NCBI GenBank assembly: GCA_951406725.2
Contig: OX597819.1
Coordinates: 64,294,001 to 64,358,000 of the forward strand
DNA length: 64,000 bases
Source: Octopus vulgaris
Taxonomy: Eukaryota
Direction: 5' to 3'
The notes under the pieces were generated by a model. It was not told the origin of the DNA. It made no database searches and worked only from the letters and a program-made list of their open reading frames with translations. Both the position numbers and the translations under genes were made by a program. Positions 1 through 64,000 of the stretch are shown here, in pieces (positions within the stretch are counted from its first letter, which is position 1; each line of letters starts with the position of its first letter).

Positions 1-19
1 GAAGACATAAAGACATTGT

Positions 20-141
20 TTATACATACATACATAAATATATATGTATGTATATACATATATATATATATATCTATATATAAACATACACATACATAGA
101 TATATATATATAGGTATATATATGTATACATATACATAATA

Positions 142-172
<31 letters not shown>

Positions 173-217
173 CATACATATATATATGTATATATATGTG
201 TATATATATATATGTAA

Positions 218-262
<45 letters not shown>

Positions 263-421
263 GGGATACATTATATTTCATTCACAGATATCTACCCACA
301 TACGCTCATGTGCACGCACATTCATTCACACACAAAATCGCTCGCAAATATGCATATATATGTTTCTATATATATATATATATATACATGCATATATATA
401 TATATATACATTCATACATAC

Positions 422-455
<34 letters not shown>

Positions 456-456
456 A
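20..456. repeat. Compound (TA)n/(TACA)n/(TG)n microsatellite tract
   Basis: Simple repeats seen directly; the YIYI/CVCV ORFs are artefacts. Confidence 0.95.
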
Positions 457-866
457 TCGTGATGCGTTGTTTATTTTTTTAGGAACAGCGATGACAGGAG
501 CGTAAAGAAAACACCTTCCACATTGTAAAATACACCACTTCAAACGTTGTTTATATGAGCGTCAACTCATATACTCTAAATAACCCCTTGGGGCATAGGA
601 CAGGTAAATGCTTATAAACAACGCCATTTTATTCTTATTCTTGCATATACTTGGAGGAATTGTTCATTAGCAGCTGCGCTTTATATTATATTGTTTGATG
701 TCAATCTTCTCTCAAAGCCTGATGGAGTATGGGAATAGATTTTCGGCACCTGTATTTGCTTTGATAAATGAATTATGTATTGTCCTAAAATAAAACCTTT
801 TTCGGTTCAGACGGATTTCTTTTTGACCTGGTAAGAGAGAGAGGTAATATGTACCTGAATATATAT

Positions 867-1011
867 AGGTGCAGGTGTGGCTGTGTGGTAAGAAGCTTTT
901 TACCCAAGCACATGCATGGCTCTGGGTTTACTCCCACTTCGTGGCATCTAGGGTGAGTGTAATCTATTCTAGCCTCGGGAGTGGATGTGGGAGACGGAAG
1001 CTGAAAGAAGC

Positions 1012-1096
<85 letters not shown>

Positions 1097-1330
1097 TGTG
1101 TACATGTGTGTGCGTATGTCTGTGTGTCTGTGTGTGCATATTTGTGTGTCTGTGTTTGTCACCCGAACATCGCTTGACAACCGATGCTCATGTGTATCTT
1201 AGCAGTTCGGTAAAGGAGACCGATAGAATAAGTAGAGGGCTTAGGAAATAAGTCCTGGGTCAATGTGCTCGCTCGACTAAAGACGGTGCTCCAGCATGGC
1301 CACATTTCAATGACTGAAGCAAATAAGACA
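867..1330 (+). mobile_element. tRNA-derived CORE-type SINE (family A) with internal (TA)n(TG)n microsatellite
   Basis: A-box TGGCTGTGTGG, B-box-like GGTTTACTCCC and a CORE-like segment, then a microsatellite, then a 3' half ending CGGTGCTCCAGCATGGCC...TGACTGAA. Colinear with several other copies in the window. Confidence 0.85.
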
Positions 1331-1365
1331 ATAAATGAATATCTTTCTACCTATCTATATACATA

Positions 1366-1413
<48 letters not shown>

Positions 1414-1539
1414 CATATATATATACATATATATATGTATATATATATATTTATATACAATATAGAAATAATATAGAAATATATATTCATGCATACACAT
1501 ATGTGTACCTACATATGTTTCTATATACATGCATATATG

Positions 1540-1722
1540 GGCCCAGGAGACACCACGGAACGTAAACAGCATGAAATAAACATAAAATACGAAAACAACA
1601 TGAAATACAACATGAAACGGAAGAAGCAAACGGAAAAGAAGACAAACAACACGAAAATATGACCATTCATCAGTTGTTGGCTGTTTTCTACTTCGTATTT
1701 CGAGCATTTTCATTGGCTGAGA
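1540..1722 (-). mobile_element. Fragment of a Penelope-like terminal repeat carrying the GAAA...CTGATGA 3' half of a permuted hammerhead-like motif
   Basis: Minus strand reads CTC-GAAAT-ACGAAGTAGAAAACAGCCAACAA-CTGATGA-ATGG then a T-rich tail, similar to 15760-15950 and 46071-46230. Fused upstream to a SINE A head fragment (1722-1757). Confidence 0.5.
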
Positions 1723-1750
1723 AGCAAGCTCCTTACACATAACCACTCTT

Positions 1751-1796
<46 letters not shown>

Positions 1797-1850
1797 GTGT
1801 ATGTGTGTGTGTGTGTGTGTGTGTGTATACAGAGAGAGTGAGGGAGAGAT

Positions 1851-2090
1851 ACTGGGGTTGGAGAAAGTAATGGAAACAGTTAATATCATAGCACCATAAT
1901 TTTGAAATACCGTCAAAAGCTTTTTTATTTTTATGCTTTTTGTGTTATTATTAGCATTACTTAATGTGTTTTATTAAACTTGCCGTTTCTTTTCAGATAT
2001 CATCTGTAAAAGGAATGTAAAATTCATAAAAATGACAGATCTATCGGACTATCAAAGAGGTCAAATTGTCGGTGCTCGTTTGGCAGGCGA
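1851..2090 (+). mobile_element. Tc1-like transposon left end and transposase N-terminus (relic)
   Basis: ATG at 2032 reads MTDLSDYQRGQIVGARLAG, a typical Tc1 paired-like HTH start. Upstream TA-CTGGGGTTGGAGAAAGTAATGGAAAC resembles a Tc1 TIR. Confidence 0.7.
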
Positions 2091-2639
2091 TATCAAGAAC
2101 CAGATGCTGTTTTAAGAACTTTGTGTAACAAAGTAATATCCAGAAACCCCTTCATTGATTTTTGGTTGTTTGTTCCCTTATATTTCCCTGCAGCACCACG
2201 TGTTTGAGTCTTCATCTTGCACAAACAAGACCTAATGAAGCCTATAATATACATTGCCGTGTCCTCTCTTCATAGTCTTACTAATCGGTTGAATGTGATT
2301 TGTCTTGATTCGTACCAGGCTCTTCTGAGATGCGTTACTTAGAGCAAATAACTTCTGAAAACTCATCAATGACGTTGGGCTTTCCAGGAAATAAAGAGCG
2401 GCGAACCTGAAGCTTCAGTTCAGGGAAACTAGGGATATTGGTTGTGAGATACCCGGCTGCTACGTTGCCTTTGTTGGGCAAACTCACATAAATCCTCAAA
2501 ACCAAGGTACTCTTCTATCACGGAGCTTTGTATATATGCACGTAATTCTATATGAAATAGACGATGATAAGTCATTTTTCCCGAATTTCAAACATATTTT
2601 AACGTGTCTGTTATCTTCTCAATAGTATTGTTGTAAATA

Positions 2640-3400
2640 AGGCATAGAACTGGCAGTTCGTTAACACGACGGGCAAAATGCTCAGTAGTATTTCGTCCGT
2701 CTTTATGCCTTGTTTTGAAATACCGCCGTGGTCGGCTGTACATTGCATAATTCTAGGAGATTGATAGCCTTCTACCAAAATTTGAAACCAATATCATTGC
2801 CCTAATCAAATGCGGTGAGGTGGCAGAATCGTTAGCACTTCTAACTTCGAAGGCGGCGAGCTGGCAGAAACGTTAGCACAGCTGGCGAAATGCCTAGCGG
2901 TATTTCGTCTCTCGTTACGTTCTGAGTTCAAATTCCGCCGAGGTCAACTTTACCTTTCATCCTTTCGACGTCGATAAACTAAATACCAGTTACGCACTGG
3001 GGGTCGATGTCATCGACTTAAACCGTTTGTCTGTCTTTGTTTTTCCTCTCTGTGTTTAGCCCCTTGTGGGTAGTAAAGAAATAGGTATTTTGTCTCTCTT
3101 TACGTTCTGAGGTGGAATTCCACCGGGGCCGACTTTGCCATTCATTCTTTCGGGGTCAATAAATTAAGCACCAGTTACTCACTGGGGTCGATATAATAGA
3201 TTTAATCCGTTTGTCTGTCCCCTTTATGTTTAGACTCTTGTGGGCAGTAAAGAAATAAAAATAGTTAGCAGTTCTGTCAACTTCGGCTTTCATTCTTAGA
3301 AGCTCAATATTATGAAGTACCTGTAAAGTATTGAGATGGATGTAATCGACTTACTGTCACCCCTTGCACTGTCGGTCTTGTTCCAAAATTTTAAAGCCTT
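2640..3400 (+). mobile_element. Cluster of Nin-domain-like tRNA-derived SINEs (family B), including a nested dimeric copy (2851-3260)
   Basis: Head GGCGGCGAGCTGGCAGAAACGTTAGCAC, B-box GAGTTCAAATTCC and the Nin-like domain GAGGTCAACTTTACCTTTCATCCTTTCG...GATAAA...TACCAG. The body is repeated twice. Confidence 0.85.
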
Positions 3401-3632
3401 ATAATTGTAATTTATTTATATAATATGAATTTCCTTCACATATCCTGTTTCTATTCATAAATAAATGAATGAAAACAGGCATAACTAGAATTACACACAT
3501 AAAAATATTGTACAAAAAAGTTTTAAAGAAATATGGAATCAGATCCTCTTAACATCATGCCCTAATGTTTGTGTGTTAAGGAAACTGATGCAAACAACGT
3601 ATTGTTGAAATAGAGCAGTTATGTCAATATTT

Positions 3633-3719
3633 CGCTCAAACATTTCGTAGAATAACAAAATATCGGAATAAATACGGTATAAACGTGAAGGATTTTGTTA
3701 CTTGACTTCCTCATTGCGA
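3633..3719 (-). ncRNA. Degenerate type I minimal hammerhead ribozyme-like motif
   Basis: Minus strand: ATGAGGA-A-GT..GTAACAAAAT/ATTTTGTTAT..AC-GAAAT-GTT. Stem II is 10 bp, stem III is loopless, C3 is mutated and stem I is weak. Confidence 0.45.
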
Positions 3720-3864
3720 TGAAATGATACCGACGTTTAAAAATATCTGTGTCGATCTAATTAGATATATATTGTTCTACTTATAAATATGTCCCTATAA
3801 GAGGTTAGCGATTCAAACAAGAAACACAGGACTCAAAACACAACTATATATAATATAATACAAT

Positions 3865-3923
<59 letters not shown>

Positions 3924-5359
3924 TTAACGTAAAACCTCTATTATGTAATTCAAACAATGTTAGACATAAACCATATCATATAGAAAAAATAAAATATATT
4001 ATAAAACATATATCTAGATCACAAAAAGTACAAGAAATGAATAAACATTGTATAATAAGTATAAAGACTACGTAAAAATACTCCCTAATATATATGTGTG
4101 TGTGTGTATATATATTTAGCAGAGGCAACAGAGTGATTCGAGGCCCGAGAAATTCGTTCACTTATGAAACTATCCTTATGCCGACTATTAATGTTTACTA
4201 GAGGCAAAATAGTGTAACACGAAAGAATTTTTGATGCTTTAGTAATTCAATTTAGTAATTCGTATTTGCTTGTGTACAAAAGATTCGCTTACTGACATCT
4301 TATCTTACACATCGTTTTCTAAAACAGTAGGGTTGAGATTTCAGTAACAACAACTACAATAACTACCACGATGGCGGCACCGTGGGAGAATACAGAAACA
4401 CAAAGAAATTCAGGAATCGTACCAAATTTTCGGGTCCTAGGACAGCCGCAGTGACAACGGGGTTCGAGGATGGGGCTGAGTGGAAGTCATACTGCCATTA
4501 AACAATGACACACATACAAGCATAAACATATACATACACATGGATACACAAACGCACATACAAACACGGTCGCAAACGAATGCACTCATAAGGATACACA
4601 TCATAGAAGAACAGAATGAAATAAGTGGGGCAAGAGCCCACACAAAGACGAAGTGCCGCTGAAGAGGTTACAAATGAGCTACGAATGATTTCAATGAGAT
4701 TTTGCTGATATTCCTCATAGATTAGTAAACATATCTTTTAAAACTCACCCAATAAACGTAGATCGCATCGCGTTGGATAAACTGTATTCCTTGTACATAA
4801 GAAATAATACGTTTAATTGTAAATCCGCAACATTATAGGAAACAGAGGCTAACCATATAACATCAGCTAGCGGGAATTCTCGAATTTATCCACTACAGAA
4901 TCAACGCAACAATGAAAGATATATACCTATCCTATATGGTGCCCGCTTCGTAAGCAAAAACAACGTTACTTTGAGATTTCTACAGAAATATTGGCATACA
5001 AAAAGCTGTACAATTTGAATGATTAGAAGAGAGAAGAGAACTACACCCTTAATATTTATCGGAAAACTATTGTGCTTATGTGATCTCATATCCACCCTTT
5101 AGGATTAATACTAAGGATTCATTCTCAGAAACATCTATGACCCACCATCTTAGAAAACATTCAGAACTCAAACAGGGAAATATTAGAAGGTGACTTTATG
5201 AGCAGAAATTCGATTCCATAACGTATCCCTGCCAATATTTGCATTAGGGAATGACATAGATGTAGATATATGCGTCCGACATGATTCAAACACGGCTGAC
5301 ATTAATCTTTGGTAAATACATTTTTCCTTCCTCCCGGAAAATATTAAACATTTTCATTA

Positions 5360-5740
5360 TTACACAAATACTAGAACTGGGCGCCACTGCATATTGCCAA
5401 AGGCACCAAATTTGCCATCAAGATGTAAGACAAAATACTGTGATAGCTTGGGCTTCAGATGTCCCCCGCTCTTCAATATCCCCCCGAAGGACCTGAGAGA
5501 CCTGCATGGGGTGGATGCAGATGTCTTTAAATTAAAGCTGGACCTCTTCCTGTCAGGTGTCCCAGATGAACCAACTTCACGGCAGGAGGTGTAGATGAGA
5601 GCAGCTGCATCAAACACTCTCATGCACCAAATGTCAATTGCTAAAAAGCATTCGTGGAGTAAAATCATGTAGCAACAACGAATTGCGGTGCCCCAGCATG
5701 GCTACAGCTCGTGAGCTGAAACTAGATAAAATAAAATAAT
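5360..5740 (+). mobile_element. 5'-truncated copy of the CR1-clade LINE (3' end of ORF2 plus 3' UTR)
   Basis: Encodes YCDSLGFRCPPLFNIPPKDLRDLHGVDADVFKLKLDLFLSGVPDEPTSRQEV, nearly identical to the C-terminus of 38489-39295. Ends CAGCTCGTGAGCTGAAAC plus (AAAAT)n. Confidence 0.92.
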
Positions 5741-6994
5741 TTTTGATTTGTTCCGTTTTTTTTGCCAACATATATTCCAACAGAGCTTATATATACATTC
5801 CGTACAAAAAGGGCTCTCTGCTTCCGACTGTCACGTCTGAAAACTCGTCAACAGTTCCTAGTGTAATATTCGGCACGAAACCTACGGTAACCCAATAATC
5901 TTTTATATGGTTTAATCTGCAATATACTGCTCAGTGATGAAATACTTCAATCTACTGGATTATAATTTTCTATATCAGTCGTTTGTTGCTCTCATTGGAT
6001 CTCATGTCAGATGTGTTCCCATATACATATATTCAGAGGTGTTCAAGATTCGACAGCAAATTGTCTTTATATAGAAACAATTCAAGCCGAACTACATTAG
6101 GCAGGCTCAAGTTCTATACCAGGCTAATATTTTACGAACATGGAGAAAATAAGGTGCGAGTAGGTGGACGTGTATTTAAGAAGGCTGCCTCATAAAGACA
6201 TGTTCCGGTCTTAGTCTACCGTGTAACTGAGATAAGTGTATGTTATTATAACTCCTACGTTACCAATGCTTATAAAAATATAATTGGTAACCGCAAATTG
6301 TACTAAATCTCATCAGATAAAATCACACACACAAGTACATACACAGGAGCAGAGACATGTACATAAATGTGTATATAGATATGCATGTATTTCCTTTCCA
6401 CGTGGCTCAGCAAAAGTTGTTGTTGGTTTGCGTCCCACATTACTGTAATATAAAATTTCGGCGAAAAGAAGCTGAAAGAATAAAATACCAACTTGAAAAT
6501 ACATTTTGGTTTCAATTTCTTTGACTTAAGCCACCAAGGTGATGCACCAGCAAGATCCTAGTCAATAAATCATAAAACAAAAAGTAACAAATAACGAAAC
6601 TTATGCAATTCTGAGGACTTTCAGGTCAATTCCGTTTAACTTGTTAATTGTTTGATATTAACATTAATTGTCAATACCCAACTAAATATTGTGGTGCTTT
6701 ATAGCGGAGTTAGATTTATATTTTCATATTGTTGTAATTTGATAGGTTGACATGTTCGTCAATAACCTCGAATTGCGCTTTTTTTCTCTCTAATGAGTCG
6801 AATCTGTGTAGCTGGTCCTTTGTAGAGAAGTGTTGTTTATTAATGGTCAATCGTTGTTGTAATCATGAATATTTTCATTATGTGGAAATTATGAATGTTT
6901 TTTTCATGAATATTATATTTTTCCATAATTTTGCAAAGGTAGAAATCATTATAATATTTCACCACCATACTAAGAAGTTGTTTTTAACACTGTA

Positions 6995-7252
6995 ATTAAT
7001 ATCATTATTATTCTTATCATTATCATTATAGTTGTTATTGTTGTTATTATTAATATTATTATTATTATTACTATTATTATTATTACCATCTCCCTCCTCC
7101 TCCTTCTCATCATCATCATCATCATTAACACTGCATCATCAATTTTAATTTATTGTTCTGTTTCCTTTTCTTTTTGGTCATTGTTATAACGAATGTGATT
7201 GTTATATCAACAATAAGAATATGTTACTTCTATTATCATTATTATTATTATT

Positions 7253-7284
<32 letters not shown>

Positions 7285-7350
7285 TATTATTATTAGTTTT
7301 TATAATAATAATATTAGCGACGATAATATAAACAAGAACAATAATAATAT
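6995..7350. repeat. Degenerate (ATT)n/(CAT)n/(GTT)n trinucleotide tract
   Basis: Seen directly. Confidence 0.85.
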
Positions 7351-8064
7351 TTTAGAATAATTGCCACGACATTACAACAATGGGTATTAGTAGCAATAAT
7401 CTCCTTTCTGTATTAACATTACTTAAAATCTCCAATACTAAACATTTAACAATGCATCCATTTTGTTGTTTTGCGAAATTATATTTTTTTCTTCTGTTAG
7501 TTATTTTCATATTTCAATTTCTCCATTTCTATTTTCCTCTCCTTCTGGAGAGCTTTCTTTCTATTCTCGCTTTTCATTAGAATTCTGAGATTAAATCTAT
7601 TGCAGATGTCTTCGGGCATTAGAAAAACCCTCAGGCAATTAATTTCTATTAAGTCTTTGTTGTTATTGCGCCGCATCTCCTTCATCAGCACTACTAACGC
7701 CGCACTTAAAAAACATTATTTGATGTTTTTCAAAATCATACAATCCAGTGAAAGAACAGACGAACGTATACAGATATATACAGACGCATATACAATCTCA
7801 TACATATACATAAACACACAATCACAGCCATAAATATACATATGCACATGAAAGTATTACGCATACTATAAAAGAAATGAAATAGGGAAAAGGCTTAGAT
7901 TCAGATAAACGGATGAATTCACATACGCGCATGTACATCCTTATATATGTGTGTCTCATATATATGTGTCTCTCGCTGTTTATAAGCATATGTATATCTA
8001 CACACACACATACACACATACACCAAACACACCCACACACACATATATGTATATATGTATAAAG

Positions 8065-8300
8065 TTGAAATTTATAGAAAAATAAAAGACGAAGGCTGGT
8101 GCATGAACAAGTAATTGTATTAGTTTGACGCACGGGAAAATGAAAAAATCTTTTACATTTCGAGCCTACGTTCTTCAACAGAATGGAATAAGAGAAAATA
8201 AACCCGTAGATAAAATAAATCTGAAAATAAACCTTGGAGATTTCAGCGGTCCTTTATGGTCCTTATCTATATAAGGGGGTGAGGTTGTATGTAGGATACA
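8065..8300 (-). mobile_element. Non-coding repeat (Penelope-like terminal) with a minimal hammerhead-like motif, copy 1
   Basis: Homologous to 9460-9910. Minus strand 8149-8186 reads CTGTTGA-A-GAAC-GTAG-GCTC-GAAAT-GTA. Confidence 0.6.
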
Positions 8301-9252
8301 CATAAAACACATACATGCGGATGTGTGCAAGTATGTTTATGAAGGCGTTGAATTGGCTACATCATCAAACAATTGAATAAAATTCATTGCTGGGTACAGT
8401 TCGCTTGAAAGCACTCCGATCTGAAACTCTGTGTTAGTCAGCCATGCTGTCAATCGTCTAGAAATCAATAATAAAAAGGCAATAGAAGAGATCGCTTCTT
8501 CTTTTCCTTCACATAAAACAAAAGGAACTTTGCTGCAGGCGCCAGTACGGCAGATCATCGTGTTATAGTTGTTTGTGGGTTCGAAATACCAATTCCAAAA
8601 ACATAGCCACAACAATGTGCATCTGCGATACAAATGGACTGTAAATATGCATTCTTAAATAAACATACACATTTCTTTTTTGCCTATGCATAATATCTCT
8701 AATAAATTTATCTGACAGCATCAGCATCACAGATCAGTGGCTTTGAGCTGGTCTATGCAAAGAAATGGTATCTATGAAAAGGAGAAGATTACTAACAAAC
8801 ACACACACCTGGGAAACAATGAAAAGCATTATCAAACTCAGAATCACATTAAACCTTCGAGTATATTTGGGGAAAAGCTCGGCAGAAATTAGAAGGTCGA
8901 ACAAAGTACATTTCAATAATATGGGGTACGTAGAAATCACGTCTGCTATAGAAGAATTAATATATACAGCATGTTATAATACACGCAATGTCGGATAATG
9001 GTTGCCAGTGGCCTGTCAGTCTGTCTGTCCGTGAATCTGCATGTGTATGTGCGTGTGTGTGTCTTTGTGTGTGCGTATGTACATATTTTCACTTTGCTTT
9101 TCTGTTAATATTTTCACTGTAATCTCAAGAGAAAATGACACCAGAGCTGAGAGATTGTAGAAACTAAGCATATTATTAAAATCAGTCTAGATAGCATCTC
9201 CAACTTATGAAAGCATTATTAGCTCTTAAATATGTACTGTGTACTTTAAGTA

Positions 9253-9328
<76 letters not shown>

Positions 9329-9459
9329 ACATATACATATATGCATATATATATATATATATATATACATACGCATATGCATGCATATAAATACATATGC
9401 ACACATATATATATGCATACATGTAAATGCATACATAGGCATATATATATATATATATA

Positions 9460-9915
9460 ACGGGAAGCTTTATGAAAATAAACAAAAGACGAAGGCAGGT
9501 GGAAAACAAACGAACAATTGTATTAGTATGGCGCTCAGGAAATATAAATAAAACAAGTCTTTAACGTTTCGAGCCTACGCTCTTCAACAGAAAGATACAC
9601 AGAGAGAGAAAAACACAGAAAGAAGGAGAGAAAAAATGCGTGCAGTAGCTAACGAATCAACATGGCGATCTGATTTCGGCCAGAGGTCAAAGATCAAACA
9701 TGAGACGCGAGAGCGAAATAAGGGGAGATAATAGGGTTGATAAAAGGGTTGAGGGACCAGCTAATAGTGCGTAGGAGGGGTCTGGATGTGTGTATGTATA
9801 GGGTTGGTGTATGTATTAGTATGTATAAGGGTGTGTGTATGAGAGAGTATTAGTGCGTAGGATTGGTCTGGACGTGCGTATGTATGGGGTTGGTGTATGT
9901 ATTAGTATGTATTAG
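9460..9915 (-). mobile_element. Non-coding repeat (Penelope-like terminal) with a minimal hammerhead-like motif, copy 2; internal ~85-bp tandem duplication
   Basis: Homologous to 8065-8300. Tandem TAGTGCGTAGGA...GGTTGGTGTATGTATTAGTATGT units start at ~9764 and ~9851. Confidence 0.6.
9558..9595 (-). ncRNA. Minimal type I hammerhead-like motif with a non-canonical CUGUUGA box
   Basis: TCTTT-CTGTTGA-A-GAGC-GTAG-GCTC-GAAAC-GTT-AAAGA: perfect stems I and II and a palindromic loopless stem III (AC|GT). Confidence 0.6.
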
Positions 9916-9969
9916 TATGTATTATATATATATATATATATAAATATGCACACAGATAAATATACAAAC

Positions 9970-10002
<33 letters not shown>

Positions 10003-10081
10003 AATATACATATATGAACACATACATTTAGATATTTTTACATGAATTTATATATCTATGTATGTATGTATCTGTCTATAT

Positions 10082-10120
<39 letters not shown>

Positions 10121-10824
10121 GTATATATATATATACGTAAAGACATACACACGAAAATATATATCGTATAACATTTTATTATAGCAGAATAAATGAGTAT
10201 TTCGGCATGTTATAATTTATAATAAATTTAATACACTCTTAGTTTTCATTCAGTTCAATTATTAAACCTTTGGACTATTTTATTATATGGGATTCTCTAC
10301 CATCGGCATATTAAACTACAATCTATAACAATTTCAATCTAACATTACAATCTATAACAATTTCTGAAGATTGCAATATTCAAAAAAATTATCACGAATA
10401 TTTTGAAGCATTCGTAATCATAACTATATTGTTACATTAGATTACATAGTAATTTTGCTGTATTAATTTATAGAAATGTTGTCGTAGTTTGAAGTTTTAT
10501 TTAATTTTGGAATTGATTGCTGATTCTTACATCATATTGTATACGTTGCCCGATAGATTGTAGTGCGTAATTATTCCATTGTGTTGCATCTAGTAACTAA
10601 TTCCTATTCTTTATACTTTTTTCGTCCAAAATGGATTGTTGAATGGAGTAATATTCCCATAGAGCTAGCGACGAAACGTACATTTATGAAAAAGGGGAAA
10701 TTGATCTTCACAACACTGTGCATGTTCGTGAGGCAAACGTATACTTTACTAAATACCTCCACACTCAGTCCTCGATACCGTCGCTCTGTCTTCATATTTA
10801 CTGTTAATGAGTGGTTTCTGAGGA

Positions 10825-10870
<46 letters not shown>

Positions 10871-10961
10871 CTGTGGACGCCGTTAACATGGTCAAAATAT
10901 TGCAGTTTGCTTTTGAGAAAATTAATATTAAGGAAAATAATTGCTAATATTGTTAATAATC

Positions 10962-11150
10962 CTTTTACTATAGGCACAAGGCTTGAAATTTGGGGAAGGA
11001 GGGGTCAGTCAATTATATCGACCCTACTACGCAACTGTCGACCTAAAAACGAAGGAAAGGCAAAATCAACCTCAGCAGAATTTCAGCTCAAAATGTAGTG
11101 AAATACCACTAAGCATTATCGTACTAAAGATTCTGCCAGCTCACCGCCCT
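10962..11150 (-). mobile_element. SINE family B (Nin-like), degenerate
   Basis: Reverse complement begins GGGCGGTGAGCTGGCAGAATCTTTAGTAC and contains GAGGTTGATTTTGCCTTTCCTTC. Confidence 0.75.
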
Positions 11151-11314
11151 AAATATTGTTAATAATAATTATTAATATCATCATCCTGTTTTCAGTATGT
11201 CCTCTGGGATGGAAGGAGATATGAATCTGGACGGGATATGAATTATTTGAAATTGAATTTCTCTACAACTGATCAGTGATGTTCTTCGAACGCGGCTAAA
11301 AGGTAAATATTTAA

Positions 11315-11532
11315 CCCATTAGAGCCCATTTTTTAAAACTTGATTTGTTACCAAAAACTTTTATCATACAACTTTATCTGATACTAAATATACAATCAAA
11401 ATTCTATGACACTATTTGAAAGACACTCCAATCTTGATGATTAACTAAAGATATCTCAGAAAAATCCAGGCGTTGCAGAAATATGATGGATTATTCTTCT
11501 GGTCCTAAAAATGAACAGTGGGCGCAAATGGA
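11315..11532. mobile_element. piggyBac-like MITE (degenerate)
   Basis: TTAA|CCCATTAGAGCCCA ... TGGGCGCAAATGGA|TTAG: imperfect ~14-bp TIRs with TTAA-like flanks. Confidence 0.5.
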
Positions 11533-12637
11533 TTAGGAGAAAAGGTTTGAGATGTACAGAAGTGAATGAGAGAAATGGGGATATGGTGGAGTTGGAAAGG
11601 AAGAGAGGGAGGGCAAGAAAGAGTGGATTGTGAAAAATATATTTTAGAGACAAAAGCCAATCGAAGCTAAAGAAATACTAAGAAATAGTCTGGTGTTCAA
11701 ACATTAGTCACACCGGTCAAGCTTTTTAGCGAATTAAATCGATATCAATTTATGATGGTGTTTTACTTTAGAGATAATAAAAACAACGAAGGCAATATTT
11801 ACTTTGGTAGGAATTGAACAAATAATGTGAAAGCAATAACTTCTACAATTTCTTTTGCATGACCCCTACATGACTGAACCAGTCCATCCCCTTTAACTCG
11901 AGAGAATATTAGTGAAAATAATGTTAATAATTACTGACATTGTTAATAATAATTAGTAATAATATGAAACTTAGACATACTTACGTTATTATTAGCACCA
12001 ATATTATTATTGTTATTAATTATTTATGTCATTCCTAATATTATGAACATCAGTATGAATAAATATTAGTATTGTTCTTAATATCATTGATATCATTAAT
12101 TATTAAGTGTTGCTAATTATGAAAATAACTAATAATTAATATATGAAATGATTCATTCACTTAATTATGAGAAATAATAAGACCACCTGAGGATAGTAGC
12201 TTACACGATTATATTTCTCATAAATTGCAGTGGAAATGAATAAGATAAAAAGATTCGTTCGTTTAAGAAATTTTCACATAAGATTTCGCAGTCATTACTC
12301 CAATTATCAGAAGTCGATCTTAAGAAGTCGCACACAGTCTGTAGTTAAAAAAACAAAACTATAAATTAGATTCAGACAAATAACTTCATATTGTTCTTCT
12401 ATCTGTCAATATGTACTTAGACTGCCACTCTGCAAAGTAAATTCAACACATTCGTCTATGCCTGTACGTAACATATTTTATTATAGAGGTATAAGATATT
12501 TTGTATTCCACAGGCTCTCTGCAAACTTTATCGCGCTCAAGTTGTTTGTGATTTTTTTTTCAAAAATACATAATTAATCTTATGCCATAGGGTTGACTTC
12601 TGGCTGTAATTTTAGGATTATTATATTGCATATTTTA

Positions 12638-12830
12638 AGACAGCGAGCTGGTTTGCGCCTCGGGCAAAATACTAAACAGAGTTTCTTTCTGGTTTTGCGA
12701 TATCGAATCCCGTCGAGTTGAAATTTATCTTTCCTCCTCTCAGCGTCGTAAACATTTGTACCTTTTGAGTTCTAAGTCCGATGTAATCAACGTTGGCCTT
12801 CCCGCAAAATCGCTGGCTTTGTGCGCAGAT
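12638..12830 (+). mobile_element. SINE family B, highly degenerate
   Basis: GACAGCGAGCTGG...CGGGCAAAATAC...GTCGAGTTGAAATTTATCTTTCCTCC...GATGTAATCAAC is colinear with family B. Confidence 0.55.
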
Positions 12831-13810
12831 ACCGATTTTTAAACATTTGAATCGTTATATAATAGAAGATATTCGAAAGAGGTTTTCAACATAACCGCGT
12901 GTTAACCACTTGCTTTGATGGCAAGTTAGATAAAACCCAAAACATTGCCACTGTTGTCATATAAATGTAAAACAACGCTTTACAAGTTGATTCTAATTTC
13001 GTTCCCGAGGAACCTAGTGCTGAATTACAACCAAGTACACCACTTGCAAAGCGATGCCTTCCAAAAATTGTCTACACCGTTTAGAAATAGTATGTTTTCT
13101 CAAGACACGTCAACACGATCTAATGGGTTATCACACTCAACGGTAACTTAAAAAATAGATTTTCTTTTAATTCATTTATCAGCGCCATCTAAATTTTAAA
13201 TATCTGATAGCACAAAAGATTGGCTTTATAGATTGAAAGTTGGTTAAAATCAACGAATAATCACACATACATACAATCGCTCCAACACATGTGTACATTG
13301 GTATTAGATGACACACATTAAAAAAAAACGACTAAACACATATAAATACAAAAACACAAACAACGAACATCAACGCAAATAGAATAAAATCGATTCCCTA
13401 CCATAAACATTATTTTAAAATAACAAATACAGATACAAACGTTAAAAACAAACAGACAACAGAAAATTTCGAATTCGAACTAAAAGAAATACAACTAAAC
13501 AACACATCAACTATTCAAACGCAAATTGATATAAACAAATAAAGAAACAGGGAAGAAGTTATTTAAATTATAGAAAAACTACAAATACTTTCATAAGTAT
13601 AGAAGTATATCGCAGCTTTCCGAATATTCTACTGAAATGCAATGGTACGTGAATGGATAAATACATGTATTCAAATACACACGCACGCACGCACACACAC
13701 ACTTACACACACACAGATATGGTCTCACATATATGTTCACACAAAAAAAAATTATATTTATATATATACATATATATATACATTATATGCATATATATAT
13801 ATAATATATG

Positions 13811-13811
<1 letters not shown>

Positions 13812-13905
<94 letters not shown>
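13812..13905. repeat. (AAT)n microsatellite
   Basis: Perfect tract. Confidence 0.97.
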
Positions 13906-13949
13906 GAATGAACGAGACTTGATATTATGTAAAATCAGTTGGCTGTCAT

Positions 13950-14010
13950 AACTAAACTCAGAGTTTCGAATGCCGGAGATGACGTCTGCTGCAGCATCTC
14001 GTCAATTATT
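13950..14010 (-). ncRNA. Type I hammerhead motif, inverted partner copy (degenerate)
   Basis: Minus strand AATAA-TTGACGA-GATGC...GCATT-C-GAAA-CTC-T-GAG-TT; C3>U and stem I partly lost. Confidence 0.65.
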
Positions 14011-14159
14011 CAGACACACGCTATGAACAAAAAAAGAAAAACCCGTTGAAAAAAAAGAAATTACTCCAATAGGCATGGGGAAATTAATAGTCCATTCATA
14101 AAATCCGCATATGCACACAGATACGCATACATACACGTACGCACACAAACACACACATA

Positions 14160-14209
<50 letters not shown>

Positions 14210-14333
14210 CACATACACGCCTGTACATATACATACAAACACACATATAAACATAAGAATGAAGTATTACTTTCCCCATACGTATTGCAGTAATTTCCCT
14301 TTATTAACTGTTTTTTTTCATAGCGTTTGTCTT

Positions 14334-14394
14334 AATAACTGATGATATGCCGGAGCAGACTTCAGCCCCGGCATCTGAAATTCTGAGTTTTATT
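14334..14394 (+). ncRNA. Type I hammerhead ribozyme motif
   Basis: AATAA-CTGATGA-T-ATGCCGG...CCGGCAT-CT-GAAA-TTC-T-GAG-T-T-TTATT: stem I AATAA/TTATT, 7-bp stem II, near-palindromic stem III with a 1-nt loop, GUU triplet. Confidence 0.75.
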
Positions 14395-14417
14395 ATGACA
14401 ACCAACTAATTGTCACA

Positions 14418-14467
<50 letters not shown>

Positions 14468-14505
14468 TACACACACACACATATATATATATGTGTGTAT
14501 GTGTG

Positions 14506-14575
<70 letters not shown>

Positions 14576-14639
14576 CGTGTGTGTGTATATTCCTGTATTT
14601 TTTTATGCTTTGACATGTTTCAACCCAGGAATTTTTGGG

Positions 14640-14897
14640 GGGTGAAGGAGATGGGTCGATGTCGCTGCGCTCTTTTGAGTTTGCTAGCTTGGTATTGGTT
14701 CACCTTGGACTTTGGATAGCCAGAGGTTAAGTTATTTCTGGAAAACATCTGCCTCACTACTCCATGGAGATCCAGCAGGTATTTTGGCAAGGAGCTAAAT
14801 AGCTGTGGGTGCTTGAAACCCAAACCATTGCAGTAAATTGTTCTCGCATTAGATGAGACAGCTGCGACTTTTGAAATAGTGTAGTGACGTCCAATTC
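14640..14897 (-). mobile_element. Old CR1-clade LINE 3' ORF2 fragment (related subfamily)
   Basis: RIGRHYTISKV...RTIYCNGLGFKHPQLFSSLPKYLLDLHGV aligns to RTGRPCVVPR...RIRYCDNLGFRGPQLFNILPKNLRDLHGV of the large LINE. Confidence 0.8.
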
Positions 14898-14948
14898 GAA
14901 ACATAAAAATTCGAAAAAATAAAATCATAAAACATAGAAAAGAAATTC

Positions 14949-15121
14949 TACGTGGCGTAGTTGGAACTGGGAACACTGAAGAATGGGAATATTCTTTCTG
15001 TTGTATATCACGTTTCTGATTTTATCGTTGTCCGAAAAAATTTTGTTTCTATGCTTTTGTCTTTATGTTTTCATTTCTCATTGTGTTCAACGTTTTTTTG
15101 ATGTCCTCTACCCATATAAGC

Positions 15122-15171
<50 letters not shown>

Positions 15172-15990
15172 TTGTATATGTAAGTATGTACATATATGTA
15201 TATATGCATATGTTTATATTATTATATGATCGAACGCCACGCATCCTTTTCCGTAAGTTTTATATTAATAATTACGAGGCGTGCTCTTCCCCTTTACTAT
15301 TTTTTCTCTGTCTATCTCCCTCACGCTCTTGTTCTTCATTCTTTTTAGTTTTCTCTCCCATCCTTCCCTATTCTTCTCCTCTCCCCTTCACCATTCCCTT
15401 TTTCTCACTCCACCTCCTCGACTCTCTCGCCGTTGTCACGTGACGAGTGGGAATCCATCTTTCTGACTACTACCTACGCAAAGACTAAACGGGCTTATCC
15501 TGTCTCTTCATAAGCTCGTCTTCTTAAACTTTCAGAATAATTTTCCTATCGTCTTGGCCTAACAACCCTCATCGTTTGTTTTTACTGTTTTGTTCTCCTT
15601 GTTCTGTCTTTTACTATTTTAACTTTTTTATTGTTTTTACTGTTTTTTTCTCACTGTCCTATTCTTGTTACCACTTTCGCCTTCCGCAAAAAAATCCCGA
15701 ATTTTATTTAATTTGCTTTTCGGAAAGGACTGTTTCAACGTAGTCACTTCTTGTCCTTGCCTTCTAAACGTGGATTAGCTGAAACAGAGACAACTGAAGA
15801 AGGGGAATATTCTTTATGTTGTATGTCTCGTCTCTCTGTTTGGTTTTTCGTTGTTCCAAAAAACTAAATCGTTTCTATGTTTTTATTTTATGTTTTCATT
15901 TCTCATTGTGTTCAACGTGTTTGCATATCCTATAACCATATATGCATTTATGTATGTATATATGCATATATTTATATATTATTTATTTTA
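14949..15990 (+). mobile_element. Terminally redundant non-coding element (~818-bp unit, >1.2 copies), retrozyme/Penelope-like, locus 1
   Basis: CTGAAGA..GGGAATATTCTTT...CATTTCTCATTGTGTTCAACG occurs at 14976 and again at 15794. The body is homologous to 45445-46362. A short inverted piece lies at ~14895-14947. Confidence 0.8.
15730..15805 (+). ncRNA. Non-circularly permuted hammerhead-like motif, copy 1
   Basis: Order: [long stem III arm-TTC-TTGTC] [CCTTC-TAAA-CGTGGA...GCTGAAACAG] [GACAA-CTGAAGA-AGGGG]. G12>T and G16.2>T in this copy. Confidence 0.62.
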
Positions 15991-16041
15991 TATTATATTA
16001 TATTACATTATATTATATTATATTATATGATATTATGTTAT

Positions 16042-16084
<43 letters not shown>

Positions 16085-16353
16085 CTTAAGTATTGCCATA
16101 CTAATAACATGGTGTAAAACCCACTCTACGTATTCTTCTGAACGAAGCGTTGGTGGAGCACAGAGATGTAATAAGAAAAGAGATGACAAATGCTTATGAA
16201 CTTCATTACTTGTTTCCACTATGAAAATGCGGTGCACTCGTAGGTACGTGCCTGAGTAACATTTTGCAGTTTCATCAGAGTTTCAAGAATGAAGTGAAGT
16301 GCAATATATTTGGGACAACAAATCAATTTAACCTTTATGATGCGCGATCAATA

Positions 16354-16646
<293 letters not shown>

Positions 16647-16965
16647 CTAACTATCCGTCAAGCTGGCGACCTCTGCCGTTCTCTCACACTATACCTGTGT
16701 TTGTTTCAGTGTGTCTACGTATATATATATATATATATATATATGTTTGTTCTATACTTGTAATTCTATAACAGTTGTTGCTATAAGTAACAAGTACGAG
16801 GAAATGAAGTTCAGACCAAATGATAAGCTGCAGATGTTGTGTAGCGTTCCAGACTGATACAATGTGTCTTAACTCACTAAAGACAAATTTATGTTTAAAT
16901 TTCTCTTGAGATATATACATACATTCTTACATTCATAAATCCACACACAAGTGCATAAACATATA

Positions 16966-17062
<97 letters not shown>

Positions 17063-17071
17063 CTATGTATT

Positions 17072-17278
17072 TGTGCGTATGTTTGCCTCCTACACCATCA
17101 CCTGATAACCGATGTTCGTATGCTTACGTCCCTGTAAATTAGCGGTTCGGGTAAAGGGAACGATTGTATAAGAACTAGGCTTACAAAGAATAACTTCTGG
17201 GATTGAGTCGTGCGATTAAATGCAGAGCTCCAGTATGGCCACAGTGTTATGTCTGAAACAATTAAATGAATAAAAGAA
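17072..17278 (+). mobile_element. SINE family A, 3' half
   Basis: TGATAACCGATG...AATTAGCGGTTCGG...TAGGCTTACAAAGAATAA...CTCCAGTATGGCCACAG...CTGAAAC. Confidence 0.8.
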
Positions 17279-17281
17279 ATA

Positions 17282-17334
<53 letters not shown>

Positions 17335-17560
17335 ATAAATGTTTGTTAAAAAATTTCATCAGAGGTCAGCATAAGAAAAAAACCTTTCACGTTGGAAATT
17401 ATACACTTATAAATAAGGGCAAAAAGGGAAAGAAGTTTTTGCTAATATGTTGAAAAATAGACGGTAAATCGTCTAACCACATATAATATTTTCACATATA
17501 TTATTACACTAAGTACCGAAACGAGGTAAGTAAGCTAACATAAATTCATAAAAACATAAT

Positions 17561-17628
17561 TACTCCCTATTCGGTTGCGATTTCTGGATTAATCCAAAAA
17601 AGGATTTTTACTTCATCAGCTAGGAACA
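17561..17628 (-). ncRNA. Type I hammerhead-like motif (degenerate)
   Basis: Minus strand TTCCTAG-CTGATGA-AG...AATCC/GGATT...A-GAAA-TCG-CAAC-CGA-A-TAGGGA. Confidence 0.55.
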
Positions 17629-18271
17629 CAAAATAAATAAATAAATACAAATCAATGAAATACTTAGACATACCCACGGAAAAGTAGATGCAAAGTCATG
17701 TCTACATTTAAGTACCCCCAAAATATAACCAAATCGAAATTTAGTAGTAATCCTCGGAACAGTTGTAGTCAGGCAGCAAACGCACATATGTCGTTAACCA
17801 GTTCCCATGTGAATGAGAATAAATTTACTTCTAATATAAGGATAATAGTTTACTAAAATGTTTTGTCAGTGGCCAGTATATGAAAAATATATTTTAAGAT
17901 GGAAACTATACAAGTAAAAATAAGAGCACAAAAACAAAAATTATTTGCCAATATGCTGAAATATAGATGCTAAATCTTGTAACCACGTAAAATATATTAT
18001 TTGTATTATTACACCACATGTTGAAACGAGGAAGGCAAGTTAATTCATTTTAAATTCATAAAAATATAGTCATTCCGAAATCGGTTCCGATTTCAGAATT
18101 AATCCAAAAAGGAACACTAAAAATGAAAATAAATGACCGACTACACTTGTGCCAAGGCTTGCTACAGAATTTCGATTTGGATATATTTGGGGTACTTAAT
18201 TGTATACATAACTTTGCATCTGTTTTTCCGTGGGTATGTCGAAGCATTTCATTTATTTTCGTTTTTCTGTG

Positions 18272-18335
18272 TTCCTCGCTGATGAAGGAAAAAATCCTAT
18301 TTGGATTAATCCAGAAATCGGAGCTGATGGGGATT
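18272..18335 (+). ncRNA. Type I hammerhead-like motif (degenerate, inverted partner)
   Basis: TTCCTCG-CTGATGA-A-GGA...AATCC-TATTT-GGATT...TCC-A-GAAA-TCGG-AG-CTGA-T-G; position 17 is G in this copy. Confidence 0.55.
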
Positions 18336-18572
18336 AACTACATTTTTATGGATTTCAATTACCTTGCTTTCCTCATGGAGCAATAATGCAAGTGAAAATA
18401 TTTTATGTGGTTAGATGACTTAGCATCTATTTTTCAGCATATTGGGAAAATAAACTTTTCTTTTTGCCCTTATTGTGTGTGTGTGTGTATACATGCACAC
18501 ACATACACAAAATCAAATTCAAACATACATAGAAATTTAAATGAATGTTATTATATATATGTTATTATATAT

Positions 18573-18727
18573 AGGAGTGGCTGTGCGTTAAGTAGCTTGC
18601 TTACGAACAACATGGTTCCGGGTTCAGTCCTACTGGGCAAGTGTCTCCTCCTATTGCCTGCGGCCGACCAAAGCCTTGTGAGTGGATTTGGTAGACGGAA
18701 ACTCAAAGAAGCCCGTCGTATATATGC

Positions 18728-18791
<64 letters not shown>

Positions 18792-19012
18792 ATAAATGTT
18801 TGTGTCTGTGTTTGTCTCCCCTCCCCCGAACATCACTTGACAACCGATGCTGGTGTGTTTACGTCCTCGTAATCTAGCGATTCGGCAAAAGAAACCGATA
18901 GAATCAGTACTAGGTTTACAAAGAATAAGTCCTGGGGTCGATTAGCTCGACTAAAGGCGGTGCTCCAGCATGGCCGAGGTCTAATGACTGAAACAAGTAA
19001 AAGAGTAAAAGA
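18573..19012 (+). mobile_element. SINE family A (full length, internal microsatellite)
   Basis: GGAGTGGCTGTGCGTTAAG..GGTTCAGTCC..GGGCAAGTGTCT, then (TA)n, then GGCGGTGCTCCAGCATGGCC...GACTGAAACAAGTAAAAGAG. Confidence 0.9.
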
Positions 19013-19850
19013 GTATAGAGTATATATTGAGAGAGAGAGAGGGAGAGATCGGAAGTGAATGATACATAACATATAGATTCATAAATTATACATATACATA
19101 TACACAAGAATGTACATGTGGATATACGCACGACAACGTCTTTAAGTGCTTACTGCATGTGTTCGTATGCGTGCCAGTGTATGTGTTATGTGCAGCTGAT
19201 TGCTAATTTTCAGAAATTATCAGATAAAAGCTATTGCGCATCCCACCTTTTACTGTCTTCCATACATATTCTCACTAAGAAAGCTTGGGAAGAAAAGCTG
19301 TAGGAAAAGCTTCATGACAGCTTAAAGCCATGTCAATGTTACTGAGACACAGAACATAATAATGGTTTAGAACTGTGATTCACACACTTTTTCGGGCTGC
19401 CGCTCCTTGATGCCCGGGTCACATTCCTAGCGCTCCGCACAAGTTATCTCCACGACCAAAGATCATCTCTGCACCAATTTCAAAACAAATAGAAGTTAAC
19501 CTTATTAACCTATCATTTTGTTATTACCCCCAACACCTCTTTTAGGATACTCCGTTAGCACCCAGCATTACTTCCACGCCTGCTTGAATGTTTCCACCAC
19601 CTTCAGGCAGTACCGCCCACTTTCGGAACCGTTGCGTTAGATTTATCGAAGTTGTTCTAGAATTTACACGTACATTTAGAGTGAAATAAGCATCTGTGCC
19701 GCAGTGAAATAAGCAATTCTGCAGAGGCCTAAAGTTATTTGGAAACCAGAAACACGAGGTTAACGAATATTAACGTTAGAGAAAAAATTCTGCAATAGGC
19801 AACGCTTATTGTGCTTACTAATGTGTGTAGACCTGATAAACTCGGCTACC

Positions 19851-20390
19851 TGTTAGTTAGTTAATGTTTTGGGTCAAAAAGCAAAAAGCAAGGCCATATA
19901 GGGGGACATGGAGTTATGTACAGGGTGGTGTTCATGTAAAGAGTTCAGGCCACTTGTGGTCAAAGGAGACTTTGAACCGAGCGGTCGTTGGCATCTTCAC
20001 TATCTCGTCGGATTACTCCACGGATCCGCAACCCGGATGGAGAAAGCCCCTCTCCTTCGATTGAGACGAAATCGTCACAGATAGAGCTTTTCGGAGTGAC
20101 CCCTTCTGCTGACGCTCTGGAGCAGGAGTGAAGAACAACTCTTTCGGGAGGTTACACTTTCCGCTTATGATGTTGTGAGCAAGATTGAGATCACCACAGC
20201 GTTGCCGTTTTTCTAGAGAATAAAGGTCGAGCATCTTCAGCCTTTCTTCATAAGACAAATGCTTGAAACCAAGAACCATGCGGGTAGCCAGCATCTGGAC
20301 TCTTTCGAGATGCTGTATGTCTTTGAGGAGATAAGGAGAAGAGGCTTGAATCCCGTACTCCAATATGGGTCTCACCAGCGTGACATAAAC
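19851..20390 (-). mobile_element. 5'-truncated CR1 LINE of a second family (RT C-terminus plus 3' UTR with (TAAC)n tail)
   Basis: RPILEYGIQASSPYLLKDIQHLERVQMLATRMVLGFKHLSYEERLKMLDLYSLEKR is the canonical CR1 post-RT region. The terminal tandem TAAC repeat is at 19851-19863. Confidence 0.9.
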
Positions 20391-20465
20391 CTCATCTAGA
20401 CTTAGCTTGTGGTTAGTTCTTAGTATTTTAGAGCGAATATTGACATTCTACTATGCAGTTATAAA

Positions 20466-21034
20466 TACTGCGTTGTCCGGAAAGTTCGTGCCGACTTTTC
20501 AAGGAAAGAAAAAGCCCAATAAATATTTGCCATTAGATATTTAATCAACCTAATATGATCCATTTTGTTGCATAATGCGTTTCCATCTTTCCTATAACTT
20601 GAAAATACCCTCTTCCCAGAATGGAGCTGGTTTCATGGCAAATAATTCATCAAGGTATCTTTTCACGCCATCCAAGGAATTGAAATTTTCACCATTAAGA
20701 CTATTCTGCAGAGACCTGAATAAGTGGAAATCCGAAGGAGAAATATCAGTTTAATATGGAGGGTGGAGTAACACATCCCAGCCGAGCTGCAGCAATTTTT
20801 GCCTGATTCCCAAAGCATCAAGTGCGAAGATTAACTTGCTTATCTTCCATTTTAAAGGGTTACAGAATAAACACACGCTATAGAATCATAAACCTACTTC
20901 AACGAAAAGATATCTTAAACTCTGCTCTAAATTGAGGTGTAGTAAAATCCTATTTTATGGACTCAACCATGTTCTAAAATAAGTCGAAAGGTAAGCTACT
21001 ATAAATCGTCACGAACTTTCCGGACAACTCAATA
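20466..21034 (-). mobile_element. Internally deleted mariner (DD34D) element
   Basis: TIRs GTTGTCCGGAAAGTTCGTG / CACGAACTTTCCGGACAAC with TA flanks. Minus strand has MEDKQVNLR (ATG at 20850) joined to QKLLQLGWDVLLHPPY*TDISPSDFHLFRSLQNSLNG...FWEEGIFKL*ERW, the mariner YSPDLAPSD region. Confidence 0.92.
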
Positions 21035-21418
21035 TATTAGTACGTATTCACGATAAACCCTAAATAAAGACAAAAGCCATCACTACTGATATAGGAGCAC
21101 AATCATTGAACAACCATTGGTATTGTAATTACCTCCCCGCTGTATAAAATCAGTTTATCAGCCTAATATTCTTTTCATCGCTGTTGGACTATTTTCATCT
21201 GCTAATGCAATATCATAAGTTTTAAACAGAGTGCTTTCAGAACAGCATTGAGAATATATTCTCTTGTGCATAAAAGAGCAGCCACCCAACGAACTAACAA
21301 CGCAGACAACTTGTGTATGTGTGACTACGTCTCTCTTTCGTTCACTCTCTCTCCTAATATATATACACACACATACACACATGTATATATGTATATGTAT
21401 ATATGGATATATATATAC

Positions 21419-21462
<44 letters not shown>

Positions 21463-22164
21463 ATATACATACACACACACATATATATATGTATAGATAT
21501 ATAGATAGATATATGGTGAGTTAATTTTTTTTTTTTTTTTTACTTGGAACAAGTGTCTATAATTTTGAAATATCGTTGGCAATCAGCATACGAATCAGTA
21601 TGTTTAATCAATACTATAAGAGTTATAAATATTTAAGTTATATTGATGTCTAAATATGAAAGACTATAACGTAGCAATACACTGATAACGTATATTGGTT
21701 AAAAGATAGTGGAAGCATACCAATTTAACATTTAAGCTCTGTTTTAGTTATGTAATTTAAATGCTTGTATCATTTAAGTGACTTCTACTCTAAGTTTTTA
21801 TGCAGATTTAAAACGTTATCTATTTATTTTCATAAAAGATAATGCCGGAACTGTTATGTCAAGTTATTTTGTATCCTCGCTTCTCGCTCTGTCCATGTTG
21901 TTTTTATAATTATTTTCTATCCGTGAGAAACGAAAGGAACAAAGTTACAAAACATATGACATATATGACTAATGTGTGTGTGTGTTTCACTGGATGTGTG
22001 CGGATATATATATATGTATGTATGTATATATACACATACACATACACACACACATATATAAATGTGTGTGTATCCGTGTATGTATTTCTGCTCGTATACA
22101 TGAGTATATGCACATTCATCGATCGATCCATCCATCCATGCATACATAGACACACGTATATATG

Positions 22165-22232
<68 letters not shown>

Positions 22233-22271
22233 CACATATTCATACATATATACATTTATATATACATATAT

Positions 22272-22322
<51 letters not shown>

Positions 22323-22619
22323 AATGTACATATATGTGTGTGTTTATGTGTGCGTGCGTGTGTATGTGTGTGTATGTGTGTTTTGAATTGCTTTTTCCTC
22401 GTGTATAACCCGATCTATGTATACATGTATAAGTTTATAATATGTATTTGAATTCATAGCATAGCAGCTATATTCATTTTTCTGTCACACCCATCTACCC
22501 ATTGCAAAATAGTGTATTTACTTTTTTCTTTATGCTATAAAAGCTATTAATAAATAATTATGTGAATAAATTAGTTTCGTATCTAAATGATTATAATATA
22601 ACTCCAAAGTATATAAAAG

Positions 22620-22935
22620 CTATCGATTCCTATAATTTTATTTTCGGATTATATTTCATTGGATATTATGTAGTAAGTTAATGCGTCTTGTGTGTTCCTC
22701 CTTAATCTCCTTCATTTGGGACTATTCAAGTGCTTCGATCATTGATTCTTAAGTACTTCTAAATCTCTCTTAAATGAAATCCTCTTATCCATTTTTCTTT
22801 CATCTGCCGATATATTAATCTGTAGTAGTTTTGCTCTCATTAATGTCTCTTTGGCACGTTCATCTAAATCTGTTTCAATGGCAATGTCCTTAATGAATTC
22901 TGGAATCGTTTTGAGAGGATTATTCTTTAGTTTCT
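22620..22935 (-). pseudogene. Degraded coding-like fragment, possibly the N-terminal region of a retroelement ORF
   Basis: About 60 open codons (LKNNPLKTIPEFIKDIAIETDLDERAKETLMRAKLLQIN...) followed by a very degenerate hammerhead-like box. No diagnostic motif. Confidence 0.25.
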
Positions 22936-23412
22936 AATATCATCGCAGCGATATCATGTTTCAGGGCGAACAAATACTTAATTCTAACCAAGGAGAATAT
23001 TGTCAACACAACGGCGGAGAAAAATACAAGGGAAAGGCTTATATATGATCTAGCACAATATGAATCTACAAGTAAACCAGCGATTGAGAATCATATCTCA
23101 CAGCGAGAAAATTCAGAAATTCACATATATACTGTTAATAGAAATCCCATTAGTATTGTTGAAGCAGAAGAGAATCCAACAAATACGCAGAAACATGTCC
23201 AAGGAGTACGTTTAAATGTTGAGATGATTTAAGTCCATAACCATTAAAGTGCAGTCGTTTACTCATTCGTAACTTCTACACAAATACATCCTCTTGTTTA
23301 AGAATGATTTACGAATCATTATTATTATGAAGATAGTTGTTTGGTGTGTTATTATAAAAAATCTATGTAGTGATTGCCGTAAAAGCTACAGAATGAAAAA
23401 CCGATTGGAAGG

Positions 23413-23475
<63 letters not shown>

Positions 23476-23559
23476 TCAATAGCTTTAAAACCTACATCGA
23501 TTATTCAAGTTAGTGCAAAATTGCCGTATCTGCATATTATTGACGTCGCATAATGAAAC

Positions 23560-24310
23560 AAGCTGGTGGAAACGTTAGCACGCCGGGCGAAATTCTTAAC
23601 GGTGTTTTGTCTGTCGTTATGTCATGAGTTCAAATTGCGCCAGGTCGGCTTTTGCTTTCATCATTTTGGGTTCGATAAATTAAGTACCAGTTACGCATTG
23701 GAGTCGATATAATAGACTTAATCCTTTTGTCAGTACTTGTTTGTACCTTCTATGTTTAGCCCCCTTGTAGGCAATAAATAAATAAGAGACGTTAGCATGC
23801 TGGACGAAATGCGTAGTCGTATTTCTTCTGCCGTTACTTCCTGAGTTCAAATTCCGCCTAGGTCGACTTTGCTTTTCATCCTTTCGGGGTCGATGAATGA
23901 AGTACCAGTTACGCACTGTGGTCGATGTAATAGACTTAATCCATTTGTCTGTCCTTGTTTGTCACCTTCGTGTTTAGCCCCTTGTGGGTAGTAACGAGAT
24001 AGGTACTTCGTCTGCCGCTACGTTCTGAGTTCAAATTCCGCCGAGGTCGAATTTGGCTTTCATCCTTTTGGGGTCGATTAAATAAGTACCAGTTAATCCT
24101 TTTGTCTTTTCCTTGTTTGTCCCTTCTGTGTTTAGCCCTTTGTGGATAGTAAAGAAATGGGTATTTCGTCCTTCTTTACGTTCTCAGTTCAGATTCTGTC
24201 GAGAGTGACTTTGCCTTTCATCCTTTCTGGATCAATAAATAATGTACCAGTTGCATCCTCTGGTCGATCTAATGGACTGGCTCTTTCCTCCCTCTTGTGC
24301 CTATAATAGA
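23560..24310 (+). mobile_element. Tandem array of ~4 SINE family B bodies
   Basis: The unit GAGTTCAAATTCCGCC-AGGTCGACTTTGC-TTTCATCC...GTACCAGTT...TTTAGCCCCTTGTGGG recurs, starting at ~23560, 23788, 24001 and 24161. Confidence 0.9.
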
Positions 24311-24507
24311 AATGATTATTGTACAGATAGTTGTTTGGGGGTTAATCAGTACTATGCAAATCTATATAGTGAGAGGAGTAAAAGCTACGTAATGAAAAAC
24401 AATTTGAAAGTATTACCCACATAGGTATCAATGGCTTTAAAACGTGCTTCGAGTATCCAAGTCAGCGCAAAATTGCCAAATCTGTTGCATTATTATCGCA
24501 GCATAGG

Positions 24508-24700
24508 TGTAGCGAACTGGCAGAATCGTTAGCACAGAGCGCAAAATACTTAGCGGCATTTCGTCTATGTGTACATCCCTAGTTCAAACTCCACCGAGGA
24601 TGAGTTCATTTCGGAGTCGATAAAATGCGTCCCAATTGAACTCTGGAGGTCAGTGTAATCTTCTTAATCCTTCCTAGTTCTTACTGGTATTGTGTCAAAA
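24508..24700 (+). mobile_element. SINE family B, degenerate (in duplicated segment)
   Basis: GCGAACTGGCAGAATCGTTAGCAC...AGTTCAAACTCCACCGAGG. Confidence 0.75.
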
Positions 24701-25319
24701 CATTCTTTATAAATGGTTTGATACAAGCTACTTTTTATTTATCTATTTTTTGACTAGCTTGAGTCAGAGGATATTGGTTAGTATCGTATGTTTTGGTCTT
24801 TCTGCGTCTGTAAATGATAATGGGAATGACCTTTATAATGATGTTGATGATGTGGGTAGAGCAGAAGAGATAAAATCGCTGATAATGATGATGATGATGA
24901 GCAGGAGGAGGAGGAGGGGGGTGTAGAGGATGACGATATCGAAGATGATAGTAGTAGTGGTGGCGGCGGTTTAGTTTATATTATCTGCCAGCTGCAAAAG
25001 AGTTTCCCCGTGTTATATTAACACATCTGAAACGTCGTTTGCATGGTAACATAAAACAGTGCTTTGAAACGTAATTTGAGAATATATATAGAAAGACAAT
25101 ATTGCTGTGGCTTCTGGCTTAATATAAGCACAAAGCTTGAACGGATTTCGAATCAGCCATGTTTACAATACACATACACACACGCACACACATACATATA
25201 CACACACACGCGCGCACACACACATACACACACACACAGAAACACATATATACGCACACACGCACATACGTCTACACATATATGTACACAACACAAACTT
25301 AGGTATAGATATGTATACC

Positions 25320-25473
25320 GTAAGAAGCTTGCTTCCCAACCACATGGTTCTGGGTTCAATCCCACAGCCTGGTAACTTGGGAAGTATCTTCTTCTAGTGC
25401 CTCGGGCAGACCAAAGACTTGTGAATGGGTTTGATAGACGGACACTAAAAGAAACCCGTCGTACATATACATG

Positions 25474-25516
<43 letters not shown>

Positions 25517-25700
25517 AAGTAAATATGTCTCCATTTATGTGTCTGTGTTTGTCTGCCCCCACACCTTCGCTTGAGGACTGATATTGGTCTATACGTACTA
25601 GGCTTACAAAGAATAAGTCCCAGGGTCGATATGTTCGACTAAAAGGCGTGCTCCAGCGTGGCTTTAGTCAAATGTTCGAAACAAGTAAAAGAATGAAAGA
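25320..25700 (+). mobile_element. SINE family A with internal (CA)n
   Basis: GGTTCTGGGTTCAATCCCAC...CCTCGGGCAGACCAAAG...(CA)n...GGCGTGCTCCAGCGTGGC. Confidence 0.85.
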
Positions 25701-25720
25701 ATATGTGTGCGTGTGTGCTT

Positions 25721-25761
<41 letters not shown>

Positions 25762-25827
25762 GTGTAAGTGCTAGAGAGTAAGAGATAGAGAGAGAGAATC
25801 TTTATGCCTGCGTTACTCTTCTACCAC

Positions 25828-26010
25828 CGCTTAACCACCGGTACTGGTATATTTAAGTATCTCGACCTTAGCGATTCGGCTAATGACCTCTATAGAATAT
25901 GTACTCCGCCTTAAAACATAAACATTGCTGTCGATTCGCTCGGTGTAAATTCTTCCACACATTGCTCCAGCAAGGCCGCAGTTAAGTGAGTGAAAGCAGT
26001 AAAGGATAAA
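25828..26010 (+). mobile_element. SINE family A 3' half, old
   Basis: CTTAGCGATTCGGC...ATAGAATATGTACT...GCTCCAGCAAGGCCGCAG. Confidence 0.6.
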
Positions 26011-27056
26011 ACATACATATACGTACACGTCTCTGATGTATGAATGGAGCAAAAAATCAATGGTAGGTATTTAATCGATTAATCTGACGCGATTAATCTG
26101 CTTATTTCATTGACCAATAAATGAATGTTGCCTCGCCGATATTTCATCGCAGAGCGGATGGATTCAGGATAAACGATGCCAAGAATTCGCTCACATATCC
26201 ACACAACAGGATTTAAGTATATGTATATACGCGCGCGTGTGTGTATATACGTATATGTGTGTCTCTGTGTGTATATATATATGTGTGTGTGAGTGTGTTT
26301 GTGATTAGATATATATATGTGTGTGTGTGTGAGTACATGTAAGGCTATTTCTTCTGTTACGAGAATGACGGTGACTTCGAAGTTTCGGCCAATTTCGCCA
26401 TCGTCGGTCTGCAATCCATTGATGTTAATCTTGGTTTTACATAGCCTCTGTAAAGCTACAATATTCCTTGGCTATGTGCGTTCAAGTGGAAAGACAATGA
26501 GATTTTATTGTGGTTTGCATTATATTTAAAAAAATTAAATTTAGGGTTATTTTATTATTTAGAATTATTTATGCACGTAGAACTTTGCATGCTGGTTGTA
26601 ATATTTAGGTTTGTCCTGTTTGATAGTTAGTTATAAGATGGTTAGCAGTTTGAGTTATTTTTGACTTAACCAGTTTCGATCCTTTTCTTTAACGATACAA
26701 AATACACGAAAGTACAACGTTTATCTCGGTATTTAAAAACATATTAACCGGTCACGCTATCCTTTTGGTATTTTAATGCTTAGGCGTTCACAAAAGAATG
26801 TATGTAAGTGTTATGCTTTAGCTGGTCAGTTATTGACTTGTCGTTATATCCTAGTATTTCCTGTCTGTATTTTGAAGTTGAGGGGTTATTAGTCGGGCAT
26901 ATCACGGAGTTGTTAGATTAGATTTTGTTTATCTTGTGCTTTGATATGCAGAAAGGGATGTGGGTAGATGTAAAGTTTGTTGGTCGGTGCGTTTCTCTCT
27001 ACGGTAGCCTCATTCGAAAATTTAGACATACGACAGTTTATTGTAATAGCAACGAT

Positions 27057-27098
<42 letters not shown>

Positions 27099-27128
27099 GT
27101 ATGTATATATATATGCACATATATATGG

Positions 27129-27159
<31 letters not shown>

Positions 27160-28052
27160 CATATATATGTATATATGCATATATATATATATATATGCGT
27201 GCACACACACACACACTATAAAATGGCAGTGCTCTACAGAACAATGTTACTACATTTTAACCCCAGGAAAACGATCCTCAGCTAGTTAACGACACACAAC
27301 TTGTGTTCGATATATTGTTAGTAAGGGAGCGAATCATTCCCCTCTAGCTTGGTAAGACCAGTAGTCCATGTTTTCTGGTCTTTACTTTGTAACGGTATTG
27401 GATACCTGCCTGCTAGAGATGGTAGTCAAACATCGCTACCCCACGAAACCCTGCGGTGTCCTTAAATATACATATTTCACATATTACTCGTTACACTGAA
27501 GATATCTTACATAGCGAAATTACTTGAAGCTGGAACAATTATGCGAAGAGAATTTTAAATGTAGAAGCCCAAAATATATGAAATCACTATAAACCAGAAA
27601 TTTCATTTCAAAAAATGATAAGAACTGCTAAAAACTAAACAACTGGATATTTAATCACGTAGTCGGCAGTTTTCATTCCAAGCTCCATTATCAAACTAAT
27701 GTGTTACATTATATACATTTGAAAAACTATCATATTGCTGTGCTAGGATATATCTTCCCTTGCTGAGAAGGATACTAGTCTTTCTCAGCTATTATATTGC
27801 ACAAAGGAAAAAGTTTCGCAAACAGCCATATGCATATCTATATAATCTGTATCAGTAAGAAGCTTATAAAGGACTTGATTTTCCTTTTCTTTTTGTACTC
27901 GATGGTCTGATGTTTATTTATCATGACATTTTAGTACTCTCTGAAGGTTATTTGGTTGCAAGTTATTCAGAAATACTTCGGTAATTTCTCCTCCCCTTCC
28001 ATATGAACATTTTCTCAACAGCTGGCTTCAGTTCAGGATGTTAAAAGTAGCA

Positions 28053-28106
<54 letters not shown>

Positions 28107-28107
28107 T

Positions 28108-28160
<53 letters not shown>

Positions 28161-28469
28161 TACACACACCCATATTCTCACTCTTTCACCTTCTCCACCT
28201 CTCTAAATCTCTCTCCCCACTTCATTCACTAAAAATATAAAAACAAGCAAAAATCTGCAAATTACATTTCTGATGGAACAACAGTAGTAGGTGAAAGCGC
28301 TTAAATATGTAATTGAATATGGGATTTGAAGAATTAATATGTGATATGTAATTATCACACATTATATATTTTTTATATACAACCATCCACCATTCTCAAC
28401 GCCTGTTTCTTTCATATATATATATTGAGAGAGAGAAATATAGATATATATGCTCACATACATGTACAC

Positions 28470-28890
28470 GCATACATACATACGCACATACATACATACA
28501 TACATATATACATGCATACACATACATACATACATACATACATACATACATACATACATACATACATACATACATACATACATACATACATACATACTTA
28601 TATACATACACACATACATAGGTACATATATATCATGAACTAACTGTTACTTTCTCAGATGCAGCACGAAGTTTTGTCAGTGAACAGGTCGCATCTCAAA
28701 GCGACGAAAATATTTTGACAAATTAGATTTAAATATTGAAGTGTATCTAACGGTTTTTCTGTGTTTCTTAAACGGCTTATAAACATCTTCCACTCTGCAA
28801 TTGTATATATATATATACATACATACATACATACATACATACATACATACATACATACATACATACATACATACATACATACATACATAC
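28470..28890. repeat. Two (ATAC)n tracts (28470-28620, 28817-28890)
   Basis: Seen directly. Confidence 0.9.
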
Positions 28891-28936
28891 GTATATGTAT
28901 ACCTACATATATATATATAAATATATGTGTGTGTGT

Positions 28937-29230
28937 GAAAGCGCAATGGCCCAGTGGTTAGGGCAGCGGTCGGAGGATTGCAGTTTCGATTCCCAGACTG
29001 AGCGTTGTGTGTATTTATTTAGCGAAAACACCTAAAAGCTCCACAAGCTCCAGCAGGGGGGGGGGCTTGGGGCGTCCTATGTTGTACTCTTTCCCCACAA
29101 CTTTCTCTCACCCTCTCCTCCTAGTTCTTGAGTAATGCTGCGATGGACTGGCGTCCCGTCCAGTTGGGGGTAACACATACGCCATAGAAACCGGGAAAAC
29201 GACCCTGGCTAGGCTTGAAAAGGGCGACGT
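28937..29230 (+). mobile_element. tRNA-derived SINE family C with V-domain-like segment
   Basis: A-box TGGCCCAGTGGTTAG, B-box GTTTCGATTCC and V-like CTGCGATGGACTGGCGTCCCGTCCAG. Homologous to 36451-36725. Confidence 0.85.
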
Positions 29231-29339
29231 TTATCGTTATATATATATATTTATTGGTTATTTATGTATTGGTTTATGTCTATCACTGTTTGAGTTGCAT
29301 AATAGTGGTTTTATCTCTAATTTATATTATATATATATG

Positions 29340-29396
<57 letters not shown>

Positions 29397-29603
29397 GTGT
29401 GTGTATGAATATATGTGTATATCATAATATTATTCCACAGCCATACCGAAAATCCAATATGCTTCCATCATCAGCTGCCCCACGGATATCATTATGGTTT
29501 TGGAACTTGGGCAGCACCATTCAATCCAGCGGTGTCAACATCTCTAAAATTAGTGTTGTTTTGGGAACAAACCAAAGAACCCACAACTCTCAAATATATA
29601 TAT

Positions 29604-31205
29604 ACACGCTGGTCAAAATAAGTTTAAGACCAATGTTGGCAGTTCTATTTGTTCATTAATATATTTTGAAGAAAACTGTATAAAATTATTATACTTTTTT
29701 CAGCTTATGTAGAATATTTGTCTCTTTCGAATGTCACAAATGTAATATCTCTTTCTACAATTTGAATAATTTTAATGCGCAATTAAAGCAAATAATTAGA
29801 AATTGCTGGTAAAGTAAGTTTAAGACCGTACCAAGATTATGAAAATTCATTAAGTAAATTGGTTATCATATGGCTCGTTGTACTGCACTGTTTTGTTTAA
29901 TAATCGAGCATTGTTACACATTAATTCGCTGCGGGAAAGCCTCGTAATATCAACCCATGTACTAGATGAATGATAGTGTTGCTTCATCAGCAATGTGTCA
30001 GGATAAAAGAAAACGAATTGTGTTTAAGCATGGAAGCTTTACCAAGCCACTTGCCAATACAAATATCGCAAAGAACAGGAGCTCCGAGAAAAGCAACAGT
30101 AGAGATGGATCGGTGAATTTACTGACTCTCTAAAGGTAACTGAATCCTAACAGCGGTGGATATTTGAAAGCAATTATATGATGTAACTGACAGCTTTACA
30201 CCACAAACTCTCAGAAACGGCCTAAACGAATTTGGACTGTTCGGCCGGACAGCTCGAAAGAAGCCGATTATTTCTGAGATGAACTGGTGGACGAGACCAA
30301 GTTTGCTAAAAGCCATGTTGAATGGACGGCCGATGACTGGTCAACAGTTCTTTGGAGCGAGGTATCCCGCTTCTTCCTTTTTGGATCAAATACAGAGACT
30401 TATGCTAGACGCCGTCCAACTAAAGAATTCTATCCTAAGTGTGTCAGGAAAACGGCGCAAGGAGAAGATAAGGGAAGGGGTAATGTTGTCGGCCGCATTC
30501 AGCAGCTCAGGTGTCGGCTTATTTGTTAGGTTTGATGGCAGACTAAACAGTGTAGTCTTTCTGCAATTGGTAAATGAAAATGTTCTCCCATATAATCAGA
30601 TGCCATCGGGAACTATTTTCCAGCAGGAAAATCGCCACGTTCATAAGTCTAGGAAAGTTTTACTATATTTTGAGCACAATAATAAGGTTGTTATTGACTA
30701 GTCTCCGCAGAGTCCGGAATTTAATCCGATATAAAATTTATGGAATTAGGTTTAGAGGAGTTCATGCTAAAAAAAAAAAAAAAACAAATTTGTCCCAATC
30801 ATATAATTTCGTTGAAGAAATACGATAGAACATCCCAAGTGAATTTTGTGCTATTTATCGAACTCCATTACTCGCCGTTGTAAGGCTGTAATTGAAAATA
30901 ATGGCTATAGAACTAGATACTAATAATAAAATTTTATTCGTTAGTCATTTGTACCGTAAATTTTCAATTTAAAGAAAATAATGTTGCCACGGTCTTAAAC
31001 TTATTTTGCCTACAAATTTTAATCATTTAAATTTATTGTGCAGCAGAATTATTCAAATCGTAGAAAGATATAACGCCTATATCATTCGAAAGAGAAAGAA
31101 ACTCTACAAAAACTGTAAAATGTAAAATAAATTTATACAGTTTTGTTAAAAATAATTAATGAAGGAATACAACTTTCATTATTGATCTTAAACTTATTTT
31201 GGTCA

Positions 31206-31208
<3 letters not shown>
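29604..31208 (+). mobile_element. Full-length decayed Tc1 (DD34E) transposon with ~225-bp IR/DR terminal repeats
   Basis: TIRs ~29604-29829 and ~30990-31208, each with inner and outer AAA(A/G)TAAGTTTAAGAC repeats. Transposase remnants: GLFGRTARKKP, FAKSHVEWTADDWSTVLWSE, VMLSAAFSSSGVG, IFQQENRHVHKS, SPQSPEFNPI*NLW. Lies in a TA context. Confidence 0.93.
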
Positions 31209-31282
<74 letters not shown>

Positions 31283-32329
31283 TATATAATCTTCAGTTAA
31301 ATGCCGAACGTTTATGTTCAGTAACCATCTCTGGCAGGCGTTCATGCGAGTAGAAGATACATAGTAACTCAAGGGTCGCATGATTGATGTGTTGGAATTT
31401 GTCACGCAGCAACTTCTGCCGATTATCTCTAATACAAACTCTATATACTTATGTTTTCACATCTCTTGCTTGCATCTACGAACCTTTCCATAATTGCACA
31501 CGCACACACACACACACACTCACACATATGTACTTACGTACACACACAGACACACACTCACACATATTTATATACGGTGTATCTTATTATGTGCAATTTG
31601 GAGACATATAAAACTAATACCTATGTTACAGAACAAAACGAACACTATTGAAACTCTATTGAACAATAGGTATTTTATCAAAACAATATATGAATCCAAA
31701 GATCAATACACGCAGAAATACTATACAAAATATACGTCAGACGCTGCACGTATTGAAAACGCGCAGACGAGACGTCATTTGAATGATAGAAATGAAAGTC
31801 GTATCCAAACTACAATAAAGGTAAGTATATTAACAATATCTTTTAAATCAGGAAAGAGAATATGCTGCATCAAACCATAGAGTAATAAGTACAGTCGCTA
31901 ACAAGCTTCTGACGGAAGAAAAATCGATGTATTAATTCGATTACAAAAGAATATTTTGAAACGAAATGACTCTCAATGTTGTATGCGTTATTAGTTTGCC
32001 ACACGTGATGGAGCTCACGTAGTAATCTCATCGACCAGGAAAGGTGTAGTTATAAGCTAGAAAATGAATCTGGATGGGGAATCATTAGTGAAAATGTATG
32101 CTAAACATTACACATATTAGCCCTAAAATGTAAAAAAAAATAATGTAATTAAACGTTGATCGAATTAATTATTTAGGAGAGAAAAAACAAAGAAAACATT
32201 TAGCAGCTTGTAAATAACATGATTCTAACGTGCAAATTTGATTATCCATTGGAAGAGCTCCTAGAAAAAGTACCTTCTACATCCATGTTAACTCATAGGG
32301 TCGGTTATACCAGTTTCAAGGGCGAATAT

Positions 32330-32454
<125 letters not shown>

Positions 32455-32460
32455 TATATA

Positions 32461-32595
32461 CGACGGGCTTCTTTCTGTTTCTGTCTATCAAATTCACTCA
32501 TGAGGCTTTAGTGTGCCCGACGCTACAGTAGAAGACACTTGCGCAAGGCGACACGCAATCGGACTGAAATCGGAACCATGTGGTTGGGAAGCAAA
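32461..32595 (-). mobile_element. SINE family A 5' half
   Basis: Reverse complement TTGCTTCCCAACCACATGGTTCC...CCTTGCGCAAGTGTCTTCTACTGTAGC...GAAGCCCGTCG. Confidence 0.85.
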
Positions 32596-32655
32596 CATAT
32601 ATGTATATATATATGTATATATATATATGAATATACATGCATATATATATATATA

Positions 32656-32730
<75 letters not shown>

Positions 32731-32939
32731 ATGTATGTATATATATACATACATATTTGATGGAAGCCCTTGTAAACGACAAATGAGAGTTCAATAAAAT
32801 AGAACGTTGATCATATTCTTTGGAGATACGAACCTGTCTCTTGAGGCCAGCAGGCGGCTTGGTGCAAACTTTTCAGGACAAGTTAAAGACTCTGTTTGCT
32901 TCAGTTCTTGTGGATTATTTACAATGTGCTTTGTGGAGT

Positions 32940-32977
<38 letters not shown>

Positions 32978-33737
32978 TTTGGCTATGTATAATCCTCTTC
33001 AGGTTACTGAAGCTTCATTCATATATTGGAGTTTAAAACGCGTTACGAAACTAAACGAAGAAATAGTGGCAAATGCACGATGATGCGTCAGGTGATTTTG
33101 GACATTATGTGAAAAATACCATATAATGCTTCACGAAGTTTACAAATTTTTCGTTTGTAATCGAATTTATATAATACGTAGGCAATGAGGCACTTGTTAG
33201 TAAGATTCTATGACATATTTCATACTAATTTGACATATTTCATACTAATTTATGGTTTCAAGAAGAGCATATCGTCTGCTGCTTTACGAGGGTATTAATG
33301 AAATATCAATATATTGTATAATTAATATGCATTTGATTAATATCACTCTCAGTCTAAATTACGAATAGTTTAAAACAGTGTGATAAGCGATGTATATTTT
33401 GAATAGTGTATCTTCCTTTAATCATATGTGAATTTGTCTATTAATTACGGTAAACATTGTTCGTTAGTGTTTGTTTACTCTGGCGATTAAATTAAAATCT
33501 ATCGGTGTATATGCTCATATAACTCTATTCATTTGCGGCGTGTGTGTATATGTATACAAGTTTTATCCACAGCTGAGTATCTCTACAAAGCGATGTTACG
33601 TTGTAAGATGTATTCTCGATGCAAACTAGCATATGTCTGTGTGGGAATACAATAACCTTCGTATATAATACGTATATATGTGCTTGCATATACATAGATA
33701 CATACGTCTATACGTATATACATAAACATGTTATATA

Positions 33738-34535
33738 CGCAGAATGCCATGGGTAAATTGTCGCCATTTTATAATTTTAATTTCACGCATGCGCATTGTT
33801 TATTTTTTTGTGTTTGTAGATTACATAATATAGTAGGGTCAGTTGGGCACCATCTGGGAGGAAAACAGCACCATGACGTAATTCTTCCTGCCATAAATTT
33901 GGAAAGACATTCCGAACTGCTTGGCATTTCAGCCGGAAGCTCCAATACGAACATTTCAGCAGGTTTAGGTTTACAGTGCAATCTGAGCACATGTACCGAG
34001 AGTGATAAAAAATCAAACACCCCATCAACATCATGGTGTTTGGAGTGATTATTAGCGATAGCAACGTTATGCCTCCATTCATCTTCCCACAAGGTCTCAG
34101 GATCAAGTGGGTGGTTGCTGGAAACCCCATATCTGGCAACAATAACCTGAACATGCCACACATGCAGGAAATCCCAGTTATATCTGTCAGACAATTTTTC
34201 TAACGACATCACCCCTAACGTCTAGCTACCAAACTCCCCATACTTCAACCCGCTTCAGTATTATGTATGAGGAGCAGGTGAGCGAGAGAACAAAAAAAAA
34301 AAATTTCAAAGCATCATGGCAGCATTAACTAACTTGAATATGGAATTTTCCCAGAAGACCTGCAGGAGATTCCGAAGTCGTCTGGAGGTCGTGGTTCAAG
34401 TAAATGGCGATTTTATACTCTTTAGTATTTCAAGATATTTTAATGTAATTTTGGTAAATATATCTGTTAAAATGAGATGCCAATATTATTTTCATTTTTG
34501 CGTAATTTAAACGAACATTTATTCACCGCGCCCTA
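33738..34535 (+). mobile_element. Deleted maT/DD37D-like Tc1-mariner relic
   Basis: Frameshifted KHPINIMVFGVIISDSNVMPPFIFPQGLR, IWQQ and LPNSPYFNPLQYYV*G (cf. WPPNSPDCNPLDYYVWG). Weak terminal inverted similarity. Confidence 0.75.
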
Positions 34536-34900
34536 TGTGTGTGTTTGTGTGTGTGTGTGTGTGTATGTGTGTGTGTGTGTGTGTTTTGTGTGTGTTTGAG
34601 TACAGGTAGCTAGCGAGATAGACTGATATATGCAGATATGTATATCTTCAAATCGATGTTGAGAACTATGAGCTCACTTGTATATTTATATGTATACATT
34701 CAGAAGGCAAACATGTATATTTGAGCATTTGTACAAAAGCGATGCATTCAATCATGTACAACAGTAACCCTACTGTATAAGCAAATACTTTAAACTGATA
34801 TGAAACAGAAATCTGTTCTTCATACTTGACTTCATTCTAATGTTTAACATTATCTGAGGAAAGAACTCGCTGAACTTGGAATCTTTTAATCCTAACATTA

Positions 34901-34933
<33 letters not shown>

Positions 34934-35216
34934 GAGAGAGAAAGAGAGAGAGCAATGCAAAAATTCTCCAACTTCAAATTTTGAGAATAATAGAATTAGC
35001 TATACACTGTTGATGAAGAATAGAAAATAATGCATCCATATACCGTGTGCGGTGACCTGTGAAAAAACGACATTACATATAAGTTTGCTTCAAAGTACAT
35101 ATTTACACAAACATGTACACTGCCTTGCAGACAAAGACTCTCACACGTATAAATCCATATAAACATGGACACACAAATGCATTTATAATGATTAGTATAT
35201 GAATATGCATATGTAA

Positions 35217-35265
<49 letters not shown>

Positions 35266-36450
35266 AGATCGTATATCCGAAAGAGAAGCAGTCGAAACGT
35301 TAGAGCAGCAACGTATTCATATCATATGTCTCACCATTTTCCCTCTCCATATATACTTTAGTATATAATATACATGAAATAAAGCATACAGACACACACA
35401 CCCATGCAGTTTATTGTATTTATTATATTTTATCTTATCATTCCTCAAAGTTTAAAGTAATACTTTATAGTATATATAACTATGAAGCAACCTTCGATAA
35501 CCTCTGTGTATAATTCCGCTACTCATATAAATACATACATTACTCAAACTACATGCTTTTGTACACATACTTTTATACTTTACACTTTTATACTGCATAC
35601 AACGACAGTCACAGAATAACTTCCCGCACGCATATACGTTTGTGTCTGTGGGTTTGATACTTGTGAAGGTTTACCTACAAGCCTATATCTATAAAGCAAA
35701 GGTAAAAAAAAAATGTTCGCCACACCTCCATTTCTCGTGCATAACGTACTACCGTTTGAAATGTCTTAATTGTAGCTCAACAGCCACCCCACACTTGCGC
35801 ACGCACACACATTGATAAAACAGAAATGCATTTAAAATGTTTCAATATCATGACATGCTACGGTTACAAGATGACCAAATACAGTTTCAAATGCAAGGAA
35901 GAGACTTTTGTGTGAAAAGTCTGAGTTAAGACGATGACATGATTGTAAAAGATTTAAACACCCCAGATAGAACAAATATGAGAAAAATTGAGAGAGAATT
36001 TCTATTTGTTTACAGCTGTTTCAATATTTATTCAATATATATCACATCAACATTCACACACATATAAAATATACATGTAAATATATATGCATGGTTTCAC
36101 CCGTATTTGCTGAGAAGTAAATGTACTGGCCTTATCTTCAGAACGATTCCCAATACTCCAAAACATAATGTCGACCTCACGGTGCAATCTCACTAAATAT
36201 AGGACCTAAAGCGTAGATCTACTTAGCAAGTTACGATTAATGATTTGCTTAAGGAAGTAAAGGTCAAGGACATATACAAATGCAGAGGAAGATACTGTAT
36301 ATAAATGCAATAAAGTAAATAAATTAATTAGTTAATATATTTCAAAGAAATTGACTTCGTAGGCAGATGTACGTACTAAAATAGGACTGCTTTCTGAAGA
36401 GAGGTAGGTTGGCATTCCATTATTAATTAAAGTCAGTGTTTCTCAATTTG

Positions 36451-36725
36451 TGGAGGCGCAATGGTCCAGTGGTTAGGGCAGCGGACTCGCGGTCGGAGGA
36501 TCGCGGTTTTGATTCCCAGACCGGGCGTTGTGTGTGTTTACTGATCTAGAAAACACCTAAAAGCTCCACGAGGCTCCGGCAGAGGGTGGTGGCGAACCCT
36601 GCTGTATTCTTTCGCCACAACTTTCTCACACACACTCTCTCTCTCTCTTCCTATTTCTTGAGTAACGCTGCGATGGACTAACGTCCCGGCCCATGAGCTT
36701 GGCTAGGCTTGAAAAGGGTGACGCT
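36451..36725 (+). mobile_element. SINE family C
   Basis: GGAGGCGCAATGGTCCAGTGGTTAGGGCAGCGGACTCGCGG...GGTTTTGATTCC; homologous to 28937-29230. Confidence 0.88.
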
Positions 36726-37413
36726 TCTCAATTATTATTTTTCTTTTTGCTTACGGACCTTTTCGATTTTAATATAACTCTATTGGTCTCCCATAGACAT
36801 TTGCTGTTTTTAAAAAAAGAAACATTATTATGTTTTCGAAATTACACTTTATTATGGATTGTATATAAAAGCTGTTAAATTGTTTTGTGCACTGTAGATG
36901 TATAAACAAATTGTTGTACTCGAACTTCAACATCAAAATCTAAGATGCCTCCCCTAAATATCGGGCCGAATGGAGTCCGGTTTAGATGAATGAATGAATA
37001 AATAAATAATGAAGATGTCATATGGTCAGTGAAGAAAATCAAATGAATAAATGAAACAGGCAAATAGATACGGTAAGGAGTATCGGGGGAGACAAAAAGG
37101 GGAACAAAACACGCTTAGAATAAAAAAGAAGAGCTTAATCTCAGGGAATTCACACACTACCAAGATTCTAGTATGGCAGCTATTTTCTCCAAAAACATTA
37201 AAGCTATATCAGCTTATACACACATACACATTACGTGAATAATGACAAGCGCATTAGCACGAACACGCATTCATTCATATGTGATCACCAGCAAGAACGT
37301 TCACATACGTTTATACATATACATCTAGGTTCACGCTCAGACACATGCACATACATTACAACATGCTGCACTAATGACATATATATATATATATATATAT
37401 GTCATTCATTTTG

Positions 37414-37473
<60 letters not shown>

Positions 37474-37550
37474 TATGCAAAACGAAGGTTAGCAAAACGG
37501 GGAAACTTTCAGTTGATGTATTTATTTTTATATATAACTATACAGATAAG

Positions 37551-37970
37551 AAGTATTTTTCGTAACCATTTCTAAACATGGTTGTCCAGTCGAACGGAAT
37601 TTATAAACGATTGTTTGATCCCACGAGGACATCACCTCTACCTGGTTAACGATGCACAGCTGCATCCGAGATATTGCAAGAGATGGCATTAGCTGACTTC
37701 TGATTGCAATATATATAATTCCAAGTTAACACAGTCGCTGAGTTTGCAACAAGCAAAAATGCTAGTTCTAAAATCACACTCATAGATCACCGCAACAGTT
37801 GTACTAACAAGTGATGTTAGCGGTATGAGTTCGCTCCTCAGCTCGCAATATATCGGATGCAGCTGTGAATCGTTAACCAGCTAGAGGAGATGTCTTGTTG
37901 GGATAAAAAAAAATTGCATTAAATTTCGTTCGATCGGACAGCTATGTAAAAGTGGCTACGAGCATTACTT
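37551..37970. mobile_element. MITE/foldback element with ~130-bp imperfect TIRs
   Basis: CTGGTTAACGATGCACAGCTGCATCCGAGATATTGC versus GCAATATATCGGATGCAGCTGTGAATCGTTAACCAG; the outer arms are also complementary. Confidence 0.85.
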
Positions 37971-38041
37971 AGTACAGCTACTGCAGTACTCTCTTAAAGA
38001 GTCTTTAGAACTAGCATATGTATATATATATATATATAATA

Positions 38042-38332
38042 TAATGTGACAGTCCCATGAAATGGAAGAATGCTACTGCTGTTTAGCCCTAGGAAACACC
38101 GTTTCCTCTTGGTCGTGACAAAGTTTGACAGCTAGCAATCCATGCAACTCCAGACTTATGATAAGTAATGATTCTGAAACTTGTCTCTGCATGCTGACTT
38201 TGCTGGATGGAGGTGTTTATCTCCACTTGGTAAACATAAAGACACAGGAAATGTGTCAAGGCCAACGGGAAACGTTGTTTCCTAGGGCTAAATAGCAGTA
38301 GCATACATCCCTTTCATGTGACTGTCACATTA
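38042..38332. mobile_element. MITE with ~78-bp TIRs
   Basis: TAATGTGACAGTCCCATGAAA...GCTACTGCTGTTTAGCCCTAGGAAAC versus GTTTCCTAGGGCTAAATAGCAGTAGC...TTTCATGTGACTGTCACATTA, with TA or TWA flanks. Confidence 0.9.
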
Positions 38333-38488
38333 AGTTGGCAACATGCCATCACTTTATTGTGCTGCTACTCTGTAAATCCCACTGAGAGATTTAGAGAAGT
38401 AATATATATATTGATTGATTTTAGTTTCAGCTCATGAGCTGTGGCCATGCTGGGGCACCGCCATTTGGTGTTGCTACATGGTTTTACT

Positions 38489-41476
38489 TCACGAAAGCTT
38501 TTTAGCGACTGCCATTTGGTGCATGAGAGAGTTCGATGCAGCTGCACTCATCTGCACCTCCTGCCGTGAAGTTGGTTCATCTGGGACACCTGACAAGAAG
38601 AGATCCAGTTTCATTTTAAAGACATCTGCATCCACCCCATGCAGGTCTCTCAGGTTCTTCGGGAGGATATTGAAGAGCTGTGGGCCTCGGAAGCCCAGGT
38701 TATCACAGTATCTTATCCTACATATTGATGGCAAATTTGGAGTCCTAGGCACCACGCAGGGGCGCCCAGTTCTGGCATTTGTGTAACTCTCGATACCAAA
38801 GTTTGGGACACGTCCCTCCAGGATCTTCCAGATGTATATTATGGCATATCTTTCCCGCCTACGCTCCAAGGAATATAGTTTTAATCTCTTGAGTCTTTCC
38901 CAGTAGCTTACATTCTGCATAGAAGCTATCTTCTTCGTGTAGCTACGTTGGATCGCCTCGAGTTCTGTGATCAACTTGACACTGGATGGTGACCATAACT
39001 GGGAGCAATAGTCAAAGTGGCTTAGGACAAGTGTCCTCCAGAGGACCATCATGGTTTCTTGTTCTCTTGTTCTAAAGGTTCTGAGAATCCATTCGGCCAG
39101 TCGTCTACATTTCATTGCCAATTTAGCAACATGTACACGAAAGGTTGCGTCATCACTCATGTAAATACCCAGGTCACGCACTGATTGTGCCTCTGGGATT
39201 GCTATTCCTCCGGGTCCAGTGTATTCATTGGGTATTGCATTTAGTTTTGCATGCTGATAGTATAAAGCTTGAAACTTTTCAGCATTGAACTGCATGCTAT
39301 TCTTTTCAGCCCACTTGTATATTTTGTCCAGCTCACATTACAGGCGTTTAGTGTCCTCAGGGTTCTGTATTGCCTGTGAAACTTTTGTATCATCTGAATA
39401 ACTTGTGATCGTGGATCTCTGCGTGGCTGAGGGCATGTCTGAGAGGGCCATTATGAACAGTAGTGGTCCCAAAACAGTGCCCTGCGGAACACCGCTCACT
39501 ATTTGCGTGTTAATGGAAGTGGCCCCATTGGCTACTACCACCTGACTTCTATCTTTCAGAAAGTCATGAAGCCATTCTCCCAGTTTTCCAACTATGTTGA
39601 GATCACGCAGTTTGTGACATATCATTCCATGATCGACTTTATCAAAGGCCTTTGCAAAGTCGAGATATATCACTTCCACATTTGAGTGGTTGAGCAGCCG
39701 TTTCAGCACCCAGTCATAGTGTTGTAGGAGCTGAGTTAAACAGCTTCTCCCTGGTTGGAAACCATGTTGGGTGTCGGGCAGCAAGTCATTTTCTTCAAGG
39801 AAGGTGATCAGTTTCCTTCTGACTATTCGTTCCATGACCTTGCTGATGTGTGAGGTCAGAGAGATAGGTCTGTAGTTCTTGGCCTCCGCTCTGCTACCTC
39901 CTCTATGAATGGGGCATAATTTATCTTCCTTCAGTTGTCTTGGAAGTTTGCCATCTGCAAGGAAGCTCTGAAAGAGGAACTGCAGTGGTCTTGCTAGGAC
40001 TCTCTTACATACTTTTAGGAGGATTGCCGGGAATCCATCGGGGCCAGTAGCTGAGTCTGTTTTCATTTCATCTATAGCCTTTATTACATCGTCTTCCTTT
40101 ATATCGATGTAATCTATCGTCGCCGCCTCTGATTTTATATCTGCAGTGGTAAAGAAGTCAGTTGGATTGGTGATTTGGAGATGCCCAAGGGGTGGAGTGA
40201 AAACACTCTTGAATTGCTCATTCAGTATTTCACTTACCCTCATTGGTTTTCCAGTAAGTGTGCCATCCTTTTCAAGGAGTGGCCCTATCCTACAGTGCGC
40301 CGTAGCTGTTTCTTTGGCATACCTCTAGAAAGCTCTGGGGTTAGATTTTATGTTGTCTATAGCCCAGGCTTTTTTGTCTGCTCTTTCCTTTTCATGGGAG
40401 AGTTGCAGACATTTTTCAATTTCCAACAGTTTTATTCTCAGGCGGGACTTTTCACTGCTTTCAATCTGTTTGTTTAGGCGATTTGAAATTTTTGTACGCC
40501 GTCTCATTAAAATTTTCCTCTCTCTGGGGATTTTGTTCTTGTGTACAGTGGCCTTTCTCTCTGGGACACATTTGTAGCATATGGCTTGCATTACAGACAT
40601 GAATCGTTGAAGTTTCACGTCGATGTCTGGCGAGGAGAGACATTTAGGCCAGTTTTGTTTGAGGATCTCTTTCTCAATGTGTTTCCAGTTTGCCTTATGA
40701 TAGTTCAAGCTGGAAAGATTCTGAGGGTTTCTTGTAGGCTGCATGTCTGTGCTCTCTTTTGGCCCGTATATGGTCAGCTCTACCATGTTGTGATCCGAGA
40801 GTAGTGTCGGTGTCACTTTCACATTATGAATGAGATCCATATTATTTGTGAAGCAGAGATCCAGTGTGTTACCTGCCCTGGTTGGTTGGAGTATTACTTG
40901 CTCCATGTACAGGGTGTTGATGAGGTTCAGGAAGGACCTCGCCTGTCCTCGTTCACATCTTGTCATTCCTGGGAGAGAAAGGCCCTCAGGGCCATCTGAC
41001 ATTGGGTAGATTGAAGTCTCCCATGAGAAGTACACTTATGTGTTGTTCTAATGTGATTAGAACTTCTATTTTTATAAGGCAGTCTTCAAACTTGCCTACA
41101 TGGCTTGGAGCATCTGGAGGGCGATATGTAGCACACACAACTACATCAAGTTGCCTTATGTGTACAATTAGTGTGTCACACACCGAGTTTGAGTATGACA
41201 AAAGGACCTGGGGTGTGAGGTCCTCACGGATGTACATAGCAACTCCTCCACGACTCCTTTCTTTTCTGTCGGTCCGTAGTACAACATACTGTGGTATGTG
41301 TAATTCCGCATCTGCTATGTCAGGTGCGTTTCCGTAAGTGCTATGCATAAGGCTTGATTGCATGCGACAAAGTCTCTCAAGAACGGTTTTTTTTTCCTGT
41401 TACTGAGCGTTTGCAGTCCTCTGATGTTCAGTAGGAGCATCGAGGTGAGGTGTATGTTGTTGCCGGCGGTGTCCAT
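38489..41476 (-). pseudogene. LINE ORF2: apurinic-type endonuclease plus reverse transcriptase (frameshifted, with stops)
   Basis: APE motifs LNIRGL, IALTETHL, RGGVAMYI, YRPP, MGDFNLP, PTRAGNTLDL, SDHNMV. RT motifs NYRPISLTS, QHGF, YLDFAKAFDKVDH, GVPQGTVLGPLLF, YSDD, RDLG, YSLERRRERY. Split across five ORFs. Confidence 0.95.
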
Positions 41477-42150
41477 CTTGGGTCTGTTTGCTGTGGTGGT
41501 CTTGTATATTGTAGGTAGTCCCACCTGCGAGCTTGGGTTTGATGAAGCCAGGTCAGCTGCTGTACAATCTTTTGTGCCATGCACAAAAAAGTTTCTTGCT
41601 CAGCAGCTGCCCTTTCAACAACATCATGTTGGCGGTTTGTGGCACGCGCCACATCTGCGTACCTCCGTTTTGGGGCAGGTGGTTCGTGGTCCATCCCTTT
41701 TCCTTGTGTTGATGGTTTGTTTCTTATCTGTTTCGTGTCTCTGCGGCAGGGTCCCCGATGTGCAAAGCGGCAGCCTGCACCTTCCTCTCCATGCCATCAG
41801 GTACCTCTCAGGTAGAACCTACACACCCGTGTGCGCTGTTTGTTTCCATCCTTTGCGGTTCCACTTCTATTCCTGGCTGTTTCACCCTTTGGTCCTGCTT
41901 GAGCTTTTCCTTTAGCTCTTTCAGTCCTTCTTTTAGTTCTTCCTCCCTCTACTTCTTCCCTGGGTTCTCCATCTCCATGGCCCTTGCTGCCGGTAGAAGC
42001 ACTTGCACTTGGGTTCACTTCCCTGGCAGGTTTCTCACTCAAAACCCCTTCCCGGGTGTCCACCAGGTGGGGGTGACTTCTTTCATCGTCTCCATCCTTG
42101 CCATCTTTGCCCTGCTCGTTCTCCATCCTTGCCATCTTTGCCCTGCTCGT
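41428..42150 (-). pseudogene. LINE ORF1 with a CCCH zinc finger, one in-frame TGA
   Basis: ORFs 41797-42183 and 41428-41694 are in the same frame. Read-through gives CRFYLRGT*WHGEEGAGCRFAH, i.e. C-x7-(C)-x8-C-x3-H. Confidence 0.8.
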
Positions 42151-42514
42151 ATATATATATATATACAGATTACATTTAAACATATAAGAGATGGCCCTAA
42201 TAGGACATCTGACTCACTAGAAAGAGCAGTTAAATTCCAAACCACTAATAGTTGTAATTCTGAAAGGAAATGAGAAATAAAAACGTTTACCCTATCTTTC
42301 CTGGACTATGCATAGTTTCGGCAATCTTTAGCAAATAAAAAATGAATTTAAATTTACAACTGGCGTTGCCATCTTCAGCAGAAACCCAATTTTTAAATGT
42401 ACACTTCAGCAGGAAGCCAGTGTTTAAATGTACACTGTATTTCTCTATGAGTAGACCACTGGTAGCAAATAAATTTTTCTAAAGTTTTTTTGCTACACTT
42501 TATATATATATCTA

Positions 42515-42690
42515 TAAGTACAAAATTGGACAAGACGCAAAACATCCGGACAGTTAGGTGTTATAAAACATCCATATTGACGATACAAAGAAAACGATGA
42601 CGGGCCATTCGAAGTTTTTTCCTCAGTCGAGTTCAATATTATCTTCACGATTTCGGCCTGATTATACTCAGGTTTGCTCGACGGACGCTC
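42515..42690 (-). mobile_element. Penelope-like terminal repeat fragment with a degenerate permuted hammerhead-like motif
   Basis: Minus strand GAGCAAAC-CTGAG-TATAATCAGGCC-GAAAT-CGT...CTCGA-CTGAGGA followed by a T-rich tail. Confidence 0.4.
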
Positions 42691-43221
42691 GTCTTATCCA
42701 GTGGTAATTGCGTCCATAAGGCCGCATATTGTGATGAACTAAATCTACCAAAATTATAAAGGATCACCGAGCTCCATGAAAGTGTTTGAACCGTTCTTCC
42801 ACCACTTAAGTTTGTATTCTTGTCACTTAGAAATATTAATATAAATATCTACATATTTATACATAAACATTCATCATCTGAAAGTTCCTACTGTTTGCTT
42901 TCTCTGGTTTTGCATGTAATACCTATTTTGTATTTGACGAATTTAATATAGTTTATCCGCATAATTGCCCCCCTCTCCCTCTCCCCATATATAGCCCACG
43001 CGCAAACCAATTGGTTCGTTTCGGTCTCTTACTTTATTATTATTATTAACTTCTTATAATCATCACATAATAATGATCTTTATAACTCGTATTACTACCT
43101 CAGTCAATCTAAATGTATATATTTGTCACTACCTGTCATAAATAGCCTTTTTCTATCTGCAATATGCATTTTCGTTGATTTTTCATATTTTACCCTTACA
43201 TTTCCACGTGTATTTTATATC

Positions 43222-43277
<56 letters not shown>

Positions 43278-43283
43278 GATCAG

Positions 43284-43329
<46 letters not shown>

Positions 43330-43918
43330 GATCAGTTAATTATTTTAGTCAACATATCCCACACTCAGATTCGAACACTTATTACAAAAATCCTTTATCT
43401 TTTCTAACCCCTGTGAACAACTACGAACTTTGGGCCTCCCACCAAGCATCTCTCTATACCTATAAAAGCAGGAACTTTTCAGCACTCCCACCACTGCATA
43501 TACACAAATTCCAATTTCCTTAACATATAAATCATCCTGAAAAATACCGATGTCATATACAACTTCGTCATATAGGCTTTCAACTTTCTTTTAGCGTAGA
43601 GTCACATTCTACACATTCACTTGTAATTTCCCCGACGTGGTCTGACATTATCTAAGTAATAGAACAGTATCCCTTTAATTTTCTTCAACTGACATTCCGA
43701 AATTGTTCGCGTAGTCAGGTAGTCATGTACATCATTATACAACGTTTTCTACGCCATGAGAATACATAGAAAGGGAATAACTCTCTTTAACTTATAAATA
43801 TATTCTACTTGATTCTCATACTTACATTTCATCTGGTAGCTACATTTAAGTTATGTATGTATGCATATGTATGTACGTATGTATGTATATATATATATGT
43901 ACGTGCGTGTGTGTGTAT

Positions 43919-43976
<58 letters not shown>

Positions 43977-44094
43977 TGTATATATGTATATATACATGTA
44001 TATTTATATAGAATAAATATGTATATATAAATATATATATATTGACAGGTAGGTACATAGATAGCTAGATAGATTGAGAGCTGCATATATTTAA

Positions 44095-44149
<55 letters not shown>

Positions 44150-44180
44150 TGTATAAACATATGTATATATACATACACGC

Positions 44181-44258
<78 letters not shown>

Positions 44259-45393
44259 ACAATGTTACATGCGTGCTCTCATTCATACACATCTAGGTTG
44301 AGAAATTAATAGCTATAAAGTTAGACATTCAAGTAGACATATTTACGTTTCCTTAAAAGGTGAATCTTCCATTCAAATTCACACAATACATTGTAGACCT
44401 ATTTTCAGCCACACCTCTTCCAACTAAAAGCAACTTTCATAGAACAATGGTGTTAAATTGCTTGTACTGTTTCCCGTAATTCTTTCTTATTCAAATTGAT
44501 TTTACTTGAAGAAAAAAAATATAGGCTTAAAACATAAATAAATAAAACGTGTACCAAATTAAACGAACGTTGATACAATTGTACAGGTTTCATGTGAATT
44601 TCCTTAAACATATTTTAGTGTGTGTGTATATATATATATATACACACACACTAAATGTATATACATATATATGTGCATATATATATACATACGCACACAC
44701 ATATATATATAAATATATATACTACAGCGCCCGTGTATATATGTGTATACACACACACACACTCACACACATATATATACATTTATATATATATATGTAT
44801 ATGCATATATACATATATATGTGTGTGTGAGTGTGTCTACGTCTGTGTGAATGTATACTAATGAACATATGTGTATGTATCTGTGCGTACGTATATGTAC
44901 AGGCATACGCAGGTATACATTTAAACACACACATTCACACACGCAGACATAAATACATATATGTCCGTTAGTATGTGTGTATATATTTTTGCATCTATAC
45001 ATATACGCTCTCACTTGAAATGACTACACATACCATTTTGCATCACACATTGTCCGTCACACCCTACTTAGATGGTGATATCGTCATATAGAATTATATA
45101 TGCAAGTTATATGTGTGTCTATTTGTGTGAACACGGTTGCCGCATTGTCTTTTGCCTGGGATTCTATACATCGTTTTCTTCTCTTGTAGCTGAAATGGCA
45201 AATTGCGCATTTTCATAGACAAGCAAATTCTCACATAGGAAGTATTACCATGTATCTAATGCATAAATACTGCCCATTCCATTGAATTGTAGACTAACCG
45301 CAGACGCATACATCAAACAGGCATATTCATACGCACGCAAACACACCTATATTTATCTGCCTATATAACTGCATAGGTGTCAGTTAAGCCACC

Positions 45394-45444
<51 letters not shown>

Positions 45445-45447
<3 letters not shown>

Positions 45448-46362
45448 TTTGGATGATCTGTACCCATATATGCATGTATATATACATATATGTAAGTAAG
45501 TATATATTCATATATTTATATATTATTTATATTATTATATGGTCGAACGCCACACATTCCTTTTGCAAGTAAGTTTTATCTTAATAATTACGATGCGCAC
45601 TCTTCCTGTTTACTATATCTTCTCTGTCTATCTCTCTCCCACTCTTGTTCTTCATCCTTTCTGGTTTTCTCTCTCACTCTTCCCTATTCGTCTCCTCTCC
45701 CCTTCACCGTTCCGTCTCTCTCACTCCTCCTTGACTCTCTCGTCGCTGACACGTGATGAGAGGGTATCCATCTTTCCGACTACTACATTTACAAAGACTA
45801 AATTGGTTTATCCTGTCTCTTCCTAAACTCGTCTCCTTAAGCGTTCAGAATAATTGTTCCAACGTCTTGTCTTAGCAGCCCACATCGTTTGTTTTTCCTG
45901 TTTTGTTCTCCTTGTTCTGTCTTTTACTGCTTTTACTTTTTTATTGTTTTTACTGTTGTGTTCTCACTATCCTGTTCTTGTTACCACTTTCACCCTCCAC
46001 AATATTCCCAAATTTTATTTAATTTGCTTTGCGGGAATGACTGTTTGAACGAAGTCGCGCCTTGTACTCACCTTCGAAACGCTGAGTAGATTAAACAGGG
46101 ACAACTGAAGAAGGGGAATATTCTTTGTGTTGTATGTCTTGTACACTGATTTTTTCCGCTGTTTCAAAAAAGGTCGTTTCTATGTTTTTGTTTTTATGTT
46201 TTTGTTTCTCATTGTTTAAAGTGTTTTTGCTGTACTGTACCCATATGTGCATGTAAATATACATATATTTGTAAGTATGTACATATATGTATATATATAC
46301 ATATGCATATATTTATACATCACTTATATTATATGATCGAATGCCAGGCATCCTTTTCCAAG
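45445..46362 (+). mobile_element. Terminally redundant non-coding element (~780-795-bp unit), locus 2 of the 14949-15990 family
   Basis: CTGTACCCATAT...GTAAGTA...G(G/A)TCGAA(C/T)GCCA...TCCTTTT(G/C)CAAG is present at 45445-45570 and again at 46222-46362. The body is colinear with 15200-15950. Confidence 0.85.
46041..46116 (+). ncRNA. Non-circularly permuted hammerhead-like motif, copy 2
   Basis: CTGTTTGAAC..TCGC-GCC-TTGTA / CCTTC-GAAA-CGCTGA..GATTAAACAG / GACAA-CTGAAGA-AGGGG. U16.1>C in this copy. Confidence 0.65.
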
Positions 46363-46384
46363 AAAAAAAATATATATAAATACA

Positions 46385-46726
46385 CTCGTTTAATCTGTTA
46401 CTTGTTTTAGTCATTTGTCTGTGGCGAAACTGGAGCACTGCCTTTAGTCGAGAAAATCGACACCAGGATTATTCTTTGTAAACCTAGTATTTATGCTATC
46501 GGGCAGTTTTGCCAAACCGCTGAGTTACAGGGATGTAAACACACCACTATCGTTTGTCAAGCGATGTTAAACACAGACACACAAACATACACATGCATAC
46601 ACATATACACAAGGTTTTAGTTGGCCCGAGGTTGTAGTAGAAGACACTTGCCTAAGGTACCACACAGTGGGACTGAACCCGGAGCCATATGGTTGTAAGC
46701 AAGCTACTTACCACACACCCGTTCCT

Positions 46727-46727
<1 letters not shown>
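46385..46727 (-). mobile_element. SINE family A (internal deletion)
   Basis: Reverse complement head GTGTGTGGTAAGTAGCTTGCTTAC...GGTTCAGTCCCACTG and tail GGCAGTGCTCCAG...AATGACTAAAAC. Confidence 0.85.
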
Positions 46728-46772
<45 letters not shown>

Positions 46773-46901
46773 CAAGAGACGGGCTAACAATTCCAGTCTG
46801 TTATATATTTTGAGTATTGTTATCACTAGCGATATCAAGATATAGCTTCGTATTTTGTATTTTATGTGTAGATGAATATATATACATGTAATATGTACAC
46901 T

Positions 46902-46939
<38 letters not shown>

Positions 46940-46943
46940 AATT

Positions 46944-48786
46944 CTAGCAAACATACCCTCAGTTAACGAAGTTAAAGAGAATAATGAAATTTAAAAACGC
47001 AATCTTAACTGCAAGTAGCTGAGATACCAACTTTGTACATTAATTACTCCCCAGCCCATGACACTCTGGAACATAGACGTTAAGTGAAATTTTAAAAGAA
47101 ATTTTCAACTTATATATGTATACGAAATAAATACACGTAATCCAAAATTACGTTTTGTCTAGCTTATTTAGTAATCGAAAAACAGGTACAGATTATAAAG
47201 AATGCCAGGCCGATTATGGTGATTAATGTGACAGAGATAGTAGAGAACCAATCTGATGATAGAGCTTACATTGTATCTCGAAAGTTTGCACGAATCCTGG
47301 CTCAGTTAAATCTCTTGTTGCTCCAAATGATGTCTTCTCCAGTGCTGCGTTGTATTGTCTAATTTTGTTTTGGAAATGCTTGGACTCTTGGTTAGTTGAC
47401 GACAACAGTTTCTTTAATGGCTTTGGAGGTTGGGGGATTGCAAGAAGTTTAACCTTTCCACCACTGCAGCACAGTGCAAATGTCTTTCGGGTCACATGCT
47501 TGCTTTAAAACGTATCCACTCATTTGTCATTGCACCAATAGAAACTCTAGTGTCATCTATGTAATGAACTGCTGGAACATAATTGAACGCTGCTTCATAG
47601 AAGTTGCTTTCCGAGCTGTTAAAACTGCTCTTCGTTCTGCATTCGTATATTAATTATACCTTGTCGGCCGCACACACCTCTGTTCACCACTTTGAGATGC
47701 TCTGGCTTTTGAAGTGCACATTCGTTTCTTGGTATGCTTCCATTTCTGAAGCTGTCTCCCTTTCGTTGGACAGAGATATTCTTTTGGCTGACCATGACAT
47801 TGTAGACACATTTAACACTTCCTTTCTAGGCATGCTTATATACATATAAACGGGTGCAGAAGATAGTAAACAATGAAAATAACTGGGTAACGGAAATTAT
47901 ATTTTTTGATACGACCGGTAGAAAGTAACTAAGAAATTTTTACGGAAAATAACGAATTTTACAGGTTGAGGTGAAATTTGTCACATAGGGAAACAAAGAG
48001 TTATTATCGAAGAAACCAGAAAAAATACCGTTAATTACTGAAAGACATAAAACTTGAAAAAGTAAATAAGAAATGTTAAGGGTAATTAACTAAGTGTACG
48101 GATTTAAATGAAATTTTTTATGCTACTTCTGTCAGTAAATTATGAATTTACTTTCATCAGTAATTGTGAACTTCTTTCTGTCAGTAGTTTATCGCTGTTG
48201 TTTGTATGTAGCGATTAAAAACTTACAGTAGAAAAAATAGCGATTGAACTTAAAGTGAAAAATATAGAGAAAGAGTAATATATATATATATATATATTAT
48301 AGAAACAGAGATAGAGAGAGCTAGTTAGACAAATAGTATATAGATAGATAAGATATAGACAGATAAATATATAAATAGAAACAGATAGAGAGATATATAT
48401 AGAGAGCGAGACAGATAGAGCGATATAGATAAATGTAAACCTCAATGACGCTACAAGACCAGAAGTAAATATTAAAAAACTTTCAAATATTTGAATGTAA
48501 TATAAAATGCAATATTTTAATTTTTTATGACCAATGGATGTAAGGGAGACAATCAATTTCTGAAACTTACTTCATAAAGTGTTACATCCCTTCTTCAAGG
48601 AACCAAGGATCAGGTGTTTTCTATCCCCAGGGTGCTCATTACACATTATATGAAAACGTGTGAGAATCTATGACCATACATAAAACATAAGTAGCATATT
48701 TTCCCAGTTTGGAGAAAATTTAGTTGAAAAATACTGCCTTTATAATCTTTTACACACACAGACAGAACGGGATTTATATTATAGAT
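46944..48786 (-). mobile_element. Internally deleted Helitron
   Basis: Minus strand starts A|TCTATAATATAAATCCCGTTCTGTCTGTG (~48786), ends ...GAGGGTATGTTTGCTAG (~46944), and contains the RepHel N-terminal remnant. Confidence 0.75.
47223..47834 (-). pseudogene. Helitron RepHel N-terminal (zinc-binding/helitron_like_N-proximal) remnant
   Basis: CCSGGKVKL..PQPPKPLKKLL..HFQNKIRQYN..TSFGA..YHQIGSL; upstream AAFNY..VSIGAM and a MPRK start. Confidence 0.88.
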
Positions 48787-48821
48787 ATATACCTTTGCAT
48801 GCGTGCATGTGTGCGTGTACG

Positions 48822-48888
<67 letters not shown>

Positions 48889-49019
48889 GAACATATATAT
48901 GTATATGTGTGTGTTTGTGTGTGTGTATCTTCTCTACACCTATCTATACACTATATGCGCATGCTGCACATGCTGCTTGAGAACACTTATTTATTAGTAC
49001 GTTACAATCCTTGAAACCA

Positions 49020-49837
49020 ACTAACTCTTCTACATCCTCAATGCCAGACGAAATTCTTACATAAAATCGTCACTGACTTGTAGTCGTTGTTTCCAACAGA
49101 CAGCGATTTTGAGAGTTCGTAAATGTTTCATGCACTTTCGTGAAGAAAGTTTTGATTGAACTGGGAGTCTTGTTAAAAATGTTTGAATGCTCTAAAAGGA
49201 AATACTGTTCTCAATATTTGGACACTATAGTGTCCGAATTTTCTCCTCTGTATTTCCTCCAAGCTGTTGAAACATTATTGATGCTGTTCTCGAAGATCGA
49301 TAAGGTCTATTCCCAAAGGACTTCATGTGTCATATTGGATTATGAGAAGTGTGGTGAACGGCAATATTCGATACAATTTGCATGCAAATAGGAGATGCCA
49401 ATACATGTCTGCAAAACACAAGTGATCCTTACCAAACGGTTACATTGGCTCTTCTTTGATAAAACAAAATCCATAAATATCAAATGGAAAACCAAGCTAA
49501 TATCAAATGGTTACGTGCGGACATTTTTGATGTCCACTACCAATTTTCCAGCTGTTGTGATGGCATCCGACTGATTAATAACACTGGCCAGCTCATACAG
49601 CATCACATTTAAGGCTTCCAAGCACAGTATCTACTCAAAAATTTAAAAACATTATTGCTGTACTGAAAGACGACATTGTTGAAGTGATGTTCGAAGCGTT
49701 TAAGGATCATTTTGTGCAGATATCATGAACTGTAGAAACTTTTATTGACAAACACTTGCATATTTTTAAAAATTAAATAAAGTTAGCTTTGCTCTAGTAA
49801 ATTCCCAAATATCTCCTTAAATACATGTCACACCTTG

Positions 49838-49840
<3 letters not shown>
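49020..49840. mobile_element. Probable old Tc1/mariner-type DNA transposon relic
   Basis: The right end (reverse complement TACAAGGTGTGACATG) abuts (TA)n like a Tc1/mariner TIR. The interior is coding-like but shows no clear motif. Confidence 0.3.
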
Positions 49841-49868
<28 letters not shown>

Positions 49869-51339
49869 ATACCTATTGATACATGTTTGTGTGTGTATGT
49901 GTATGTGAGTGAGAATGCTTTTGTGAGTGTTTGCATGTGTATTTGCCTGTGTATATGTGTGTGTGCTTGTGTGTATGTGTGTCTGTGTGCGTGTGTGTGG
50001 CAGGCTGTATAAGGGAAAGTAAATCACTACTTCTGTGTGTATACTGGCATCTTGGACAAGTGTAAGCAAAAGCTTAGCTTCCCGTGTCAGGGTTAAGATG
50101 AAGACGTCGGCAGCAGGACTTTTGATAACGGACAAGTCGGAGGAGTGCTAGACCAATGGCTTGTTAAAAGCGGAGGATCTGCAACATGACACAATGTTAA
50201 GCTGTTACTGCGGGGGAGCCTCATCGTCAACAGTGTACACCACTTGGTACTTAGCGAGATGACGCAGAGCAGCAGCCTGATGTGCGGGGGTATGGGTGCA
50301 CCAATTGCTTTACAGACGAACTGAATAGTGAAGGGCAACCTACGACCAACAGTCGACAACAACTACATTTATATATATACCCGTTCACATATAAATGTGG
50401 TGGAACTAGAACGTGTGAAAATATATAATTAAGAAATGCTTTATTTCGATGTCGTTGTTTGAATTTTGAAGGAATTATCTGCCGTCGTGTATCAGTGTGA
50501 AGCAGAGCATATTTAATATAAATATACATTTCAATGAACCCTATAGCAATTACAGAAAATCGCCTTCAACACCACTCATTCAGATGCTGTATAGGATTAT
50601 ATATCTTAGCTAATTTACAAATCCTGATGACCATTATATTTTAGAGTAGAATTGTTTATTGCGTGATATAATGTTTAGCCTGTCGGTTTGATTGCAAACA
50701 TATTTAATTTACCTCATACTATATAGCCCTAAATTGTTTTAAATTCACGTGGCCTTATCAGTTAAGGGAATTCGCTGAAAATTTAAGTTGATTATCATCG
50801 TTTGAATCGTTGCGCAGTTGGATTTAAGTTAATCTAATTTGTGAGGAGAAATAACGTAATTTACCATTTGCTAAGTACTTCTGCCACACATTGTCAGTTT
50901 TATGACGCCATGATCGGAGGAAATTTAGGGAATTACTATGAAATTTCTGTTGCGAATTGAAATTAGTTTTAATGTACTGAAGTGCAAGGTTATTCTCTTA
51001 ATCTAGGCTTCAATGATAATTTCCCTTTCACTTGACTAGCGAGAATATTTGTACAATGCGGGGAGCTTTTCATAGCCTGTTCCTAATAAATTTAATGCGG
51101 TATCTCTTGTTTCAGACTATCACATATATACTGCCTTTAGGCAGAACTCAATGGGGCTTGTTTCCCATTTTATGAGGGGATAATATGATTGGATATGGTC
51201 TGATATGAAGTTGTCTATTTACAGATGATTTGTTATATATTTCAACTCGTTAGCTAGATTGCTCTATATTAAAAATATACTATTCTTCTTAGGCACAAAA
51301 CGAAATGCCAGCAGTGGATTTGAACAGAGATTTCCTGAG

Positions 51340-51530
51340 TTTATTATTTTACCCGAGGAACCATGTTTGCGTGTTCGATCTGTGATGGAATTCCACCCCA
51401 GTCGATTTTCCCTTTCGTCCTGTCGGGACTGATATAATAAGAAATAGTCAAGAGCTAGTGCCGTTGTTATAGGTTTCCTCCTCCTCTCAAAAAACAGCAA
51501 ATTCTTTTCGAAAGGTTTGAAACTATTATT
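51340..51530 (-). mobile_element. SINE family B, highly degenerate
   Basis: ATTATTTTACCCGAGGAACC...TGGAATTCCACCCCAGTCGATTTTCC resembles the family B reverse complement. Confidence 0.4.
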
Positions 51531-51664
51531 TGTGATTCTATGATATTTTGTTTACTCGTTTCCTAAATTGGTCACAACCTGCTTCATTTATCTACACAAT
51601 CTAAGCTTTCTGCATATTTAATTTTCTATTTCTGCTCGTATTTCAAAAGATCCCAAAATCATTC

Positions 51665-51820
51665 GAGAGCCATATGCCCATAAGCCCGGTTTCCTGGATT
51701 GGGAAAATACGTACGCCAGTCCGTCACAGATTTCCTTATTTTTGCCTACTGTGTTTTTGCACAAAGAGGCTAAGGAATTGAAAACATAATCTTATGACTG
51801 TAGCCACGAAACCACAGGCC
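51665..51820 (-). mobile_element. Degenerate SINE (family C-like 3' part)
   Basis: Reverse complement TGTGACGGACTGGCGT...GGAAACCGGGCTTATGGGC. Confidence 0.45.
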
Positions 51821-52467
51821 TTAACTTTAGGGTATTTAGCATTCCTATTTTATCACAGTTTAATTTACTTACGGATTTATGACGAGTAGTTTACAAAACA
51901 TGATTGCTCTTTAGCTACCAAGTATAAAAGCAACGATATATAAGAAAACAAGTGATAATATGAACGTATCATAAGAATGGATTGATAATGTTTGTTAACA
52001 TTCATCTTCCGTTAATAAAAGTGAAATAACCAACGCAGGCCTCATATTAATCTAGCAGAGTATATTGTTGATCACTGAATAAACATAAAAATAAATATTT
52101 TCTAATTGATAAGAAGCATTCAGATATTTTTATATTATTTTCCTTTGCAAATTAACTACCATCTGGTTAGATCTAACGTGGTATATAAACCGTTTGATAT
52201 CCATCAATTTCCCAGCTGCAGTCTACACGAAATGGAATGCTCTAGGCGTTATATAAATATAAAATGCGGAAACGAATTCTCTTCTGAACTAATGTCATGC
52301 TATGTTATGCTCATGATATTTCTTGCACAAGAATCCTGACGTTCCACATCATTACCGTCGTTGTCGTTGTCGTCACTTTCGACATTAACATATTCACTAT
52401 CGGTTCATATATCACATTCAACTCTGATGCTATGCTTACATAATACGTCTCGTAAATCTAAGACGTG

Positions 52468-52806
52468 TGAAGGCACATGGCTTAGTGGTTAGAGCGTCGA
52501 GCTTACGATCGTGAGGTTGAGAGTTCGAATCACGGACCGGGCTGTGTGTTGTGTCATTGAGCAAGATACTTTCTTTCACGTTGCTCCAGTTCACTCAGCT
52601 GTAGAAATGAGTTGCGACGTCACAGATCCCAAGCTCAATTGGCCTTTGCCTATCCCTAGGATAACACTGGTGGCGTGTCGTGGGGAGGGGTGGCCGGTAT
52701 GCATGGGCGACTGCTGGTCTTCCATAAACAACCTTGCCCGGACTTTCCTGGGAGGGTAACTTTCTAGGTGCAATCCCACGGTCAGTCATGACCGAAGGGG
52801 GTCTCA
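52468..52806 (+). mobile_element. tRNA-derived CORE SINE family D
   Basis: A-box TGGCTTAGTGGTTAGAGC, B-box GAGTTCGAATC and CORE-like TGTGTCATTGAGCAAGATACTTT. Confidence 0.85.
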
Positions 52807-52887
52807 AAAAATCTTGGATGTATAAATTTGTATACGGACTCAAAACAATAACCAAAAGTCACATTATAATATAATAGGAATATTAAA

Positions 52888-52903
52888 ACTACTACTACTA
52901 CCC

Positions 52904-52949
<46 letters not shown>

Positions 52950-53020
52950 GACTACGACTACTACTACTACTACTGCTACTACTACTACCACTACTACTAC
53001 TGCAACTATTGCTGCTGCTA
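52888..53020. repeat. (CTA)n microsatellite
   Basis: Seen directly. Confidence 0.95.
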
Positions 53021-53035
53021 TACTTTTTAATCATT

Positions 53036-53252
53036 ACTCTTTTACCTGTTTCAGTCATTTGACTGCCGCCATGCTGGAGCACCGCCTTTAGTCGGGCAAA
53101 TCTATCCGAGGACTTATTCTTTGTAAGCCTAGTACTTACTATATCGATATCTTTTGCCGAACCGCTAAGTTACTGGGATGTAAACATACCACCATCGGTT
53201 GTCAATCGATGTTGGGGGAAAAACAGAGACACAGAGACACACAAACACACAG

Positions 53253-53289
<37 letters not shown>

Positions 53290-53461
53290 CATATAAACGA
53301 CGGGCTTCTTTCAGTGTCCGTCTACCAAATTCACTCACCAGGCCTTGTTCAGTCCTAGGCTATATAGAAGACACTCGCCCAAGGTTCCACGCAGTGGGAC
53401 TGAACTCGGAACCATGTGGTTGTTAAGCAAGCTACTTACCACACAGCCATTCCTTCGCCTA
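53036..53461 (-). mobile_element. SINE family A (full length)
   Basis: Head, CORE, (TG)n/(TA)n and tail GGCGGTGCTCCAGCATGGCGGCAGTCAAATGACTGAAAC. Confidence 0.92.
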
Positions 53462-53762
53462 TCACCACTACAACTAAAAGAAATCCTATACAAGAGATTT
53501 TCATGGATGTTTCAGTTAGGACAAACTGGTTATACGGTGACAAAAGGAAGTACGAAGGAAATGTGGCAAAAGGAAGTACGGAAGGCGTTATGTAGCATTA
53601 TAATTCAACAATTATATAATTTATGATGTAGCACAAATATTTACGCCTGGTAATTACAATGATAGTATAAATCCTACAATGAACATGTTATCTATTTAAG
53701 CATTTAATTCCATTGAGTGCAGTGTCTCACCCTCCGGAATAAGGATCTACAGTTTACTTACT

Positions 53763-54080
53763 GGTGCTCCGTCTTTTACGACGAGGAGTGCTTCTGTTGA
53801 TCTGATTACTGGAGCACTTTTGTGAAATTAACCTTAAAGTGACAAAGTCCGCCAAAGCCACGCGTAGCATTAACGTAGTTCTCAGTGAGATTCAGCGTGG
53901 CACAGAATATTACAAGGCTAACCCTTTGAAATTGTATAAATATAATTTTGTCCAACTTAATACACTGGAGCAATATGATATAAAGTGTTTTGCTCAAGGA
54001 CACAATGCACCATCGGGAATCGAACTCATAACAGCACGATTTGTGAGTCGAATTCCTAACCACTCCGCCACTCGCCTTCA
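53763..54080 (-). mobile_element. tRNA-derived CORE SINE (family D-related head, different 3' body)
   Basis: Reverse complement TGGCGGAGTGGTTAGG..GAGTTCGATTCC..TGTGTCCTTGAGCAAAACACTTT. Confidence 0.8.
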
Positions 54081-55053
54081 GAAATTATGTCGTTAAATTT
54101 TCATCACATTACAATAAATAGAAGCTCCCTACAGAGTGAGAGTACAGCAGGAACTATCATCAGAGAACTCCCAACAAGCTAGAGATTTGGTCCCTAGTTC
54201 GTCATATTCTATGGCGTCGGACCTGCATAAGTCATGACTGGTATGTGTCATCTTGCTCCTTTTAAAATGACACCTTTACTTGGATTGAACTCAGAACTTT
54301 TGGGTGACTAAATTTCCCTGAGCTGTGCGTATAACGCTCGGCTTCGAAGAGCACAAGCTTGTATTTAGATGTCTTGAGTTACTGTCGTATGTTCACATAT
54401 AACATTTCATACATACTGCCTGTAATGTTTTATTAATATCCGATTGTTTTATATTTCCCGACTCGTAATCCATCTCGAAATTCGTTGTGTATTTCATACA
54501 TATGTTCTGTTAATTCCTTGTTTGTATTCACGAATGTGAATGAATTCAATTTCATTTTCTCCACAATATTTAGTTATATTACATTGTCTCCAACACTGTT
54601 TCCAATACACTAAGTGAATTTTCATTCGTCAATCGTGGAAACCCTCCCAAGTTGTTTTTTCAATTGGGCAATACCTCACACGTGACGTTGCCAATGTGGA
54701 CATAGTATACAACTCCCAAGCGCCACTTTGTTGGTTTACCGCTGACCGACATTCGACGCGTTGACAGATATTTTTCACGTCTATGAATTTGAAGTGAATG
54801 AGCGATACATATTTAAATGTAATTTTTTCCCCAATATATTTGAAACCTTGAAAAGTAAAGAAAAGTCGATAGATCTATTGCTACAATTGACTCAGTTATT
54901 GCAACATGGAATGCACTTTTGTAAACGACTTTTATATATCGCAGTAAAACATATGTATTGCCTAATACGATTTGTGTGTGTGTGTGTGTTTGTATTAATT
55001 GATATATACATATGCCTATATATGTATTATATGTTATATATGTACACAATATA

Positions 55054-56020
<967 letters not shown>

Positions 56021-57058
56021 TTTGTATTTTGGCATATCCTCTCTCTACTACAAATTTGGAGAAAACATTACTTTATAAACCCTCGGGTACTCCTAACTGT
56101 ACTTCGAACACTGCAACGAATTTATTATGATCGGCTGTTTTCAATTGATTTGCTGAAATTCAATAGAACTATATATTTGCTGATTTTAGGATACATTTTT
56201 TTTATATTCCATTTTATATATTCAAATTACTTCATGAATTTTCCTTTATTATTTAGTCTTTGTATTATTAAACTTCACTTCCAAAGCCACTATAATCCCC
56301 AGATTGAAATTAAAAGAAATATTCTACAGATGTTATCTTACATCAACCACCACCAAGTTTTCGGTTTGTTAAATCATTTGGAGATATAGGCATGGAGATT
56401 ATTTTGCTGGCCATCCGTTCACTGAAAATAAGTTTAATTTTTCACCCTATGGCTTTCCAGCTTGCTTTCAATCACAAGATTTCTGGTCTTTACAAAAGAG
56501 ATGTCCCTCAATATTACATATTATTGCTACAAAATTATCACAAAACTTTTACAATTTATACGTCCGGCATATTTACATTAGCAGACAAGATAGGAATGCT
56601 TATAAAAATCATAAAACCTCATCTACATGCTAGAGAATCCCTGCGGGTGTATTTTCATAAACATAAAATTCGGGAGGCCAAGAGCTGAAAACGTTAATAT
56701 AAACTCTTTGACATTTTTGTTTGCTTTCTCTTTTCTTTTTGTTAAACATTTATTTTTCAACTGTATAATGCTGTTTCTTACTTTTTCAAATGTTTTCACA
56801 CGCCATTGGTTTCCAACCTAATTTGTCTACTGTGAATTGGAGTATACAATGTTACAGTGTGTTAAACACATACGTTCGAAAGAAAGCTATCACACAGTCA
56901 AACGTACAGTAATATATGTTTCTTTGCTATGGAATAATACGTAGGAGACATTCCCTCAGTTGTCTTTCGTGAAAAGTGGCTAAAATAATGGAAGAGAATA
57001 TCACGTGATAACTAATATTGCCATTTACATATATCCATAGATACACATATGTATGTAC

Positions 57059-57106
<48 letters not shown>

Positions 57107-57160
57107 GTATATACGTACGTTAAATATGTCGATTTTATATTCAGACTTATACATACATGC

Positions 57161-57216
<56 letters not shown>

Positions 57217-57520
57217 ATGTGTGTGCATATATGTATATATGTTACATATTTATGTATGCATTTATATTAAAACCTGAATGCTTGCATAATTTAAACACCT
57301 CATATATCTCTTTCGAGACAAGCTTTGCACTCAGTGGTTTGCTGGTTTACACACGTCTTTTCCTACGCATGTACCATATATACCTACATTTGCATAAGTT
57401 TCCTTTCTTTTATAGTCAGTCAATTTAAGCCTACCTTTAATATTTGGCTAGCTTCCCCTAGATTCACTCAGTTTCAACTGATTTCCTTGAGTGGAGAGAG
57501 AGGGAGAGAGCGAGAGTGCA

Positions 57521-57582
<62 letters not shown>

Positions 57583-58297
57583 AGAGAAAGAGATAGAGAG
57601 TGACAGAAAGAGAGAAGGAGGAGAGTTGTAGCAGCTATTGAGTTCGTTAGATTCCTATCACTCACCTATATGAATATCGCTTACTCACACATTTACAATC
57701 AAATATACACACATGTATATATATAAATCATGAAAATTGTCATTTGAAAATATTTCGACCTTGCTCAACAATAACATGTTTACTTCTGTTGATTATATTG
57801 TAAGCAACCATAGATAGTTTACGGAAAGGACTAAAAAATACATTCAGATTAGCCCGAACCTAAGGAAATGAGAGGAAAAAAATTGTTACTCAAATTTCCG
57901 TATGATATTCTTTGTTGTAATATTTACACCGATTCTCTAATTGTCTTTGCGATGATATTCCTTCCAATGACTGATCAATTACATGCCAGGCGATAATCTT
58001 CGGACAGCACCAACTAGTCATATCAAAGAATATATATATTTAAATTTTTTGGACAAAAGGGTATATGTCGATTAATGTGTTGATGTGTTGAGTAGAGCAC
58101 TGGAACAGTTTGAGCTACAAGGGTCATCTGCAGTCGGGGTAAACTTCTGTTGGATCTACTGCAGGAATTCTGCTGTCTTAGTTGAGATTGTAATAATAAA
58201 TACTTCTCGTACGTGTATGTTTATTTCTGTGATACCTTTCTTCGAACGTATGTGTTTAACACACTGTAACATTGACTACGCCAACAACCCTACCTAA

Positions 58298-58507
58298 ATG
58301 TTTCTGCACACATTTGAATGCCTTGTATGCAAGAAGGTGTGCAAATCCAAAGGAGGCCTCAAAAGACATGCCAAGATCCACAAAGAGCAGAAATAATCCG
58401 CAGGTCTTCTTGGTCCGAATCATAGGTGCAATCTATGTGAGTGTCTTTTCATAACATTGTCTGGTTTAAAAAGTCACATCAAGCGCCATGATGGTGCAAA
58501 GGTTTAG
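58298..58507 (+). pseudogene. Two C2H2 zinc fingers with an internal stop, probably the 3' end of an RTE-like LINE ORF
   Basis: FECLVCKKVCKSKGGLKRHAKIH...* ...HRCNLCECLFITLSGLKSHIKRH. It lacks the TGEKP linker, and GLxSH fingers are typical of RTE C-termini. Confidence 0.7.
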
Positions 58508-58813
58508 GTACATTATAACAACTAAAAAATAATTTTAAAGTATGATTTCAGATTTAAATAAATTTTAATGAATTCAAGGGTGTCTATTTACTTCTTATAT
58601 ATATATACAAATGTATATATACACACACATAAGTGTCTGTGTGTGTGTGTGTGTGTGGTGAGTGTTCCGTGTATTATTTCATAACAGTATGGATCGGCTT
58701 CATGAAAAGTTTCGTGGTATAGGCCGAAAACAACATTGTAAGCAAATATACTCACATACATACATACTATCTCTCTTCCTCACACACAGACACACAGACA
58801 CAGACACACAGAC

Positions 58814-58916
<103 letters not shown>

Positions 58917-59146
58917 AAAAATTGTGAAGCATGACTGTCAACACTACTACATGAACCCGAAGATTGCAGAATTCAATGCATGAAATACTAGTTCAATCAG
59001 AATGAATATTTAACATTCTACTATTTATTTTATTTTATTCAATTATAATATATTATCTTATAATATATCATTATAAGATTGTAAATAAAACGTGAAAATC
59101 AGACAAGGTTGAATTCTTTTTATTAATATATTCTTCTATACACAAT

Positions 59147-59209
<63 letters not shown>

Positions 59210-59511
59210 CTGCACATAGCTGATTATCGTATTTGAGCCCAAATAATACTTCGTGCATATGTGGTACAGATCTGAATTCGCGAATGATACATATTAACAA
59301 TACTGTATTGAATTATATGAAATATCAAATATTAATGCTTTCGCAACATGCACACAAAACTGACAGACTTACAGACAATGCTATTCAAAATGCGTGTGCT
59401 TGCCTGCGTATTTGTATATGGCAATTAATCTATGCTTACCTGTAGACGCATATGTATATGCATTCACAACATGCACTCACACATACACAAACGCACACGC
59501 ACACACATACA

Positions 59512-59576
<65 letters not shown>

Positions 59577-59654
59577 TCATAATTCTATTGAGTGATATAT
59601 GTAAATATATACACACATATATAAATACATATGCATGCATACATACATATTATT

Positions 59655-59990
<336 letters not shown>

Positions 59991-60457
59991 AATATAGGTG
60001 TGTTTGAATATATATGTGGATAGAAATTATACATATATTACATAAATAACCGAGTTATTCTTGAAGCACATAGATGAAATAAATATCCATTGATGAAATG
60101 CATGAATTCCGATATACTAGAAAATAAATTCCCTACATACTTCTTTATTTGAAGAAGCATGAAAATGCGAGTGGAGGATCTTATACAATATGGTCTGCTA
60201 TACAATACTTTCGGCTCATTTCTATCGCAAGTCAAATAAACCTAGTTACTCTGAATAGAAGTTTGTTGGGATATATTATGTTTGCGAACCTACGTAATAC
60301 AATGATGCAAAGATATCAAAGCGTATATCTATATGCATTCTCGAAATATCCCGAAATACCTACTTAATCCGATTAAATGAAAGTAAATATCGAAACAACG
60401 TTATTAAATGTTATTAACTCCAATGAAGTAAAGGGAATAGCGTATATGCTACATTGT

Positions 60458-60480
60458 TAATAATAATAATAATAATAATG

Positions 60481-60562
<82 letters not shown>

Positions 60563-60608
60563 TAATAATAATAATAAAAATGATGATGATGATGATGATG
60601 ATGATAAT
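60458..60608. repeat. (AAT)n/(GAT)n microsatellite
   Basis: Seen directly. Confidence 0.96.
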
Positions 60609-60636
60609 AAATATGAAAATGAACATCTTTATCTAT

Positions 60637-60679
<43 letters not shown>

Positions 60680-61914
60680 AATGTGTGGGTGTATCATATA
60701 TATATATACAAATAGTTATATATATTATATACACATGTATGATACCAAATATATGTATATATATATATACATGTATATATGTATTATATATGTATATATA
60801 TATACATATATATGTATATATGTATAATATATATATATGTGCATGTATATACATATATTTATGCAATATGCATACACACACATATATACACGCACTCACG
60901 CTCACAGTTATTTGTATCTATCTATCTATCTATCTATCTATCTCTATATATATATATTGTTACATGCATATATAATAGAACACTCGGACACTCTTGCACA
61001 GACCCTCGCATATACAAGATATGCATTTGTATGTTTGTGTGTGCGTATGCATGTGTGTTTATGTGTGTGTGTGTGTGTGTATGTGTGCGCGCTTGTGTGT
61101 GTGTGTGAGCTTTGTGTGTTTATCATATGCTTGTGTTTCAAAAATAAGATTCGGACAATCCATTGACCATTGAGAGATTTTCATCTTTCTTTTGTAAATC
61201 AAACAAAAACTAAACAGAAATCTCTTGAAGAAACATAATCTTTCCTTCTTAAATCTATAAACAATATACTTCTTTTTTCGTATATCTTCGACGTCTTGAT
61301 GCTAAAGTTTATTTGTGGTATATTTTACATGTTCTTCCATATATGCACTTAAATACATCGTAGACGCTGCATAAGTTTCGGAATATAGAACAGAAAACTT
61401 TAAAAATGTTAGTGTTGAAGACAAATTTTACATCAAAGCCATGACTGGGTTATGTTGAGGTTCGCTTCTCAACAGCTTCGGTTCGTCTTTCCTCACACTC
61501 TGTGACATATTATGGTAATACATTGAAGTAGAATCTCAGGCTTTCCAATAGAAATCATTTTGCAGATCGCAAACTGCCAATGAGTTACAGGTTATGTGTA
61601 GTCAGGTAAATGTATTTATATATAGTGTTCGCGTGGCGGTTTGTGATTTAAAGATAATTTTTTTCAAAAATATATCTGTTCTGAAATAATTTGTGTCTCA
61701 TATAAAGCCATATGAAATTACGTCATACACTGCTAAATCAAAACAGATCTAGATTAATGAAGAACAAAACGGCAGACATTATCTAGTAATATAAAATAAA
61801 ATTTCGTTAGGTTTGAAAACTTGTAGAAGAGATAACGAATATGATGGACGTACTATACATTACAAATCTATCCCATTACGATAGAAAATAAAGTAATATA
61901 CTCTCTACTATTTC

Positions 61915-62374
61915 TTTACTCTTATACTTGTTTCAGTCATTTGACTACGGCCATACTGGTGCACAGCCTTTAGTCGAGCAAATCGCCCCCAGGTCTTATT
62001 CTTTGTAAGCCTAGTACTTATTCTATCGCTCACTTTTGCCGAACCGCAAAGTTACAGGAATGGAAACACACCAGCATCGGTTGTCAAGCGATGTTTGAGG
62101 GGGGACAAGCAGACACACGCACACAAACACACACACACACACACACATACACACACACACACAGACACACACACACACATATATATATATATATTCATAT
62201 ACATATATACGACGGGATTCGTTTCAGTTTCCGTCTATCAAATCCACTCACGAGTCTTTGATCGGCCCGAGGCTACAGTAGAAGACACTTGCCTGAGGTA
62301 CCACGCAGTGGGATTGAAACCGGAAACATGTGGTTGGTAAGCAAGCAACTTACCACACAGCCATTCCTGCGCCT
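61915..62374 (-). mobile_element. SINE family A (full length)
   Basis: Reverse complement GGCGCAGGAATGGCTGTGTGGTAAG...(TA/TG)n...GTAGTCAAATGACTGAAACAAG. Confidence 0.92.
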
Positions 62375-62765
62375 ATAAACATTAAAAAAGTATGGATCAC
62401 TGTCTCAGCGAGGTTACGATATACAAATACATACAATGATGAAAATATGTTGCTAACATGGTAATATGTAACGTTTAGCACAGTTAAGTACACAACGTAT
62501 TTTGAAGCTTGAGGTTGCAAATAGATGTACGAATATTACTGGTAAGTTCAGAGTTCTACGAAGATTATCTTATCCCAGCCTACTCGCAGTATTGCGTCTG
62601 AATTATTTCTATAGTAAGTGGTATTAATATTTATGAAATGCAGAGCAGATACAGAAAAAAAAATTAAGAAAAACACAGGTTTTATTGATAGTTCCTACGT
62701 CCGTTTTAACATTTTGGTTGCTTAGAACGCTGCATTGGACACTAATTCACTTTACATTAATGTAG

Positions 62766-62890
62766 TAAGGTATTCCCTGATGATCTACAATGATTAAGCA
62801 CCCAAATGTCCTTGGGATACTCAAAACAGGTGTGAAAACAACGATAATGGTGAAATGTAGTAGAAACAACTTATATAGAATGGTGCTTAT
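62766..62890 (+). ncRNA. Degenerate type I hammerhead-like motif with an extended stem II loop
   Basis: TAAGGTATTCC-CTGATGA-T-CTACA...TGTAG-TA-GAAA-CAA-C-TTA-TA-TAGAATGGTGCTTA. Stem III is near-palindromic with a 1-nt loop; stem I is partial. Confidence 0.5.
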
Positions 62891-63173
62891 CTCTCCAATT
62901 TATGTATACATGCATGTATGTATATATGTATGTATGTACGTACGTATATTTGTATGTATGTATGTCTGTATGTATGTATGCATGTATGTATGTATGTATG
63001 TATGTATGCATGTATGTGCGTATATTTGTATGTATGTATACCCCTATATATATATATCGTCACATATGTATAAGGATAATACTGTATACCTATCAATCTT
63101 TCATACACCTCTCTCATTCTCTATATAAGTGTATGTATGTGTGTATAGATACAAATATACCTACATATATGAA

Positions 63174-63212
<39 letters not shown>

Positions 63213-63246
63213 GTATATATATAACTATATATATTTATATCTATAG

Positions 63247-63302
<56 letters not shown>

Positions 63303-63955
63303 ACTGTGAATGTATTTAATTTACATATGTGCATAAATACATCCGCACATATGTTTTACTCGTTTAACAATTGTAATTCTACTAAAAAAGAAAATTAAAA
63401 ATTAAAAAAAATTACATTTCTTTTAAGAATGCGTTTACTCAATTTACATTACGTGAATAGCATTGTTTAGTCCAAAACACATTCTAAAACACTTTAAATT
63501 AGACAAACATTCAACACAATCGATCAGAACCCAACTGCCATGATTCTTTTTTTTTTTATTAATATTATTTTTCTTTAATGATTTGTATGTAATATATATT
63601 TTCTTTACTTTCTATCTGTAATTTCTTATTTTAGTTTTTTTCTACCTAATTTTATTTGGGTGGGTTCTTCAGATTTCCTACATTTTCAATGTACACATGT
63701 ACATATGGCTACTCTTCGAGTTACCATGTATTTTACTAATGAGGCATTTTACTCTTAAACGTTCATCGAAAACATTTTCAACTAGCAGCAAACTCTCGGT
63801 AAACTTTTTTTTGTCAACGTTTTAATTTTTGTCGTCGTGTTGTGTATAGTTTTCTTTTCATTCACGCACTTTACAATTCTCCCTTAGCCTATTATACTCT
63901 TCAATTTTTTCTTTCTCTCATTGTTATATATATATATACACATATATATGTATAC

Positions 63956-63991
<36 letters not shown>

Positions 63992-64000
63992 TCACATATA

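Follow-up and report, generated by a model that had tools for sequence, protein, structure and literature searches.

A non-coding octopus repeat with a predicted, rewired hammerhead ribozyme and the insertion footprint of Penelope-like elements

The window, a 64,000-nt stretch of the Octopus vulgaris genome (contig OX597819.1, positions 64,294,001 to 64,358,000), contains two copies of a non-coding repeat. These were mapped on an 801-nt reference unit, positions on which are prefixed u. The copies and their parts are listed below, helix names being those of the fold described further on.

14912-14947, minus strand: inverted 5' fragment of 36 nt ahead of locus 1, corresponding to u635-669
14950-16031, plus strand: locus 1, 1.33 units (1064 nt of the 801-nt unit), ending at the main AT-rich 3' end
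14950-14987, plus strand: 3' half-ribozyme in the upstream partial unit of locus 1 (IIIa, P4b, Ib, CTGAAGA 14976-14982, P1b)
15679-15805, plus strand: full predicted rewired hammerhead of locus 1, decayed, with helices placed from family covariation
P1a 15679-83, P2 15684-15723, IIa 15724-28, P4a 15730-39, plus strand: 5' part of this ribozyme
IIIb 15745-49, predicted cut after 15750, Ia 15751-56, plus strand: its cut region
IIb 15760-64, GAA 15765-67, IIIa 15768-72, plus strand: its middle
P4b 15778-87, Ib 15788-93, CTGAAGA 15794-15800, P1b 15801-05, plus strand: its 3' part
45446-46365, plus strand: locus 2, 1.18 units (944 nt), stopping at the tail point
45992-46116, plus strand: full predicted rewired hammerhead of locus 2, decayed, with the cut predicted after 46061, GAA 46076-78 and CTGAAGA 46105-11
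46335-46362, plus strand: optional 3' tail of locus 2 past the main end point, of a type found in 12 of 59 copies

An earlier note on this DNA had described the two loci as differently permuted copies of a ribozyme-bearing element, and its local observations were borne out. CTGAAGA is present at 14976 and 15794, with a further copy at 46105; locus 1, put at more than 1.2 units, maps to 1.33; and locus 2, said to begin about 150 nt further along the unit, begins 148 nt further, with a redundancy of about 143 nt. The short inverted fragment reported ahead of locus 1 aligns to the unit with a score of 45, as high as which none of 500 dinucleotide shuffles came. No ORF of at least 150 aa overlaps either locus, in agreement with the same note. 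A 78-aa frame in the unit (P0001) was rejected as an ORF remnant, as it has no Pfam match and is not conserved in sister family B; none of 297 candidates, all of them longer proteins, was a homolog of it. Locus 1 begins 3 nt past the GAA of the motif, which places its 5' end some 18 nt 3' of the predicted cut, and its left flank (14780-14905) is itself a multi-copy repeat. Identity between the two loci is 79.5% over 953 columns, and within locus 1 the redundant parts match each other at 79.3% of 222 columns. The predicted ribozyme of locus 1 has a core change of G12 to T, and that of locus 2 has U16.1 changed to C and a mismatch in stem I; both copies are old and, to judge from the core mutations in each, probably inactive.

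The window also holds other elements. A worn type-I-like hammerhead of another family lies on the plus strand at 14325-14405, 550 nt upstream of locus 1, with CTGATGA at 14339 and stems I and II intact; its fold z is -4.1 and it falls under the Rfam gathering score. Related CTGATGA motifs at 18279 (plus strand) and 17619 (minus strand) belong to an inverted pair of another repeat and fold no better than shuffles. A LINE-type endonuclease and RT frame with two stops occupies 38489-41035 on the minus strand (RVT_1, E 2e-24); a section of this frame matches 5360-5735 in inverted orientation at 87%. A Tc1-like transposase remnant lies at 30168-30701 on the plus strand (HTH_Tnp_Tc3_2, E 9e-5).

The whole genome (2.8 Gb, 227 contigs) was searched for the family of the two window loci, family A. 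The unit gave 4836 first-pass candidates, 40 of which were scored, and a ribozyme-only query gave 2981; the repeat is present in several thousand copies in this animal genome. The mapping of start and end points that had been proposed beforehand was performed on 59 distinct family-A loci and on 69 insertions of family B. The 59 loci were the top matches of the unit and ribozyme-only searches after removal of one duplicate, the unit search being biased towards long copies. Their 3' ends lie at u745-801 (38), u1-3 (3), u30-40 (12), u700-744 (4) and elsewhere (2), so that 57 of the 59 end within u700-801 or u1-40, while their 5' starts occupy all eight 100-nt bins of the unit. The main 3' end is AT-rich, some copies carry a 30-40-nt tail, and the targets are (TA)n. 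More than one unit is present in 23 of the 59 copies, and several have inverted 5' pieces. In terms of sequence, the combination of scattered 5' ends, fixed 3' ends, partial tandems, inverted 5' pieces, 30-40-nt tails and (TA)n targets is the published footprint of an endonuclease-positive (EN+) Penelope-like element (PLE; PMC8557442). According to the work on Poseidon, ends fixed at 3' and scattered at 5' are the outcome of internal RT initiation on any tandem template (PMC11167929).

A non-autonomous, ribozyme-bearing retroelement copied in the PLE manner, as the note had suggested, therefore agrees with the footprint, whereas its differently permuted copies do not: random circular permutation is ruled out by the fixed 3' ends. 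The window loci do end at two different points, but these are not free permutations, since locus 1 stops at the main 3' point of the family and locus 2 at the tail point about 35 nt on. Two observations that had been named as contradicting the proposal were not made. The fixed TG..CA ends of an LTR element were not found in these copies, which have scattered 5' ends and no common fixed one, duplications being unreadable within (TA)n; and the redundancy is no locus-specific slippage, as it occurs in 23 of the 59 family-A copies. No coding flank in common was seen among the 59 family-A and 69 family-B insertions.

In the alignment, the conserved blocks of the predicted ribozyme run from the cut block through GAAA to CUGAAGA, which is the non-circular order S-G-C. 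Assignment to type I, II or III was rejected, as no GAAA follows CUGAAGA. The Rfam scan of the window gave nothing at gathering score, and no Rfam hammerhead turned up there, nor among the 131 matches with E<=1 from four loci. Intact relatives keep the core letters CUGANGA, GAAA, NUH, A15.1-U16.1 and G10.1-C11.1, and a diverged copy shows compensatory changes in stems I and III. The GUC site singled out in the note coincides with the predicted cut position. An early pattern search for further families returned 479 matches against 13 in the control, and a core-word pattern returned 4154 against 20.

Covariation was examined in 24 natural copies from five sister families, to which three Naiad-type copies were added to give 27 rows. 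Block spacings were fitted per family for the pairing counts of the 27-row and P4 sets, and for stems I and III a script did the counting, because MAFFT had misregistered the S block of family D. In the 24 copies, the strand ahead of GAAA pairs with an upstream strand, giving five pairs, in three of which both bases have changed. The segment that follows CUGANGA has its partner far upstream, forming P1; this far-upstream strand adjoins a hairpin, P2, that runs directly into G10.1. On 27 rows all of these helices are 91-96% paired: stem I in 129 of 135 cells, stem III in 124 of 135, the upstream stem II in 129 of 135 (with three Watson-Crick types at three of five positions and G10.1-C11.1 in 27/27), P1 in 123 of 135 and P2 in 100 of 108. 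A further helix, P4, is paired in 131 of 144 cells (24 rows); it bridges stems I and II at their far ends and meets stem III via a GAA/AGUA-type internal loop, which may resemble loop-E. Together, P1, P2 and stem II show 95.2% pairing, compared with 58% or less in slid registers, and both partners have changed in 7 of 14 pairs. The double changes come mostly from one lineage (D), all sources being D, one C variant, B/E and the Naiad-type copies, and therefore represent only a handful of events. The pairings were present in 0 of 79 testable chance hits from metagenomes, against 19, 18 and 15 of 30 genome hits; for this null, 80 of 116 listed core-pattern hits were fetched, and none had the pairings. 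By eye, 8 of 11 genome misses were truncated or inverted directly upstream of GAAAC. Nested folding gave weak z values, of -1.2 to -2.0 for intact A, B and D copies and +1.6 for a Naiad-type copy.

Covariation favours a type-SGC-like fold whose ends would be joined by a purine-rich internal loop and whose backbone would be reopened between A9 and G10.1, where P1 and P2 close it. One possible way of closing the predicted fold is a domain-swapped dimer; a similar puzzle over closure within one molecule is mentioned by Eckert et al. (PMC10085705). It is unlikely, in our estimate, that the motif is instead an ordinary type-SGC hammerhead whose stem II forms through the G-run after CUGAAGA-A, with P1, P2 and the upstream strand IIa acting as an off-switch and with mobility as proposed below. 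This plain stem II is paired in 101 of 108 cells in one count and to 96.9% in another, with G-C at its base, and the published SGC-3/4/5 oligonucleotides, inspected by eye, have one extra nucleotide after CUGAUGA, as the repeat does. However, it consists mostly of U-G, with two U-G pairs and one covarying pair, and is broken in Naiad-type and family-C copies, whereas the upstream strand offers five Watson-Crick pairs with three covarying positions. The 5' strand of stem II was accordingly not found intact within block C, right after CUGANGA; the upstream strand covaries instead. The plain pairing may persist as an alternative state of the rewired fold.

The closest known ribozymes are the type-SGC hammerheads (HRIMA-1 and variants; Eckert et al. 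2023, PMC10085705). The repeat resembles them in its S-G-C order and full core, in the 3-5 nt linker between stems I and II, and in a helix that connects stems I and II at their far sides: P4 would correspond to their essential interaction helix. It differs in that the 5' strand of stem II lies upstream and that P1 and P2 stand between A9 and G10.1, which breaks the assumption in that report that block C is indivisible. The repeat occurs in thousands of copies in an animal genome, whereas type-SGC ribozymes were described from metatranscriptomes and from none of the genomes of known organisms. No description of the rewired layout was found in the open-access literature.

Signs of cutting were sought in 53 distinct insertions of the sister families, chosen only by words from GAAAC onwards, with simple repeats masked (54 were found, and L104 was dropped for an internal deletion). 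As many as 18 of the 53 have their 5' end or inversion point at 0 to -17 of G12, that is, up to the predicted cut, and 1 of the 53 has it in the next stretch, -18 to -35. The rate further upstream would predict 4.5 (p about 1e-6), and three of the 18 ends lie no more than 1-2 bases from the predicted cut. This pile-up just 3' of the site is an indirect sign of cutting in vivo, although in the older families it could also come from stalling of the RT at structure. Near the cut, family B has 6 of 67 5' ends against 3.4 expected (p=0.13), and an exact pile-up at the cut was rejected for this family, with 0 of 69 ends within 5 nt. Another reading is that the fold is a hammerhead-derived RNA signal (for RT binding, stalling or 3'-end protection) that is conserved but no longer cuts, copies being made from uncut tandem transcripts. 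The site was read across in 63 of 69 family-B insertions, and in the published Poseidon results unprocessed RNA was the main substrate, no reads stopped at the cut and ribozyme cleavage was dispensable for insertion in vitro (PMC11167929). We nevertheless hold a signal without cutting to be quite unlikely: core letters and NUH are conserved across families with changed stems, and the pile-up is confined to the 3' side of the predicted cut.

Family B is a young sister family, 66-74% alike to family A. A family-B 25-mer has 754 exact matches in the genome (control, 0), the first 100 of which yielded the 69 mapped insertions. Most (67/69) end at u248-256 of the family-B unit, some 250 nt past the predicted cut on its 3' side, and lie mostly between (TA)n. 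More than one unit is present in 39 of 69 and more than two in 5, the longest reaching 6.2 units; two ribozyme sites are covered by 21. All 31 junctions inside the arrays, which lie at the 3'-end position, are seamless. Units differ at a median of 2 positions within arrays (n=17) and 13 between arrays (n=448). In 7 of 35 insertions, sample-private variants, nine in all, are common to all passes; one of these variants, checked genome-wide, was confined to the three units of a single array. One template molecule must therefore have been reused. The corresponding comparison in the window loci gave 2 and 0 derived changes in common between redundant parts, their age being too great to inform.

Two ribozyme sites are spanned by 21 of the 69 insertions, which makes a circle the simplest way to such arrays; we see about an even chance that the long ones were read repeatedly round one circular monomer. 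Only this array step, the fifth in the order given below, is contested by routes without a circle, namely homologous template jumping along a linear RNA with terminal redundancy, or tandem amplification of DNA after insertion, to which we give slightly less than an even chance. Each of these would also yield seamless junctions and private variants in common, the junction of an RNA circle has the same sequence as a genomic tandem junction, and just 5 of 69 insertions exceed two units. Against later amplification, private variants occur in both passes even at 1.2-2 units, which points in many cases to reuse of the template at the time of insertion and favours a circle or a self-jump. In one array of three units (L147), clustered T>C and A>G changes are common to all units and might stem from RNA edits that reverse transcription then fixed; overall, though, A>G does not predominate among the nine private variants. 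Separately, six of the 69 5' ends, in second or later passes, fall at family-B unit positions 72-95, just 3' of the ribozyme, and may reflect a pause of the RT. The family-B unit, but not a neighbouring repeat, is covered by contigs of runs presumed to be RNA, which is not proof of transcription.

The rewired layout was also found downstream of RT remnants in a Naiad-type copy (L344). By eye, it ends the published Naiad_Obim and Naiad_Ovul sequences and is more worn in Naiad_Esco, and copies in the genome match the published Naiad_Ovul and Naiad_Obim ends. In Craig et al. 2021 these cephalopod 3' ends are listed as HHR_half_core, and Naiads are reported as having no normal hammerhead (PMC8557442). 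Like Naiads, the repeat shows 5' truncation, partial tandems, an inverted 5' piece, a 30-40-bp tail and a (TA)n bias; it differs from them in having no ORF, and no DNA likeness of the unit to any Naiad-type copy or other autonomous element was found outside the ribozyme layout. The Naiad-type copies sampled are decayed (74-82% pairwise) and about as old as family A. A Naiad origin of the rewired fold is likely. The 9-letter word CATCCTTTT immediately precedes the 3' terminus both of the family-A tail (window 46345-46360) and of Naiad-type copies (L295-L323) and is perhaps an RT start signal in common; it is absent from family B.

A search for copies attached to an RT/GIY-YIG ORF, proposed in the note, did not yield a parent: among the 30 of 150 scored GIY-YIG loci that were inspected, none had the unit as a sense 3' UTR. 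The genome does contain many copies of an intact PLE with a 781-aa ORF (RT and C-terminal GIY-YIG), which ends at a fixed AT point ahead of (TA)n with an optional 35-nt tail; it lacks a hammerhead and does not resemble the unit, and its cysteine linker is like that of Neptune as described in PMC8557442. A young representative, L224:106-3787, has a long upstream frame besides the 781-aa RT/GIY-YIG frame (L224:1445-3787) and many near-identical copies, and its 3' UTR holds tandem repeats containing TGACGT.

Taken together, we regard it as likely, with some reserve, that the repeat is a non-coding element with one rewired, predicted hammerhead per unit, copied in trans by a PLE RT/GIY-YIG protein with an internal start on the RNA. 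What was observed is the footprint of insertion together with covariation of the helices, and from these we infer the following steps. First, a tandem copy would be transcribed across two ribozymes and the RNA cut after the NUH triplet. Second, the PLE protein would nick (TA)n, and cDNA synthesis would begin at one of two places: a fixed point some 250 nt 3' of the cut, or a second point 30-40 nt beyond it, which would give the tail. Third, on cut linear RNA the enzyme would run off near the cut, producing the 5'-end pile-up; fourth, on uncut or re-ligated RNA it would read through; and fifth, it may pass repeatedly round a circular monomer to give the long arrays. A stronger version falls somewhat short of an even chance in our judgement: that the fold, with its A9-G10.1 link opened and two helices inserted, is an active topology outside the six published permutations and an overlooked Naiad ribozyme, and that it cuts and circularises an 800-890-nt RNA, around which the PLE enzyme reads after starting at a fixed internal point.

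Metazoan non-LTR retrozymes (PMC7229834; 10.64898/2026.07.22.740005) resemble the repeat in being non-coding and low in GC, with one ribozyme per unit, in ranging from monomers to multimers and in their link to PLEs. They are defined by a type I hammerhead, which the repeat does not have, and circles have been shown for them, whereas the repeat is known here from genomic copies. The unit, which the note had called longer than is typical of animal retrozymes, does exceed the 170-400 nt of one report (PMC7229834) but falls within the 51-972 bp of the other (10.64898/2026.07.22.740005). With the Poseidon PLE of Anolis (PMC11167929), the repeat shares two internal RT starts 30-40 nt apart, 3' of the hammerhead, and AT-rich targets; Poseidon is autonomous, with a canonical hammerhead and a mechanism shown in vitro, whereas the mechanism of the repeat is deduced. 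Classified on its sequence, the repeat is a probably PLE-mobilised, non-LTR-retrozyme-like element with a new hammerhead variant whose activity is predicted.

If this is true, hammerhead permutations would extend past the block rules of Eckert et al., non-circular permutations would move from unassigned metatranscriptome RNAs to an animal genome, and Naiads would no longer be seen as thriving without a hammerhead. Since the motif is missed by standard type I/III descriptors and by Rfam, genomic ribozyme counts may be too low. Family B would offer a directly testable substrate for the part that ribozymes play in the life cycle of Penelope elements and for the insertion of animal retrozymes from circles.
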